From contig JALONP010000005.1 of assembly GCA_025454875.1 (NCBI GenBank), positions 9,431 through 73,430 of the forward strand: a stretch of DNA of 64,000 nt. Reading direction: 5' to 3'. The translations under genes and the position numbers were made by a program. This DNA comes from Bacteroidia bacterium. GTDB lineage: Bacteria; Bacteroidota; Bacteroidia; UKL13-3. The notes below the pieces were generated by a model. The model was not told where the DNA came from. It ran no database searches and was given only the letters and a program-made list of their open reading frames with translations. Shown in pieces: positions 1-64,000 of the stretch (within the stretch, counting starts at the first letter, position 1; each line of letters starts with the position of its first letter).

Positions 1-675
1 GATGATTTGAACAACCAACTTGCTAACCTTAATCGTACGTTAAAAGTAGGCATGAAGATGTCGTTTATTCAAGGTCCAATGTATTTTGCATTTGGTAATT
101 TCAAATTGATTCCACGTGGCCTTGCCGATTTGGATTTAAGTGCAATTGATACCATATCGCCAGAAATTACCTTAAAAGGCAATAACCCTGATACCGTAGA
201 AATTGGTTCTGGTGCTTATGCTGACTCTGGTGCAGTAGCAATAGATGATAAAGATGGTGATATCAGCAATGCGATTGTGGTTACAGGTACAGTTAATACA
301 ACAGCATTAGGAACCTATGTATTGCAATACAAAGTAAGTGACTCATGGGGTAATTCAGATTCAGTAGAGCGTATTGTAGTGGTAAAAGACACGGCATCTG
401 TAGGATTAGGCGACAACGAGTTAACCTATGCGCTGGTTCAAGTGTATCCAAACCCTACATCCAATGCATTTACCATTAGTGCACAATTTGTAAAAACGCA
501 ACCAGTTACCATTGTATTGACTGATTTGTTGGGTAAAGAATTGGCAAGCCGTACTGTTGCAGGTACCCAATTTACCGAAACGTTTGATACTACAAATTTA
601 GGCGAGGGCGTATATTTCTGCACATTACGTAACCAAGCAGGAATGCGCACGGTGAAGGTGATGGTGCAGCACTAA
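1..675 (+). CDS. Partial (5'-truncated) T9SS cargo protein with DUF5011/Ig-like domain and type A C-terminal secretion domain
   Basis: Frame is open from base 1. DTISPEITLKG...DDKDGDIS...GTYVLQYKVSDSWGN resembles DUF5011. VYPNP...GVYF...KVMVQH is a T9SS CTD. Confidence 0.85.
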   Translation, partial: DDLNNQLANLNRTLKVGMKMSFIQGPMYFAFGNFKLIPRGLADLDLSAIDTISPEITLKGNNPDTVEIGSGAYADSGAVAIDDKDGDISNAIVVTGTVNTTALGTYVLQYKVSDSWGNSDSVERIVVVKDTASVGLGDNELTYALVQVYPNPTSNAFTISAQFVKTQPVTIVLTDLLGKELASRTVAGTQFTETFDTTNLGEGVYFCTLRNQAGMRTVKVMVQH

Positions 676-698
676 GCACTTATTTGAAGAGAAAGATT

Positions 699-739
699 CG
701 CGCGGGCGGCTCCCAACGGGAGCCGCCCGCGCGTGTTTT
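699..739 (+). terminator. Intrinsic terminator with a perfect 16-bp GC-rich stem
   Basis: CGCGCGGGCGGCTCCC-AAC-GGGAGCCGCCCGCGCG followed by TGTTTT, shortly after the stop at 675. Confidence 0.8.
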
Positions 740-861
740 ACCCGCCCCCCAATTCAATATTTGTCTTTTTAAGGTCATCATTGACTTGGTTTATGAACAC
801 CAACCTGGTTCTTCCGTTTATAAGTAATGCCTGCCAAATTGCCTTTATCCGTAAATGGAAT

Positions 862-869
862 TATATTTG
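862..869 (+). promoter_or_regulatory. Putative Bacteroidota -7 promoter box for clpC
   Basis: TATATTTG matches TAnnTTTG, about 45 nt before the ATG. Confidence 0.5.
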
Positions 870-913
870 ATTTCAATCAAACCCAATTGATTTATTTTTT
901 GTCATAGTATATT

Positions 914-3460
914 ATGGAAGCAAAATTTTCGCCACGCGTAAAAGATGTGATTAGTTATAGCCGCGAAGAAGCTATACGTTTAGGTCACGATTATATTGGC
1001 ACAGAGCATTTGCTGCTTGGGCTTATTAGGGAAGGAGATGGCAAGGCCCTCAAAACCCTAAAGGCTCTTGATGTAGATAGTTTAAGGTTGAAAAAAACCA
1101 TCGAAGATGCCATCAAGGGAACGGCCACCAATAATACCAATTTGGTGAATATTCCATTAACCAAACAAGCTGAAAAGGTGCTTAAAATTACCTACCTCGA
1201 AGCTAAAATTTTTAAAACCGATATTATCGGAACCGAGCATTTATTGCTTTCTATCCTTAGAGATGACGACAATTTGGCATCACAAATTTTATCTCAATAC
1301 GGTATATCGTACGATATATTCAAGTCGGCCATCGAAAACAATATTACCGAAACCAAAAGCGAAATGTCACAAGACTCAGAAGAAGAATATTACCGTGAAG
1401 AACGTAAACCCCAAGAGCCTGTGCGCAAGGGCGACTCTAAATCAAAAACACCCGTACTCGATAATTTTGGCCGCGACCTAACCAAAAGTGCCGAAGAAGG
1501 AAAGTTGGATGCCATTGTGGGACGTGAAAAAGAAATTGAGCGTGTTTCACAAATTTTAAGCAGGCGGAAAAAGAACAACCCTATTCTTATTGGCGAACCA
1601 GGTGTGGGTAAAACAGCCATAGCCGAAGGGTTGGCTCTGCGCATCGTTCAACGCAAAGTATCGCGTGTGTTGTTTAACAAACGGGTGATTATGCTCGACC
1701 TTGCTTCGTTGGTTGCGGGTACAAAATACCGTGGGCAATTTGAGGAGCGAATGAAAGCGGTGATGAACGAATTGGAAAAATCGCCAGATGTGATTTTGTT
1801 TATCGATGAAATTCATACCATTGTGGGTGCCGGTGGTGCAAGCGGATCACTTGATGCCAGCAACATGTTTAAACCAGCACTTGCCCGTGGCGAAATTCAA
1901 TGCATTGGCGCAACAACTTTAGATGAGTACCGCCAGTATATTGAAAAAGATGGTGCTTTGGAAAGACGTTTCCAAGTGGTGATGGTAAACCCAACAACAC
2001 CTGAAGAAACAGTTGAAATTTTACACAATATCAAAGGCAAATACGAAGACCACCACAGTGTAACTTACGATACTGAAGCCATTGATGCGTGCGTAAGCAT
2101 GAGCAATAGGTACATGACCGACCGTCATTTACCAGATAAAGCCATTGATGTGCTTGACGAAGCAGGAGCGCGTGTACATATAAGCAATATCCATGTGCCA
2201 CAAAATGTGCTCGACCTTGAAAAAAGCATCGAAGAAATCAAGGTCGAAAAAAACAAGGTTGTTAAAAGCCAGAAGTACGAAGAAGCTGCCAAACTGCGCG
2301 ATAAGGAAAAACATTTGCTCGAGCAGTTGGAAACAGAAAAGGCCAAGTGGGAAGAAGAAACCAAATCGCAACGTTACAAGGTAACTGAAGATGATGTAGC
2401 TGAAGTGATAGCAATGATGACGGGTATTCCGGTGAAGCGTATCGCCCAAAGTGAGGGCATACGTTTGTTAAACATGGGTACCGAGTTGCAAGGCAAAGTG
2501 ATTGGGCAAGATGATGCGATTAAAAAATTAGCAAAAGCCATTCAACGTACACGTGCCGGACTTAAAAATCCGAATAAGCCAATTGGCTCCTTTGTGTTTT
2601 TAGGCCCAACAGGAGTTGGTAAAACAGAAATGGCAAAGGTATTGGCTAAGTATTTATTCGATACAGAAGATGCCATGATTCGCATTGACATGAGCGAGTA
2701 TATGGAGAAGTTTGCTGTAAGCCGATTGGTAGGAGCGCCTCCAGGCTATATCGGTTATGAAGAAGGCGGACAACTCACCGAAAAAATCAGAAGAAAGCCA
2801 TACGCAGTTGTATTGCTTGATGAAATAGAAAAAGCACATCCAGATGTATTCAATATTTTATTGCAAGTATTGGATGAAGGATTTTTAACAGATAGTTTGG
2901 GTCGCAAGGTGGATTTTAGAAACACCATCATCATCATGACATCCAATATTGGCTCACGTCAGTTAAAAGATTTCGGACAAGGAGTTGGATTTGGTACTCC
3001 TGCCAAAGAAGCACAACAAGATGCGCATGCAAAGGTAGTAATCGAAACTGCTTTGAAACGTTTCTTCTCGCCTGAGTTCTTAAACCGAATTGATGATGTG
3101 ATTGTGTTTAACTCTTTGGGTAAAGAAGCCATTGCAAGTATTTTGGATTTAAACATGGCCAAACTTGTAAAACGGGTTGAAGAATTGGGTTACCAATTTA
3201 AAATTACGGAAGAGGCCAAAGCGTTTCTATCTGAAAAAGGGTTTGATCCAGATTTGGGCGCACGTCCGTTGGCTCGCACCATACAACGGTATGTAGAAGA
3301 TCCGGTTGCCGAAGAATTGCTTAAAGGTGAAGCAGGAGAAGGAGCAGTGATTGAAGTAGGATATGAGAAGGATGCCACCGAATTAAGTATTTCTGTTGCC
3401 AAGAAAAAGGAACCTAAAAAGAAGAAGGATGCACCACCGGTGAATCCAACAGATAACTAA
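914..3460 (+). CDS. clpC: ATP-dependent Clp protease ATP-binding subunit ClpC
   Basis: Clp N repeats (IGTEHLLL twice), two Walker A motifs (GEPGVGKT, GPTGVGKT), UVR coiled coil, ClpP-binding VGF loop. Confidence 0.97.
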   Translation: MEAKFSPRVKDVISYSREEAIRLGHDYIGTEHLLLGLIREGDGKALKTLKALDVDSLRLKKTIEDAIKGTATNNTNLVNIPLTKQAEKVLKITYLEAKIFKTDIIGTEHLLLSILRDDDNLASQILSQYGISYDIFKSAIENNITETKSEMSQDSEEEYYREERKPQEPVRKGDSKSKTPVLDNFGRDLTKSAEEGKLDAIVGREKEIERVSQILSRRKKNNPILIGEPGVGKTAIAEGLALRIVQRKVSRVLFNKRVIMLDLASLVAGTKYRGQFEERMKAVMNELEKSPDVILFIDEIHTIVGAGGASGSLDASNMFKPALARGEIQCIGATTLDEYRQYIEKDGALERRFQVVMVNPTTPEETVEILHNIKGKYEDHHSVTYDTEAIDACVSMSNRYMTDRHLPDKAIDVLDEAGARVHISNIHVPQNVLDLEKSIEEIKVEKNKVVKSQKYEEAAKLRDKEKHLLEQLETEKAKWEEETKSQRYKVTEDDVAEVIAMMTGIPVKRIAQSEGIRLLNMGTELQGKVIGQDDAIKKLAKAIQRTRAGLKNPNKPIGSFVFLGPTGVGKTEMAKVLAKYLFDTEDAMIRIDMSEYMEKFAVSRLVGAPPGYIGYEEGGQLTEKIRRKPYAVVLLDEIEKAHPDVFNILLQVLDEGFLTDSLGRKVDFRNTIIIMTSNIGSRQLKDFGQGVGFGTPAKEAQQDAHAKVVIETALKRFFSPEFLNRIDDVIVFNSLGKEAIASILDLNMAKLVKRVEELGYQFKITEEAKAFLSEKGFDPDLGARPLARTIQRYVEDPVAEELLKGEAGEGAVIEVGYEKDATELSISVAKKKEPKKKKDAPPVNPTDN

Positions 3461-3463
3461 ACG

Positions 3464-3498
3464 AAAAAGTCCTGCATTTAAAGTGTGGGACTTTTTTT
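3464..3498 (+). terminator. Intrinsic terminator after clpC
   Basis: AAAAAGTCCTGCATTT/AAAGTGTGGGACTTTTTTT stem with G-U pairs and a U tract directly after the stop. Confidence 0.75.
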
Positions 3499-3508
3499 AT
3501 ATTTGAGT

Positions 3509-3751
3509 ATGAAAACATTCATCGTACAAACTTCGGATTCTATTGATGCCAACGCATTCGCAAATGAGTTGCGAAGCATGAAAGCTGTTGAGCGAGTTGA
3601 TGAAATAGAAAAAGAGAATTGGTCTATGCCAGGAAGGCCTGCTTCGGATGATGAATTAGATGCTATGGGAATAGAAGCAGAAGAATCAGGGTTTGTAACC
3701 ATAGATAAAGTAAAAAGGACTTTACATTCTTTACACAATCCCAAACAGTGA
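3509..3751 (+). CDS. Putative type II antitoxin (small acidic protein upstream of the toxin)
   Basis: About 80 aa, acidic, immediately upstream of a RelE/ParE gene. ATG at 3509 preferred to the GTG at 3485, which lies inside the terminator. Confidence 0.65.
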   Translation: MKTFIVQTSDSIDANAFANELRSMKAVERVDEIEKENWSMPGRPASDDELDAMGIEAEESGFVTIDKVKRTLHSLHNPKQ

Positions 3752-3760
3752 TTGCGATCA

Positions 3761-4048
3761 ATGGATATTGTATTCTCTAAGTCTGCATTAAAGGATTTAT
3801 CTGCAGTTTATCACTATATCGCAAACGAAGGTTATCCCGAAACAGCATATGCATATTCAATGAGATTAGTAAACGCAATAGAAAGAATTGCAAAATTGAA
3901 TTTACAATTTAAACCTTGCCGAAAAGAGGTTTGGCGGAAAAGAGGATATGCTTGTTTGGTTTTTGAAAGAGCATACATCATATCTTTCAAAGTAATTGAT
4001 GCCAAGATTTTTGTGATGAGAATAGTTCACGGTTCAAGGATACAATAA
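3761..4048 (+). CDS. RelE/ParE family type II toxin
   Basis: MDIVFSKSALKDLSAVYHYIA...YIISFKV...VMRIVHGSR is the typical ParE-like pattern. Confidence 0.85.
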   Translation: MDIVFSKSALKDLSAVYHYIANEGYPETAYAYSMRLVNAIERIAKLNLQFKPCRKEVWRKRGYACLVFERAYIISFKVIDAKIFVMRIVHGSRIQ

Positions 4049-4050
4049 GC

Positions 4051-4521
4051 ATGAAAATTACGCTCTTTCAATTTGGTAAAACCCATCTTTCGTTTGTGGA
4101 TGAAGGTTGTGTTTTATTTACAAAACGTTTAAAGCATTACGTAAAATTCGATACCATTACACTTGAACTGCCTCCCAAACAACGCTCTGCCGATGGAGAT
4201 TTGGTTAAAAAATCAGAAGCTGCTTTGTTGCTGAAAAAGATTCAGCCAAACGATTATGTGATTTTATTAGATGAAAAGGGTAAGAACTACTCTTCGAGGC
4301 AATTTGCTGCAACCTTGCAAACCTTGGCAAATACACATGCATCCTGCGTTTTTGTTATTGGAGGTGCGTTTGGCTTTGCTGATGAAGTGTATGCACGCGC
4401 CAATGCACAGCTTTCACTTTCGTCAATGACCTTTTCTCACCAAGTTATTCGTGTTTTGTTTTTAGAACAATTGTACCGTGCGTTTACCATTATCAAAGGT
4501 GAGCCTTACCATAATGATTAA
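4051..4521 (+). CDS. rlmH: 23S rRNA (pseudouridine1915-N3)-methyltransferase RlmH
   Basis: SPOUT motifs LDEKGK, FVIGGAFG, LSLSSMTFSHQ..R..FLEQLYRAFTIIKGEPYH. Confidence 0.97.
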   Translation: MKITLFQFGKTHLSFVDEGCVLFTKRLKHYVKFDTITLELPPKQRSADGDLVKKSEAALLLKKIQPNDYVILLDEKGKNYSSRQFAATLQTLANTHASCVFVIGGAFGFADEVYARANAQLSLSSMTFSHQVIRVLFLEQLYRAFTIIKGEPYHND

Positions 4522-4535
4522 ACCAGAAACAAAAA

Positions 4536-4907
4536 CTAGCATGCCCGCGCGGATGCAGGTAAATGTTTAATAACATGATCAAGCAACACCTTGTCTTGTT
4601 GGCTTGTAAATGAGCAAGCCATACACAATTGCGGAACAGTACTCTCTAAATTGCCGCTTCCCACCAACTCCACCATCAACATAAACGTAAGAAGGTTTAC
4701 ATGAAAGTGTTCGCAGAATTTAAGTAAGGTTTCAATATTTAATTCATGCACTTCACCTCGTTCTACTTTGCAATAGGAGCTTGCAAAACGGTATCCTAAA
4801 ACAAGTGCTACTGAGTCGGCTGATTCACCTTTGTGGTTGCGGACAATCCGCATTACGATACCAATGTTTTTCGACAACGAATCGTTGTAGTTTCTTTTTG
4901 TTTTCAT
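4536..4907 (-). CDS. XRE/Cro-C1 family helix-turn-helix regulator
   Basis: IGIVMRIVRNHKGESADSVALVLG...SSYCKVERG...LNIETLLKFCEHF is an HTH_3-like pattern. Confidence 0.75.
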   Translation of the reverse strand: MKTKRNYNDSLSKNIGIVMRIVRNHKGESADSVALVLGYRFASSYCKVERGEVHELNIETLLKFCEHFHVNLLTFMLMVELVGSGNLESTVPQLCMACSFTSQQDKVLLDHVIKHLPASARAC

Positions 4908-5030
4908 AGGGGTTTCGATTATGCTGTCTTATTAAAACGCTAATTGTCTTTTTAAAACAGCTATTTAAATTCAAAGTAATTGAAATATTCTGAAATTTGA
5001 AATACAATTTTTTAGTAACAACCTTTTAGT

Positions 5031-6089
5031 ATGTCCCCTATGAGAACCCAACACATGAAAGCTGCCTATGCGGCAGCATTACTCATCAGCTATTCGGCAT
5101 CGGCACAACAACTTCTTTACAAGGAAACGCACAAAGAAGTTTCGTATGATTATGCAGTAATAGACTCAGGTACCTTCGAAGAACTTTCGGAAACGGAGAA
5201 GATTAAGTATGAACTCCGTTATTCCGAAAAGTCAGTAACCAAAAAGATCCTTCCTGATAACAGCAGCTATTCTGAAATTTATTTCGATAGCAATGGCTAT
5301 ACAAAGGATTGGTTAAAACTTCCCAAACGAATTGTATACGATAATGATGGAATGCATTTGTACAACATACAAAATGAATTGATGACCACATTAACTTATA
5401 CGGATATTCAGTTAACAGATAGGGCAAATGATAAGATTGATGTTGGAGACCAAGGTTACCATCCTGGTTTTGTTTCATTTCCAGCCGGCAATCAACAGTT
5501 GTTTACCCAACTCGCCAATGCAGGAGTCCAGTACCAAGATTATGGAAATGGTAAATTTTCGACCACTGTCGAGAATGAAAAAACGATTTACGATAAGCAA
5601 AATTTATTGATTGTAACAGAACGTGTCAATTCATTAGGGCAAAAATGCAAGGATTATGAAGGGTATGTTTTGATGGAAGATGGTAAAGGGTATTTGCCAT
5701 TGATCTCTAAAACGGAAACATCAGTACGAACAGCTAAGGGAGTATGTTTAACAGAGGTGAAGCTTGTGTATTATACCGATTACAAAATAGAAGATCCAGG
5801 TGGTGTTTTTGAAAAGGCGCTGATTAAAGGTAGGCCAATTGAAACGGTAAATGTATACCCTAACCCCAATAATGGATTGTTTAGTGCAGAATTTGTACTA
5901 AGAGATGACTCCCGCATTCAGCAAATACAATTGGTGAATACCATATCTGGTGAGGTAATCAATATTGAAGCAAGCGATTTAAACAATGGCGTGCTTCAAA
6001 TCAATGCGGCAGACATCCCAGCAGGTATGTACACCTTTAAAGCAATAACAAATAATTCAACCCTCATCCGTCAATTTATAAAACAATAA
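5031..6089 (+). CDS. T9SS cargo protein with N-terminal region of unknown function
   Basis: Signal peptide (MKAAYAAALLISYSASAQ; real start may be about 5055). C-terminal VYPNP...GMYTF...RQFIKQ CTD. Confidence 0.8.
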   Translation: MSPMRTQHMKAAYAAALLISYSASAQQLLYKETHKEVSYDYAVIDSGTFEELSETEKIKYELRYSEKSVTKKILPDNSSYSEIYFDSNGYTKDWLKLPKRIVYDNDGMHLYNIQNELMTTLTYTDIQLTDRANDKIDVGDQGYHPGFVSFPAGNQQLFTQLANAGVQYQDYGNGKFSTTVENEKTIYDKQNLLIVTERVNSLGQKCKDYEGYVLMEDGKGYLPLISKTETSVRTAKGVCLTEVKLVYYTDYKIEDPGGVFEKALIKGRPIETVNVYPNPNNGLFSAEFVLRDDSRIQQIQLVNTISGEVINIEASDLNNGVLQINAADIPAGMYTFKAITNNSTLIRQFIKQ

Positions 6090-6093
6090 AGCC

Positions 6094-7953
6094 ATGAAAA
6101 CGAATAAATTTAGTATACTTGTATTAGGCTGTTTTGCAATAGCACCTGCCTTTACCGTGAAAGCCCAAGACAATCAAACCCAATTGTTGTATCAAGATTC
6201 TGTTCAATTAAAATTAGAACGGTTCAGATTAAAGATGGTATCCTACCCGTCAGGTGAGTATATGCAATGCAATCCTGTTGGTCAGCCTATATTTAAAACA
6301 CCGACTCCTGTTTTACCAACCCCAGAAGGCCCAGACCCTGTGCAAGTTTATGGTGATACAACCGGATTTGCCAAAACAGACAAACTTAGAAATGTATTCT
6401 GGATTCATGGATTAAATGGCAATTCGAATTCGTTAGCTGTTCCCGCGAAAGCAAGCCAATATGGAGTTCCTTATGATCCTTCCTTTCCTCCAAGAAAGAT
6501 TCGTTCATTTAGGGGATTAAGTACTTCAAATTCCAATGCAGTTCAATTGTATAGCGAAGATATTGGTATTGCAGCAACGGCTGGCGATCTTAACTCTTAT
6601 GCCTATCAGAACTTGTATCCAACGGATCGAACTACTGCCGACTTTATTGTTGCTCATAGCCAAGGAGGTATTGTGGGCAGGGAATGGTTGAGGCAAATGG
6701 ATTTGAACCCGACCTTATATGATAAATATGCATATGGTATTGTTACTTTTGGGACTCCGCATGCTGGTGCTGAGGTATTAAACAATTGCCGACCCAATTT
6801 AGGTAGGGACCGTGTTCCCGCTTTTATGAACGAGGCTTGCCAAAGTTTGGGAGGAGCAATCGTGATTCCCAAAATGAACTCTAATTTTCTTACTAGTTTA
6901 ATCCCTTCGAAGTATATAAAAGATATAATCGGTTCAAGTTGTGACGTGCTATCAAAATCAATTATTCCCATTGTGATGGATAATTATTACAAAGCAACTA
7001 CCAAGGACTTTTATGTTGGAGCACCCTTTTTGAACGGAGGCACGATTAATGGCATTCCAGTTCAAGGATTAAACCAATATACTTCAAAAGTACCCGTTGT
7101 ACAATTTTATGGCGTAGAAGAACAACCCATTATGTGGCGGTTTATGAGCAGTACCATGGATATTGGTGAGGTACAAAAAAACAGCCCTAACAGCGAGCTT
7201 TATTTTGGCTATACCAACGATAATCAACTTCCAAACAAAGTGAATAATGTAATTAATGACTTTACGACCAATTACGAATACGAAAAAGATAGAGAAAAGA
7301 AATACAATAAAAAGGCCATACTTGCCATGGCCGCTGGCCCATTTACATTAGGAACGAGTTATATATGGTTGGTACATTGTTTATACCAAGCCAAACTTGC
7401 CAAGGAGAATAAAGAAGCATATTTCAGAGCAAAAACCTGGTTAACCAATGCAAACGATTATTACCTAACTGATTTGATTGGTGCGCGTGAGAGCCGCTCA
7501 GTTTTCAGATGTTATTCTGTTGGTTACGTAAATTGCAGAAGCGCTGTTTACAATCCTTTAGGTTCTGGTGTTCCAGCAACATATGTGGGAATTAGGTCAA
7601 TTAGTTATCCTGAACTCAATACTTGCTCAGATTATGTAAATAAACCTGTAGAATGGAAAAGTTACCATTATGAATCACCGTGGAGCAAGAACACTGTCGG
7701 TGATTGTATCGGTAAAATTACCCATGTTTTCTCTGGCTGGGTTACCGTGTATAGTTACAAAGAGAATGATGGGGTGGTGCTTACAGAATCAGCAAAACAC
7801 CCAATTTCAGTTGACCCGAACCAATCTCATTTTTTTCAGAAAATGGAAAATACGAATCATGATCAAATGAAAAATTGCACTGAGACAAGGAGAGCCTTAC
7901 TTAATTTGTATGACGGCAGGTTGGGTAGATTTTTTGAAACAGAAAAGTACTAG
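6094..7953 (+). CDS. Secreted alpha/beta-hydrolase (PGAP1/lipase-like)
   Basis: Signal peptide, WIHGLNG oxyanion motif, AHSQGG nucleophile elbow, GTPHAGA, C-terminal NDGVV and NHDQM as candidate Asp and His. Confidence 0.8.
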   Translation: MKTNKFSILVLGCFAIAPAFTVKAQDNQTQLLYQDSVQLKLERFRLKMVSYPSGEYMQCNPVGQPIFKTPTPVLPTPEGPDPVQVYGDTTGFAKTDKLRNVFWIHGLNGNSNSLAVPAKASQYGVPYDPSFPPRKIRSFRGLSTSNSNAVQLYSEDIGIAATAGDLNSYAYQNLYPTDRTTADFIVAHSQGGIVGREWLRQMDLNPTLYDKYAYGIVTFGTPHAGAEVLNNCRPNLGRDRVPAFMNEACQSLGGAIVIPKMNSNFLTSLIPSKYIKDIIGSSCDVLSKSIIPIVMDNYYKATTKDFYVGAPFLNGGTINGIPVQGLNQYTSKVPVVQFYGVEEQPIMWRFMSSTMDIGEVQKNSPNSELYFGYTNDNQLPNKVNNVINDFTTNYEYEKDREKKYNKKAILAMAAGPFTLGTSYIWLVHCLYQAKLAKENKEAYFRAKTWLTNANDYYLTDLIGARESRSVFRCYSVGYVNCRSAVYNPLGSGVPATYVGIRSISYPELNTCSDYVNKPVEWKSYHYESPWSKNTVGDCIGKITHVFSGWVTVYSYKENDGVVLTESAKHPISVDPNQSHFFQKMENTNHDQMKNCTETRRALLNLYDGRLGRFFETEKY

Positions 7954-7958
7954 AGCCA

Positions 7959-9215
7959 ATGAGATATGCCCTATTTCTAATATTGATTATTGCTTGTAGC
8001 AGTTTAAGCACCTGTAAAAAGGAACCTCCGCAGGAGGTTCCTTTGCCTTCAACTGCGAGCGCATTGGAGTTGGTTTGGCAAGTGCCGTCTCCTTATTACA
8101 GTGTCCCTCCGATGCTAAATAGTAACGGAGATGTGTTAATGAGTGCTACTTTTATTGATCCTACCAAAGGCGAGGTTTTTAAATTACTTGATCAAGCGAG
8201 TGGTCAATTAAAATGGCAATGGAATGATTATTTCAGGCCTAAAGAGGGTTTTGCAAAGGACTTGATGGTTCAACGAAATGATATTCTAGTATTGTCTGAC
8301 CGCAATTACAATTACGCACTTAATATGCTAACAGGCCAAACCATTTGGCGCAACCAAATTGATACAATGGAAGCCGAACCTCAAATTTATGAGGATGAGG
8401 ATGGCTATGTTTACAAAGGTTTTAGAAGCCGCACCTTACAAAGCACCGTTTATATTATGAGGGCTATGTACAATTTGGGAAATTGGGAATTGGTTTGCAC
8501 GTACCAAGATCCCAATCCAATACCTGGTAGGTTTGAGGTGGCATCAATTGGGGTTACTAACAATACCAAGGGTGAAAAGGTAGTGGCATTTACCGTATAT
8601 ACCTATCCTCAAAACAGCACGGATACAGCTAAAGCACTTATTATTGGGTACAATACCATCACAAAGAACTTCGATTGGGTTAAAAATTATAATGATTTTA
8701 TTGTAGAATTTTCAATTTACATGTTTACCGATTACAAAAGTGTGGTTTATTCTTTTGGATATTATGGTAGCAATGGATATTTAATTGCTACGAGTGTAGA
8801 CAATGGAAACGTGTTATGGAAGCATAGACTTTCCGATAGGGGTACTAATGTGAATTTTTATAAGGATAATATTGTAGTAACATGTTCGAATGAGAGTCCT
8901 GTTTTATGTCTGAATAAATTAACAGGTGCATTAATTTGGAATCAAAGTTTTTCAACTATCACTCAAGATCAAAGACGAGGTCTGAACTTTCAAGACGGAG
9001 AATGCACCGTTTACAAGAACTACCATTTGTCAACCCAATGTAATTATCTTTTAGCCCTTAATTTAGACAACGGTTCAATTGCGTATTTCGAGAAAGCAGC
9101 TTTGCCTGAAGGGTGTTTGCAAAGTGGCATCGTTGTAGATGAGCAAAAGAAAGTGTTTTACACCGAAGATCGTTTGCGATTGTTGTGTTACAAATTGCCT
9201 GAAGTATTAAAATAA
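7959..9215 (+). CDS. Lipoprotein with PQQ-like (BamB-like) beta-propeller repeats
   Basis: Lipoprotein-type signal ending ...CSSLSTCKKE. Repeats such as LDQASGQLKW, LNMLTGQTIW, VDNGNVLW, LNKLTGALIW. Confidence 0.8.
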   Translation: MRYALFLILIIACSSLSTCKKEPPQEVPLPSTASALELVWQVPSPYYSVPPMLNSNGDVLMSATFIDPTKGEVFKLLDQASGQLKWQWNDYFRPKEGFAKDLMVQRNDILVLSDRNYNYALNMLTGQTIWRNQIDTMEAEPQIYEDEDGYVYKGFRSRTLQSTVYIMRAMYNLGNWELVCTYQDPNPIPGRFEVASIGVTNNTKGEKVVAFTVYTYPQNSTDTAKALIIGYNTITKNFDWVKNYNDFIVEFSIYMFTDYKSVVYSFGYYGSNGYLIATSVDNGNVLWKHRLSDRGTNVNFYKDNIVVTCSNESPVLCLNKLTGALIWNQSFSTITQDQRRGLNFQDGECTVYKNYHLSTQCNYLLALNLDNGSIAYFEKAALPEGCLQSGIVVDEQKKVFYTEDRLRLLCYKLPEVLK

Positions 9216-9223
9216 AGTTGGCA

Positions 9224-10135
9224 TTACAATAGCTTATTGCGTTTGACCAAAAACGGCAACAATACTTGTGAAAAGTCTGTTCCGATGGCAGCATGCACCA
9301 AATCTATCTTATATTGGGCACACCTAAGTTTAAGTGCTTGTTTGTATTGAGCAGATGCTTCAAGGTACGCTTCACGTATTTGGTTCGGAAATAATTTAAT
9401 TCGCTCCCCGCTTTCGCTATCAATAAATTGGTAAGGTTTGTTGGCGAATGAAAACTGGTTTTCTGTTTCGTTATCTTCTACCTGGAATACAACCACCTCA
9501 TGTTTATTGTATTTAAGGTGTTGCAAAGCAGCGAATAGGTTTTCCGCATCGCCTACATTTTGCAACATATCGCTAAACACAATCACCAACGAGCGTTTGT
9601 GAATCATCTCTGCTATTTGGTGCAGGTTTTCAGCAATATTGCTTTGTTTGGATGGTGTCAGTTTATTGAGTAACGACTCCAGTTCCATCAACAAGTACTT
9701 TTGGTGAACAGAGCTGCTTTTGCAGGGCGAATGAAACGAAATGGTATCATCAATAATGCTAAGGCCGGAAGCATCTCGTTGCTTTTTGAGCAGGTTCATT
9801 ATTGAAGCGGCAGCAATGGCACTAAACCGTATTTTGTTTAAGCGGTTAGCGGGGTAATACATCGATGCAGAGTCGTCAATAACGATTTGGCAACGCAAGT
9901 TTGTTTCTTCCTCGTAACGTTTTACAAACAACTTATCTGTTCGCCCAAACAATTTCCAATCGATATGACGGGTGCTTTCACCTGTATTGTACAAACGGTG
10001 TTCTGCAAACTCTACAGAAAAACCATGAAATGGACTTTTATGCAAGCCTGTAATAAAACCCTCTACCACTTGTTTGGCAAGTAGTTCGAGGTTTCCCGTT
10101 TGTATTAAATCGGTTTCGCTTAATGAAATGGTCAT
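9224..10135 (-). CDS. DUF58 / vWA-like protein (MoxR-associated family)
   Basis: GLHKSPFHGFSVEFAEHRLYNTG...RHIDWK...VKRYEEETN signature. Confidence 0.92.
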   Translation of the reverse strand: MTISLSETDLIQTGNLELLAKQVVEGFITGLHKSPFHGFSVEFAEHRLYNTGESTRHIDWKLFGRTDKLFVKRYEEETNLRCQIVIDDSASMYYPANRLNKIRFSAIAAASIMNLLKKQRDASGLSIIDDTISFHSPCKSSSVHQKYLLMELESLLNKLTPSKQSNIAENLHQIAEMIHKRSLVIVFSDMLQNVGDAENLFAALQHLKYNKHEVVVFQVEDNETENQFSFANKPYQFIDSESGERIKLFPNQIREAYLEASAQYKQALKLRCAQYKIDLVHAAIGTDFSQVLLPFLVKRNKLL

Positions 10136-10220
10136 CGCTTTCGAAAATACAGATTAATCCTGATTTCATGCATCTTCATCGCATTTTACCGTATATTCGT
10201 TATTTAGAAAATTTGATCAT

Positions 10221-10736
10221 ATGTTAATTCCAGTAAAAGTTGAAAAAGCGCTAAATGCCCATCTCGGTTTGGAGATGGCCGCTATTTACCATTATTTATC
10301 AGTGGCTTCATGGTGCGAAACCAAAGGATTTGAAGGATCCGCTGCCTTTTTTTACAAACAAAGCGCAGAAGAACAGCTTCATTTTATGAAGTTTTTTAAC
10401 TACATCAATCAGGTTGGTGGACATGCCCATGTTCCCGAGCTTAAAAAACCACAAACCAGTTTTAAAACCATTCTCGAAACGTGTCAAAAATCGCTAGAAG
10501 CTGAGCATAAGGTAACTGTTTCTATTTACAAATTAGTAGAATTGGCCAGGGCTGAAAAAGACCATGCAACCGAAGCTTTTTTGAAGTTTTTTGTGGATGA
10601 GCAATTGGAAGAGGAAATGCAATTTAACCGACTCATCGACCGTATTCACTTAATTGGTGGCGGACCTCAATCCATGTATTATATTGATAAGGAATTGGAA
10701 AAATTAGGTGGTACAACAGCAGAAGCAACGGAATAA
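10221..10736 (+). CDS. ftnA: Non-heme ferritin
   Basis: Ferroxidase residues: E..A...Y, EE..H, E..VT..I, DHAT..FL.FFVDEQLEEE. Confidence 0.9.
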   Translation: MLIPVKVEKALNAHLGLEMAAIYHYLSVASWCETKGFEGSAAFFYKQSAEEQLHFMKFFNYINQVGGHAHVPELKKPQTSFKTILETCQKSLEAEHKVTVSIYKLVELARAEKDHATEAFLKFFVDEQLEEEMQFNRLIDRIHLIGGGPQSMYYIDKELEKLGGTTAEATE

Positions 10737-10921
10737 GGAGGGAAGGCAAGGACATGCCACTTATTGCTTTTCGCTTGGTTAATAGCTCAATACTGAATTT
10801 GGCAAAAGGATGTATTCATTTGTTAATACGAAATATAAGCGGAATTTCATATTCATTTAATACTTACAAAAGATTAGCTTTACATTAGGCTAACAATTTT
10901 GAAACACGCAAGGGTTTTGAT

Positions 10922-12682
10922 ATGGATAAAGATAAATTGATTACCAAAGAGGATTTTGCGCAGGGATTGAATTTGCAAAAATTGAAGATAGCGAAGTTGG
11001 CTCCTGCAATTATGAAACTCCTTAAGCTTGAAAAGGTAAATGCCATTTACAGTGATAACGCCCAATTTGAAGGTGGTGATTTTGCTGAGCATATTATCAA
11101 AGGTTTGGGTATTGAGTACGAAGTTTCGGATGAGGACTTACAAAACATCCCCAAAAATGAGCCGTTTATTGCAGTTGCCAATCACCCTTATGGCGGAGTA
11201 GATGGGATGATTATGATTTCCATTTTTAGCAAAGCACGTCCCGATTTTAAAGTGATGGCTAACTTTTTACTTCAGCAAATTCCACAGCTCAAAGAATTTG
11301 TTGTATCGGTTAACCCATTTGAAAAATCGGCTAAGCAAGGGATGAATATTTCGGGTATTAAACGCAGCTTGCAGTTAATTGGTGAAGGCCATCCAATTGG
11401 TATCTTCCCTGCTGGAGAGGTATCTGCACTTAAGTTAAGCACTTTAAAAATTTCGGATAAAATGTGGAATCCGGTTGTTGGCAAAATGATGTTAAAATCA
11501 GGTGTCAAAGTGGTTCCGGTTTATTTTTCGGGTCATAACAGCGTTACCTTTAATTTACTTGGTTTGGTTCACCCAATGTTGCGCACAGCAAAACTGCCAT
11601 CTGAATTGTTCAATAAAAAAGATGAAAAAATAAAGGTGCGTATTGGCAAACCAATTTCAATCAAAACCATTCAAGAGTTTACCGACCCAAATGATTTGTT
11701 GCGTTTTGTGAGGGCAAAAACATATGCTTTAGGATCTTCATTGGATGTGCCAACTTTTTTCGAGCAGATTAAAGAAGCAATTGTATTAAACGAGCCCAAG
11801 CCTATTATTGACGAAACACCACATGATTTGATTTTGCAAGACATTGAGCGATCCAAACAACGCGACTTGGTTTTTAAACAAGATCATTTTTGTGTGTTCA
11901 TGAGCGGTGCCAAACATATACCCAATGTATTACGTGAAATTTCGAGGTTAAGAGAAATTACGTTCAGGGCAGTGGGAGAAGGAACAAACAAACCTTTTGA
12001 TACGGATGAGTACGATATTCATTACAAGCACTTGTTTATTTGGGACGATGAAGCACAGAAGATTGTTGGCGCTTATCGAATTGGATTGGGCGATGTATTG
12101 TACAGGAGGTATAAAAAGAAAGGGTTTTACTTGAACGAGCTTTTTAAAATCAGCAAAGATTTTACTCCAATACTTAAAAATTCGCTCGAATTGGGTAGGT
12201 CATTCATCACGCTCGAATACCAACGTAAACCGCTAAGTTTGGTATTATTATGGAAGGGGGTAAATGAGTTTTTGCGCAAGGAACAATACCGTTACCGTTA
12301 TTTAATTGGCCCAGTAAGCATTAGCAATAGCTTTTCTGATTTGTCGAAAGATTTATTAGTTGATTTTATTACCAAGCATCATTTTGATACCGAGTTGTCA
12401 AAGATGGTTACTCCACGTAAACGTTATTCGTATCAATACGAGGGCGAAGGTAAAGCCTTGATGGAAATGGATGTTCCAGATATGAAAGTGTTAGATGGAT
12501 TGATTGCAGATATTGAGCAATCGCAAATGAAAGTACCTGTGCTGCTTAAAAAGTACTTAAAACAAAATGCTAAAATCATTGCATTTAATGTTGACCCTAA
12601 ATTCAATAATGCGTTGGATGGATTTTTAGTTATGGATGTATCTGAAGTGCCTGAGGATACATTTGAGATGGTGATGCGTTGA
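10922..12682 (+). CDS. Bifunctional PlsC-like acyltransferase / GNAT (OlsF-like amino-lipid synthase family, often annotated as putative hemolysin)
   Basis: ANHPYGGVDG and FPAGEVS (PlsC domain); RLREITFRAVGEG, GAYR, ELGRSF, AFNVDPKFNNALDG (Acetyltransf_5 domain). Confidence 0.85.
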   Translation: MDKDKLITKEDFAQGLNLQKLKIAKLAPAIMKLLKLEKVNAIYSDNAQFEGGDFAEHIIKGLGIEYEVSDEDLQNIPKNEPFIAVANHPYGGVDGMIMISIFSKARPDFKVMANFLLQQIPQLKEFVVSVNPFEKSAKQGMNISGIKRSLQLIGEGHPIGIFPAGEVSALKLSTLKISDKMWNPVVGKMMLKSGVKVVPVYFSGHNSVTFNLLGLVHPMLRTAKLPSELFNKKDEKIKVRIGKPISIKTIQEFTDPNDLLRFVRAKTYALGSSLDVPTFFEQIKEAIVLNEPKPIIDETPHDLILQDIERSKQRDLVFKQDHFCVFMSGAKHIPNVLREISRLREITFRAVGEGTNKPFDTDEYDIHYKHLFIWDDEAQKIVGAYRIGLGDVLYRRYKKKGFYLNELFKISKDFTPILKNSLELGRSFITLEYQRKPLSLVLLWKGVNEFLRKEQYRYRYLIGPVSISNSFSDLSKDLLVDFITKHHFDTELSKMVTPRKRYSYQYEGEGKALMEMDVPDMKVLDGLIADIEQSQMKVPVLLKKYLKQNAKIIAFNVDPKFNNALDGFLVMDVSEVPEDTFEMVMR

Positions 12683-12696
12683 TTGGTACAACGCCC

Positions 12697-12828
12697 CTTC
12701 TCGATACACCGCGATACTCGCGGCACTCGAAGTGACGAACTGATTTTCACTTCTCGATACTCATGGCAACTCGAATTGACGGAATCAACGTCACTTCGAG
12801 TAGAGGCGCAGCCTCATATCGAGAAGTG
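12697..12828. repeat. REP/BIME-like cluster of three units, CTTCTCGATA-(variable hairpin)-ACTCGAAGTGACG, two direct and one inverted
   Basis: Units at 12697-12737 (+), 12748-12781 (+) and 12789-12828 (-), lying between convergent genes. Confidence 0.8.
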
Positions 12829-12833
12829 AGAGA

Positions 12834-13565
12834 TTAGGAAGAATGGTAAAATGGAATTCCTGCTTGTCGTATGATATGCAAAACCGAATGGTAGTGCTCT
12901 TGCAAAGCAGGCATGAGGAGTTGGTTTTCGGGATGAAAAGCAATAGCTACAGGAGAGTGCTGTACTGCAACAGTTTCTATCAGTCGCTTAAAGCGATCAA
13001 ACACAACAGTGGGCGACTCTGTAAAAAAAAGATTATCGAATAATACAGTTGGAATATAATGCACCGAACCTTGGTGCTCAGCCATTGCGTTGGTTAAATG
13101 GCGAATTGCCCCTGTTGTAAAATCATGGGTAACCGAAGTATGATACAGCTCAAGATGAAGTTGTGTTCGGTTATGCCGTAAATAATGGCTTCGGTGAAAG
13201 CCAACGGGTTTTTCAATAGCGGTTTGTAGTGGAACCAGTTGTTTGGCAATAGGTAGTTTGGTATGGCTGTGCAAACCAACTTCCTGCATTTTGATAATAT
13301 CGATAGCCTCGTTCCAAACGGGAGAAAATGCGCTGTAGCGAAGGTCGTAACGACCAACCGTTGTATACGGAACACCGATATGGTAAATGGGGGTGAGGTT
13401 GGCTTGTTCATTTTCACTCACCACTTCTTTCAGTTTGTTTAAAAATACATCTCGTTTAAACAGTTGTTTCCATGTTAACCACCTCGATGAAGGCAAAATG
13501 CATTTGATAATGCTGTAAGGATGCCACGGATGCAACCAATCGATATCGTATGTGATGTAAATCAA
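12834..13565 (-). CDS. Polysaccharide deacetylase-like protein (CE4-like)
   Basis: TYDID, EVGLH, RSHYLR and FHPEN motifs. Confidence 0.65.
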   Translation of the reverse strand: MIYITYDIDWLHPWHPYSIIKCILPSSRWLTWKQLFKRDVFLNKLKEVVSENEQANLTPIYHIGVPYTTVGRYDLRYSAFSPVWNEAIDIIKMQEVGLHSHTKLPIAKQLVPLQTAIEKPVGFHRSHYLRHNRTQLHLELYHTSVTHDFTTGAIRHLTNAMAEHQGSVHYIPTVLFDNLFFTESPTVVFDRFKRLIETVAVQHSPVAIAFHPENQLLMPALQEHYHSVLHIIRQAGIPFYHSS

Positions 13566-14230
13566 TTTAAGATTGTTTTAGCCATTAAATAGGATGGTCC
13601 TTCTGATCCAGTAATCTGCCATCCATTTCTTTCGTATGATCGAATTGCTTTTTGGTTATTTTTTCTCACCGAAAGTTCCATTTTCCCCGCTCCCATCACC
13701 TTGCTTTTTTCTTCAAAGGCCTGTTGAAGCAAGGAGCCTAACCCTTTACCATGCTGCTTCGGATGAACACCAATCACAACAAGTCCCGATTTGATTTCAT
13801 CAGTTGGTTGTTTTACAACAATGGGTTTAGGTTGATTTTTTTTGAATAAGCGTTTGAGTTTTCGCTTAAGGTTGGTTACAATAAATGGCAAACGCTTCCG
13901 AATTTCGGGATGAAACAATAACCATGGTTTTAACAACAAACGCTTCATTCCAGCTTGCATTCCAAATTGTGTCATCCCACTGGCTGATCCAAATGCATCT
14001 GATCCATCCATTACTACACCGCCACAGTAGCCAATACATTCTTCTCCCTCTTCAATCCAAACCAAAAACTTGTTTTGTGCACTTAAGTACCACTTAAACA
14101 TATCAGCTACCACTGTCTTGCCTAATAATGTGGTAACTGATTCTGGAAATGCATGCATATGGCATGCAGCGATTTTTGCCAAATCAGTTTGTTGGGCTTC
14201 TTTTATTACAACTGTTGAATTCGTTTCCAA
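13562..14230 (-). CDS. GNAT family N-acetyltransferase
   Basis: IGVHPKQHGKGLGS and N..AIRSYERNGW acyl-CoA motifs. Confidence 0.88.
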   Translation of the reverse strand: METNSTVVIKEAQQTDLAKIAACHMHAFPESVTTLLGKTVVADMFKWYLSAQNKFLVWIEEGEECIGYCGGVVMDGSDAFGSASGMTQFGMQAGMKRLLLKPWLLFHPEIRKRLPFIVTNLKRKLKRLFKKNQPKPIVVKQPTDEIKSGLVVIGVHPKQHGKGLGSLLQQAFEEKSKVMGAGKMELSVRKNNQKAIRSYERNGWQITGSEGPSYLMAKTILN

Positions 14231-15426
14231 AATAATGTGGCTAATTGTTTACGGTTAAATTGTGTGGCAACATATTGACGCCCATTCGCACCAAGTTGTG
14301 CTGCCAGATCTGGGCTGTTATGTAACGTTTGAATGCAATGAATTAGTTGTTCCAAGTTTTCTGGTTCAAAATGTAGGGCGCATTTTCCTTCGTCAATAAA
14401 CAATGTTTTAGCTTCACCATCAACACCCATAATCACTGGTTTACCGTAATATAAGGGTTCGAATATTTTAGAAGGAATAGCACCTTTAAATAAATCGTTT
14501 TTGCGCAATGGAGTAATATAGCAGTCGCATCCAGCTATGATATCTGGCATTTGCGCACGTTGCACACTAGGCAAAAATTGGATATTGGTTAATTGGTATG
14601 TTCTTGCCAATTGAGTCAATCGTTCTTTTTCGGGACCATCTCCGATCAACACAAATTGAATTGCAGGCTGTGCTTTCAGAATATTTGCTGCTTCAACAAT
14701 AATTTCGAGTCCCTGTGCATGCCCAATAATACCTGCATACGCAGCAACAAAGTGATTTTCACTTAAGCCATGGTTACTGCGCCAAGCGGTACGGTTTCCT
14801 TGGGCAGAAAATTGTTCTGTATCTATTCCGTTACGCAATAAAAACAAAGGTGTTTGCGGATACCTGGTTTGGATGTTACTAATAATGCCTTGGGTTTGTC
14901 CACTTACCAAATGGGCATTTTGGTACAGGATTTTTTCAAGAAGGTATGCTGGTTTTAGAATCCACTTGTTTTGAACGATTCCAAGCTTTTCGGCACTTTC
15001 GGGCCATAAATCACTTACATTAAAAATAAGTTTGCTGCTTTTAATCCATTTGATAAACAATGCAGTAATTCCTAAAAACAAAGGTGGTGATTCACAAATG
15101 ACGATTTCTCTTCGTCCGATGCGAAAGAGTCCCAGTATCAACGATGTAAATACAAATGAAAAATAATTAAGTAGGCGCGAAACAATGTTTTTGCTTCCGC
15201 TTGCATAAATCCAACTTCGGTAAATGGTAATTCCATCGAAATTTTCTTTTACATACCACTTGCCTTTATAGTTTGGGTACACTTTGCCTTGTGGGTAATT
15301 AGGCATAGCAGTAAGTACGGTTACTTGGGCGCCCATTGCTTGTAAATGGGTAGCTAACGAAAGCAACCTGTTTTGGGGAGCACCAGTTTCAGGAGGGAAG
15401 TATTGTGTTAAGATAAGGATGTTCAT
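14206..15426 (-). CDS. GT4 glycosyltransferase, WbuB-like
   Basis: LTQYFPPETGA, PNYPQG, RLLNYFSF, DLWPES, YAGIIGHAQGL, PSKIFE. Confidence 0.9.
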   Translation of the reverse strand: MNILILTQYFPPETGAPQNRLLSLATHLQAMGAQVTVLTAMPNYPQGKVYPNYKGKWYVKENFDGITIYRSWIYASGSKNIVSRLLNYFSFVFTSLILGLFRIGRREIVICESPPLFLGITALFIKWIKSSKLIFNVSDLWPESAEKLGIVQNKWILKPAYLLEKILYQNAHLVSGQTQGIISNIQTRYPQTPLFLLRNGIDTEQFSAQGNRTAWRSNHGLSENHFVAAYAGIIGHAQGLEIIVEAANILKAQPAIQFVLIGDGPEKERLTQLARTYQLTNIQFLPSVQRAQMPDIIAGCDCYITPLRKNDLFKGAIPSKIFEPLYYGKPVIMGVDGEAKTLFIDEGKCALHFEPENLEQLIHCIQTLHNSPDLAAQLGANGRQYVATQFNRKQLATLFWKRIQQL

Positions 15427-15455
15427 TGCAACAAAAGGACTGCTTCCGACTGGGT

Positions 15456-16541
15456 TTAGTGGTTACTTATGCTGTTTAAAACACTACATATATGTTCACA
15501 TGCTTTACCGTTTCCATACAAATTTAATTTAGACGGATACGGAGCGTTTAACTTGGTTAATGCCGTTTGCACAATGGTTGCAGTATCTACACCGCAAATG
15601 CTATTGTAACCATTTGATACCAACTCAATCCACTCTGTTTGTTCACGTGTTGTGATGCAGTGTTTCTCGAAAAAGAATGCTTCCTTTTGCAAGCCTCCAC
15701 TATCTGTAACAACCAAACTACAGTGTTGTAATAGTTGAATCATGTCAAAATAACCTACAGGGTCAATACACGTAAATTGCACCTCAATACCATGCTTGTG
15801 CATTACATTTTTGGTTCGAGGATGCAACGGAACCACTACTTGTTTGGTTTGGTGTAATGTGTTGAGTGCTTGTATAATTTGTTTAAGGTATTGTGGGTTA
15901 TCTGTGTTTTCTGCACGGTGAATTGTTGATAGAATAAAGCTACGCGTTTGCAGATTCAATGTTTGGATGATTTGTGATTTATCGTTTGCTATCGTGGCAT
16001 AATACAATGCAGCATCTTCCATAACGTCACCACTTTTAATGATTGTTGCAGTAGTTTCGTTAAAACCTTCTTGCACCAGATTTTGGATGGCAGCATCTGT
16101 AGGGCAAAACAATACATCGCTTATCCTGTCTGTAAGTACACGGTTAATTTCTTCCGGCATTTGCATGTTAAAACTCCTTAATCCTGCTTCCACATGTGCA
16201 ACTTTGATATGTAGTTTTTTTGCGGCCAAGGCACCAGCTAAGGTGCTATTCGTATCGCCATATACCAATACCAGATCTGGCTTCTCGGCAATAAAAATGG
16301 TTTCCAATTGTTCCAACATTTGACCCGTCATTGCACCATGTGATAATCCGTTAACATGCAATTGGTAATGTGGCTTGGGAATATTCATCTCTTCAAAAAA
16401 GATGGCACTCATATTTGAGTCGTAATGTTGCCCCGTATGCACAATTAGTTCAATGAGGTCAGCATGTTTTTGTATTTCCCTTGATAAAGCCGCGGCTTTC
16501 ACAAACTGAGGACGAGCACCTATAACGGTTATGATTTTCAT
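15456..16541 (-). CDS. wecB: Non-hydrolysing UDP-N-acetylhexosamine 2-epimerase (WecB/WbpI-like)
   Basis: GARPQFVK, HTGQHYD, GDTNSTLA, HVEAGLRS, PEEINR, TDSGGLQKEA. Confidence 0.92.
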   Translation of the reverse strand: MKIITVIGARPQFVKAAALSREIQKHADLIELIVHTGQHYDSNMSAIFFEEMNIPKPHYQLHVNGLSHGAMTGQMLEQLETIFIAEKPDLVLVYGDTNSTLAGALAAKKLHIKVAHVEAGLRSFNMQMPEEINRVLTDRISDVLFCPTDAAIQNLVQEGFNETTATIIKSGDVMEDAALYYATIANDKSQIIQTLNLQTRSFILSTIHRAENTDNPQYLKQIIQALNTLHQTKQVVVPLHPRTKNVMHKHGIEVQFTCIDPVGYFDMIQLLQHCSLVVTDSGGLQKEAFFFEKHCITTREQTEWIELVSNGYNSICGVDTATIVQTALTKLNAPYPSKLNLYGNGKACEHICSVLNSISNH

Positions 16542-17941
16542 GAATCAATATTTGATAGATTTGATACTACTGCTTTGAACTTTCCATTTGCATTAAGCTG
16601 GAAATGGTCTACTTCAGTAAATGCAATATGAACTGGCCCAAGTTGACTAAACATCCTATCTTGAATGATGCTTCGTTCCTTAGGTGAAAGAGATTCTGTG
16701 AGAATCATTTTTATTTCAAATGAATCGAGGTCGTGTTGAATAATCTGTGTTTGAATGAGCTTAGGTATTCCAACTGAAATACCGTGAAAACGGACCATTC
16801 TGCGACCATCTTTGCCGATAATCACATCTTCTGTGCGACCAACAATATCTTTGATTACAGTGAAGTTTCGGCCACATTTGGTATATTGATTTGCTGCCAG
16901 TTCAATTAAATCACCAATATGATACCTAATTAATGGCTGATTGTAATTTAATAGACCTGTGCACACAACCGATCCTTGTTGTTCTGGTAAAACTTGTTGG
17001 CTAAGATTTTGATTTAAGTATTCGTTGATACCTACATCGGGACTTTCTAACAACTGATGATGTTCTGATTCGGTTATTGAACAACAAGCTTCAACCGAAC
17101 TATAGGCGTCAAACACTTCACATTGATACACTCTCTCTAAGGTTGCGCGCATATTTGAGGTTAATTTCTCACTCGAAGTAATTACGGCAGAAAGTTTGGG
17201 AGATTGCAACTTGTTTTCTTCAATAAATGAAGCGAGAAAATAATTACTTGCGGCATATCCTATCATGTATTTTACATTATGTTTGATTATGCCTTCTAAA
17301 TAATTGGCTACTGTTTCAGCTGAGATATGGTAAGCAGAAAAATAAGTTTGTTTTTCAAATTTATTGTATCTGTAAAAGGGGCCATTCGAGTTGGCTTGAG
17401 GAACAACCCTTCGTCCTCCAATCATTCCTCTTGAATCAAATCGAGATACTCCAGCCCAATTCCGAATCCTGCCTTCAAAACTTGCGCTCCATCTTTGGTG
17501 CATTTGGGTGGAGTACATAATTTGGGTTGGCGTACCTGTGCTGCCCGAACTTGCATAAAATTTCCCTCCAGGTTCTGGTTTTGTTGAGAGTAAAGTGGTG
17601 GTTCCAAATTGCCTCAATTCATCTTTTGTTAAAATGGGCAATAAGGATAATTGTTCTAATTCAAACTTTTCTAACAGGCTTCTTGTGATGCCATTTGTTT
17701 GATACTTTAATCTGTAAAATGGAACAGTATCCCAGGCATGAAGCAACAATTTCCTGAGTTCAATGGTTTGATAATCTCGCCATTGTTGTTTCGAAAATGA
17801 TTCACGTTCTTTAACTGCTTTGTACTCTTGCTCAAAAACGCCACCAAATCTTCGCTTTTTCCAATAATATCCGAAACCAGATATGCCAATGTTTTGAATG
17901 GGTACTGGCAACAGTTGGTATATAGAACTTATGAAGGACAT
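16538..17941 (-). CDS. CapK-like adenylate-forming ligase (phenylacetate-CoA ligase family)
   Basis: SSGSTGTP P-loop, YSSVE, PLIRYHIGD, GRTED, NGKFK. Confidence 0.88.
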   Translation of the reverse strand: MSFISSIYQLLPVPIQNIGISGFGYYWKKRRFGGVFEQEYKAVKERESFSKQQWRDYQTIELRKLLLHAWDTVPFYRLKYQTNGITRSLLEKFELEQLSLLPILTKDELRQFGTTTLLSTKPEPGGKFYASSGSTGTPTQIMYSTQMHQRWSASFEGRIRNWAGVSRFDSRGMIGGRRVVPQANSNGPFYRYNKFEKQTYFSAYHISAETVANYLEGIIKHNVKYMIGYAASNYFLASFIEENKLQSPKLSAVITSSEKLTSNMRATLERVYQCEVFDAYSSVEACCSITESEHHQLLESPDVGINEYLNQNLSQQVLPEQQGSVVCTGLLNYNQPLIRYHIGDLIELAANQYTKCGRNFTVIKDIVGRTEDVIIGKDGRRMVRFHGISVGIPKLIQTQIIQHDLDSFEIKMILTESLSPKERSIIQDRMFSQLGPVHIAFTEVDHFQLNANGKFKAVVSNLSNIDS

Positions 17942-17943
17942 GG

Positions 17944-18957
17944 CTAGTTATGTTTCAATGTGGTGGTGATATTTTTCCAGTTTGCTATAATTGAGGACGA
18001 TGCAAATAATTGAGAATTCTGATAACAATTGCTCGTTGTTTTAAGGTACATTTGGTTGTTACTACAGATTTCTATTATTTTTTTACTAAAGGCAACTGGT
18101 GTAGCTTCAACAAAAAAGATTGATACATTATCAATCCAGATATTTGGTAATTCCCCTACCTTGGTTGATATGCAAGGTAATCCTGTAGCGGCAGCTTCTG
18201 CTACTGCTAATCCAAAGCTTTCATATTTTGTGGTGTTGAGTAATAAATCTGATTGGTGCATGTACGTGTAAAGTTGGTCCTGCGGGCATTGACCAACAAA
18301 TGAAACAAACTTTGTTAATCCTAACTGTTCTACCAATATTCTCATTTTGGCCATTAAACCTAAATCAGGTCCTACCATTGTGAGTGTGGCATTCATTTGC
18401 TGTTGATGTAAATGATGCAATGCTTCAATGGCAATAGTAGGTTGGTATATTTCACCAAATGCCCTTACCCATAATAGTTTTGGAGAATTGCTTATAAAAT
18501 CTCGTTGCTTGTAAGGAAACAATCGGTGTTGAATAGGATTTGGTAAGTAGTCGATATTGAATTTTTGTGCTTTAAAAAAGGATTGAAGCATTTTGGATGG
18601 AGTTACAACCTGAGCAGATTGTTGAAGCAAGTAAGTAATAATTTTTCTTCTATTTGGAAAGGCCTGAATGAGTCCCCCACCATGTAGTACACTTACGTAT
18701 TTTATTTTACGTATTTTAAGAATGGCAGCTACTATTGCGGTTTGGTAAATTACTCTTGTACTGTATACGTCAAGGACGGCCAGTTCCATTTTTTGAAACA
18801 AGGCAACTACTAAACTTTGGTATAAACGAATAAGAGGCTGTTTGGATTTTGAAACCAACCTCACATAGTCCGCATTGCCCAGTTCAGAAGCAATGAATTC
18901 AGATGGCCCTTTTGTCCCATTGAATTTAGATAGATATGTTCCAAAGAAAACAATCAT
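17944..18957 (-). CDS. GT4 glycosyltransferase
   Basis: LHGG, WVRAF..IY, ESFGLAVAEA..GLP. Confidence 0.88.
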   Translation of the reverse strand: MIVFFGTYLSKFNGTKGPSEFIASELGNADYVRLVSKSKQPLIRLYQSLVVALFQKMELAVLDVYSTRVIYQTAIVAAILKIRKIKYVSVLHGGGLIQAFPNRRKIITYLLQQSAQVVTPSKMLQSFFKAQKFNIDYLPNPIQHRLFPYKQRDFISNSPKLLWVRAFGEIYQPTIAIEALHHLHQQQMNATLTMVGPDLGLMAKMRILVEQLGLTKFVSFVGQCPQDQLYTYMHQSDLLLNTTKYESFGLAVAEAAATGLPCISTKVGELPNIWIDNVSIFFVEATPVAFSKKIIEICSNNQMYLKTTSNCYQNSQLFASSSIIANWKNITTTLKHN

Positions 18958-18983
18958 GTTACTTATTCTGAATTCGAACGGTT

Positions 18984-19742
18984 CTATTTCAGTATTTTAT
19001 GAATCTGATTTTTGATTTCTTTTACTTCAAAAAGTATAAGGGACTTATCTTGAACTTGTCCATAGTTTTCTTTGCACTCTTCCCATAGAACATCAACTTC
19101 TTTTGGAAGATTATAGGGTTGTCTTTGTAAATTGAGTAGTCGAAAATTGCCCATTGTTATATCATAATTATGCTTTGTTAATGGGAAATTCGTGGTCATT
19201 AAATATTTAATATCCGATTGAATAAGGTTAAGTAAGAATGATTTAATGTTTTTATCATTAAAATGAACTAAACAGTCACGTACAAATATTAAATCAACTT
19301 TGGGTAAAGGATCTTGAATAATATCTAGTTTAATGAAAGAAATTTGCGGATTGCCATATCTTTGGTTGTTTAAATCAACCAATGCTTGCACAATATCACC
19401 ACCTGTATATTTTACATCTTTAAACTGAACATATTTCATCCAATTAAAATCGCCACACGGGGCGTCTAGTATAGACTTGACATTATACTTCTTAAGAAAA
19501 GCTGGAAGTTTATCTATGATGGCTTGCGTATTTTTTAACTCCGACCCATGGCCTGATACACTTTCGGTATTATTCCAATTATTGTTATTATAGATATCTG
19601 TAAAGACCTTTTCTGCTGATGTTTGTGTTGCATCTAAACGGTATTTCAAAAGTCTTTCCGTATATAGTTTGTAAAAGTACCATGCAATTGGAAGGTCTTT
19701 AATTTTACGAACAATAAATCCTTTATTGATTTTATACTTCAT
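18984..19742 (-). CDS. Class I SAM-dependent methyltransferase
   Basis: FTDIY..N.W...ESVSGHGS, ILDAPCGDFNW, RDCLVH. Start ATG at 19742 preferred. Confidence 0.85.
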   Translation of the reverse strand: MKYKINKGFIVRKIKDLPIAWYFYKLYTERLLKYRLDATQTSAEKVFTDIYNNNNWNNTESVSGHGSELKNTQAIIDKLPAFLKKYNVKSILDAPCGDFNWMKYVQFKDVKYTGGDIVQALVDLNNQRYGNPQISFIKLDIIQDPLPKVDLIFVRDCLVHFNDKNIKSFLLNLIQSDIKYLMTTNFPLTKHNYDITMGNFRLLNLQRQPYNLPKEVDVLWEECKENYGQVQDKSLILFEVKEIKNQIHKILK

Positions 19743-20265
19743 TTTGTCCAATATATTTAACAAACTTGGCAGGAGTTCCAGCGTACAAAGCGTGGTTTTC
19801 AGTTGTGGTATTTAAAGCTGAGTTGGCTGCAATGAGGGTTCCTTTTCCAATATTGGCACCCTCTAAGAGGCTAACGTGGGCGCCAATCCAAGATCCTTTT
19901 CCAATATTCATCTTTTTTGATGTAGGTAAGCCAAATCTGTACGAATCATTTAATTTAGTATGGTTTCCTGGTGAAATAACTACGTATGGCCCGAAGAGCA
20001 CTTCATCTTCGATTGTTAATGAATTTGCTCCAAGAAACCAACAGCCATATGCGATGTATATTGAATTACCGAGTTCAATTTGAGATGGATTATAAAAAGT
20101 TACATTTCTACCAAGTATAAGATTGCGACCACATTTTTTAAAAAAGGGACTGGCAACTCTACCCCTTAAACTCATAAAGAAAACGTTGTCTGGTAGCCAA
20201 TTTAATAGTATTAATACAAAATGAAGTGGCCAATCGTGCCTAATTAGTGTGTATATTCTATTCAT
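19732..20265 (-). CDS. Hexapeptide-repeat (LbH) acyltransferase
   Basis: LFGPYVVI...IGKGSWIGAHVSLL...YAGTPAK. Confidence 0.9.
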   Translation of the reverse strand: MNRIYTLIRHDWPLHFVLILLNWLPDNVFFMSLRGRVASPFFKKCGRNLILGRNVTFYNPSQIELGNSIYIAYGCWFLGANSLTIEDEVLFGPYVVISPGNHTKLNDSYRFGLPTSKKMNIGKGSWIGAHVSLLEGANIGKGTLIAANSALNTTTENHALYAGTPAKFVKYIGQNEV

Positions 20266-20269
20266 AAGG

Positions 20270-21439
20270 TCAATTACTTTGATAACCTTTCATAATCTCA
20301 ACTAACAATTTAGTTTGCCTTTCTAAAGTACACTCTTTTGCGAGTGCGTAAGCTTCTTGTATTTGACTTCTTCTTGCTTTAATGTTAATGATAGTCTCTT
20401 CTATAGCTAGTTTAAGTTCCTCAATACTTTTTGGTGCTATAAGCTTGGCATGCTTTTCACTTAGGAAGTAGGGAATACTTCCAACCTTGGTGGCGATTAC
20501 CGGAAGGCTATTCGCCATAGCCTCCCAAATAGTTCTAGGAAAACCTTCATGATAGGACGGGATCACATAAATATCAGCCTTCCTATAATAGGAATCTAGC
20601 TCTGGTCCAATTGTCTTTTTACCATGGAATACAACTCTGTCACTTATACCAAGTTCACTCGCTTGTTTGTTAATAGCTTCGATATAGCTAAAGCTACCCT
20701 TTTCTTCCCATCCAACTATATCAATATTTAAGTCATACGAATCTTTTAATTGCCCAACTGCGGATACTAATTCTCTTAATCCTTTTTGAAAGTTAATTCT
20801 CCCAGTATATAGAAGGTATATCTTTTTCTGAATACAGGTATCTTCTCTTTTGTAAAAATTGGCTTCGTTTAATGTTGTCGTTTTAACCAAGGATATTGAT
20901 TTGACCTTTTGTTTAAGGGTATTAAAGAGTGCGCCACTATTAACAAGTATTTTGGCATTATTAAGCATCTTGTTCTCTAACCATTGATAATAGTAAGTAA
21001 GAACTATTATTCCTATTTTACGTATAAATGGCTGTTTTAGGTTCTTTAAACCTGTTACATAGTTTCCAACAACAAGAGGAGTGACTTGAATGTTATTTCG
21101 AATTTTATTATAAATATGTGGAGCTAATGGTGAGGGCATTCGAATGAGAAAGCTGTCCAAATGGGCAGTTTCAGAAGTTATAATATCTACTTGTTTATTA
21201 GGTATTAGCAATCTTGCGTAAAAGGTTGTTTTTTTTCCGAGAGAGATTAACTTGATGTTTGGTTTTTGCAAGCAATAATCTTCCTCTTGCGATTCTGTAT
21301 CCTTTTGTTCTTCAAGAAAGATATAAAGTTGTTCAACCTCTGAAGCTAGCGCATCTATAAAAACACCAATGTATCCAGGTACATAAATTCGATTGTTTTT
21401 TTTGAGGAATGTGTTATGATAATAGAATCCGACTTTCAT
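20270..21439 (-). CDS. GT4 glycosyltransferase
   Basis: GRINFQKG, PSYHEGFPRTIWEAMA. Confidence 0.9.
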   Translation of the reverse strand: MKVGFYYHNTFLKKNNRIYVPGYIGVFIDALASEVEQLYIFLEEQKDTESQEEDYCLQKPNIKLISLGKKTTFYARLLIPNKQVDIITSETAHLDSFLIRMPSPLAPHIYNKIRNNIQVTPLVVGNYVTGLKNLKQPFIRKIGIIVLTYYYQWLENKMLNNAKILVNSGALFNTLKQKVKSISLVKTTTLNEANFYKREDTCIQKKIYLLYTGRINFQKGLRELVSAVGQLKDSYDLNIDIVGWEEKGSFSYIEAINKQASELGISDRVVFHGKKTIGPELDSYYRKADIYVIPSYHEGFPRTIWEAMANSLPVIATKVGSIPYFLSEKHAKLIAPKSIEELKLAIEETIINIKARRSQIQEAYALAKECTLERQTKLLVEIMKGYQSN

Positions 21440-22634
21440 TTGAAGATCTTGCTGATGCTGCGGTAACGAGTCCTATAAAAAACCAAACAAATACATTTAC
21501 AACACCTGTAATAAAATACAAGTGAATGGTCATGGCAATATAAGACCAATAGAATGCATTTATTTCTGGTTTTCGGTGGTTGTAATGGCGCACAAATTGA
21601 ATGATATTGTAGAGTATTAAACCCAAAAAAGGCAGAATTAAAAACAAGCCACCTTCGGCAAGCATGTTCGCATATGAGTTGTGCGCACTTTTATCGTTCA
21701 TGCCTTCTTTGTTGACTACAAATTCTGAACCTTCAAACTCACCTACTAAATCTACCGAGACATTGGTGAAATTATTGAGTCCAATACCCAATAATGGATT
21801 TTCTCTGAAAATAATCAAACTTTTTTCAATCATCAATTGCCGTGTTAGATAGGAGCGGTCTTCCAATACCACTTTGTCACTCTCGTACAACAACTCGTGA
21901 ATGCGCGGGTTGGCAGCAAGAACCAAATCTTCTCCTGTTTCACTCATAAGACCAATACCGATGAGCATTGATAAAGCAAGCCCAATCACTAAGGTTTGCA
22001 CCTTAAGGTTTGGAAAAAAAATAGCAATGGTACATGAAAGGAAGGTTAGAACAGAACCGGCTCTGCGGCCTTCACTAATCAATACAATAAGCAACAGTGC
22101 CAAAAGAAACATGGAGCGCATAATTCCGTACTGTTTGTAGATATAATAACAAGCAGGGCTTGCAAAGGCAATAATTAGCAAGGAATAAGAGTTAGGCGAT
22201 GGGTTTGTTAGAAACCCTGGGATACTAAATTGCCTAAAACCAACATAATATAGTGTTAAGATAACTATCCCTATCCAAATATACTTTGCAATATGTTGGT
22301 ACGGAATTTCATGGCGAACGGTTATGAAAATCCAAACCATAATACACCAATACAAGTAATTGGGAAGTACAGCTAGTGCTAAAGCAAGTGACTCTTGTTC
22401 TCCGATTAAGTTTATTGTTGAGGTAATTGCAGCTAACCCAAAGAATAGGGGCAGCAGTTGAGAGGCATTTGAGAATTGTAGTAATGATTTTTTTTGAGCT
22501 AACTGATACCATAATACAAAAACAACCAGCATCGAAACATTGAGCCCTCCAATTAGTAAGATAGGGCACGACATGGTTATCGCTAGCCATTTCCAGAGAT
22601 CACGCACTTTTTGTTGAGTAAGGGTACTAGCCAT
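21414..22634 (-). CDS. O-antigen ligase / Wzy polymerase family membrane protein
   Basis: Many TM segments, SEGRRAG, periplasmic R..M...GIGLNNF...AHNSY..LAEGG (Wzy_C-like). Confidence 0.85.
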   Translation of the reverse strand: MASTLTQQKVRDLWKWLAITMSCPILLIGGLNVSMLVVFVLWYQLAQKKSLLQFSNASQLLPLFFGLAAITSTINLIGEQESLALALAVLPNYLYWCIMVWIFITVRHEIPYQHIAKYIWIGIVILTLYYVGFRQFSIPGFLTNPSPNSYSLLIIAFASPACYYIYKQYGIMRSMFLLALLLIVLISEGRRAGSVLTFLSCTIAIFFPNLKVQTLVIGLALSMLIGIGLMSETGEDLVLAANPRIHELLYESDKVVLEDRSYLTRQLMIEKSLIIFRENPLLGIGLNNFTNVSVDLVGEFEGSEFVVNKEGMNDKSAHNSYANMLAEGGLFLILPFLGLILYNIIQFVRHYNHRKPEINAFYWSYIAMTIHLYFITGVVNVFVWFFIGLVTAASARSSNESRILLS

Positions 22635-23640
22635 TGCTTAAATCTGTTTTCATTTCGGTGTGCCAGTATTGTTCAGCAGTTCTTCTGTTTGAAGCCAAAA
22701 GCTCTGTGGACTTCACATATCCTTTTGTCATTCCTATTAGCATTTGGAACTTGGTAGGATTGTATTTAAGCAGAATATTAAAAAATAATCCAACAATGCG
22801 CCAGAGTGCATACCAGTGGTAATGAATAATAACGAGAAATGGATGGCGGTTATCAAGTCTAGTTTTTTCAAGCGATAAGTACAACCGCGAGTACATCACT
22901 TTTTCTGCTAACTTTTTTGCATTTACGGCATAATTGCTTGCATGTTTTTCGTGATGCCAAAACAGCAGTTTTGGCTCATACAATATTGGACCTTGTTTAC
23001 TTAAGCAGTATCCTATGATGGTATCTTCGCCCATTCCCATTTTTTTTTCAAATAAGGTAAACAAGGTAAAGTTAAAATTGACAAACAAATGTGATTTTTT
23101 TGCAACGAAAGCACCTCCGCTTATCAGTTCGGTATAACCACTCGTAGTTGGTTGTGTGCCTCTAATACCACAAAGGCCAAGTTTGCCTATTTGCGGTTGC
23201 ATATATCCTGTAAGCCAACGCATTTTTTTTATCCAGTTTGACTTGAATTGTGTTTGAGGTAATTGGTCGATTGCGGTTATCACTTTGTTTTTAAAGTTAA
23301 GTGCAATACCTGATATGTGCGGGTGTTGTGATATTGATTGCCTAATTTGTTTCAACACCGTTGCATCAATTGGTTCCATATCATCATCTAAAAACAAAAC
23401 ATAGTTTGCCTTGGCTTTATGGTACCCTAAAAAGCGTTGGTAAGGTTGATTGCGGTGATTAGTTCGAATATAAGTAACGGATTCATTACTTTGAATGAGG
23501 GTGTTTGTTTCTTCACTCGAATCAACTAGGATGATTTGCTCACCGTTATACAATTGCAACAATAATTCAGAAACCAACGAGGCTACTTGGTTTGGTCTGT
23601 TATAAGTTGTAATGATAATGTCAATTGATACAGGCATCAA
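22627..23640 (-). CDS. GT2 glycosyltransferase
   Basis: IITTYNRP, VDSS, FLDDD, GED. Confidence 0.88.
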   Translation of the reverse strand: MMPVSIDIIITTYNRPNQVASLVSELLLQLYNGEQIILVDSSEETNTLIQSNESVTYIRTNHRNQPYQRFLGYHKAKANYVLFLDDDMEPIDATVLKQIRQSISQHPHISGIALNFKNKVITAIDQLPQTQFKSNWIKKMRWLTGYMQPQIGKLGLCGIRGTQPTTSGYTELISGGAFVAKKSHLFVNFNFTLFTLFEKKMGMGEDTIIGYCLSKQGPILYEPKLLFWHHEKHASNYAVNAKKLAEKVMYSRLYLSLEKTRLDNRHPFLVIIHYHWYALWRIVGLFFNILLKYNPTKFQMLIGMTKGYVKSTELLASNRRTAEQYWHTEMKTDLSNG

Positions 23641-24493
23641 TTTTATAAATTACGGCATCAGCTTCAATGCCTCGCATACATTGCAAGTTAATTGGACAAG
23701 GTGTGGTCAACAAACAAGGAGCACATTCAATAGCTGATTGCACAGCATGGGTTGTATGGTAACCTGATTGGTGATGGTGAATATAACCGCCAAATACAAT
23801 TACTGATGGAGTGCTTACTGCGGCTGCACCGTGCATTAGCGCACCTTCTAATCCAACAAATAAATTGCTTTGTTTGATAATGGAAATAGATTGTTTAAAG
23901 GTTGTTTTTCCTAAATACGATGCATCAACTGGTAATGGGATATCAGTATCTGGTCCGATTTGGATTGTGAATGCCTTTTTTTTTACCGATTCAACCACAG
24001 CAATCATTTTGTTCATATCCCACTGTTTATTGGGGCTAAAAGCAGGATTGGCCGTGCTTTGAATTACCACAATAGGTTTGTTGATAGGCAAATTTAATTG
24101 AAACAAAGGCTGGTCGTTTAAGTTGATATAAGGTACAAAATCAGTTGGCAATACCATTTGTAATTTATTTGCCATGCGTTGCATCAAGTGTTGCTCTGGT
24201 TGATCTTGGAGGGTGCCATAATTCAAAATGATAAATTGTTTAGCATAAGCGCTTAGCCAAATGGCCAAATAGTAACTTTTACTTTGGGTTAAGCATTTTT
24301 GAAGGCAGTTTGAATCGGCTAAGAGTTCTTTCTTTTTGTATACAACCCTTAATCTTTTTTGTTGACTTACGGCATAATAATTAAGTACACCGTTTGCCAT
24401 CATCAAGTCGCCATAACTCCCAAAAGTTACAATGATTACCTCTTTGCCTGTAATTAACCAATAGAATAAATATACGATTTCAATCAATGCCAT
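23621..24493 (-). CDS. GT9 (heptosyltransferase-like) glycosyltransferase
   Basis: GDLMM, KQW, GLEGALMHGAAAV..P...FG, C.PC....CP....CM. Confidence 0.85.
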   Translation of the reverse strand: MALIEIVYLFYWLITGKEVIIVTFGSYGDLMMANGVLNYYAVSQQKRLRVVYKKKELLADSNCLQKCLTQSKSYYLAIWLSAYAKQFIILNYGTLQDQPEQHLMQRMANKLQMVLPTDFVPYINLNDQPLFQLNLPINKPIVVIQSTANPAFSPNKQWDMNKMIAVVESVKKKAFTIQIGPDTDIPLPVDASYLGKTTFKQSISIIKQSNLFVGLEGALMHGAAAVSTPSVIVFGGYIHHHQSGYHTTHAVQSAIECAPCLLTTPCPINLQCMRGIEADAVIYKIDACIN

Positions 24494-25698
24494 TATGAAA
24501 GGAGCAATTGCTGGTAAAGTTGAACATACTTTTGAGTTTGTGCTTTTTGGGTAAACAATTGCGCTCTTTCGATGGCTTGCCGGCTAAATGTTGAGTATTG
24601 GTTTGGCTTGCTAATGATTGTCTTAATTGCATTAGCAGCTGCTTCAGCATTGTAACGTGGAACAACAATTCCTGTTTGTTCGTTTACTACATTTTCGGGC
24701 AATCCACCAGCATCACTTACAATGCATGGTAATCCTAGACTTTGTGCTAGTAGAACTGAATTGTTAAATGATTCAGAAATGGATAACAACAAGTATAAGT
24801 CATAATTTTTAAGAGCCTCTATCAACGCTGGTTCGTCAATCCATCCTAGCATTCGCACGTTTTGTTCTAATCCATGCAGTTTAATCAGGTAATTAAGTTC
24901 GATTTCTGTATTTCCAGTTCCGTAAATATCATATTGGAAATCAATATCAAATTCTTTAAGTAATAGCATTGTTTCAATTGCTATATTAAATCCTTTTACC
25001 CATTCTAATCTTGCGGCACTGGCTATCTTCACTTTCGAGGAAATACCTATTTTAGGTGTCGAATCTACACTTACAGGAAGTTGGAATGATGGAGGAATAA
25101 TGGTTGTTTGCTTATGCAATGCCTTGTTTCTTTTAGTAACTTTATCTTTCAAATATTGACCTAATACATGAATATGATCTGCATATCCTAATACCTGATC
25201 ATATTTTGTTGGGTACAAATCAAAGTCTTGTCCGCGTGAGCTCACAAGTACTTTGGCATTGCCAAACCAAGCTTTGGTTTTAAAATGAAATGCAGTTTGC
25301 AGTGCATTGATATGCACTAAATCATATTGTTTGCCCAATAAAGCTCGGTAATAAAATAGCTGACCATAGGTTTGTTTTACTGTTAATCCTTCTCGAACAC
25401 AGTTATTGATTATTTTAAATGTATGCTTAGAATGCAGCAAGCATAATAGCAAAGTATGCAAGTGGCTAAGTGGATTGTACATATTGGTAAAACGGTACAA
25501 TGCCTTAAACAAAACCTTGGCTGTTTGTTCTTTTCCAATTATGGGAAACGCATACTCCCGGTTGCTTTTTTCGAACATCAATAACTGCAAAAAGGGAAAC
25601 TCTTTTTTTAGTTCTGCAAATAAACGGGTGAGGTACGGATGCGTTGCCCCTGGCCATTCGCCAATAATGACTAAAACTTTTGAGTGGTTAAGCGCCAT
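24493..25698 (-). CDS. GT4 glycosyltransferase (WcaL-like)
   Basis: RGQD, ARLEWVKG, ESFNNSVLLAQ..GLP...SDAGGLPE. Confidence 0.85.
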   Translation of the reverse strand: MALNHSKVLVIIGEWPGATHPYLTRLFAELKKEFPFLQLLMFEKSNREYAFPIIGKEQTAKVLFKALYRFTNMYNPLSHLHTLLLCLLHSKHTFKIINNCVREGLTVKQTYGQLFYYRALLGKQYDLVHINALQTAFHFKTKAWFGNAKVLVSSRGQDFDLYPTKYDQVLGYADHIHVLGQYLKDKVTKRNKALHKQTTIIPPSFQLPVSVDSTPKIGISSKVKIASAARLEWVKGFNIAIETMLLLKEFDIDFQYDIYGTGNTEIELNYLIKLHGLEQNVRMLGWIDEPALIEALKNYDLYLLLSISESFNNSVLLAQSLGLPCIVSDAGGLPENVVNEQTGIVVPRYNAEAAANAIKTIISKPNQYSTFSRQAIERAQLFTQKAQTQKYVQLYQQLLLS

Positions 25699-26785
25699 AA
25701 AACTTTACAAATGCTTCTGCATGTTTTTGTGGTGCAAAAAGAGAAGCTAGTTGGCGTTGTGTTTGTATTGAGAGGGTAGGGGTGCTTGTAATCCAATGCT
25801 GTAATCCATTTGCAATGGCTTCTGAGGAAGCTGGTGGTATCAGTTGAACTTGATCGTTATTAGGCAATAGTTCTTTAATATCTCCAATATTGGTTGTAAT
25901 AATTGGAAGTTGTGAAGCAATGGCTTCAACCAAAATATTTGGAAAACCTTCAGCAATACTTGAGCAAATGAGACCCTCTGCTTTCCCAAAATATTCGAGC
26001 AGCTCTTTTTGAGCTTGGTGTCCTACCAACTTAATTTGATTCTCGAGGCCCAAATCTTTGATCATGAATTCAAGTTCGGCACGCATAGGGCCTTCCCCGA
26101 TAATGGTTAATTTAAAGTTTCGGGTATTCAGAAGTGCACATGCTCGAATGAGGTAAGCAAATCCCTTTTGCCAAACCAATCGGCCCACAGCAATCCAATG
26201 GTTTTTTTCAGGTAACCGAACAGGCTTAAAAGAAGTTACATCAAGTGTTGTTCGAATAACTGTGCTTTGTAAGCCGGTAATGGTTTGAAGTGATTTGCTT
26301 AAATGGGTACTTACAGCGTGAATATTTTTAGCCTTGCTGCCGGCCTGTTTGAGTTGCTGTAAATTGGTATCATGCGCTTCGGCTTTTAACAAGTGAATTT
26401 CAGTACCCCTTATGCTAAAGGAATAGGGAATTTGAAGTTCGGTGCAAAGAGGTCCATATTTAATTGCAAGGTTCGAAAAATGAAAGTGCACATGATCGGG
26501 TTTGAGTTTGTTTAATAACCTTCGTTGTGGCTCTTGAAGTTTGTACCATTGATTTCCTGGATATTGAAGTGTTTGAACCCATTGTTTCCATTGTGGCATG
26601 AGATTGTAATTGGGCCAAGCGTATGCTTCTACATTTTGTATTGGAGATGTGATTTTGCCAGTAAAAGGTGTTTGGGTATAAGCCAATTGAAGGTGTATTT
26701 CAGGTGCATGTAGCTTAATGGCTTTTATATGCTCCTTGATAAATGTTTCTCCTGGAAAATGGTTTAACACTTCAAGAACCTTCAT
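25688..26785 (-). CDS. GT4 glycosyltransferase
   Basis: ETFI, HFHF, GRLVWQKG, EGFPNILVEA. Confidence 0.88.
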   Translation of the reverse strand: MKVLEVLNHFPGETFIKEHIKAIKLHAPEIHLQLAYTQTPFTGKITSPIQNVEAYAWPNYNLMPQWKQWVQTLQYPGNQWYKLQEPQRRLLNKLKPDHVHFHFSNLAIKYGPLCTELQIPYSFSIRGTEIHLLKAEAHDTNLQQLKQAGSKAKNIHAVSTHLSKSLQTITGLQSTVIRTTLDVTSFKPVRLPEKNHWIAVGRLVWQKGFAYLIRACALLNTRNFKLTIIGEGPMRAELEFMIKDLGLENQIKLVGHQAQKELLEYFGKAEGLICSSIAEGFPNILVEAIASQLPIITTNIGDIKELLPNNDQVQLIPPASSEAIANGLQHWITSTPTLSIQTQRQLASLFAPQKHAEAFVKFYGA

Positions 26786-27947
26786 TCAAAATATTTATTA
26801 TTTTATGAATGCTGTTATCAATTGCATGGTGGTGCAACCAGTCTCTCCCTTTTGAACCTAGTTGTTTAAAAGTATCCGGGTCATCATGTAGTTTATTTAA
26901 CCAATTCAGAATTTGATCTGTTGTATGTGCATGCAACATGGGATACAAGGTTGGGTATAGGTTTTGGTATTGATTGTCGATACGATGGTGCATCAGTGGA
27001 ATGCCCATTACCAATGCTTCATGGACCACTCCATACGAGAAGTAACTGTGGGTAAGTTCTCCAACCACAACACGCGCCATCGATAATCCCATCATAATTT
27101 CTTTACGAGGCATTAGTGGCATCCAAAATACCCTATCTGTGATATTGAGCTCTTCAATAAGCGCTTTGCTATTGGCCACATCATTACCATATTCATATAG
27201 CACCAATGCAGCTTCTTTATTGAGGCTACAATGCAATGCAAACGCTTTAATCAATAGATCGTTTCCTTTAGAATAGGTTTGGTCTGGAATGTCTTTCCAC
27301 ATTTGCCTTGCGTGCTGAAATACAATAAAGGGGTAAGCCGTTTGAATACGTTTAAAAGCTGCTAGGTAGTTAGAAACATCGCCATATCTTGCTTCATAGT
27401 TTACGTACTGTTTGTTGTATACATGCGGTAAAGCAAATTTATGTCTAATGCCTTTTGGTTCCAATTTATGTAAGAACCCTTCGAAAAAATCGTTGGTTTC
27501 TTCCATTATAATATGTTTGGCATTTCTAAATCCTTGCTTCTGGGCATTAGCAAAGAAGAACCTTTTGATGTTTGACTTAAATTGGCCTCTGTTTTTAATT
27601 CTAGAATAGTGCGGAATACGATACATATCACCGCCATAAGGTACAATGATATCTGCAGTACGACCCGCTTTGTGGATATATGCGGGTGCTACACCTTGAG
27701 CAATTAATTTATCAAATGGTTTAAGCAACGATTTGAGTTTTTGTTTATCGTAGGTTAACCAATTATCATAATGCCAATCCAATAATGGAAACGTTGTGGT
27801 ATCGTGTTCAAATGAATCAGCTTGTGGTTGAAAATGTTCTGGCTCTTGCGGCAATCTGAACAAGGTAACGTTATAGCCTACATCTTTTAAATACCTATAA
27901 AGCGGAAATAAGCCGTTGTTCATATTTCCGATGCAAGCTATTTTCAT
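26772..27947 (-). CDS. Divergent GT-B fold glycosyltransferase
   Basis: GNMNN N-terminus, PYGGD, KGNDLLIKAF, HEALVMGIP. Confidence 0.65.
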   Translation of the reverse strand: MKIACIGNMNNGLFPLYRYLKDVGYNVTLFRLPQEPEHFQPQADSFEHDTTTFPLLDWHYDNWLTYDKQKLKSLLKPFDKLIAQGVAPAYIHKAGRTADIIVPYGGDMYRIPHYSRIKNRGQFKSNIKRFFFANAQKQGFRNAKHIIMEETNDFFEGFLHKLEPKGIRHKFALPHVYNKQYVNYEARYGDVSNYLAAFKRIQTAYPFIVFQHARQMWKDIPDQTYSKGNDLLIKAFALHCSLNKEAALVLYEYGNDVANSKALIEELNITDRVFWMPLMPRKEIMMGLSMARVVVGELTHSYFSYGVVHEALVMGIPLMHHRIDNQYQNLYPTLYPMLHAHTTDQILNWLNKLHDDPDTFKQLGSKGRDWLHHHAIDNSIHKIINILNEGS

Positions 27948-28657
27948 AATTGCGTTTTAGACCTCATTAATGTAAAAGTATCCTCAATTCCAATATTCAT
28001 TAAACAATCAACTATAGACAAACCTGGGAAAAATTCTTTGCTATTAAAATGGTTGTAAGTAGGGTGAATATAGTTTTGTGGAACAAGTTTTATTTGAGCT
28101 TTTTCCCATAGCGGAGGGTCTAGGTAATTAACGCTGCCAGATCCAAATAAATAAGAATCGCCATTTACTTCTTTTACCAAATCAATTAACAAAAGGTTCG
28201 ATTTACTTTTAGATTGCATCTGGCTAGAAAAATGATAGCGTTTATTGAAACCTGCTTTATGAATAAGCTGTTGTATAAAGTATAAGTTAAATTCAACAAT
28301 GTTTGTAAATTTACTTGTATAACATGATTCAATTAGTGGGAATACCTCCGTAAAATAAGGGGCCTTCTTATAATTTTGTGTGAGTGAAGCAAGGTGTTTC
28401 TGGGTAAAATCGGAATCATACGAAATGAGCATTTCATTGATTGGGACGAATTCCCTTTCCGAATCAGATTTTAGAGGAATGGTCAGCCATTGAGGTTTTT
28501 GGTTAATTAAAAACTTAACCCTTTTTGTCCATAATCCATCTCCAGGTCTATTGGTTACATGATCTAGAAAAATGAACGTATCCGCAAGAATGATCTTTTC
28601 TATTGAACCAAGCCATGGAAAAAAATCAGGTTGAGTAATGGCTACAAGGTTTTTCAT
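27944..28657 (-). CDS. WbqC family protein (putative glycyl transferase)
   Basis: QPDFFPWLG..K...D.FI.LD, WLTIP, NYKKAPYF, GLSIVDCLMN. Confidence 0.9.
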   Translation of the reverse strand: MKNLVAITQPDFFPWLGSIEKIILADTFIFLDHVTNRPGDGLWTKRVKFLINQKPQWLTIPLKSDSEREFVPINEMLISYDSDFTQKHLASLTQNYKKAPYFTEVFPLIESCYTSKFTNIVEFNLYFIQQLIHKAGFNKRYHFSSQMQSKSKSNLLLIDLVKEVNGDSYLFGSGSVNYLDPPLWEKAQIKLVPQNYIHPTYNHFNSKEFFPGLSIVDCLMNIGIEDTFTLMRSKTQL

Positions 28658-29316
28658 TTTAGCAGTTTCCTAAATGCATCAATTTCGTTTTGCGTTAATA
28701 AGTTTCCCGACTCGTGCGCATCACTGCCAAATACAAATTGCAAATTTCTTATTTCGTTTAGTGCCGCAATTTCATTTTCATTGGGTAAAGGGTATTTCTT
28801 ATTGAACTCATAACAAACACCTGCAGTTGCCAAGTCATTTAATATAATTGCCCAATCTTCTTTGGTCATTGCCATGTTTTGCCAATTATGATAACAGGTA
28901 GGATGTGCAAACACGTCAGACCATGGATTTAAGGCTGCATTGCGAATTGCTTTTTGATAGGAAGCAACTGTTGGGAAGTTTGGGGTGTGGAATGAAAATA
29001 AGATTATTTCAGCCTCATTGGCCAATTCGTTTGAGATGTCTATATCTCCATCTTCGTTCAGAACTTTGGCTTCTGCACCTACTGCGAATTTCACAGTGCT
29101 TTGTGCGCCTGCCCTGTATACATGTTCTTTAAATTTTAAAAAGTCATATGTTGGAACTTTGCGTATGTGTTCACTAAAAACAATGAACTCAATGCCGTTT
29201 GCTTCTGCCTGTTTAAAATAGGCTTCGGGCATACTTTTGCCATCGGTATACATAGTGTGCATTTGGCAGTCGGCATTGTGCAAGTACGGTTTATACTTTA
29301 ACCATTTACGTGTCAT
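28654..29316 (-). CDS. PHP-domain metallophosphoesterase
   Basis: D.QMHT.YTDG, SEH, SFH, AHP, GSDAH. Confidence 0.85.
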   Translation of the reverse strand: MTRKWLKYKPYLHNADCQMHTMYTDGKSMPEAYFKQAEANGIEFIVFSEHIRKVPTYDFLKFKEHVYRAGAQSTVKFAVGAEAKVLNEDGDIDISNELANEAEIILFSFHTPNFPTVASYQKAIRNAALNPWSDVFAHPTCYHNWQNMAMTKEDWAIILNDLATAGVCYEFNKKYPLPNENEIAALNEIRNLQFVFGSDAHESGNLLTQNEIDAFRKLLK

Positions 29317-30358
29317 AATAATTTGAAATAAATTCTCTTTTAATCCGAAAGCCTTCTTTATAGGTTTTATTTATAGGGTATGGATTTCCAAGTGCTTTTT
29401 GAATTGACCAATGAATCATATCGATGCCAGCTTTTACTGGTAACATAATTGTTCCAGCCATTCTTGGGTTTATCTCAACTAGTTTTGGTTTTCGATTTTG
29501 ATCAAGTTTGACTTGTACATTAACCATGTAATCGAAATCAAATACACTGAGTATCTTTTTCGTGTATTCTACTATTTCGATATTCGTTTCGATAATGGCT
29601 TCAAGGGTCGACATTTGGTAAAGCGCAATTCGTTTATTTGGAATAATGTAAACTGGCTTTCCATTTTCACAAAGGCAGTACACACTGTATTCTTCATGGG
29701 GTAAATATTCCATTACCAGCAGTGGAGGAAAGGAAATTTCATGCGCCATCGCATTCAAAATTTCTTTGTCGCTTAAATAGTATAGTTCGGATGGTTGTTC
29801 CCAAAAAATACGTTTGTGGTGATTGATAGAAGGGTCTAGTATTCGAAATCCTCTTCCACTTTCACTTGGATATTTTGAAGGCTTAATACAAACAGGTTGT
29901 GAAGGATAATTGAGTTTTTGCAATGCTGCAATAAATTCTTCCTGATTTGTAACTTCATACGAAGCAGGAGTACTAATTCCTACTTTTGCTAATGTTTCGA
30001 TGGCTGTTGCTTTATCAAGTGTAGCCAAAACAACTTCAGGTTTTGATAGAACGATGGAGACGCCAATTGCAATGAATGCCTCTCTGTTCTCACTTAAGAA
30101 ATGGGAGTCGGCACTTTTTCCGGGTAAGATAGCGTGAATTTGTTCTTCTTTACAAACTTGCAACATAAAATCTAAATACTCGTTGCTTTTGGTTGGCGGA
30201 GCAACAATGCACTTTAGAGTTGGATACAACTTGCCTAAGTTTGGATTCATATCTGTTAACACCAAACGGTATTTAACTTCTGCGTGGTGAACCAAATGAT
30301 TGATAAGATCAGTTGATGCAAATCCTGCCGAAGGAATTAATACATTGATACTACTCAT
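29306..30358 (-). CDS. ATP-grasp domain ligase
   Basis: DK, IKP...SGRGF, MEYLP.EEYSV, NVQ, EINPRMAG. Confidence 0.9.
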   Translation of the reverse strand: MSSINVLIPSAGFASTDLINHLVHHAEVKYRLVLTDMNPNLGKLYPTLKCIVAPPTKSNEYLDFMLQVCKEEQIHAILPGKSADSHFLSENREAFIAIGVSIVLSKPEVVLATLDKATAIETLAKVGISTPASYEVTNQEEFIAALQKLNYPSQPVCIKPSKYPSESGRGFRILDPSINHHKRIFWEQPSELYYLSDKEILNAMAHEISFPPLLVMEYLPHEEYSVYCLCENGKPVYIIPNKRIALYQMSTLEAIIETNIEIVEYTKKILSVFDFDYMVNVQVKLDQNRKPKLVEINPRMAGTIMLPVKAGIDMIHWSIQKALGNPYPINKTYKEGFRIKREFISNYYDT

Positions 30359-31055
30359 AAAAATGCCTATCGTAATAGGTGTCTGGATGAATTAAGACAT
30401 GCATGAGTGGGTGTAAATCTTGGGCATGTTCCGCAATACTTCTTCTGTCGTCAGCAACTAGTTTACCCTTATTATAACATTTCCAGCGGGTCCATTCTGA
30501 ATCGCTAACATAAAAACTTTCTTGAAACAAGTTGAATGTTGGTTCGTGGTCGTATGCCTCATACCATAAACCAAATTCTTGGGGCTTGCGGTTTTTCCAA
30601 AAATCGAGGTTGTTCAAACCTGTCATTCCTCCATGGCTAGCTGCGCCAACTATTTTGGTCTTAAATGCAGTTTCTATAACTTGAATATCTCTTATAAGAC
30701 AATCTTCGGGCTTTTCATTCCAAATGGCTGCTTGCTCCATTACTTCACTGTGATATCCTAATTCATGACCAGTATCAATTAGTTTTCGAATAATGCGGTA
30801 ATGCTCAAAACTAAGCGGGTTGTATTCTGGTGCATGTAGCCTTATGAAAAAAGTGGCCTTGATGTTTAGGTTGTTAAACAAGTCGATTAAACGTTCTGTT
30901 TTTTTAACAGAATAATCGATATCGACTCTGTTAACCAATGCAAGAGGTGGCAATTGGTTTTTGGCTGTAACATATTCTTTACACGTAAGTACCTTGTAGC
31001 CTAAAGCCAATACCTGTTCGTACTGTTGTTGAATATACTTAAATGTGAAGTGCAT
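30351..31055 (-). CDS. Polysaccharide deacetylase-like protein (WbmS-like)
   Basis: RVDID, ATFF, GHELGYH, SHG, YVSDS, LIHP. Confidence 0.7.
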   Translation of the reverse strand: MHFTFKYIQQQYEQVLALGYKVLTCKEYVTAKNQLPPLALVNRVDIDYSVKKTERLIDLFNNLNIKATFFIRLHAPEYNPLSFEHYRIIRKLIDTGHELGYHSEVMEQAAIWNEKPEDCLIRDIQVIETAFKTKIVGAASHGGMTGLNNLDFWKNRKPQEFGLWYEAYDHEPTFNLFQESFYVSDSEWTRWKCYNKGKLVADDRRSIAEHAQDLHPLMHVLIHPDTYYDRHFYE

Positions 31056-31803
31056 GTGTGAGTTGTTGTTGATCCGGAAAATTAACCAAAACGCCCATTC
31101 CTTTTTTTTGAAAAACCACCATACTTCCCAATGCTACCGCTGATGCTTTGCCCTTGTGCACAGCATCAGCAATATGTTGAATATTACCTGCCCCTCCATG
31201 CGCAATCACAGGAATGGATACGGCATCAGCAATCGATTTAATTAAAGGAATATTCATTCCATTCCATTCGTTTTCATGTAAGATAGAAGTGATAAGCAAT
31301 TCACCAGCCCCTGCTTGTTCTACTTGTTTGGCATACAGAATGGGGTCTGCATTGGTTCCTGTTTTGCCGTTATCAATCCATACTTTAGGTTTACCCCAAA
31401 AGTCAGGTTTTACATCAATGGAAACCACCACTGCTTGGTTCCCATACCTATTGCTTATTTGTTCAATGAGCGAAGGTTGTTTATAAGCAGCAGTATTTAA
31501 GATTACCTTTTCAAAACCAATGGTTAAGATTTCGGCTGCCATTTGTTCAGAGCGAATACCACCGCCATAAGATAATGGCATAAAACATTCATTTGCAATT
31601 TCACGTAGCAGATTTAAGTTGGGTTCTCGGTTTTCTGATGTTGCTCGAATATCTAAAAAACAAAGTTCGTCCACTTCGAGTTCGTTAAATATACGAACAG
31701 TATTTAGGGGATCTCCAATGTATTGGTGTTTGCCAAAACGATGCGTTTTAACCAAGCTTTCGTTCATGAGTTGTAAGCAAGGAATGATTCGGGTTCGTAG
31801 CAT
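31039..31803 (-). CDS. HisF2/AglZ/WbuZ-like cyclase subunit for acetamidino sugar modification
   Basis: RIIPCL, YIGDPLNTVRIFNE.EVDEL, MPLSYGGG, AGEL. Start at 31803 overlaps the hisH-like stop (TAATG). Confidence 0.9.
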   Translation of the reverse strand: MLRTRIIPCLQLMNESLVKTHRFGKHQYIGDPLNTVRIFNELEVDELCFLDIRATSENREPNLNLLREIANECFMPLSYGGGIRSEQMAAEILTIGFEKVILNTAAYKQPSLIEQISNRYGNQAVVVSIDVKPDFWGKPKVWIDNGKTGTNADPILYAKQVEQAGAGELLITSILHENEWNGMNIPLIKSIADAVSIPVIAHGGAGNIQHIADAVHKGKASAVALGSMVVFQKKGMGVLVNFPDQQQLTHALHI

Positions 31804-32408
31804 TAACTTTTGGCAAAATTTTGTAACAAAGCCAAACCAAACCGATGGCTTTTTTCGGGATGAAACTGTGCTCCCCATATATGGTTGTGTGCAATCATTG
31901 AGTCAAATGAATGTCCGTAATGGGTTGTGGCCAATGCATGTTCGCGATTGGTTGTTTGCACATAGTATGAATGTACAAAGTAAAAACGGGGCTCTGGAGG
32001 CAAGTGATCAATGAGTGGATGCATATATTGGGGTTCAATCCGGTTCCATCCCATATGAGGCACCTTCAGGTTGGAAGTAGGAGTGAAACGTTTCGCTGTT
32101 CCTTCTATCCAATTTAATCCCGGCAATTTGCCTTCTTCACTTTTTTGTGTGAGCAGCTGCATTCCTAAGCATATTCCAAGAACGGGCGTTTGTTTAATCA
32201 GCACTTTTTCGTTGAGCACATCTAATAGATTGCGTTCTTTAAGATTCGACATAGCAGTATCAAACGCACCAACACCTGGGAGTAATAGTTTGGTAGCATC
32301 AATAACCTGTGAAGGTGATTGGGCAATTTGAACGGTTACACCAATCCGCTTGAACATGTTAACGATTGATCCAATATTGCCTAGCCCGTAATCTACTATG
32401 GTAATCAT
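31803..32408 (-). CDS. HisH2/WbuY-like glutamine amidotransferase
   Basis: DYGLGN, LPGVG, GICLGMQL, PHMGWN, FYFVHSY, QFHPEKS. Confidence 0.92.
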   Translation of the reverse strand: MITIVDYGLGNIGSIVNMFKRIGVTVQIAQSPSQVIDATKLLLPGVGAFDTAMSNLKERNLLDVLNEKVLIKQTPVLGICLGMQLLTQKSEEGKLPGLNWIEGTAKRFTPTSNLKVPHMGWNRIEPQYMHPLIDHLPPEPRFYFVHSYYVQTTNREHALATTHYGHSFDSMIAHNHIWGAQFHPEKSHRFGLALLQNFAKS

Positions 32409-33571
32409 CTGGTATTATTGACTGTAGGGAAACAATACTTCATGTAGAAACTCTTAGGTATGAGGTGCGACCGCATTAACACATAGAATAATGGTCGTAA
32501 CAATTCAAACCTTTTTTTATAGGTTGGAAACTCATACCAGTATCTAGGTTGAGCTGCCATTATTTCGTTATAGATATTCTCAGATAATTGCAATCGTTTT
32601 TTAAAGTAAGAAACAAGTTCAGGTTCCGCATGTGGCTCCTCATGGTAGTATTGATGGACAGCAGAATCACGATTCAGTTGTCCATTTCGAACCAAGGCTG
32701 CTAGTGAATTGTTGCGGTAATCAATATGGAATTTTTGAGGACAATAAATGGAATGGAAAAATGCAGTCATTCGGTTTTCTAAATGATGGCCTCCATAGTA
32801 TTGCCAATTACATTTGTTCATTAAGAATTGTTGAGCCGATTTTTTATCATAAGCAAGGTACCATAACGGTCTAATTTTGCGAATACGGACAAACATGGTC
32901 CAAAATAGGAAGCGGATGAATGTCATTAATGGATAGCTATGCATTTTAAGTGATCCGTATTGTTCGTGTATTTTGCGAATGTACTTTCCATCAAAATAGT
33001 TCTTCCCAAGAGGACTAATGCCTTCGGTCATAAATGAGTGTCCTTCTAGAATGTATTTGACTTTGTATTTATAAGCTGCTCGGTACATGGTCTCCGCTAA
33101 TGCCAAGTCTGTAGAAGCTTCAATCTCGGGTACTCCTGCTTTAAAGAAGGATAAAAAAATATCATCTGCTTCTTTGTTATCAATTACATGGGTGTACAAA
33201 TCAATTTTTAAATCAGCCAATACTTTTCGAATATTTTCGGTTGCAATGGCTGTATTCCAAGTATTGTCGTAATGCACCGCAAGTGGGCGAAGTCCTTTTT
33301 CTACGGCCCAATACAACAAATAGGAAGAATCGGTGCCACCACTTACCCCAACGATGCAATCATATTTTTTTCCTTTCCCTTTTCGTTTTATTTCTGCAAT
33401 AATGTTGTCAAGTATCTTAGCTCCAGTTGGAGTGCCTGTTGCGTATTGTTTGGCTAGCTCGTCTACCATTTTACAATAATTGCATACACCAGTATCGTCA
33501 AAGACGATTCCTGGAACTGATGCATCATAAATACAACGCGAACATATTTGTTGTTCAATTAGTTTACTCAT
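32405..33571 (-). CDS. N-acetyl sugar amidotransferase (WbpG/WbuX family)
   Basis: C.RC...GVCNYC, YDCIVGVSGGTDS PP-loop, W..YGGHH.E. Start at MSKL (33571) preferred. Confidence 0.9.
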   Translation of the reverse strand: MSKLIEQQICSRCIYDASVPGIVFDDTGVCNYCKMVDELAKQYATGTPTGAKILDNIIAEIKRKGKGKKYDCIVGVSGGTDSSYLLYWAVEKGLRPLAVHYDNTWNTAIATENIRKVLADLKIDLYTHVIDNKEADDIFLSFFKAGVPEIEASTDLALAETMYRAAYKYKVKYILEGHSFMTEGISPLGKNYFDGKYIRKIHEQYGSLKMHSYPLMTFIRFLFWTMFVRIRKIRPLWYLAYDKKSAQQFLMNKCNWQYYGGHHLENRMTAFFHSIYCPQKFHIDYRNNSLAALVRNGQLNRDSAVHQYYHEEPHAEPELVSYFKKRLQLSENIYNEIMAAQPRYWYEFPTYKKRFELLRPLFYVLMRSHLIPKSFYMKYCFPTVNNTR

Positions 33572-34521
33572 TTCGTAAATCGTCCGCTGTAACAAGCTTC
33601 TTCATCATGGAAATAATCGATGCGAAGGTTGTTGTCATTGATCATCTTTCTAAACTCGGCTTCACTAAAGCGTTTGGCATTGCTTGGCGCATACCAATCA
33701 AAGTTGGTGCTTTTACTCAAATCAAATCCCCAGTCTTCTTTCCAAAAACATTTTAAAAAGTTCCAATAAATAAAGCGTTGGATATCATAGGTGCCACCTT
33801 TAATGCCAAGTAATGGAATATCAGGACTCTCAAACGATATATTTAATTCACTCAAGCGTTTGCCCAATTCGGTTAATTGAGCTGAAAAGGCCCACATTTG
33901 GTCAGCAGGTATTTGGTGGGTAGCGCTTCTAAAATAGTCATCAATGAGTTCGCGTGGGAGTGCTTTTTTGCGGTACACATAACATGCAAATGCACCGCCC
34001 GGTTTGGTGATATCGCTTAGGTGTGCGAAGGTATTTTCAGGTACTTCTGTATGCATAATCACTTGGTCGCATACGGTAAAGTCAATACTATTTGGTTTAA
34101 TCCCAGTGTTGGCAATATCTCCTTTAAAAAAATACAGGTTTGGGAGGGTATTAAAATTTTTGGCTGCAACATGAATGGCTTCAGAAATATCTACGCCAAG
34201 TACTGTTGCATGTGGTGCCAGTTTAGCGAACCAAGCAGCCTTGTATCCCAAACCACAGCCTGTATCAATTATCGTATGTTTGTCTTTTAAGTAATCAGCG
34301 AGTGCTTTTTCACTTTCAAACCCATACAATGATAAGAACCATTCATATTGAAATGTATATAGCTTTTCAATTTCTTGGTATTCGTCAGCCTCTACCCATT
34401 TATCGCTAAAAATTTCCTCTGTTTGTTGCTGGTTAGATGCACGGTTGTTATCCGGGGTATTGATTGTAATGAAGTTTTGATTTACTGTAATTGGGTATTT
34501 AAATAAGTCGATTAAATTCAT
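33568..34521 (-). CDS. Class I SAM-dependent methyltransferase
   Basis: IDTGCGLG, GVDIS, GDI, V.MHT, FDWYAP. Confidence 0.88.
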   Translation of the reverse strand: MNLIDLFKYPITVNQNFITINTPDNNRASNQQQTEEIFSDKWVEADEYQEIEKLYTFQYEWFLSLYGFESEKALADYLKDKHTIIDTGCGLGYKAAWFAKLAPHATVLGVDISEAIHVAAKNFNTLPNLYFFKGDIANTGIKPNSIDFTVCDQVIMHTEVPENTFAHLSDITKPGGAFACYVYRKKALPRELIDDYFRSATHQIPADQMWAFSAQLTELGKRLSELNISFESPDIPLLGIKGGTYDIQRFIYWNFLKCFWKEDWGFDLSKSTNFDWYAPSNAKRFSEAEFRKMINDNNLRIDYFHDEEACYSGRFTK

Positions 34522-34522
34522 T

Positions 34523-35071
34523 TTATACTGCTATTAATTTTGCTGGATTTCCAGCTATTTTACTTCCATTAGGAAATGATTGATTTACAAAACTGTTTGC
34601 ACCTACGATGCATCCTTCACCTAAAGTTACTCCTTTTGTAATAATGGTTTGTGGGCCGATATAACAATTGTTGCCAATATCGGTAGGAGCATATTCATAT
34701 GGAGCCTGTCCTCCACTTATAGCCCATTGCACCGTGTCATGTGTGTAAATATGAACTGAGGCAGAAATACTGCAGTTATCACCAATATGTAAATTTCCCG
34801 ATCCATCTAATATGGTCATGGGTCCAATCCATGTGTGTTTGCCAACCTGAACATTGCCAAAAATATGTGCTGAATCATAAACAGAAGTGCCTTCGCCAAA
34901 CCCCAAGGTTTTGGCTTTTTCCCAACGATCAAATAAGAGCTCATTAAATGGTAAACTTCGTTTAAGTTCACTTAAGAAGTTTGAATCAAAATGCTCCTTT
35001 AACAAGTTGATTCTTTCAAATAAAGCAAGAAGCTCTTTTTGTTCTGGTGTAAATGTTTCTTTACGATTCAT
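34523..35071 (-). CDS. Hexapeptide-repeat acyltransferase
   Basis: [13 protein letters not shown]...IGNNCYIGP...IVGANSFV...AGNPA. Confidence 0.9.
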
Positions 35072-36959
35072 AAGGTTTTTCGTTGTTTAAGAAAATCCGA
35101 CACCACCATTCAAAGTTCATTAAGCTCCACAATAACAACCGGTGGTTGATACGCTGGTCTATATGTTCGTGGATAATCTGTTCAACAAAGGTAGGATTGA
35201 TAAATTCAGAAGATACTGTTTTTTTATGGAGCAGTAATTCCTTCATATAAGCAGCATTTTCACCTCTGTACCAACTTTCATCTGGCGCGCTAAATCCCTG
35301 TTTTTTTCGGTTGATAATATTTTCTGGTAAAAAACCCTGCATAGCCTTGCGCAATACATTTTTACCATCATCATGTTCGGTATACAATTTCTTTTTACCA
35401 CCAGCTTTGTTTTCATCAATGCGTTTCATGTGTTCTAAGTTGCCAAGTTTGTGTTTCACAGGAACGGTCATGCCAAAATCAACCAAGTCGTTATCCATAA
35501 ACGGAAAACGTTCTTCAAGTCCATGTGCCATCGCAAGTTTATCGCCAACAAGAAATAAGCCTGGCAAGAATGTTTTAATTTCAAAGTACAAGGAGTTGTT
35601 AATATGTTGCTCAGGTGTATCGTATTTTAATTTATTATTAAACAAAAAAACACGTTCAAAAATATTGCGTGGTTCGTCAAGTTGTATTTGGCTATAGATA
35701 CTTGGTTGGAAGAGCGAAGTTTTGTCTTCATCTTTAACTAATCGTTGCCAGAATCCATAATATTGATCAAAATAATCTTGTCTGTTTAGTGACTGAAATA
35801 CGCGGTAGTATCGCCATGGATAACCTCCAAATAGCTCATCGCCACCTGTGCCTTGCAAACATACTTTAACAAACTTACTTGCAAGTCGAGAGATATAATA
35901 GTTGGGATAACTCATGCCTACTCTTAAATCTTCGAGGTGGTATACCAATTTGGGCAAACTCCAGCGAAGATCGCCTGCATTCATCACTTGTTCATAGTGT
36001 TCACTCTTAATGTAATTGGCAGTAAGCTCCGCATCCCTGCGTTCATCGTAGTTGGCTTCAACTCCCGTTACTTCGCTCATGTCAAATCCACAAGTAAAAG
36101 TATAGAGTCGAGGAACGTGGCTACTGGCTGCCACTGCAATGGAGCCGGAGTCCATGCCACCACTTAAATAACTTCCTACTGGAACATCAGATACCATTTG
36201 CCTGGCAACAGCTTGCTTGAACAACCGTTCCGTTTCACCGCATGCATCTTCGAAACTCATGTGTTCGTTTGTTTTCGAAAAATCATAATCCCACCAACTG
36301 TGGTATTTTATTTCGGTAGTGGTTGCATCAACACAGATGGTATTTGCTTGTGGCAACTGATAGATGCCTTTGAACAAGGTTTGGTAGGTAAATAAGTTTT
36401 GGAATGTAAAATACTCGTTCAAGGCATCTTTGTTTAACGCAACTGAGTATGATTGATGGGTTAGGATTGCTTTTGCTTCAGACGCAAATACAAGCACTCC
36501 TTTTTGAAAAGTATAGTAGAGTGGTTTAACTCCAAAACGGTCGCGTGAAAGCCAAATCTGTTTGGTTTTGGTATTCCAAGCAGCAACAGCAAACATGCCA
36601 TTTAATCGTTCGAAAAAGGAGGGGCCATATGCCGCAAGCCCTTCCGAAATAACTTCTGTATCGGTTGTGGAGTTAAATACATGTCCTTTGCTTTGAAGCT
36701 CTATTTTTAAGGATTGGAAGTTGTAAATGCAACCATTAAATACAATTACCCATTCGCCATTTTTGCTAGCCATTGGTTGTGATCCTCTTGCTGAAACATC
36801 GAGTATTGAAAGGCGTCTGTGTCCTAATCCAAGATTATGATCCAAAAATACACCTTCACCGTCAGGTCCTCTATGCGCAATGGCATCTGTCATTCGTTTC
36901 ACTTCTTGGTGTGTAACGGGTTCACCGTTTAATTTAAAAATGCCTGCTATGCCGCACAT
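35061..36959 (-). CDS. asnB: Glutamine-dependent asparagine synthase-like amidotransferase (uronamide formation)
   Basis: N-terminal [34 protein letters not shown]. Confidence 0.93.
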
Positions 36960-36986
36960 ATCATTTAAAGAGAAGTTAAGGTGAGA

Positions 36987-38057
36987 TTAATTGTTTTTAG
37001 TTGCGATTGCCTTATTGTATACTTCTATCAATTGTGGCAAAGCTTGGTTTATGTCGTGATACTTTAGAGCGTAGTTTCGGCTTTCATTTCCAACTACGCT
37101 GAGTTGCTTAGTGTTAATTAACAGTTGTCTTAATACAGTTTCTAATGTATCTGGATTTGCATTGATAATTGGGCAGTCTAAGGGCAACTCATATTTGGTT
37201 ACACTTGGTTTCAAATAACATATAACTGGCTTACCACTGGCAAGAGCTTCCATTGTAGCCATTCCATAGCTCCCGATAATCAATTGGTCAATAAACAAGT
37301 CACATGATTGGATGTGTCTTTTAGCCTCCTGATGAGGCATGTTTTGAATGAGTATAAACTCAAAGGCAAATTCGTTTTTTAAGCGTTCGATAGCTGCTAA
37401 TACATGTTGTGTTCCTTTGCAAATTGGAGCCGAAGGGGAATGCACAATAAGTGGCTTTGTCAAGTCTCTAACAGGTATTTTGACGTCAAATGCTGTACAG
37501 TCAATTCGCTGCATTAATTCGTACGTGTGTGAAAATATTGTATTATCAATATATTGCTTCATGCCAGGTAAAGCAATACTCTTGAAGCCATATTTTTTAA
37601 AATCTAATTGGGTTGATATTGAGTTTGATTTACTTTCATATGCGTATTCGTAACCCTGGTTAAATACTTGTTTATAATATGGGTTGTTTATAAATTCAAT
37701 TTCAGGATTGCGAATATCGGATCCTAAAAACTCCACTACTGCAGGTTTCTTTAGCAATTTAATAACAGGTCCACAAGCTTTTAACAAACCACTGCTAAAA
37801 CCACCACACCAATGAATCACATCAGCCCAAAACAATAACCTGATGAACTGTAAATACCAACGTAAATAAGTCCAAACACGAGATATTATCGTTTGAGTGT
37901 GGTTGTATACAATTAAACCATCCGCACTTTGTTTAATATCATTTTGGATAATAAGCCCAACAGCATTATGCCCACGCTCTTTGAGTGCCTTCACAGTTAT
38001 TGAAGGCATTGACGCAATATTAAAAGGAAGAATAAGTACGTTTAGTTTTTTATCCAT
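36987..38057 (-). CDS. GT-B fold glycosyltransferase
   Basis: GSDIR, IVHSPS...KGT, DQL..GSYG....EALASGKPV. Start at MDKK (38057) preferred. Confidence 0.8.
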   Translation of the reverse strand: MDKKLNVLILPFNIASMPSITVKALKERGHNAVGLIIQNDIKQSADGLIVYNHTQTIISRVWTYLRWYLQFIRLLFWADVIHWCGGFSSGLLKACGPVIKLLKKPAVVEFLGSDIRNPEIEFINNPYYKQVFNQGYEYAYESKSNSISTQLDFKKYGFKSIALPGMKQYIDNTIFSHTYELMQRIDCTAFDVKIPVRDLTKPLIVHSPSAPICKGTQHVLAAIERLKNEFAFEFILIQNMPHQEAKRHIQSCDLFIDQLIIGSYGMATMEALASGKPVICYLKPSVTKYELPLDCPIINANPDTLETVLRQLLINTKQLSVVGNESRNYALKYHDINQALPQLIEVYNKAIATKNN

Positions 38058-39204
38058 TGAGTGAATGAAGTGCATCAATTATATAATCGTAATCTGCTTT
38101 CACCATTTTGTTGTGAAGTGGAATCGACATAGAATATTGGTCGCATGCAAAAGCTCCAGGAAAATCATTAGGTTTTACATTTAACATGTTTGCATATACT
38201 CCTAACATATGTACTGCGTGTGTGCCAGGCCGTGTTGCAATACCACGTTGTTGTAAAAACTCCATGATGTCATTTCGTTTCATTGGTGCTTTGCTCTCAT
38301 CAATAAATGTAACATAACTTTGCCAACCATGGGCGTAACCTTCTGCCACAAGAGGTGTACGTAACCAAGGCAAATCACTTAGCTTGTTTGTATAATAAGC
38401 TGCCCATTCATTACGTTCAGCAATAAATTGATCAAGTTTACCCAGTTGCACTACCCCTAACGCTCCCTGTAAGTCGGTCATGCGGTAATTGTAACCTACA
38501 TCTTCAAATGCTGGTAAAATATAAGGTTTGGGTCCATGATGGCGTTGCTCTTCTGAGATGGATGCTCCGTGATTGCGTAACCGATCAAGGTGTGCAGCAA
38601 TGGCATCGTCATTGGTTGTAAGCATGCCACCTTCACCTGTTGTAACTGACTTGCGCGGGTGAAACGAAAAACAGCCAACATCGCCCAAGCTACCTGCTGG
38701 TTTGCCATTAAGGGCACTACCTGCTGCGCAAGCACCATCTTCTACAATTTTTAATTGTGGAAAGTATTTTTTAATATAATCGATATCGGCACAAAGACCA
38801 AATAAATGAACGGGGATAATTGCTTTTGTTTTAGAGGTGATTTTAGCAGCAATTTCATCCAATTTAATATTAAATGTTAGGGGGTCAACATCAACCAATA
38901 CAGGCTTAGCATTGCAGTATACTACTGCATTGGCGGTAGATACCCATGTAAAGGCCGGAACCAATACTTCGTCACCTGGTTGCACACCGCAAGCAAGCAG
39001 TGCCAAGTGCAATGCGGTGGTACAATTGGAAACAGCTAAGGCATGCTTTACTTGATGACGTTTAGCGAAAAGGGTTTCAAATTCTTTCACTTTCGGCCCT
39101 TGGGTAATCCAGCCACTTTCAATTGGCGCTTTAAGAGCTTCCCATTCTTCAATTCCCATTGAAGGAATAGAAATAGGGATATTTCTTTTCTGGTTATCGT
39201 TCAT
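38050..39204 (-). CDS. DegT/DnrJ/EryC1/StrS PLP-dependent sugar aminotransferase
   Basis: SNCTTALH, VHLFG, EDGACA, FSFHPRKSVTTGEGG, GYNYRMTD. Confidence 0.93.
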   Translation of the reverse strand: MNDNQKRNIPISIPSMGIEEWEALKAPIESGWITQGPKVKEFETLFAKRHQVKHALAVSNCTTALHLALLACGVQPGDEVLVPAFTWVSTANAVVYCNAKPVLVDVDPLTFNIKLDEIAAKITSKTKAIIPVHLFGLCADIDYIKKYFPQLKIVEDGACAAGSALNGKPAGSLGDVGCFSFHPRKSVTTGEGGMLTTNDDAIAAHLDRLRNHGASISEEQRHHGPKPYILPAFEDVGYNYRMTDLQGALGVVQLGKLDQFIAERNEWAAYYTNKLSDLPWLRTPLVAEGYAHGWQSYVTFIDESKAPMKRNDIMEFLQQRGIATRPGTHAVHMLGVYANMLNVKPNDFPGAFACDQYSMSIPLHNKMVKADYDYIIDALHSLNG

Positions 39205-39262
39205 TTGGTGCTTTTGTTAATTGATAAATAAGTTAATTTGGTAAATTTATTTAAACTAGAAA

Positions 39263-40255
39263 CTACTGATTGGCCGCAGTTTCTGCGTTGTTTTGCATGC
39301 GCCAATCTATCAGTTTTTGCAAACCTTCACGTAGTTCGTATTTGTATCTGAATCCAATTTCTTGTTCTGCTTTAATACGAGATCCGATTCTGTTTTGAAC
39401 AAGAGCACGTGCATCATCAGCACTATAAGGTTTGTAAATAACTTCCAAAGTTGATTTTTTAAGTTCGAGTATCAAGTCGCATAATTGTTTAATGCTTGTT
39501 TGTACTTCTGTTCCAACATTGTAATAACCCAGTTGCACATCGCTTTTAAGCGCATCAATATTACAACGAGCAACATCTTCAACGTAAATAAAATCGTATG
39601 CTTGACTCCCATCTCCATTAATAATTGGTTGTTCGTTGGCATCAATTTTATTTAGCATGATTGGAATAACTCCTGTATAAGCAGCGGTTTGGTCTTGATG
39701 CGGTCCATACACATTCATGTAACGAAGTCCAATTACAGGAAGTCCATACCGGTCGTTGTAGGCAGTGCACATTGCCTCTCCAGCAATTTTAGTAGCTCCG
39801 TAAAAGTTTTTATTGTTAAATGGGTGGTTCTCGGTCATGGGTAATTCAACAGCATCACCATATACAGAAGCCGAAGAAGACCAGATGAGTTTTTTGATAC
39901 CATTGTTCACACACGCTTCTAAAATATTAAATGTACCAGCTATATTAACATCAAAAGCTGTACGAGGAAAGTCTTTGCAATGCAAAAGCCACATAGCTGC
40001 TAGGCTAATTACATAATCCATACCTTGCATTGCATGATTTAAAATATCTGTTTCACGTATATCACCTCCATTCGGATAGAGCGAGCATCTTGGGTCTTCG
40101 AGTTGTGTTTTAAGGTAATCCATTTTGCCGCGGGCAAAGTTGTCGTATACCAACACCTGTGCAACTGGTTCTTTTAACAATTCAGTAACTACATGGCTGC
40201 CAATAAAGCCGGCACCACCAATTACCATTACTTTTGCGTTTTCTAGTTTATTCAT
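39263..40255 (-). CDS. NAD-dependent nucleotide-sugar epimerase/dehydratase
   Basis: GGAGFIG, SSASVYG, YGATK, RYMNVYGP. Start at MNKL (40255) preferred. Confidence 0.92.
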   Translation of the reverse strand: MNKLENAKVMVIGGAGFIGSHVVTELLKEPVAQVLVYDNFARGKMDYLKTQLEDPRCSLYPNGGDIRETDILNHAMQGMDYVISLAAMWLLHCKDFPRTAFDVNIAGTFNILEACVNNGIKKLIWSSSASVYGDAVELPMTENHPFNNKNFYGATKIAGEAMCTAYNDRYGLPVIGLRYMNVYGPHQDQTAAYTGVIPIMLNKIDANEQPIINGDGSQAYDFIYVEDVARCNIDALKSDVQLGYYNVGTEVQTSIKQLCDLILELKKSTLEVIYKPYSADDARALVQNRIGSRIKAEQEIGFRYKYELREGLQKLIDWRMQNNAETAANQ

Positions 40256-41529
40256 ACTTTTTTTAATTGCCAATTTGTTTGATTTAATACGTATCCCCAT
40301 GATTCTTCCCAACGGTATTCTTTATTTTTCTCAAATCCAGTTTTAAGAACGTGAAAATCGTGCACCCGTTCAACCCAATCCAGTGTTTTTCCTGTTAGCA
40401 AGCTAAATCCTAAATAAACCGAGTATGATCCTGGAAGAAGTGGAGTATTCAAAGATAATGATGCTTCGTAAGAACCGGGCTCTAAACGGCCGTCTGTAGC
40501 TTCACTATTTTTTTCACTAAACACGATTCTTTGCCCATCCAGGGTTCCAATCATTACTGAAAGATTATGGTGCGGTATAGGTTCATGTATGGTAAATGAT
40601 ACTTTTATTTGTATAGGCTCTCCGTAATAAAAATCTTTATGAGGCATGTTTATATGATTCAATAACTGTACCCTTGTGAATTGCATGCTTGTACTCGCAT
40701 AATCACGTTTCATATCTACTGGAATAATTCCTGTTTCACTCATGTTAAGTCCGTTAGATAAGTATTTGTCAATAGCAGTCGAAACATTACCATCATATTG
40801 AATATCTCCATGGTTAAGGGTAATGCAACGCGTACATAAATTTTTAACTGCCGTCATTTGATGGCTAACAAACAAAATGGTTCTGCCTTCATCTCTTGAC
40901 ACATGTTGCATTTTCCCCAAACATTTTTGCTGAAATTCTACATCACCTACAGCAAGTACTTCATCAATAATGAGGATTTCAGGTTCTAAATGGGCTGCTA
41001 CCGCAAATCCCAAACGCACTTTCATTCCTGATGAATAAAATTTAACGGGAGTATCTATATGCGTTTCTATTCCACTAAAATCAATGATTTCATCTAACTT
41101 GTAATCAATTTCTTTTTTGGTCATACCCAGAATTGTCCCATTCATGTAGATATTGTCTCGGCCAGTAAGTTCTGGATGAAACCCTGTACCTACTTCAAGC
41201 AAAGCGGATACCCTACCATTTAGTTTAATCTCGCCAGAAGTTGGTTCTGTGATGCGTGATAGAATTTTGAGTAGGGTACTTTTGCCTGCACCATTGTGAC
41301 CAATAATTCCGAGAACCTCCCCTTTGTTTACAGAAAATGAAATATCATTAAGCGCCTTAAACAAGGTTTCATCTTGAGCATTCAGTTTGCTCATGTTTCG
41401 AATACGCTTAAAGTTGTTAATCGGACTTTTTAGGGTGTTTAGCAACTGCCCTACAAACGTATCACCTTTTTGCTGCCGCAAACCAATGCGATAATGCTTA
41501 CTAATATTGTTTACTTCAATTGCCTTCAT
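40252..41529 (-). CDS. wzt: Polysaccharide ABC exporter ATP-binding subunit with C-terminal carbohydrate-binding domain
   Basis: GHNGAGKST, YSSGM signature, IIDEVLAVGD, C-terminal Wzt_C extension. Confidence 0.93.
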   Translation of the reverse strand: MKAIEVNNISKHYRIGLRQQKGDTFVGQLLNTLKSPINNFKRIRNMSKLNAQDETLFKALNDISFSVNKGEVLGIIGHNGAGKSTLLKILSRITEPTSGEIKLNGRVSALLEVGTGFHPELTGRDNIYMNGTILGMTKKEIDYKLDEIIDFSGIETHIDTPVKFYSSGMKVRLGFAVAAHLEPEILIIDEVLAVGDVEFQQKCLGKMQHVSRDEGRTILFVSHQMTAVKNLCTRCITLNHGDIQYDGNVSTAIDKYLSNGLNMSETGIIPVDMKRDYASTSMQFTRVQLLNHINMPHKDFYYGEPIQIKVSFTIHEPIPHHNLSVMIGTLDGQRIVFSEKNSEATDGRLEPGSYEASLSLNTPLLPGSYSVYLGFSLLTGKTLDWVERVHDFHVLKTGFEKNKEYRWEESWGYVLNQTNWQLKKV

Positions 41530-42356
41530 TATGCTAAATCTGCAAAGGTTTTTTCCAATCTTTTAAATACAAGGGCTCCACAAATAAGCATCAATACACT
41601 CATCAGTAATGCAATCCATAACCAATTCCAATGAACAGGTGTATTCGTAAAAATTGCTCTAAAGTTTTCGATTACTCCTACCATTGGGTTAAGTGTGTAC
41701 CAAAACTGAAATTGAGCAGGCACCGCTGTGGTAGAATATACAACAGGTGAAGCGTACATTAACAATTGGACAATAAAAGCAAGTGCATGCTTTACATCGC
41801 GGTATTGTATAGATAATGAAGCCAGCAACATTCCAATGCCAAGCGAAGTTGACAATAGGATTAACAACAGCAATGGGAAAAGTAAAATTTCGATTCCGGG
41901 TTGAATATGATAATAAAACAATAATCCGATGAGCACCATTAAGCCTATTAAAAAATCAAGTAGCTTTGAGAAGGTAGCTGAGAGAGGTAATACCAATCGA
42001 GGAAAATATACCTTACTCAACATATTTGCGTTTGCAAGTAAACTGTTTGAAGCCTCATTCAGTGTATTTGAAAAATACAACCAAGGTAACATGCCTAAAT
42101 AACTAAATATAATATAGGGCAGGCCAGCAGAATCTACTTGTGCAAGGTTTCCGAAGATGATTGTAAACACAACTGCCGAAAACAACGGCTGTATAATAGC
42201 CCAACCAATTCCTAAAATAGATTGTGCATATTTGGCTTTAATTCCTCTAAGTGTTAAAAAGTACAAGAGGTCTTGGTATTGCACTAACTCTTTGATTGGA
42301 ATCAACCGCCAGCCTCTGCTCGGTTTAATTATAATAGAGGTACTGTTTTTATCCAT
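41529..42356 (-). CDS. wzm: Polysaccharide ABC exporter permease
   Basis: KY.QS.LG.GW...QP, KVYFPR, YRDV, YASPVVY, LNP, FADLA. Confidence 0.93.
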   Translation of the reverse strand: MDKNSTSIIIKPSRGWRLIPIKELVQYQDLLYFLTLRGIKAKYAQSILGIGWAIIQPLFSAVVFTIIFGNLAQVDSAGLPYIIFSYLGMLPWLYFSNTLNEASNSLLANANMLSKVYFPRLVLPLSATFSKLLDFLIGLMVLIGLLFYYHIQPGIEILLFPLLLLILLSTSLGIGMLLASLSIQYRDVKHALAFIVQLLMYASPVVYSTTAVPAQFQFWYTLNPMVGVIENFRAIFTNTPVHWNWLWIALLMSVLMLICGALVFKRLEKTFADLA

Positions 42357-42412
42357 TTGAATAGAGAATAACTTTTGGGTTAGAATATTTGTAGATCAAC
42401 GAGCAGCTTTTA

Positions 42413-42940
42413 TTAACGACTCCATAGTAAAAAATGTTGGTCGTTACTAAGTTCGTTGTGTTTGTTTTTCTCATGATTAGCATAAATCACATACCTGATT
42501 TTTTTATTCAATAATTTTTCCGCTTTATCAATCAACGCAATGAGGTATGTTTTGTTTACATTCCCAACAAATACCAGGTCAATAATTGGACTGTTAATTC
42601 CCTTTGCTAACTCACCAACGAGGTATACTTCTTCCACATCACCCAACTTTTGAATTACATGTTCGATGATATGATCTAAACCTGTATACTTCATTAGGAT
42701 GTTTTGGATATCTGAAAACAATGGATGTTTTGTATTGGCTTGAAACAATTTCTTATTTCCTTCAGTTGCTGTTTTAAGCAAACCAGCTTCTTCAAACTTG
42801 TTAAGCTCTATTCGAATGGCATTTGAGCTTTCACCGAATTCAGATTCTAAGTTACGCAGATACGAAGAAGTTTTTCCGTTTAGGAAGAACTTAAGCAAAA
42901 GTTTAATACGCGTTTTAGAAGTGATTAAGGTATCAAGCAT
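42413..42940 (-). CDS. Winged-HTH (ArsR-like) regulator fused to a degenerate minimal nucleotidyltransferase-like domain
   Basis: MLDTLITSKTRIKLL...YLRNL..EFGES.NAIR.ELN...AGLL (wHTH); VYLVGELAKG..SPIIDLVFVG (MNT-like). Start ATG at 42940. Confidence 0.75.
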   Translation of the reverse strand: MLDTLITSKTRIKLLLKFFLNGKTSSYLRNLESEFGESSNAIRIELNKFEEAGLLKTATEGNKKLFQANTKHPLFSDIQNILMKYTGLDHIIEHVIQKLGDVEEVYLVGELAKGINSPIIDLVFVGNVNKTYLIALIDKAEKLLNKKIRYVIYANHEKNKHNELSNDQHFLLWSR

Positions 42941-42967
42941 TTTTTGTTGGGTTTTTTGTTGCCGTAC

Positions 42968-43006
42968 CACCTCTTAACAAGAGGCTTTGCCTCTACTCGA
43001 AGTAAC
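42968..43006. repeat. Degenerate fourth copy of the REP-like unit
   Basis: GAGGCTTTGCCTCTACTCGAAGTAAC compared with GAGGCTGCGCCTCTACTCGAAGTGAC (reverse complement within unit 3, 12789-12828). Confidence 0.7.
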
Positions 43007-43017
43007 TTGTTTTTTTT

Positions 43018-43029
43018 CACGGCTTCGCC
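43018..43029 (-). promoter_or_regulatory. ops-like pause / UpxY recruitment element (putative)
   Basis: GGCGAAGCCGTG on the minus strand shares 8/12 positions with the RfaH ops GGCGGTAGCGTG and contains a GGC-GAA-GCC mini-hairpin. Confidence 0.5.
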
Positions 43030-43054
43030 ATGGTCAGTCACATGGCTGGCAACT

Positions 43055-43081
43055 ATATTGAGTAAAAAAATTACTCAATAT
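43055..43081. promoter_or_regulatory. Perfect 11-5-11 palindrome, putative operator
   Basis: ATATTGAGTAA-AAAAA-TTACTCAATAT upstream of the wHTH gene. Confidence 0.65.
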
Positions 43082-43159
43082 TAATCAGTCATTACCAAAA
43101 TTGCAACCCTTTTATTGACTATTGGTCAAGTTTATTTTGCTGAATATCAGAACTATAAT

Positions 43160-43666
43160 TTATGAAATGGCTTTTAGATAAGAAGCAGGAACCGTGAGGC
43201 ACATGGCAGAACCCAATTGTTCAATAGCAATAGCAAAATTCCGATTGCCTTTGGTATTGGTGATGTAACCTTCTAGACCTTTTAAGGGTCCTGCATTCAC
43301 AAGCACTTTGTCTCCAGATTGGAATGAATGGGTTTGTATCTCCAAATCTGTTTCGGTAGAAAGCAAAAGTTTGATTGCGTCAATTTGTGATTCACGGATG
43401 TGAATGGTTTCAGATCCGATTCTAACAAACTTAACAACTCCAGGTGTTTGAAGCACTGCGGTGCTGCTTGTTTCCAAATGAATCAAAACAAACAGATATG
43501 ATTTAAATAAAGGTTCTTGGACTTTCTTTTTTCTGTCGCTCCATTGCTTAATGGTAACCTGCAGTGGTAAATATACAGTAATGCCTTTGGCGGCTAATGC
43601 CGCTTCAACTTTTTTTTCTGATCGGGGTTTGGTATACAATGCATACCAACGAGCTGAAGTTGTCAT
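43160..43666 (-). CDS. upxY: UpxY family (NusG/RfaH paralog) transcription antiterminator
   Basis: WYALYTKPRSEKKV, YLPL....QWSDRKK...PLFKSYLFV, KOW motif GDKV.V..GPLKGLEG. Start at MTTS (43666). Confidence 0.93.
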   Translation of the reverse strand: MTTSARWYALYTKPRSEKKVEAALAAKGITVYLPLQVTIKQWSDRKKKVQEPLFKSYLFVLIHLETSSTAVLQTPGVVKFVRIGSETIHIRESQIDAIKLLLSTETDLEIQTHSFQSGDKVLVNAGPLKGLEGYITNTKGNRNFAIAIEQLGSAMCLTVPASYLKAIS

Positions 43667-44589
43667 ATTACTGAATCCACTATAAATGGTGGGCGTTTGC
43701 GTGCCGCATCTAAACTGCGCCACAAGTACTCACCCATAATGCCGAGGGCTATCATTTGAAACGCTGATATCAATAAAAAAACCACCATCATGCTGGTCCA
43801 GCCTTCTACCTCAATGGCGCCACTTAACCTTGCCCCAATTACATAAAATGCATATCCTAAAGCAACAATACCCAATACTAAGCCTGATATGGTAATGAGC
43901 CTTAATGGCGTGTAAGAAAAGGATACAAATGAATCAATAAACAATTTAACCTTCTTGCGTATGGTCCATCTTGACTTACCAATCGTGCGTGCTTTGCGTG
44001 TATAAGGAATGGCAACATAAGGGTAATTTAACCACAACAATAAGTAGAGCGAGTTGGTATTGTTTTCGGCTAATTGAACTACTTGCTCGCGCAATTGTTT
44101 GTCAAACAAACAATAATCAAAACCTCCATTAGGTAAATTAGGCAATGCATATTTTTGCATCATCCGCTGGTATGTATTTGATAGGGTTTTTGAGATCAAT
44201 CCATCTTCTCTTTCTTGGCGGTTGGCCAACACAAGTTTGATTCCTTGCTGCCAATAACCAAACATTTGTGCCATTAGTTCTGGTGGATCTTGTAAGTCGG
44301 CACCAATCACTACTGTGCAGTCGCCAGTTGCGTATTGCATTCCTGCTTGAATGGCGTTGTATGAACCAAAATTGCCACTCAATTTAACAACAGTAACTTT
44401 GCTGGGATATTGGTTTTTAAAGTGCTGAAGTGCTTGATACGTGTCATCACCACTTCCATCATCTACCATCACATACTCAAATTGAGTCGATTCTGGAAAA
44501 GTAGCTTCATTTGCAATAAGCGCAGCAGCAGTTATTGGAATGTTTTGTTCGTTGTAATAACAAGGTACAATGATGGATACTTTAGCCAT
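43663..44589 (-). CDS. GT2 polyprenol-phosphate glycosyltransferase (GtrB/ArnC-like)
   Basis: VPCYYNE, VDDGSGD, LSGNFG, ADLQDPP, two C-terminal TM helices, GEYLWR. Confidence 0.9.
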   Translation of the reverse strand: MAKVSIIVPCYYNEQNIPITAAALIANEATFPESTQFEYVMVDDGSGDDTYQALQHFKNQYPSKVTVVKLSGNFGSYNAIQAGMQYATGDCTVVIGADLQDPPELMAQMFGYWQQGIKLVLANRQEREDGLISKTLSNTYQRMMQKYALPNLPNGGFDYCLFDKQLREQVVQLAENNTNSLYLLLWLNYPYVAIPYTRKARTIGKSRWTIRKKVKLFIDSFVSFSYTPLRLITISGLVLGIVALGYAFYVIGARLSGAIEVEGWTSMMVVFLLISAFQMIALGIMGEYLWRSLDAARKRPPFIVDSVI

Positions 44590-45688
44590 GGAAAAACGAT
44601 TCAATCGTGTGGGCAATATACGCAATCTGTTCTGATTGCAAGCCTGGGTAAATTGGTAAGCTCAAGCACGTGTTGGCAATTTGTTCTGCAATTGGAAATT
44701 GCCCTTTTTTATACACCAAGCCGCGATATGCTTCTTGCAAATGTGGCGGAACGGGGTAGTGTATGAGGGTTCCAATTCCTTTATCGGTTAGGTACTTTTG
44801 CAAAGCATCTCTTTGAGAGGTGCGCACTACATACAAATGAAATACCGAAGTTGCATTGGCTGCAATACAAGGTAGCTGAAGGTCAGCTATTCCACTAAGC
44901 ATTTTGGCGTATTGCTTAGCGATGGTATTGCGCTCAATATTCCAATCATTTAAGTACGGTAGTTTAAGTGACAATAATCCCGCTTGCAGTTCGTCTAATC
45001 GGCTATTGGTGCCAAGTATTTGATTGTAGTACTTTTTTGAAGAACCATAGTTTCGGATAATGCAAGCTTGGTTGTAGAGTACTTCGTTGTTGGTGGTGAT
45101 TGCACCGGCATCTCCGTATGCACCCAGGTTTTTGCCAGGATAAAAGCTGGTGGCATTAACGTGTCCGAAACTACCTGTTTTTTTGCCGTTGTAAGTTGCA
45201 CCTTGTGCTTGTGCATTGTCTTCAACTACATAAAGGCCATGTTTATCTGCAATGGACATTACTGCATCCATTTCACAACATTGTCCGTATAAATGAACCG
45301 GCATTATCGCTTTTGTTCTGCTGGTAATTGCAGCAGCAATAGCAGCTGGGTTGATATTGGCAGTTTCAATAAGCGGTTCAACAGGAATGGGTGTTGCGCC
45401 AACAGCACTTACTGCTAACCATGAAGCGATATAGGTATTTGATGGAACTATTACTTCATCTCCTTTACCAATCGACAGGGTTTTTAAAGCAATAACCAAC
45501 GCATCCAATCCATTTGCCACTCCTGCACAATAGGCAGTTTCTGAAAATACCGCGTACTCAGTTTCAAATGTTTGCAAACGTTTACCTAAAATATACCAAC
45601 CCTCATCTATAAATGATTCGAATGCTTGCAAGGCATCTTGTTTAATGGCTGCATTCATTTTTTCAAAGGATAAAAATGGAATCTTCAT
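44582..45688 (-). CDS. fdtB: dTDP-3-amino-3,6-dideoxyhexose aminotransferase (FdtB/QdtB-like)
   Basis: IPFL, GWYILG, GVANGLDAL, SFYPGKNLGAYGDAG, NSRLDELQA, LIHYPVPPH. Start at 45688. Confidence 0.85.
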   Translation of the reverse strand: MKIPFLSFEKMNAAIKQDALQAFESFIDEGWYILGKRLQTFETEYAVFSETAYCAGVANGLDALVIALKTLSIGKGDEVIVPSNTYIASWLAVSAVGATPIPVEPLIETANINPAAIAAAITSRTKAIMPVHLYGQCCEMDAVMSIADKHGLYVVEDNAQAQGATYNGKKTGSFGHVNATSFYPGKNLGAYGDAGAITTNNEVLYNQACIIRNYGSSKKYYNQILGTNSRLDELQAGLLSLKLPYLNDWNIERNTIAKQYAKMLSGIADLQLPCIAANATSVFHLYVVRTSQRDALQKYLTDKGIGTLIHYPVPPHLQEAYRGLVYKKGQFPIAEQIANTCLSLPIYPGLQSEQIAYIAHTIESFFHG

Positions 45689-46629
45689 GGAATTGTGATT
45701 TGAGTGATTGGCATCCGTAAAATATGGGAAGTACCACCTAAACGATAACCAAGTTTTTCCCACGTATAACAAACTGCAAGGTTTGTGGATTGGGTATTCA
45801 TAAAAATATATTCGGCACCTTGATCTTTTAAATGGTATGTCATTTCTGAAATTAACTTTTGATACCAGCCTTTGTTTGTAGTAGCAGAAACGGCTGATAA
45901 AACCATTTTACTGATGGGTACTCCGCCATGCTGCCAAGATGGTTTTAGGTAACGAGCGGTTAAAAATGAATCTGACGGTGTATCTGCTGCATCAGGTACC
46001 AATACTACATCTGCAAACCCTTTAATGGATTCTTCAATATAGGTTGCCAAAAATTCATCAGCTAATTGTTCACTAAATACCTTATCTGCATGAAAACGAT
46101 CGTATGGATTTTTCATTTCTTTAGCCACCCGTTTTAAATTGGGAATATCGTTTACCGTGGCTCTGCGCACTGCATACCTAGGTTGGTTAAATGAAGCTAA
46201 ATCACCGCGCCAATAGGTTAAACGTGTTTCAATAAGCGGCCATCCAGCGCTTGTAAGCGCGTTCAGCACTGTTATATCTTCGGAAGGGATTTCGGTAAAT
46301 ACATACGCACCTATAGGCAAAACTGATTGCAGTTGCTTAACAGCGTCTGCGAGGTATGGTGCTGACTCTGCATCAAAAAGGATATTGACCAATTTGTAAG
46401 TTGGCATATTAAAAAACGCTGTATCCCAGGTAAGGTGTTCAAGTAACAACCAGAATACATTGTTCCCAATTTCAATTTCAATTGCATCGTTCAAGAGCAG
46501 ATTCAACTCGGGTTCTACCCATATTTTTCTTTGGTCAGCTAAGGGTAGCGGCCTAATCGCACGGAAAGGCGCATAGTAGTTTAATACGTTTTCTCGGTAT
46601 TGCGATGCATCTGTTAAGAGTTGCCCCAT
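45685..46629 (-). CDS. WecD-like GNAT nucleotide-sugar N-acyltransferase
   Basis: LTWDTAFF, DRFHAD, TQSTN.A....WEKLGY. Confidence 0.7.
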   Translation of the reverse strand: MGQLLTDASQYRENVLNYYAPFRAIRPLPLADQRKIWVEPELNLLLNDAIEIEIGNNVFWLLLEHLTWDTAFFNMPTYKLVNILFDAESAPYLADAVKQLQSVLPIGAYVFTEIPSEDITVLNALTSAGWPLIETRLTYWRGDLASFNQPRYAVRRATVNDIPNLKRVAKEMKNPYDRFHADKVFSEQLADEFLATYIEESIKGFADVVLVPDAADTPSDSFLTARYLKPSWQHGGVPISKMVLSAVSATTNKGWYQKLISEMTYHLKDQGAEYIFMNTQSTNLAVCYTWEKLGYRLGGTSHILRMPITQITIP

Positions 46630-47030
46630 ACTTTTATAAACTCATCAAACGAACGAATATAATCAGAGGCTTCATAAGGAGTGGAAGCCAATACCATTTG
46701 AACAGCAGTGTGACTATACTGCATCGTATGCCATACGTTGGGGGGGATGTACACTCCTTTATTCGGTTCGTCAAGCACAAACGATTGTACTTGTCCTTTT
46801 CCATTATCTGTGGTAACTAAAATACGACCAGTAACTGCTACCAATAATTGTTCCGTAACATGGTGTGCATGCCTTCCTCTTACTATACTTTCAGGTGTAT
46901 GGTAGGTCCAAAATACCCGTTGAACTTTAAATGGTACGTTTGCATCATCGGCAATGGACAAGTAACCAAGTGCAGGTTCTCCTACTTTGTTAAAAGTGAC
47001 CATATGAGGATCAGGAAATTGTTTTGTCAT
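46614..47030 (-). CDS. fdtA: dTDP-6-deoxy-3,4-keto-hexulose isomerase (FdtA/QdtA cupin)
   Basis: PF.VQRVFW.Y, RGRHAH, W.TM, LAS.PY...DYIR. Confidence 0.9.
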   Translation of the reverse strand: MTKQFPDPHMVTFNKVGEPALGYLSIADDANVPFKVQRVFWTYHTPESIVRGRHAHHVTEQLLVAVTGRILVTTDNGKGQVQSFVLDEPNKGVYIPPNVWHTMQYSHTAVQMVLASTPYEASDYIRSFDEFIKVWGNS

Positions 47031-49519
47031 CCCTTTTTCTTTTTAAATGGCCACCACTTCATCATCCAGCTTGATTTACTGCTTCCATTCATATCTTCAT
47101 CTGTGTAGTATCCTGAATAATATGAAGAGTGATAGTTTTTACCATAATAACCATAACCACCTTTATTGTAATAACCACCGTAGTAATAGTAGCTGCCACT
47201 TCCATAGTACCCTCCATATTCGTTTTTGTAAATGCTGCTGTACGCTACAGCCGTGCTATCGTATGAGTTGAGGATGGTGTAAATTTGTTTAATATTGTTC
47301 TCTGCTAACAAGCGATCCGGGGTCAAAGCAAAATCGCGTTTAGAGTACTGTGCTCTGATTACAAACAAATTGATATCTGATTTAGCCATAAGGGTGAGTG
47401 AATCAGAAACCAAACCTACAGGAGCTGTGTCAAAGAAAATATAATCGAAACGGCTTCGGAGTGAATTGATGAATTCGTCAAATTCACTTGTCTGCAACAA
47501 TTCAGCTGGATTAGGTGGAGTTGGCCCTGCAGGAACAATGTATAAATTTTCATATCCTGTTGGCAATACAACCTCTTCTAGTGTTGCTCTTTTAACCAAA
47601 TAACTGGTTAAGCCAACTTGATTGCTTAATCCTTCAAACGATTCGTGCAGTTTTGGTCTGCGAAGATCGCAACCAACAATAACTACCTTGTAACCTAATT
47701 GTGTTACTGATGCTGCAATATTTACAGTACAAAATGTTTTACCCTCACCACTCACACTTGAGGTGATACAAATAACTTTGTTTTTTTCACCTTTTAAAAT
47801 GAAGTTGGTATTTGTACGAATTCCCCTTATTGATTCAGCAAAAATTGATTTAGGGTTTTTATAAACGTATATTCCATAATCTGACGTTTTCTGGTCCTGA
47901 TCTATTTTTTTGATTACACCAATAACTGGTACCCTGCTCATCGACTCAATGGTTTCTTTATCGGGTATTTTATTGTATACATACCTGCTGATAAAGATGA
48001 ATCCGACACCAGCAGCAAGTCCAATAAAAAATGCGATAGCATAATTGCGTGAAGGCTTGGGGAATATGGGTGATCGGTTAACCAATGAAGCATCAATCAA
48101 ACTGATATTGGAAACAATAGCAGATAAAGTTATTAAGTTTTCGAGTCTTTTTTCTTGAAGGTATCCGTAAATTTTTTCGTTGATTTTAAATGTTCTTTCA
48201 AGGTTGAACAAATTTTGTTCTTTAGCAGGCAGGCCAGATAATGAAGTATTGATTTCGTTAATTCGTTGTTGCTTGTTTTTTAAGTTAGCATCAATTCCAT
48301 TGATAACATTGGCGATGGCTCTGGTTGCTGCTGCTTTTAATTCAGCAATTTTTTGAGCATTGTCTTTCATTACTGGGCTTGATTCATTGTATTTGCCAAT
48401 ATAAGCCAAACGTTCAAGTATAGCTTGGTTATGCAACTCAAATAAACTTTGCAAACTGCTTGCATCCTCTGCATCCACTACCACAAGTTCTACGGGTTTA
48501 GTTTTAGAGCGTTGTACTTCTTTATCGAGTACTTCAAGCTGTTGTTTTCGCAATTGCAAAATATTTTTTTCTGTTTCATAGGTAACCAATCGTTCAAACT
48601 CAGCTTTGCCCAAGTCTTGTGGATTCATCCCTTTGTTTTCTGACTTAAAGTTTGCTAAATTATCTTGTGACAGGCTCACGCGTTTTGCCAAATCTTCCAA
48701 TTGCAAATCGATGTAATTGATGGTTTGTTCAATAGCCGAAGTTTTGCTATTTACAGATTCTTTAATGTAAACTGTGGCCAAAGCATTTACGTAGTCTGTC
48801 GCAAAATCGGCAATATCAGAGGTCATGGTAAGCCTCATAATATTCGTGTTTTTTTCAAGATTCACTTCCAATGCATTGCCCATGCTTTCTCCCATCTGGT
48901 TTAAGTTGTTAACCACAACGGTAATTGGCTGGTTAGCCACCATGCGCATATACTCTTCTTGTCCACCCTTTATCACAAATACAGATCTACGAAAGGCAAT
49001 GGTATCACCCATTTTGTGCTTTACTTTGCCGTTGCCCGTTATTAATTCATAAGTACCGTCTGCCGCAATGGTTATGGTAAATGAACGTCCAATATCACTT
49101 GAGTCGATAAGTAAACTTGTGATTTCAAAACTTTTGTTAGGGTAAAGCCTCGAGGTGATGATGTTTCCTTCTATATAAGCAGAAGTATACATGCCCATGT
49201 ATTCAAGCGTTTTGCGCGAAAGGGATCTAGACCTAAGCACTTCTGCTTCTGTTTTCATTAGGTTTTCGATTCGCCCCGAAATTCTGCCGTACTTAAATAA
49301 ATCAGATACTTGACCTCCTCGTTCATCTTCAAACTTAATTGTTGTAGAGGCACTATATAATGGCTTGGTGTATCTCAACTGAATGTAAGTAATGGCCAAA
49401 GCCAAACTGATGCACCCAACAATAATATACCATCGATTGGTTAAGATAAACAAGAGCTTATTAATATCGATACTCTTATTTAATTCATCAGCAGAAGGTT
49501 GTTGAATTGGCTCTGTCAT
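47027..49519 (-). CDS. wzc: Polysaccharide co-polymerase tyrosine autokinase Wzc
   Basis: Two TM segments flanking a coiled-coil periplasmic domain, Walker A SSVSGEGKT, DLRRP, PPNPAELL, DTAP, Tyr-rich tail. Confidence 0.95.
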   Translation of the reverse strand: MTEPIQQPSADELNKSIDINKLLFILTNRWYIIVGCISLALAITYIQLRYTKPLYSASTTIKFEDERGGQVSDLFKYGRISGRIENLMKTEAEVLRSRSLSRKTLEYMGMYTSAYIEGNIITSRLYPNKSFEITSLLIDSSDIGRSFTITIAADGTYELITGNGKVKHKMGDTIAFRRSVFVIKGGQEEYMRMVANQPITVVVNNLNQMGESMGNALEVNLEKNTNIMRLTMTSDIADFATDYVNALATVYIKESVNSKTSAIEQTINYIDLQLEDLAKRVSLSQDNLANFKSENKGMNPQDLGKAEFERLVTYETEKNILQLRKQQLEVLDKEVQRSKTKPVELVVVDAEDASSLQSLFELHNQAILERLAYIGKYNESSPVMKDNAQKIAELKAAATRAIANVINGIDANLKNKQQRINEINTSLSGLPAKEQNLFNLERTFKINEKIYGYLQEKRLENLITLSAIVSNISLIDASLVNRSPIFPKPSRNYAIAFFIGLAAGVGFIFISRYVYNKIPDKETIESMSRVPVIGVIKKIDQDQKTSDYGIYVYKNPKSIFAESIRGIRTNTNFILKGEKNKVICITSSVSGEGKTFCTVNIAASVTQLGYKVVIVGCDLRRPKLHESFEGLSNQVGLTSYLVKRATLEEVVLPTGYENLYIVPAGPTPPNPAELLQTSEFDEFINSLRSRFDYIFFDTAPVGLVSDSLTLMAKSDINLFVIRAQYSKRDFALTPDRLLAENNIKQIYTILNSYDSTAVAYSSIYKNEYGGYYGSGSYYYYGGYYNKGGYGYYGKNYHSSYYSGYYTDEDMNGSSKSSWMMKWWPFKKKKG

Positions 49520-49528
49520 TCTTATCGT

Positions 49529-50317
49529 TTAGCGTGTGAGTAGGTAAATTTGAAGCGAAAGGGTTGTAAGTTGAATTAAAGTTAGCGCCAACGTGGTGAT
49601 TACAGTTGCACTGGCTATTGGCTCGCTAAATGCTTTGATTCCATAGGGCTCAACATAAATAATATCATTATGGTGTATAACAATGTCGGTACTTTTTAAC
49701 GCTTGTATATCTTTTAAATTAACCAATATCACTTGTTCGCCTCTGATAATTTTGATGCGGTCTTTGCGGCCACTGTCTTTAAAACCTCCTGCAAGTGCAA
49801 TCACATCAACTACTGTTGTATTTTCTTTATCAATTGCAATTTTACCTGGTTTCATAACTTCTCCAAGAATGGTTACCATTAAACTGGTAATGTTTACATC
49901 AATGATTGGGTTGTTAATCAGTTTACCATATTCTTTCTCTAAATAAGCAGCCGCAGCAAGCCGATCTTTTCCCACCAAGTTGACTCTGCCAATAAGTGGT
50001 AAGGTGCATGTGCTGTCATAATTAACTAAATATCCTAAGGCTTCTATACTCCCAATCGCACCGGCAGTAGCACTTTCTCCTGCACCTTTGCCTAAATCAT
50101 AGTTGTTTAAAAAACGTATTTGAACACGGTCGCCTATTTTAATCAAATGTCGGTACGGCCCTTGGTTTTTTGGGGTTGAATCAGCCGATATTACATAAAC
50201 AGGCTCCGAAGGCTTAATTTGTTTTTGCCCTTTAAATAAAATGTTTTTTTTCTTATACGAACAAGATGCAACAATAACCATCATGGCTATTAGCACCCAA
50301 TAAATATTCAGTTTCAT
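49529..50317 (-). CDS. wza: Polysaccharide export outer-membrane lipoprotein Wza
   Basis: Lipobox VASC, Poly_export motif LPLIG.V, SLBB motif ILGEV..PG...ALAGG, DIIYVEP. Confidence 0.9.
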   Translation of the reverse strand: MKLNIYWVLIAMMVIVASCSYKKKNILFKGQKQIKPSEPVYVISADSTPKNQGPYRHLIKIGDRVQIRFLNNYDLGKGAGESATAGAIGSIEALGYLVNYDSTCTLPLIGRVNLVGKDRLAAAAYLEKEYGKLINNPIIDVNITSLMVTILGEVMKPGKIAIDKENTTVVDVIALAGGFKDSGRKDRIKIIRGEQVILVNLKDIQALKSTDIVIHHNDIIYVEPYGIKAFSEPIASATVITTLALTLIQLTTLSLQIYLLTR

Positions 50318-50398
50318 CTTTAACCAGTTATCACTCCTTGCAAGTATACATATTTAGTGGCAATTCCACTGCTGTGTGTCTTATTAATTGGGGGTTAC

Positions 50399-52042
50399 TT
50401 ACGCTCCGTGTTCCTTAATGATAGCGCGTAGCCATTTAAGCATTAAAAATATAGCAAGTGCCGCTACCAGTACAATGAGGCAATTTACGATGAAGAAGTA
50501 TTGTTTATCCTCATAAGTATCCCATAGGCTGGCCAATACCCCACTCAATTTATTACCTATAGAAGTGCTCAGCATCCAACCGCCCATCATCAATGCCGCA
50601 AGTCGAGGAGGAGCCAATTTGGAAACCAGCGAAAGGCCCATTGGGCTAAGACATAGCTCGCCTACAGTAATCACACCATAGGTTCCAATAAGCCACCATG
50701 CCGATACCTTTTCATTGCCATTCATGCCCATATGCACTGCTGCAATCATTACGGTAGTGGATAAAGCGGTAATCATCAGCCCCCAAAATATTTTACCCGG
50801 AGTGCTTGGCTCTATGCCTTTGCTGCGTGCCCAAACAAAGAATCCTACTACTAATGGCGTCAGTATCACCACAAAAAATGGATTAATTGATTGAAATAAT
50901 TCTGTTGATATCAATTGTACTGATTGCCCTTCAGTTGGCAATTGCGTTGGGGGTAAATTTTTAAAATAATGCGGATAGTCAACTACCTTTTGCGTTTTAC
51001 CAGTTTCAGTTTTAATAGGTCTAAATTGGTTATCGACCAACACTACTGAATCTTTGCTGTAGTTGATTTCTTGAACCATTCCCAGAGCCTTGGTTGTGGG
51101 TACGATGGCTGCAGGTAATTCGCGATCCGTATAACTTTCGGCCCAAGTTGTAAGTGCGGTTCCATTTTGCTTAAAAATAGCCCAAAAAATAACCACAACG
51201 CCCATAATGGCCAATAGTGCACCAATGGGTTTTTTGTCTTCTGCATTCGAACGCACATACAATGAAACGTAAAACAATACAATCGGTATGGATCCAAAAA
51301 TAAAGGCATCTGTGCTATCGCTTCCAAAAATGGTACCTGGAATAAACCATCCCAATAAACCACCAGCAATTGCTGGTAATAAAACAATGGATAGAATTTT
51401 GGCTACGCTCATGTCTTCGGCCTTGGCAGGTTTAATGGTATCAACAGCCTTGTAATGTTTGCTTCCAATCCAAAAAATGGCTATACCAATAAACATGCCG
51501 ATACCCGCTGCAAAAAAAGCATATCCCCAACCAAAATGATTGCGCAAGTAAGCGGCAAAAAAATTGCAGATAAACGCACCAATATTAATGCCCATGTAAA
51601 AAATATTGTATCCAGCATCTTTATTCGCCTTGTATTGCGGCTCGTTGTATAAATTGCCTAATAAGGTTGAAATATTGGGTTTGAAAAACCCGTTACCAAC
51701 AATCATCAATGCCAAGGCAATAAAAAAAGTAGTTTCTCCAGGAATAGCTAAACACATATAGCCCAATCCCATCAGCACGCCACCAATTGAAATGGCCACA
51801 CGGTATCCTAAAATTCTGTCGGCTAACAATCCGCCAATAAATGGTGTAATAAATACCAGCGCGATGTACGTTCCAAAAATGTCTGATGCCTCTTTTTTCT
51901 CGAGACCTAATCCGCCCTTGTCTCCATCAGTCATGTATAGGAAAAAAATTCCTAGCATCAAGTAATAGCCAAATCGTTCCCACATTTCGGTAAAAAATAA
52001 GTAGGGAAGTCCTTTTGGATGTTTGCGTTGTATTTCAGTCAT
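50399..52042 (-). CDS. POT/PTR family proton-dependent peptide transporter
   Basis: HPKGL..LFFTEMWERFGYY, GNGFFKPNIS, FYMGINIG, FQSINP, GELCLSP. Confidence 0.95.
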   Translation of the reverse strand: MTEIQRKHPKGLPYLFFTEMWERFGYYLMLGIFFLYMTDGDKGGLGLEKKEASDIFGTYIALVFITPFIGGLLADRILGYRVAISIGGVLMGLGYMCLAIPGETTFFIALALMIVGNGFFKPNISTLLGNLYNEPQYKANKDAGYNIFYMGINIGAFICNFFAAYLRNHFGWGYAFFAAGIGMFIGIAIFWIGSKHYKAVDTIKPAKAEDMSVAKILSIVLLPAIAGGLLGWFIPGTIFGSDSTDAFIFGSIPIVLFYVSLYVRSNAEDKKPIGALLAIMGVVVIFWAIFKQNGTALTTWAESYTDRELPAAIVPTTKALGMVQEINYSKDSVVLVDNQFRPIKTETGKTQKVVDYPHYFKNLPPTQLPTEGQSVQLISTELFQSINPFFVVILTPLVVGFFVWARSKGIEPSTPGKIFWGLMITALSTTVMIAAVHMGMNGNEKVSAWWLIGTYGVITVGELCLSPMGLSLVSKLAPPRLAALMMGGWMLSTSIGNKLSGVLASLWDTYEDKQYFFIVNCLIVLVAALAIFLMLKWLRAIIKEHGA

Positions 52043-52219
52043 GGGTTCGAATATGCGCTAAAAAAGGCAATGGGGCAAGTAGGTTGAAGGAGAGGATTTT
52101 ATAAGGATATTGGTGATTAAGATATAAATGGCTTTGCGACTTATGGTATGAGGGTTTTATTAAGTGTTACTTTCTTTAGAGTTCCATTTGAAGTGGACTA
52201 AGTGGGATGCACAAAGGGT

Positions 52220-52253
52220 AAAAAGAAACCCTATGAGCAACTCACAGGGTTTC
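52220..52253 (-). terminator. Intrinsic terminator after the upstream POT gene
   Basis: Minus strand reads GAAACCCTGTGAG-TTG-CTCATAGGGTTTC-TTTTT. Confidence 0.8.
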
Positions 52254-52278
52254 AAAATGCGTATTACCTTATAAAAAG

Positions 52279-54006
52279 TTAACGTACTCCATGCATCATC
52301 TTTAGCAACTTATTGCTCAACACAAATAAAATGATGGCAGCCACACCGGCCATTACCACAAAAATCATAAAGAAGTCGTATAAATCAGTTATTTGAAAAC
52401 CGATGAATTGCTTGCTAATTCCATTTTCAGGATACAATCCACTTAAAACGCCCGCAAATTTATTTGCAGCAGAAGTAGATAAAAACCAAACACCCATCAG
52501 TAATGACGCAAATTTCACAGGTGCAAGTTTGTTTACCATTGACAAACCAATTGGCGATAAACACAATTCACCAAATGTGTGAATCGTGTATAAACTTACC
52601 AACCACATCATGCTCACTTTTGCAGTTACATCTTTTACGCCTATTGCAATAACGGCATAACCAACTGCTAACAAAAACAGTCCAATTGCTTGCTTATAGG
52701 GCGATGCTGGTTCAATGTTTTTATTTCCCATCCAGGTCCATAACAGTGCAAATAATGGCGCAAATATCACAATAGCAATTGCATTAATTGATTGGAAGAA
52801 ACTTGTTGGAATTTGTTCAATGTAAATTCCTTCATCAGAGAGCTGAAAAATACTATACACACCGTAAGCAATGCCTCCACCTAATAACAGCATGAACAAT
52901 TCTTTTACGCCACGTTGTTCGTTCTGAAAACCACGAAGTACCTTATTAAACAACCAGGCTAATATCCCTACTACAATTGCAATTAATCCCAATAAGAATG
53001 TTTTTGACAAAGTAAGATTCACTGTTCGATCAGTTTGCTCTTCTGCAAAATAGGTTAAGGATGCTCCTGCTTGTTCAAATGCTGCCCAGAAGAAAATAAC
53101 AAAAAATGCGATGATGTAAATAACCCAAATCCGTTCGCGTTCTTCCTTGTTTAAAGACCTGTCGGAAATAATAAATCCGGGTGCAGCTATAGTTAACGAA
53201 AAAATGAAAGAGCCAATCACCCCAAAGTCTAAAAGATAAAACAACACAAACAAACCAACTTCTACTCCAGCCCAAGTTAAAATTTGTTGCATAGAGAAAT
53301 CTTTTTTAACCTCAGCAGCAGTATCTATTGGAGGCGTATCTGTTTTTCTTGATTGGTTTGGAGCTGTACCAATTGGTGTGCCATCAGGAGTGACAATATA
53401 ATGATCCTTTAGCCAAATAAACAGCAGTGTACTGAGTAACATCCCTACACCAGCAGCCAAAAATCCCCATTTAAAATCAGCAGGATTTCCAGTATCTCCC
53501 AGCGTTCCACATACCAATGGGGATAAAAACGCACCTAAGTTAATACCCATGTAAAAAATGGTAAATGCCGAGTCTACGCGTTTATCTCCTTGCGGATAAA
53601 GCTGACCTACCATTGTTGAAATATTGGGTTTAAAAAAGCCGTTTCCAAAAATTAAAAAAGCCAATCCTGTATACATAATCATTGATGACAATCCTACCTC
53701 TTGGTATAAGCTTCCGCTTGCAAACATTAAAAATTGGCCTATAGCCATTAAGAACCCGCCAATAATAATCGACTTCCGGTTTCCCCAATACCTATCGGCC
53801 ATATAACCTCCAAGTAGCGGTGTTAAATAAACCAAGCCGGTGTAGCTTCCGTAAATATCTGAGCCAAGTGCTTTATCAAATAATAAAGCTTTGGTCATGT
53901 ATAAAGTAAAAATAGCGCGCATACCGTAGTAGCTAAAACGCTCCCACATTTCGGTAACAAATAGCACATACAATCCTTTAGGATGTCCTGTTGTTGATTG
54001 ACTCAT
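52279..54006 (-). CDS. POT/PTR family proton-dependent peptide transporter
   Basis: EMWERFSYYGMR, GNGFFKPNIS, FYMGINLG, FEQAG, GELCLSP. Confidence 0.95.
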   Translation of the reverse strand: MSQSTTGHPKGLYVLFVTEMWERFSYYGMRAIFTLYMTKALLFDKALGSDIYGSYTGLVYLTPLLGGYMADRYWGNRKSIIIGGFLMAIGQFLMFASGSLYQEVGLSSMIMYTGLAFLIFGNGFFKPNISTMVGQLYPQGDKRVDSAFTIFYMGINLGAFLSPLVCGTLGDTGNPADFKWGFLAAGVGMLLSTLLFIWLKDHYIVTPDGTPIGTAPNQSRKTDTPPIDTAAEVKKDFSMQQILTWAGVEVGLFVLFYLLDFGVIGSFIFSLTIAAPGFIISDRSLNKEERERIWVIYIIAFFVIFFWAAFEQAGASLTYFAEEQTDRTVNLTLSKTFLLGLIAIVVGILAWLFNKVLRGFQNEQRGVKELFMLLLGGGIAYGVYSIFQLSDEGIYIEQIPTSFFQSINAIAIVIFAPLFALLWTWMGNKNIEPASPYKQAIGLFLLAVGYAVIAIGVKDVTAKVSMMWLVSLYTIHTFGELCLSPIGLSMVNKLAPVKFASLLMGVWFLSTSAANKFAGVLSGLYPENGISKQFIGFQITDLYDFFMIFVVMAGVAAIILFVLSNKLLKMMHGVR

Positions 54007-54173
54007 GTAATGTTAAATTTAAGTAATGCAATATAAAACTATGATAGAACTATGCAAGTGCTAGTTTATATTGGCAAACAATACCATTAGCCCATAAAGC
54101 AAAACAATGCTCATGATGATTGTGCCTATGGTAATAAGCATATCAACAAATGGTTTTAGTTTTTCTTTCATGG

Positions 54174-54641
54174 TTATACCCCAAATTGCGTAAGGTGGTG
54201 GTTTAAATGTTTGCATTGCCCTTTGTTCCACTCGTCAACAGTTAGTTTGCCAAAAAAACCATGAGGGTATTTGGTTACAACTGCAGGTCCACCTTTTGAA
54301 AAGGTTTCCATAAGTTGTAGTAAACGTTTTTTTTCGGTGTTAAAATCTTTTTCTGAACCAATCATCACAAACTCTGGGCTGGTTGGCGTTCCGGGTTTGT
54401 AAGGTTTAGCGCTAGTAAGCATGCCTTTAAACAGAGGTCCAATGAAACGCGATGATAAGCTGCGTTTGCTTGTTGGGGGTGTTGTACTCATTGATTTCTT
54501 CAATCCTGCGCAACAGTGCGCCAGCATTTGTGCTACATTCATTCTTCCCCATTGAGGTTGTGTTGTAGGATTGAGGTTATTGATACGGTTGGTAAAATGA
54601 AGAAGTGTTTCTGCCTCAAATAAATTCATAAACTTATCCAT
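54174..54641 (-). CDS. DUF1569 / DinB-like protein
   Basis: WGRMNVAQMLAHC ... H.FFGKL...EW......HL.HHL.QFG. Confidence 0.88.
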   Translation of the reverse strand: MDKFMNLFEAETLLHFTNRINNLNPTTQPQWGRMNVAQMLAHCCAGLKKSMSTTPPTSKRSLSSRFIGPLFKGMLTSAKPYKPGTPTSPEFVMIGSEKDFNTEKKRLLQLMETFSKGGPAVVTKYPHGFFGKLTVDEWNKGQCKHLNHHLTQFGV

Positions 54642-54650
54642 ACAATTTCA

Positions 54651-56813
54651 TTATAATTTTTCCAATATAAACCGTGTCATTCGTTCATATAAGTGCAGAC
54701 GGGTTTTGCTACCTCCAATTCCATGGTTTTTGTTAGGGTAAAATTCACTGTCAAACTTTACCCCTTTGTTAATCATTGCATTCACCATTTCTACTGCGTT
54801 TTGAAAGTGCACATTGTCATCCGCTGTTCCATGAATGATTAAGTAATTGCCTTTAATTTTTTCTACATGGTTGATGGGTGAATTCTCGTCATAACTTTTT
54901 CCGTTTTCTTGTGGTGTACGCATAAAGCGTTCCGTATATATATTATCGTAATAACGCCAATTGGTAACCGGTGCAACTGCAATGGCAGTTTTAAATACAT
55001 CAGCACCTTTGCTGATACCTAAACTTGCCATATACCCACCGAAGCTCCAGCCCCAAATGCCAATTCTATTCCTATCTACATAATTCAGATTTTGCAATTG
55101 CTTGGCTACATAAATCTGGTCTTCAATTTCAAATTTTCCCAATTGAAGATAGGTTGATTTCTTAAATGCCTCTCCTTTAAAACCTGTCCCACGGCCATCT
55201 ACACATACAATCAAGTAACCTTTATCTGCCAATAATTGGTACCAAAAGTAATTTGATCCCATCCACCTGTTCACTGCAAGTTGATGCCCAGGACCTCCAT
55301 ACACATACATTAGCACCGGGTATTTTTGTTTCTCAGTGAAATTGGTTGGCTTAATAACAAATGCATTTAATGACTCACCATATGCATTCGAAAAGGAAGT
55401 CATTTCAGCGTTGTTTATTTTGTATGAAGTCAATTTGGATTGCAACTCGGTATTATTCTCTAAAACTCGTATTTCTTTTCCGGCCGCATCACATAATGCA
55501 TAATAAGGAGGTGTGTTGATGCTTGATTGAGACAGTAAAAAGTAGCTAAAATCAGCATTGAATGTAGCGTTATTCCATCCGCGTTTTTGCGTTAATTGTT
55601 GTTTCTTTTTTCCGTCCAATCCTATTGCGTAGACATAACGCTCAGTTGAGTTTACTTCAGAACTTGTAATATAAATGGTTTTGTTTTTTTCATAAATACC
55701 ATAAAATTGATCCACATCCCAGTTGCCGTTAGTTATTTGTTTCATAAGTTTTCCATTCAAATCATATTGGTATAAATGATTCCACCCAGACTTTTCACTG
55801 TTAATAATAAATGACTTTCCATCTTTTAAAAACGTGATCTCAGGAACATCAAGGTATGCTTTGTTTTCTTCTGTATAAACTAAAGTATGACTGCCTGTAT
55901 TTGTGTTGGCAAGCAACAGCTCGAGTTTATTTTGCAAACGGTTCATTCGTTGAATGCAAAGTAAGTTTTCATTTTGTGTCCAGTGAATTCGTGGTATGTA
56001 AATATCGGTTTCATTTCCAATATCAAGTTTTGTAATAGAACCAGTATTGGTTTGGTAACAATATAATGTAATGACCGAATTGGCTTCTCCTGCCTTTGGA
56101 TATTTAAACTGATAGTCTTCTGGATACAACTTACCGTACATCGCCATATTAAACTCCTTCACCTTGCTTTCGTCAAATCGGTAATAAGCCAATTGGCTGC
56201 CGGTTTTATTCCAATAAAATCCTTTACTTAAAGCAAATTCTTCTTCATAAACCCAATCAGTTGCTCCGTTGATAATAGCATTTGTTTTTCCATCCGTTGT
56301 GATTTGTTTTTCGGCCTTATTCTTCAAATCATACACATACAAATTATTATTTTTAACGTATGCGAGATGTGTTCCATCAGGCGAAAATTCGGCCAGCATT
56401 ACTTCCTCTTTCACTGGTTGAAACAACAATTTACTTTTTACATCATATACATAAATATTGGCTGCATAAGAGTGACGGTACAATTGCTTAAAGTTTGTTT
56501 GTAGCAATAACTTATCTTCCTTAGCGCTAAATGTGTAGCTGAATTGTTGCAGGTTAAGGTCACGCTGGTACACAATCGTATCAATGGCTTTACCAGAAGC
56601 AAAACTATAGCGAATAATGTTTTCATTATCATCTTGAGCGGTGTAATACCTGCCATCATTCATTGAATTAAACCCGGGAACACCTTTGGCAGAAAAGGTC
56701 CCCCTTGTCCAAATATCTTCAAGTGTAATGCTTTGCTGGGATGAGCATTGAAACGCGGTATAGTGAAAAATAATAACCGCAAAGGCGCAATGTCGCCAAG
56801 TGAATCTAACCAT
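54651..56813 (-). CDS. dpp4: Dipeptidyl peptidase IV (S9B)
   Basis: DWVYEEE, YPKAG, GWSFGG nucleophile, HGTADDNVH, NHGI. Confidence 0.93.
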   Translation of the reverse strand: MVRFTWRHCAFAVIIFHYTAFQCSSQQSITLEDIWTRGTFSAKGVPGFNSMNDGRYYTAQDDNENIIRYSFASGKAIDTIVYQRDLNLQQFSYTFSAKEDKLLLQTNFKQLYRHSYAANIYVYDVKSKLLFQPVKEEVMLAEFSPDGTHLAYVKNNNLYVYDLKNKAEKQITTDGKTNAIINGATDWVYEEEFALSKGFYWNKTGSQLAYYRFDESKVKEFNMAMYGKLYPEDYQFKYPKAGEANSVITLYCYQTNTGSITKLDIGNETDIYIPRIHWTQNENLLCIQRMNRLQNKLELLLANTNTGSHTLVYTEENKAYLDVPEITFLKDGKSFIINSEKSGWNHLYQYDLNGKLMKQITNGNWDVDQFYGIYEKNKTIYITSSEVNSTERYVYAIGLDGKKKQQLTQKRGWNNATFNADFSYFLLSQSSINTPPYYALCDAAGKEIRVLENNTELQSKLTSYKINNAEMTSFSNAYGESLNAFVIKPTNFTEKQKYPVLMYVYGGPGHQLAVNRWMGSNYFWYQLLADKGYLIVCVDGRGTGFKGEAFKKSTYLQLGKFEIEDQIYVAKQLQNLNYVDRNRIGIWGWSFGGYMASLGISKGADVFKTAIAVAPVTNWRYYDNIYTERFMRTPQENGKSYDENSPINHVEKIKGNYLIIHGTADDNVHFQNAVEMVNAMINKGVKFDSEFYPNKNHGIGGSKTRLHLYERMTRFILEKL

Positions 56814-57234
56814 ATTAAAAATTATTTACTTTTCGTTTAAAGCCATCAATCAGTTTGGGCACATTAAAATTGATAATAAACCCAAGCCTTTTGTCTGCTA
56901 ATCTAAGATATGTTATTATTTGTGCTTCGTGCACAGGCAGCAAAGTGTCTACTGCTTTAAGTTCAATTATAATTTCTTCAGCAACTAATAAGTCAATTCT
57001 GAAGTCAAGATTAAGCATTTCAGTTTTATATTTTACGGGTAATGTTACTTGACGTTGCACAAAGATATTTCGATTCCTTAACTCTTTATAAAGACAAACT
57101 TCGTAGACACTTTCTAGCAAGCCAGGCCCTAGATTTTTATGTACCTCAATTGAAGCATCTAATATTTGCTTACTAAGCATATCTAATTCTTTACTATTCA
57201 TAAAAAAATCTTTGCGCCTTGCCGTCTTTGCGGT
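56776..57234. mobile_element. Putative GxxExxY cassette bounded by imperfect 25-bp inverted repeats
   Basis: Left ACCGCAAAGGCGCAATGTCGCCAAG (56776-56800). Right, reverse-complemented, ACCGCAAAGACGGCAAGGCGCAAAG (57210-57234). 19/25 identical, outer 9 bp perfect. Confidence 0.55.
56815..57201 (-). CDS. GxxExxY protein (PD-(D/E)XK-like nuclease fold)
   Basis: VHKNLGPGLLESVYE, RIDLLV..EIIIELK, HEAQIITYL, GFIINF. Confidence 0.95.
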   Translation of the reverse strand: MNSKELDMLSKQILDASIEVHKNLGPGLLESVYEVCLYKELRNRNIFVQRQVTLPVKYKTEMLNLDFRIDLLVAEEIIIELKAVDTLLPVHEAQIITYLRLADKRLGFIINFNVPKLIDGFKRKVNNF

Positions 57235-57245
57235 AAAATTGCATT

Positions 57246-58643
57246 GTGCAATATAACAAAGTTACTGCTTCGCAAATAAGCCAATTTGTTGCTATAGTTG
57301 GCGAACCGTTTATCATTTTAGATCACGAGAGCAAGGCTTTGTATTCCAAAGATTATACAGAAGATCTGTTTTACGAACCAGAGATTGTGCTTAAACCCCG
57401 CACAGCCCAAGAAATTTCAGCCATACTCGCCATTTGCAATGAACATAGGATCCCACTCACGCCACGCGGAGCCGGTACCGGATTAAGCGGAGGAGCATTG
57501 CCACTTTATGGTGGAGTGGTAATTTCAATGGAACGCTTTAACCAAATTATTGAAATTGATGAACGTAATTTTCAAGTTACGGTTGAACCTGGTGTTGTAA
57601 ATGAAGCATTGCAACAAGCTGTTCGAGAGAAAGGGTTGTTCTATCCACCTGATCCTGCAAGCAAGGGAAGTTGCTTTTTAGGAGGCAATATTGCGCATGC
57701 GAGCGGTGGGCCTCGCGCGCTCAAATATGGTACAACCCGCGATTACGTACTTAACTTAGAAGTAGTATTGCCTACTGGTGAAATTATTTGGACAGGAGCC
57801 AATACCCTTAAATATTCAACTGGATACAATCTTACTCATTTATTTATTGGCAGTGAAGGTACCTTGGGTATCGTAACCAAAATGGTGTTAAAGTTGATAC
57901 CGCATCCACAACATACGCTGTTATTGCTCGCTCCGTTTACGTCACCTGAAAAAGCTTGTGAAGCCGTAAATGCGATATTTTTGGCTGGTTGCAATCCCAG
58001 TGCATGTGAGTTTATAGAACCAAGTGGTTTCGAACTTGCTGCCAGTATGCTCAATATCCAGTTTGAAATCCAACCTAATATTGAGGCCTATTTACTCATT
58101 GAAGTAGATGGCAATGATTTAGAATTGATGATGAAGGAATGCGAAGCGATAAGCGAAGTATTGTATGCTCACCAAAGCGGTGAAGTATTGTTTGGACAAA
58201 CTGCTGATGAAAAAGAGTATTTCTGGAAACTTAGAAGAAGCATTGGCGAGGCTACTAAATTTAATAATACCTACAAAGAAGAAGATACAGTTGTGCCACG
58301 AGCTGAATTACCCAAACTGTATAGAGGTGTGAAGGAAATAGGCAATCGTTTTGGATTTAGAACGGTTTGTTATGGACACGCAGGAGATGGAAATTTGCAT
58401 GTGAATATTTTGCGAGATCAACTTACGGATGAGGTTTGGAATAATGAGATTCCAAAAGCAATTGTCGCCATTTTTGAGTTGTGTAAATCATTAAAAGGTA
58501 CCATTAGTGGAGAGCACGGAATTGGACTGGTACAAAAGCCATACATGAAAGTGGTGATGCCTGAAGTGCAATTGCAGTTAATGCGTAATATCAAGCGCGC
58601 TTTTGATCCTCATTGGGTTTTAAATCCTGGTAAAATTTTTTAA
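57246..58643 (+). CDS. FAD-linked 2-hydroxyacid oxidase (GlcD / D-lactate dehydrogenase family)
   Basis: PRGAGTGLSGGA, YPPDPAS, GSEGTLG, GHAGDGNLH, SGEHGIG, LNPGKIF. Confidence 0.92.
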   Translation: MQYNKVTASQISQFVAIVGEPFIILDHESKALYSKDYTEDLFYEPEIVLKPRTAQEISAILAICNEHRIPLTPRGAGTGLSGGALPLYGGVVISMERFNQIIEIDERNFQVTVEPGVVNEALQQAVREKGLFYPPDPASKGSCFLGGNIAHASGGPRALKYGTTRDYVLNLEVVLPTGEIIWTGANTLKYSTGYNLTHLFIGSEGTLGIVTKMVLKLIPHPQHTLLLLAPFTSPEKACEAVNAIFLAGCNPSACEFIEPSGFELAASMLNIQFEIQPNIEAYLLIEVDGNDLELMMKECEAISEVLYAHQSGEVLFGQTADEKEYFWKLRRSIGEATKFNNTYKEEDTVVPRAELPKLYRGVKEIGNRFGFRTVCYGHAGDGNLHVNILRDQLTDEVWNNEIPKAIVAIFELCKSLKGTISGEHGIGLVQKPYMKVVMPEVQLQLMRNIKRAFDPHWVLNPGKIF

Positions 58644-58660
58644 TCCAGATTCATTGATTG

Positions 58661-59659
58661 TTAAAGTTGGTGTTTTTGGTTACGCAACACATTCTCTAGA
58701 GTCCATTCCATTCTGTTTTTAAAATTGGCCTGACGAACATCACAGTTCGTCAATGAGCATAAACTACAGGATTCGGGAATGCATGGGTCAGGATGAATAA
58801 ACAATTCAACCTTTTGCTCAAAAGCTTCCGCGATTAACATTTCCATTTCTTTAAGCGCATCGTGAGATGTTTGGAGCGATTGATACCATGGCAAGGTTAC
58901 ATGGCAATCAATATGAAAACTGGAGCCATATTGTAATATTCTGAGGTTATGAATATCAATCCAATGAGGTTTGCGGTGTGTATTCAAAACATTCAAAACA
59001 TCTTGCAATATTTGGTCATCGGCTTCATCCATCAATCCTGCCAACGATTTACGCATTAATTGATATCCTGTAAACATGATGATGCATGCAAATACGATTG
59101 CCAATACATTATCAAGCCAGGTTAAACCTGTGAAGTAGATAAATACAACACCTGCTATTAAACCTAAGCTGCTCCATGTATCACTTTGCAAATGTTTGCC
59201 ATCAGCAATTAAAATAACAGATTGGTGTGCCTTGCCCAGTTTAATGAGTACACGTCCCATAAAATAATTTGCAACTCCAGCTATTGCGGCTAACAATGCA
59301 CCAGTATCCAATGCATGTATGGGAGAGGGGTGGATAATATTGCCAATTGATTTGACAATGATGAGTATACCCGCTAATAAAATAAGTCCACCCTCGAAAC
59401 CGGCAGAAATAAACTCAATTTTACCATGCCCATACGGATGATCTGTATCTTTGGGTTTGGCAGCCAGCGATAAACTATAGTAGGCAAATGCACCCGCAAT
59501 AACATTGATAATCGACTCAAGTGCATCACTTAAAATAGCATTGGAGTGTGTGGTAAAATAAGCAGTAAATTTTACCAATAAGATGACCACACTTCCGGTG
59601 AGTACCCAACGCATGGTTTTAAGTTGTATGGAAAACGTCTGTTGCACGTATTCAAACAT
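58661..59659 (-). CDS. Cation diffusion facilitator (CDF) transporter
   Basis: SDALES, KPKD..HPYGHGKIE, ADGKHLQSD. True start may be the GTG at 59647. Confidence 0.92.
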   Translation of the reverse strand: MFEYVQQTFSIQLKTMRWVLTGSVVILLVKFTAYFTTHSNAILSDALESIINVIAGAFAYYSLSLAAKPKDTDHPYGHGKIEFISAGFEGGLILLAGILIIVKSIGNIIHPSPIHALDTGALLAAIAGVANYFMGRVLIKLGKAHQSVILIADGKHLQSDTWSSLGLIAGVVFIYFTGLTWLDNVLAIVFACIIMFTGYQLMRKSLAGLMDEADDQILQDVLNVLNTHRKPHWIDIHNLRILQYGSSFHIDCHVTLPWYQSLQTSHDALKEMEMLIAEAFEQKVELFIHPDPCIPESCSLCSLTNCDVRQANFKNRMEWTLENVLRNQKHQL

Positions 59660-59692
59660 AAAAAAAGGCGTTCAGAATTGAACGCCTTTTTT
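59660..59692. terminator. Bidirectional intrinsic terminator after the T9SS gene
   Basis: AAAAAAGGCGTTCA-GAAT-TGAACGCCTTTTTT, perfect 14-bp arms. Confidence 0.88.
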
Positions 59693-59711
59693 ACATCAAA
59701 AGTGAATGAAT

Positions 59712-61577
59712 TTATTTAGCAAGCATTTTGCCTGAAAGTTTGTATCCGCCTGCTTCTACATTGTAAATGTAAAATCCAGCGCTCAAATCACCTGTTACAA
59801 CTTCAAGATCTGAAGCGCCAGCAGGAGTGTTGGTATAGGTTTTTGTGTAAACCAATTTACCAAACATATCCATTACCGAAACAGTTACATCACTAGTTTT
59901 GGTTAAGTTAACCGGAATGCTCGTGCTATAGTTAAATGGATTAGGGAAATTTTGGTTAATAGTGAACAATTCATTTTTATTTCCATTAGGTAAACCAGTT
60001 ACTTGGAAACTATCGATATCTGCTAAATCGATATAGTAATACAAAATATTAAATGGACCTGTTTTATTAGCATTATCAGCTGTACTGAAGAAACCAAGTG
60101 CATCACTTTCCATATAGGTCATGTGCAATCTGCCATTGGCTATCATACCACTTCCAAACATTTGCTCTTTGTTAAAACCACCAACTGATGTTAAGTTTAA
60201 GATATTGCTCCATGTTGCTCCGTTGTCTTTTGAGAAAACTACATATACATCTCTAAAGTTTGATCCTTGTGGGTCTACATCATCTTCTGTTAAAGCAGAG
60301 TATATTACATACATATCGCCATTAGGTGCAAACATTGCATAAGGCATTGTTGCAACGCCAGCATTTCCATAACGTGTTCTGGAATTGATGTCTCCAATAT
60401 CCAATTGGCCATTGCCGTTACCATCAGGTGCTCCTGCTATTCCTACGATGCTATCAGGTCTACCTTCATACCAATAGTCAATACTGTTTGTTCCTAAAAA
60501 TACGCTGAAAGAGTTGTCGTTTGCTGTTGTGTTTAATACACGCAAACGTCCCCAATAGCAATGCGCCATTCCATTCGCATCCAAACGAACCGATAATGAA
60601 CCGTCACAAACTTCTGGTGTATCTAAGATTAAATCTTGATCATTAAAAGCTGGAATTGGGAATGGTAAAATCATGGTTGTATCCCAGGTGTTTCCATTAT
60701 CTGTCGATTTCCAAAGCATCACATCTTGGGTAGTACCTCCCATTAACACAACCACAATCGAATCGCGCGCATCAATAGCGTATCCATCGGCATTACCATC
60801 AAAAAATCGCGTGCTATCATAGTTTGGCAATGTAATGTTTTGATTTTCCCAAGTGCTGGTTGTAAAGTTATACCTTGAGTACACTGTAGGATTGCGGACT
60901 CCTGCTTTTCTCATAGTATCGGGTTGTGTAGCATTCGGGCTTGTATAGCTTGCAATAACATGCATATAATTACCAGCAATTGCGGTACGTGGCCACAATA
61001 CAGTTGGTGTTGAAGGTGATGCTTCACCTAGAACCAATTGTGAAGTCCAAGTTGTGCTGCCTACTGCGCCATTGGTATTGTAAATGAGTCCGCTTGATGT
61101 ACCTCCAGTATCCACTCGGTGACTCATGATAATTTCTGTAGTACCATTGTAATCCAAGTTAGGGTAACCAGCTCTAAATTGTTCAATTCGGGTATTGGTT
61201 ACCGGTCCCCAAGTTGATCCATCAAAATGGTTGTATCCTGAACCGCGAGCCAAAAAACCTGTTCCATTTCCGTCACTTGAAGTTTGCCACAATACACTCA
61301 CAGTGCTATCAGGGTAAACCATAATTCTTCTGTATACAGATGAATTGGTTTGGCGATCAAAGTTGGTTGTGCCCACTACTTGCCAGCGAGCAACTTTGTT
61401 AAAACCAACTGTTGAACTGCTTCCAGTACCCTCTTTTACAGGCGAAGGAACGTCAACATCAGAAGCCAACGTTTTTACCGCAGGTGCAGGTTTTGCTTTG
61501 CCTTGCGGGGTTCTTGCATGCTGCGCGTTAGCGGCAACAGCAATGCCTAATAATCCTAATAAGTAGATTTTTTTCAT
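59712..61577 (-). CDS. T9SS cargo protein, Asp-box (BNR) beta-propeller
   Basis: Signal peptide, Asp-boxes STDNGNTW and SKDNGATW, CTD QNFPNPF...GFYIY...KMLAK. Confidence 0.85.
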   Translation of the reverse strand: MKKIYLLGLLGIAVAANAQHARTPQGKAKPAPAVKTLASDVDVPSPVKEGTGSSSTVGFNKVARWQVVGTTNFDRQTNSSVYRRIMVYPDSTVSVLWQTSSDGNGTGFLARGSGYNHFDGSTWGPVTNTRIEQFRAGYPNLDYNGTTEIIMSHRVDTGGTSSGLIYNTNGAVGSTTWTSQLVLGEASPSTPTVLWPRTAIAGNYMHVIASYTSPNATQPDTMRKAGVRNPTVYSRYNFTTSTWENQNITLPNYDSTRFFDGNADGYAIDARDSIVVVLMGGTTQDVMLWKSTDNGNTWDTTMILPFPIPAFNDQDLILDTPEVCDGSLSVRLDANGMAHCYWGRLRVLNTTANDNSFSVFLGTNSIDYWYEGRPDSIVGIAGAPDGNGNGQLDIGDINSRTRYGNAGVATMPYAMFAPNGDMYVIYSALTEDDVDPQGSNFRDVYVVFSKDNGATWSNILNLTSVGGFNKEQMFGSGMIANGRLHMTYMESDALGFFSTADNANKTGPFNILYYYIDLADIDSFQVTGLPNGNKNELFTINQNFPNPFNYSTSIPVNLTKTSDVTVSVMDMFGKLVYTKTYTNTPAGASDLEVVTGDLSAGFYIYNVEAGGYKLSGKMLAK

Positions 61578-61613
61578 GATGTATTATTAAATTGTTAATC
61601 GATTTCGCAACTC

Positions 61614-61621
61614 CAAAACTA
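61614..61621 (-). promoter_or_regulatory. Putative -7 promoter box for the T9SS gene
   Basis: TAGTTTTG on the minus strand, 36 nt before the ATG. Confidence 0.5.
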
Positions 61622-61793
61622 TATAAGTTTTTGTAAAAACCAATTAAGGGCTGGTTTCAACCGCGTCTAAAAGGCTCAATTTTACAAAATTCAGATAATC
61701 AAATTGTTGTAGTGGCTATCCACATTCAATCATACCTTCCTACAAAAGAATGCTACTTTTTTCAACACCGCATTACATCCAACAACTGAATTG

Positions 61794-61801
61794 TATTTTT
61801 G
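61794..61801 (+). promoter_or_regulatory. Putative -7 promoter box for dnaE
   Basis: TATTTTTG, 42 nt before the ATG. Confidence 0.5.
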
Positions 61802-61843
61802 GCTTCTTGATTAAAGAGCTACTTAACGCATTTTGATTTTAAA

Positions 61844-64000
61844 ATGAAATTTTCGCATTTACACGTACATACACAATTTTCGCTTCTAGATGGTGCGGCT
61901 AAAATTGAGGAGTTATATAAAAAGGCTGCAGCAGATCAAATGCCAGCTATCGCGCTTACTGACCATGGCAATATGTTTGGGGCATTTAAATTTGTTGCCG
62001 AAGCATACAAACACAAAGGCGAAGATGGAAAACCGAAAGTAAAGCCAATTGTGGGTTGTGAGTTTTATGTTGTGGCAGATAGACATAAACGCTCATTTAC
62101 CAAAGAAGATAAAGACCAGCGGTTTCACCAATTGCTCCTAGCTAAAAATGAACAAGGGTACAAAAACCTTGTAAAGTTATGTTCGCTAGGTTATATGGAG
62201 GGACTTTATGGCAAGTACCCTCGAATTGACAAAGAGTTGATATTACAATACCATGAAGGACTTATCGCAACAACCTGTTGTATAGGAGCGATGGTGCCTA
62301 AAACTATTTTACGGCAAGGGGAAGCGGCTGGTGAAATTGAATTTAAATGGTGGCTCGACTTGTTTGGAGATGATTATTACGTTGAACTCCAACGCCACAA
62401 TATACCCGAGCAAAACAAGGTAAATGAAGTATTACTTCAATTTGCTGCCAAATACAATGTTCCGGTAATTGCATCTAATGATTCACATTATGTGGACCAA
62501 CAAGATGCCAATGCACATGATATTTTACTTTGCATCAATACTGGCGAAAAGCAAAGCACGCCTAGTATGAAGGAGTTTAGTGATGACGATACGTTTGTGA
62601 AAGGCAAAAGATTTGCGTTTGCAAACGATCAATTTTATTTTAAAACTACTGCCGAAATGCAAAAGTTGTTTAGTGATGTTCCGCAAGCCATAGACAATAC
62701 AAACCTTATTGTAGATAAAGTGGAATTACTCGACTTAAAACGGGATATTTTATTGCCAGCTTTTCCTTTACCTGCCGAGTTTAATAACCAAGATGATTAT
62801 TTAGAACACCTCACTTGGAACGGAGCCAAACAGCGTTATGTAGATATTGCTCCCGAAACAGAAGAGCGTATTAAGTTTGAGTTACACACCATTCGCACAA
62901 TGGGCTTTGCGGGTTACTTTTTGATTGTATCCGATTTTATTGCTGCAGGAAGAAACATGGGTGTTTTTATTGGGCCTGGTCGTGGTTCTGCTGCAGGATC
63001 CGTGGTGGCTTATTGTATTGGTATTACCAATATCGACCCTATTAAGTACGATTTGCTTTTCGAACGTTTTTTAAACCCAGATCGAAAGTCGATGCCCGAT
63101 ATTGATACCGATTTTGACGATGATGGCAGGCAAAAGGTAATTGACTATGTAGTTGATAAATATGGTAAAAACCAAGTAGCACATATTGTTACCTATGGAA
63201 GTATGGCTGCCAAAATGAGTATCAAAGATGTTGCTAGGGTAATGGATTTGCCACTTCCCGAAAGCAATATGCTTGCTAAATTGGTTCCTGAAAAACCTGG
63301 AATTTCCCTCGATCGGGTGCTAAAGGCTCCTATTGATGGAGAAAAAAGTTTACGTGACAAGGAGGGACTCCAAGCAGAAGATTTAGAAGGAGTAAAAAAG
63401 TTACGCGAAATTTATGCGGGTAACGATTTGCAGGCAACAGTGCTTAAGGAGGCCTTGGTGCTTGAAGGTTCTGTTAGAGGAACGGGTATTCATGCAGCTG
63501 GGATTATTATTGCACCCAAAGATTTAACCGAATTGATTCCAGTGGCTACCGTGAAAGATGTGAGTTTGCTGGTAACCCAATATGACGGGAAAGTAATTGA
63601 AGATGCTGGTGTTATTAAGATGGACTTTTTGGGGCTTCGAAATTTATCCATCATACGTGATACCTTAAAGCTCATTTCACAAAACCACGGTGTCAATATT
63701 GATATTGACCAAATTCCACTTGATGACCCTAAAACACTAGCGCTTTTTTCAAGAGGTGAAACCAACGGAACATTCCAGTTTGAAAGCCCCGGAATGCAAA
63801 AGCACTTAAAGGATTTGAAACCTGACCGCTTTGAAGATTTAATTGCCATGAATGCACTGTACCGTCCAGGGCCAATTGCGTATATCCCAAATTACATTGC
63901 ACGAAAGCATGGCAAAGAGCCCGTAACCTACGATTTGGAAGCAATGGAGGAGCATTTGAAAGACACATACGGAATTACCGTTTACCAAGAGCAGGTAATG
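61844..64000 (+). CDS. dnaE: DNA polymerase III alpha subunit (3'-truncated by the window end; absent from the ORF track)
   Basis: Read manually: MKFSHLHVHTQFSLLDGAA, TDHGNMFG, GPGRGSAAGS, MPDIDTDF, HAAG, KMDFLGL, YQEQVM. Confidence 0.97.
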   Translation, partial: MKFSHLHVHTQFSLLDGAAKIEELYKKAAADQMPAIALTDHGNMFGAFKFVAEAYKHKGEDGKPKVKPIVGCEFYVVADRHKRSFTKEDKDQRFHQLLLAKNEQGYKNLVKLCSLGYMEGLYGKYPRIDKELILQYHEGLIATTCCIGAMVPKTILRQGEAAGEIEFKWWLDLFGDDYYVELQRHNIPEQNKVNEVLLQFAAKYNVPVIASNDSHYVDQQDANAHDILLCINTGEKQSTPSMKEFSDDDTFVKGKRFAFANDQFYFKTTAEMQKLFSDVPQAIDNTNLIVDKVELLDLKRDILLPAFPLPAEFNNQDDYLEHLTWNGAKQRYVDIAPETEERIKFELHTIRTMGFAGYFLIVSDFIAAGRNMGVFIGPGRGSAAGSVVAYCIGITNIDPIKYDLLFERFLNPDRKSMPDIDTDFDDDGRQKVIDYVVDKYGKNQVAHIVTYGSMAAKMSIKDVARVMDLPLPESNMLAKLVPEKPGISLDRVLKAPIDGEKSLRDKEGLQAEDLEGVKKLREIYAGNDLQATVLKEALVLEGSVRGTGIHAAGIIIAPKDLTELIPVATVKDVSLLVTQYDGKVIEDAGVIKMDFLGLRNLSIIRDTLKLISQNHGVNIDIDQIPLDDPKTLALFSRGETNGTFQFESPGMQKHLKDLKPDRFEDLIAMNALYRPGPIAYIPNYIARKHGKEPVTYDLEAMEEHLKDTYGITVYQEQVM

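Follow-up and report, generated by a model that had tools for sequence, protein, structure and literature searches.

Why does a small nuclease-fold gene of the GxxExxY family lie between two inverted repeats, each built of short iterated units, in the spacer between dpp4 and glcD of a Bacteroidia bacterium? The arrangement was found in a window of 64,000 nt (contig JALONP010000005.1 of assembly GCA_025454875.1, positions 9,431-73,430, forward strand), which is the whole stretch of DNA analyzed here. The original prediction took it for a single-gene mobile cassette whose protein recognizes its own ends. That interpretation is partly supported. We consider it probable, if by no means certain, that the 459-bp unit is a copy of a widespread family of selfish nuclease-plus-repeat cassettes that is similar to REP/RAYT and has not been described previously.

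The GxxExxY gene (56815..57201, minus strand) is 387 bp long and encodes a 128-aa protein that matches PF13366 and TIGR04256. In gene orientation the 5' end of the cassette is the upstream arm (57210..57234, minus strand), which ends 8 nt before the ATG. On the minus strand this arm reads ACC followed by three 8-nt units, CGCAAAG-A, CGGCAAG-G and CGCAAAG. It lies 11 nt from the start of a divergent glcD-like FAD-linked oxidase gene (57246..58643, plus strand; PF02913 and PF01565), which scores 428 bits against TIGR00387, below the equivalog cut-off of 567.9. The 3' end is the downstream arm (56776..56800, minus strand), a reverse complement of the 5' arm type, which is separated from the GxxExxY stop by 14 nt. 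In an inverted-repeat search the arms are 25 nt long, 76% complementary and 409 nt apart, and their outer 9 bp match perfectly. Recomputation reproduced every coordinate and count of the original prediction, including the gene length, both gaps and the outer match. As also claimed there, no target-site duplication is visible at this copy on re-inspection.

The gene of the dipeptidyl-peptidase IV family, dpp4 (54651..56813, minus strand; PF00930, E 5e-99; PF00326, E 3.4e-57), has its ATG 1 nt past the GxxExxY stop codon. The 3' arm lies inside the longest dpp4 reading frame, an overlap that had been overlooked, and encodes T-W-R-H-C-A-F-A-V (codons 5-13) within the predicted signal peptide. Syntenic relatives likewise use their arm to encode the hydrophobic core of this signal peptide. 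The best reading of these sequences is that the 3' end of the window cassette was probably taken over as coding sequence for this core.

Judged by itself, the repeat in the window is borderline and does not clearly exceed chance. Further inverted pairs of like size (25 nt at 72%, 22 nt at 73% and 11 nt at 100%) lie in the same 1 kb, and the inverted-match score of the window copy, 10.0, is exactly the 99th percentile of shuffles. The window has nine occurrences of CGCAAAG against 7.2 expected, which is no enrichment, and three of the nine lie within the cassette. In the source genome the exact arm pattern has a single occurrence, which lies beyond the window, and a shuffled version of the genome has at least as many looser matches. 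A de novo tandem-unit scan of this genome used criteria so strict that the window copy itself went undetected. The significance of the repeat comes from its recurrence across the GxxExxY family.

Recurrence was scored by taking the 80 nt that precede the start and the 80 nt that follow the stop and finding their best inverted match, with the 99th percentile of shuffles as the threshold. Inverted ends above this threshold flank 42 of 69 usable GxxExxY loci from many phyla. The controls give 1 of 59 when flanks at a distance of 320-400 nt are used, 9 of 69 in direct orientation and 46 of 345 when loci are mismatched. The expectation that such repeats would surround GxxExxY genes elsewhere is thereby borne out. 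The regions around 79 genes, 427 kb in all, hold 88 strict arms that were classified, and 64 of these enclose the gene in the orientation expected, 35 just upstream of the start (2-45 nt) and 29 just past the stop (1-26 nt); a further 9 overlap the stop call used. A strict two-unit classifier divided 64 loci into 25 arm-gene-arm, one hairpin-gene-hairpin, one inverted, 13 one-sided and 24 without arms, and it undercounts, because it misses arms with a period of 9-10 nt that are seen by eye. Certain cassettes have one complete hairpin on each side of the gene. In syntenic orthologues the arms are better preserved and occupy the same positions as in the window copy. One arm pair was seen to enclose a pyrophosphatase-like gene and not GxxExxY.

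The ends share a defined architecture. The consensus of 89 arms is T(C/A)ACC followed by three copies of C-R-C-N-R-A-G plus a spacer, with units of 9-10 nt in place of 8 nt in some lineages. The terminus was not imposed by the search pattern, and its T, A and C are present in 73, 80 and 82 of the 89 arms. The variable core positions agree between the two ends of the same element (R2 97%, N4 78% and R5 93% at 29 loci) far more than between loci (50%, 47% and 54%). The spacer base is not shared (52% within an element versus 44% between loci). It is the units that are conserved, and not a continuous stem. Paralogues within one genome each have their own arm type. The core type tracks the protein tree, needing 17 changes versus 41.9 in shuffles (minimum 36 in 200 shuffles), so the repeat does co-vary with protein clade as anticipated. 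A test for a recognition code between protein residues and unit cores had no power, as supported branches offered 1-2 independent pairs and the whole set at most 7.

The protein belongs to a patchily distributed family whose function is given as 'Unknown' in the available part of a survey table (PMC3424549). Profile searches place it well above the cut-offs of PF13366 PDDEXK_3 (E 9.1e-40, 136.1 bits versus 22) and TIGR04256 GxxExxY (E 7.2e-42, 142.4 bits versus 35). PF13366 is its only Pfam match, and the search returned no HUH/Y1 (Y1_Tnp) or other known transposase class. The motif residues are G27-x-x-E30-x-x-Y33, D70, E80-x-K82 and Q94-x-x-x-Y98; the RID...ELK motif named in the original prediction corresponds to R68-I69-D70 and E80-L81-K82. 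Ten residues are invariant in 41 sequences (G25, G27, L28, E30, Y33, D70, E80, K82, Q94 and N111), among them the predicted catalytic residues E30, D70, E80, K82 and Q94. Of 151 genomes sampled from each phylum, 57 of the Acidobacteriota and 85 of the Bacteroidota carry PF13366, and copy number ranges from 1 to 27. The family is present in 7 of 72,556 plasmid records, and no match was found in 50,697 phage records.

A structure model (pLDDT 95.4, pTM 0.88) has the PD-(D/E)XK alpha-beta-beta-beta-alpha-beta core, with E30, D70, E80 and K82 placed on helix 30-43 and strands 68-73 and 77-82. The confident model is that of a minimal PD-(D/E)XK nuclease in which no predicted catalytic residue is missing. 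A sequence search for solved relatives found none. The named fold neighbors are all PD-(D/E)XK nucleases (Cas4 4ic1, BpuSI 3s1s, 3ijm, SwaI, BglII, Hjc and lambda exonuclease). Cas4 SSO0001 matches the model with a Foldseek E of 1.4e-3 and a TM of 0.52-0.58 (VIA Z 8.0, rmsd 3.1, 99 residues aligned). BpuSI (Z 8.1) and a Spirosoma restriction-endonuclease-like protein (Z 8.0) reach the same level, and therefore no PD-(D/E)XK subfamily stands out. The protein shares its fold and catalytic constellation (E, D, ExK and QxxxY) with the Cas4/RecB family and minimal PD-(D/E)XK nucleases. Unlike Cas4 it has no extra domains, is 128 aa long (versus 200-215 aa for the matched Cas4 chains) and lacks the four-cysteine Fe-S module, C36 being the sole near-invariant cysteine in the 41 sequences.

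PD-(D/E)XK enzymes hydrolyze DNA without rejoining it. The enzyme by itself therefore cannot transpose anything, and the suggestion of an insertion sequence with a non-DDE enzyme is not established, as a hydrolase of this kind does not explain rejoining.

A scan for solo copies of the repeat had been proposed for the source genome, where no dispersal is found; solo copies are abundant in some other genomes. Arms of the exact pattern number 44, 79 and 48 in genomes G061, G066 and G065. Among other Acidobacteriota the counts rise to 244 and 210, and one Bacteroidota genome reaches 100; reversed-pattern controls mostly give 0-3 per genome. In G066, 19 sites are complete hairpin elements of 150-170 bp that occur in both orientations and form multi-copy families. 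The closest relative of G066 is 83% identical, and the spacers at these solo-hairpin sites are too diverged and repeat-rich to judge empty sites or duplications. The dispersed repeats match the resident genes. Nearly all dispersed arms of G061 are CACGGAG, the arm type of its gene L119/L246, and the CGCAAAG, CGCAGAG, CACTGAG and CACAGAG subfamilies of G066 each have a resident gene of matching type. The mnmG gene of G061 contains one complete hairpin, in frame, that three relatives lack.

Gene and repeat also co-occur across genomes. In tests that treat related genomes as independent, PF13366 was found in 32 of 40 arm-rich versus 25 of 111 arm-poor Acidobacteriota (odds ratio 13.8, p 3e-10) and in 28 of 29 arm-rich versus 57 of 122 arm-poor Bacteroidota (odds ratio 32, p 1.7e-7). 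Eight arm-rich Acidobacteriota genomes and one arm-rich Bacteroidota genome have no PF13366 hit, and the 25 and 57 arm-poor genomes with the gene carry few arms of this class.

The 483-bp element L136 of a congener is cleanly absent from the source genome, where 2 nt separate the stop codon and the ATG that flank the site. No target-site duplication was seen there, and the lineage of this element is found in other contexts in other genomes, with the match confined to the element. L136 provides the one clean empty site. An empty site had been proposed for the dpp4-glcD junction, where several gene-less loci retain arm relics. These two genes are adjacent at 26 of 30 loci in the family, and the 30 loci comprise 11 intact genes, 4 fragments and 15 without the gene. 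Stable synteny, which the original prediction had named as evidence against mobility, applies in part: the cassette has held this position across several genera, yet it is broken or missing at many loci. At a second site in the genus (the C24 copy), 7 congeners account for 3-4 losses. Arm relics persist there in the genomes without the gene, and the losses are therefore in-situ deletions and not insertion polymorphisms.

The history of the cassette is discordant with its flank. At dpp4-glcD the cassette tree splits into two deep clades that do not follow genus boundaries, and AU tests on the cassette reject genus monophyly (p 3.9e-5, 0.0015 and 3e-79). In the GlcD flank tree two congeners pair (99/97), and the cassette clade is rejected (p 0.004). 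Near-identical gene-bearing copies were not found within one genome; all are divergent with differing arms, and therefore no recent burst is seen. The window copy is best read as an old resident of the dpp4-glcD spacer, single in its genome, with the gene still intact.

How might such a cassette persist and spread? In the model we favor, each cassette would consist of a PD-(D/E)XK gene of about 125 aa between two inverted ends, each T(C/A)ACC plus three 8-nt units. The nuclease may recognize the iterated units of its own ends, with the three variable unit positions setting the specificity of each element. It would cut at or near the T(C/A)ACC boundary, and host repair or ligation could then complete movement, or allow genomes to exchange cassettes. 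The family would also yield gene-less hairpins (arm, short loop, arm) in tens to hundreds of copies, some of them in frame in genes. Gain, decay and loss may follow one another in a cycle like that of free-standing homing endonuclease genes.

Other explanations have to account for the same observations. A coincidental inverted repeat in an AT-rich spacer would fit the like-sized pairs nearby, the score at the 99th percentile and the lack of 7-mer enrichment in the window. This idea is hardly credible and was rejected, given that the layout recurs at 42 of 69 relatives versus 1 of 59 controls and that syntenic orthologues have better-preserved arms. An unlikely but more substantial alternative is that the hairpins are an independent MITE-like family moved by another enzyme, and that GxxExxY is cargo or was captured between arms. 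The arm pair around the pyrophosphatase-like ORF, the arm-rich genomes without PF13366 (8/40 and 1/29), the inability of a hydrolytic nuclease to rejoin DNA and the loci where the gene lies between two complete hairpins, not within one, would all be consistent with this. A passenger, however, is hard to reconcile with the 64 (plus 9) of 88 nearby arms that bracket GxxExxY genes precisely, or with an arm type that is private to each paralogue, tracks the protein tree and matches the dispersed subfamilies of the resident genome. Co-occurrence in two phyla argues in the same direction, and no other gene family was noticed recurring beside the arms in an unsystematic look.

The arms could instead act in the transcript, as a closing stem or as 5' and 3' hairpins, in RNase III-type processing, stability, termination or autoregulation. 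ORF-bearing intervening sequences of 23S rRNA are a precedent for an RNA-level element. In the predicted fold of the 471-nt sense RNA (MFE -117.6 kcal/mol, z -3.58; none of 100 shuffles folds as well), the whole ORF is closed off by the outer 9 bp together with portions of the arms. The arms hug the start and stop codons, T runs follow certain hairpins, and certain solo arms lie just before start codons. We nevertheless regard a role in RNA as quite improbable. Arm mismatches on the sense strand show no G.U bias (43 G.U-type, 45 A.C-type and 83 transversion-type; p 0.92), the spacer base is not kept complementary and the terminal T(C/A)ACC is conserved. The hairpins are found either way round, can lie within coding sequence and run to hundreds of copies, and L136 is cleanly absent at the DNA level. 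Rfam searches gave nothing relevant in the window stretch (E up to 1) or in 20 loci with arms or hairpins (E up to 0.1). A 23S rRNA intervening-sequence element was itself rejected, as the site lies between two protein genes and has no Rfam hit. The integron attC box is GTTRRRY; the arm termini are unlike it, and this candidate was rejected by inspection only. There is, finally, little probability that the gene and its repeats are not selfish and serve a domesticated host function, such as the processing of hairpin or cruciform DNA, chromosome organization or defense. The retention of one site across several genera with intact catalytic residues would fit such a function, as would the scarcity of the family on plasmids and its absence from the phage records searched. 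The closest analogue, the RAYTs, are described as domesticated single-copy transposases in the available parts of two papers (PMC5581495, PMC8266576). Domestication sits poorly, however, with frequent decay and loss at both sites, the patchy distribution and variable copy number, a cassette history that conflicts with the flank, and hairpins inserted inside genes.

If the locus does represent a family of selfish nuclease-plus-repeat cassettes, the link to a defined repeat architecture gives the large family PF13366/TIGR04256 a testable role. It would also account for GC-rich hairpins that lie unannotated, hundreds to a genome, in bacteria of soil and fresh water. Such hairpins may reshape genes, as the in-frame copy in mnmG and the signal-peptide core at dpp4 suggest. 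The element-specific 8-nt units suggest a small nuclease scaffold with easily evolving specificity. A bolder and more doubtful extension, offered tentatively, is that GxxExxY proteins are the engines of transposase-free mobile DNA that read a simple code at R2, N4 and R5 in the three 8-nt units of each end, with a private repeat family for each paralogue, which would cut it and spread it in the form of cassettes and MITE-like hairpins. Were this true, the family would acquire a function and would offer a natural set of small nucleases whose sequence specificity is readily re-targeted. No published description of a GxxExxY gene-repeat system was found; subscription journals and database family descriptions were unsearchable, and prior notice is possible. 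The words Acidobacteria, Bacteroidetes, endonuclease and RAYT do not appear in a 2024 review of prokaryotic MITEs.

Several known systems share features with the cassette. Like IS200/IS605 elements and MITEs it is small, has terminal inverted repeats or hairpin-forming ends and gene-less derivatives, and shows no visible target duplication at the window copy or the L136 site. It differs in having no known transposase class, in ends made of iterated units and in the lack of identical gene-bearing copies within a genome. PD-(D/E)XK homing enzymes exist (I-Ssp6803I). Homing endonuclease genes resemble the cassette in placing a nuclease gene at one site in intact, decaying, deleted and empty states, with a phylogeny discordant with the flank; unlike the cassette, they have no terminal inverted repeats and no dispersed hairpin derivatives. 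The Rickettsia palindromic elements are palindromes of about 150 bp that insert in frame into protein-coding genes (PMC10969869), and are comparable to the hairpin in mnmG and the arm read as the DPP4 signal-peptide core. No associated nuclease gene and no 8-nt unit structure are described for them in the available part of that paper.

The closest parallel is REP/RAYT (REPIN), to which the cassettes would add a second enzyme class for an association of gene and palindrome. GxxExxY is a PD-(D/E)XK hydrolase, whereas RAYT is an HUH/Y1 transposase, and in place of a REP palindrome the GxxExxY arm has a T(C/A)ACC terminus and three 8-nt units in tandem. Several paralogous GxxExxY gene-repeat pairs may share one genome, and in many genomes, including the source genome, the repeats are undispersed. 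The likeness is nevertheless extensive, as far as the available parts of the REP/RAYT papers describe that system. Both have a small single-gene enzyme flanked by inverted copies of a short repeat, a repeat that, for GxxExxY in some genomes, is scattered as hairpins without the gene and numbers tens to hundreds of copies, and a cognate gene for each repeat subfamily, with low gene copy number and mostly vertical inheritance (PMC8266576, PMC5581495, 10.1101/2022.05.22.493013). The comparison with REP-RAYT in the original prediction is closer than could then be known, for here too the gene-less hairpins and the gene co-occur, with odds ratios of 14 and 32 in the two phyla.

The GxxExxY gene of the window is a 387-bp ORF (128 aa) on the minus strand at 56815..57201. 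It matches PF13366 PDDEXK_3 (E 9.1e-40) and TIGR04256 GxxExxY (E 7.2e-42) in profile searches. The gene is flanked by an inverted pair of 25-nt arms, which a repeat search recovered at the coordinates originally predicted, downstream at 56776-56800 and upstream at 57210-57234. The arms are 76% complementary and 409 nt apart. Read in the direction of the gene, the upstream arm consists of ACC and three 8-nt units and stops 8 nt short of the ATG, and the downstream arm begins 14 nt beyond the stop codon. The cassette (gene and both arms) lies between dpp4, the gene for a peptidase of the DPP-IV family (54651..56813, minus), and the divergent gene of a GlcD-like FAD oxidase (57246..58643, plus). 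Taken by itself, the window repeat is of borderline significance. Its inverted-match score is at the 99th percentile of shuffles, other inverted pairs of comparable size occur within the same kilobase, and CGCAAAG shows no excess in the window (9 occurrences against 7.2 expected).

The arms are a property of the GxxExxY family. The window's genome (2.98 Mb, 38.9% GC) has three PF13366 genes, and the remaining two also sit inside inverted repeats, with a different sequence for each gene. When species-representative genomes were scanned, relatives 46-84% identical were found at 80 loci, which come from Bacteroidota, Acidobacteriota, Chloroflexota, Planctomycetota, Alphaproteobacteria, Cloacimonadota and others. 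Sixty-nine were usable; one was dropped because it had no stop codon and nine because a start call, 80-nt flanks or an ORF of 100 aa was missing. At 42/69 loci the 80 nt 5' of the start and the 80 nt 3' of the stop gave a best inverted match above the 99th percentile of shuffles, as the original prediction of inverted iterated repeats around many such genes implied. The controls gave 1/59 for flanks 320-400 nt away, 9/69 in direct orientation and 46/345 for mismatched loci.

A strict arm pattern (three units, at most 1 mismatch) run over 427 kb of family loci yielded 89 arms, of which 88 were classifiable. Just 5' of the GxxExxY start on the coding strand were 35 of the 88, just 3' of the stop on the opposite strand were 29, and nine more overlapped the called stop codon. 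Arms measure 16-52 nt (median 29), with 2-45 nt between arm and ATG upstream (median 18) and 1-26 nt between stop and arm downstream (median 5). The 89 aligned arms have the unit consensus C-R-C-N-R-A-G, and the base between units is A, G or T, never C. The terminus, which is outside the search pattern, is T (73/89), C or A (44/26), A (80) and C (82). Other lineages have units of 9-10 nt or a GTCTGAAC terminus. The arm, gene, arm layout was assigned to 25/64 loci by a strict classifier that undercounts, and in a few loci the gene has, in place of single arms, a full hairpin of two arms around a 20-150-nt loop on either side. In L144, L147, L006 and L011 cassettes are in tandem or nested, with a second upstream arm and ATG ~25 nt past the element end or with two arm types adjacent.

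Ten residues are invariant in 41 GxxExxY sequences (G25, G27, L28, E30, Y33, D70, E80, K82, Q94 and N111). The predicted structure is confident (pLDDT 95.4, pTM 0.88). Its top Foldseek match is the Cas4 protein SSO0001 (E 1.4e-3, TM 0.52-0.58), followed by another Cas4 and lambda exonuclease. A structure search independent of Foldseek returned BpuSI (Z 8.1, rmsd 2.9, 93 residues), then a Spirosoma restriction-endonuclease-like protein and Cas4 (both Z 8.0), and further down other restriction enzymes and Hjc. A sequence search for relatives with solved structures found none. Together the invariant residues, the model and the fold matches point to a minimal PD-(D/E)XK nuclease, probably active and of no clear subfamily. 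Unlike Cas4, it has no Cas4 cysteine cluster.

Among 57 matching genomes of the family, the dpp4-glcD junction was read at 30 loci. The gene is intact in 11, fragmentary in 4 and absent in 15. Several gene-less loci still have the upstream arm and, directly behind it, the opening codons of the GxxExxY gene. In distant genera the spacers are short and traceless. The tree of ten intact syntenic cassettes splits into two deep clades (100/99) that do not follow genus boundaries, and arm type goes with clade. AU tests rejected genus monophyly (p 3.9e-5, 0.0015, 3e-79), although pre-registration of the genus groups was weakened because a larger tree had been seen beforehand. The flank tree (first 300 aa of GlcD) instead pairs two congeners (99/97) whose cassettes belong to different clades; the cassette clade is rejected (p 0.004) and genus monophyly narrowly survives (0.054-0.093). 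This conflict indicates that cassettes were exchanged or re-acquired at one site. Gene-less genomes at a second site, in the genus of the window's genome, retain arm relics, which indicates decay in situ.

Further evidence for movement comes from the DNA level. In a congener (L136) a 483-bp element separates the stop codon of one gene from the next gene's ATG. At the corresponding site in the window's genome the flanks are 79-80% identical, 2 nt separate stop and ATG, and no remnant of an arm is left. Matches of 71-75% confined to the element place its lineage in different surroundings in further genomes of the family. The 5' terminus of the L136 element (L136:1434-1445, GTCTGAAC class) extends into the upstream gene, over its final codons and stop codon, and the synonymous codons and stop codon of the empty site differ from those of L136. 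In the acidobacterial genome G061 a full hairpin (arm, 146 nt, arm; L242, G061:C2:2205300-2205900) lies in frame inside mnmG/gidA. A 200-aa open frame crosses it, PF01134 matches in two stretches, and ~40-50 residues are added to a variable loop, which has 73 residues compared with 21-40, arm-free, in three relatives. The in-frame insertion is like that of Rickettsia palindromic elements. No target duplication, defined target or near-identical gene-bearing copies were found.

A scan for solo repeats, as suggested with the original prediction, showed no dispersal in the window's own genome. One exact arm occurs outside the window (contig C15), and with at most 1 mismatch there are three solo arms outside it. 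With at most 2 mismatches arms are no commoner than in the shuffled genome. The solo arms at G000:C15:45311-45333, G000:C8:93097-93119 and G000:C26:132519-132607 are CACAGAG and similar types, carried by none of its three GxxExxY genes, and are probably relics of lost cassettes.

Dispersed arms are abundant in some other genomes. The exact 23-nt arm pattern occurs 44 times in G061 (3 genes), 79 times in G066 (5 intact genes and one split copy; 7 PF13366 matches), 48 times in G065 (10 PF13366 matches), twice in G063 and 5 times in G067, against 0-2 for the reversed pattern in this set. Counts range from 0 to 244 in 151 Acidobacteriota and from 0 to 100 in 151 Bacteroidota. Nineteen G066 sites were read as full 150-170-bp elements in both orientations and several core subfamilies, in which an outer inverted repeat encloses a forward and then a reverse arm, with a 25-35-nt loop between the two. 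For four G066 hairpin subfamilies there is a resident gene with the identical core; for the fifth (CACCAAG) none was found. In G061 the arms are nearly throughout CACGGAG, the type framing its GxxExxY gene. PF13366 was present in 32/40 arm-rich (hits minus control at least 5) and 25/111 arm-poor Acidobacteriota (odds ratio 13.8, p 3e-10; counting G116, which is flagged unpublished), and in 28/29 and 57/122 Bacteroidota (odds ratio 32, p 1.7e-7), p-values that overstate the case because related genomes are not independent. Counter-examples are G082, G120 and G142 (26-53 net arms, no PF13366 match) and G206 (27 PF13366 matches, no arms of the C-R-C-N-R-A-G class).

Several other arrangements were observed. 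The G066 solo hairpins (L182-L200) are embedded in larger composite repeats with an outer inverted repeat of GTGAAAAAAT class and further common flank; Rfam Acido-Lenti-1 has a sub-threshold partial match at the edge of L182. In G300, G131 and G204 the arm pairs are mostly head to head, with the reverse arm first and the forward arm 35-56 nt later, as abutting ends of two elements or a circle junction would be ordered. In G061, forward and reverse CACGGAG arms (L240:290-880, G061:C2) surround a 147-aa ORF with a pyrophosphatase match (PF00719, E 1.8e-17) and no GxxExxY gene; the gene beyond, acyl-CoA-dehydrogenase-like by inspection, lies between a reverse and a forward arm. A solo CACGGAG arm (L248, G061:C1:638300-638700) ends 2 nt 5' of the ATG of a secreted peptidase-like ORF, which places GGAG of its last unit at the ribosome-binding-site position. 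Long pure tandem arrays of the CGCACAGA 8-mer (G359:C11:145403-145537 and C16:8-110) occur on one strand only, with the control pattern equally frequent; they are microsatellite-like and not arms, though their unit resembles the arm unit. A 1.1-kb sequence (L202:2395-3520, G066:C30), found at least 7 times in G066 (99% identity) and at 78-86% identity in two other genomes of its family, is an ordinary multi-copy insertion sequence unrelated to arms.

The alternatives to a nuclease-driven cassette are an RNA element, hitch-hiking cargo and a domesticated function. The sense RNA of the window unit has a predicted fold in which the arms close the ORF (z -3.58), and a stem interrupted by one mismatch per 8 bp would be physically feasible too. 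Arm-arm mismatches on the sense strand have no G.U bias (43 against 45, with 83 transversion-type). The conserved feature is the units rather than a continuous stem. Where both ends have a strict arm (29 loci), they agree at R2 in 97% (50% between loci), at N4 in 78% (47%), at R5 in 93% (54%) and at the spacer base in 52% (44%). Such a pattern is what repeated binding sites of an element-specific protein would give. Paralogues within one genome each have a separate arm type. Core type changes 17 times on the protein tree compared with 41.9 in shuffles (minimum 36), bearing out the expected covariation with protein clade; this indicates co-inheritance of arms and protein, and does not by itself prove co-evolution.

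The dpp4 start codon lies 1 nt past the GxxExxY stop, a feature absent from the original prediction. The downstream arm is thus translated as residues 5-13 of DPP4, in a predicted typical signal peptide (M-V-R-F-T-W-R-H-C-A-F-A-V... over 56776-56813). In ten syntenic relatives the arm likewise encodes the hydrophobic core of this peptide irrespective of arm type (for example L-R-L-C-A-F-A-V and L-T-L-C-L-C-A-S-V-V), and in cassette-free genera the DPP4 signal peptide is unrelated. The end of a selfish element seems to have been recruited as DPP4 coding sequence.

In the proposed nuclease-driven mechanism, the protein would bind the three units at each of its own ends and cut at the conserved arm terminus. 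Host repair or ligation would finish excision, insertion or allele replacement. Internal deletion would generate the hairpins, which may still be substrates of the nuclease in trans. A superfamily survey (PMC3424549) tabulates PF13366 as 'Unknown' with 'multiple transfers'. Outside subscription journals and database family descriptions, the GxxExxY literature contained no treatment of repeats that we could find. Outside subscription journals, we found no report of such arms in the literature on REPIN/RAYT and on repeat strings, and the main text of a 2024 MITE review mentions neither these phyla nor an endonuclease. The proposed system would be similar in logic to REP/RAYT and in life cycle to homing endonuclease genes. 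It differs from REP/RAYT and from insertion sequences in that the cassette does not encode the enzyme by which either is defined.
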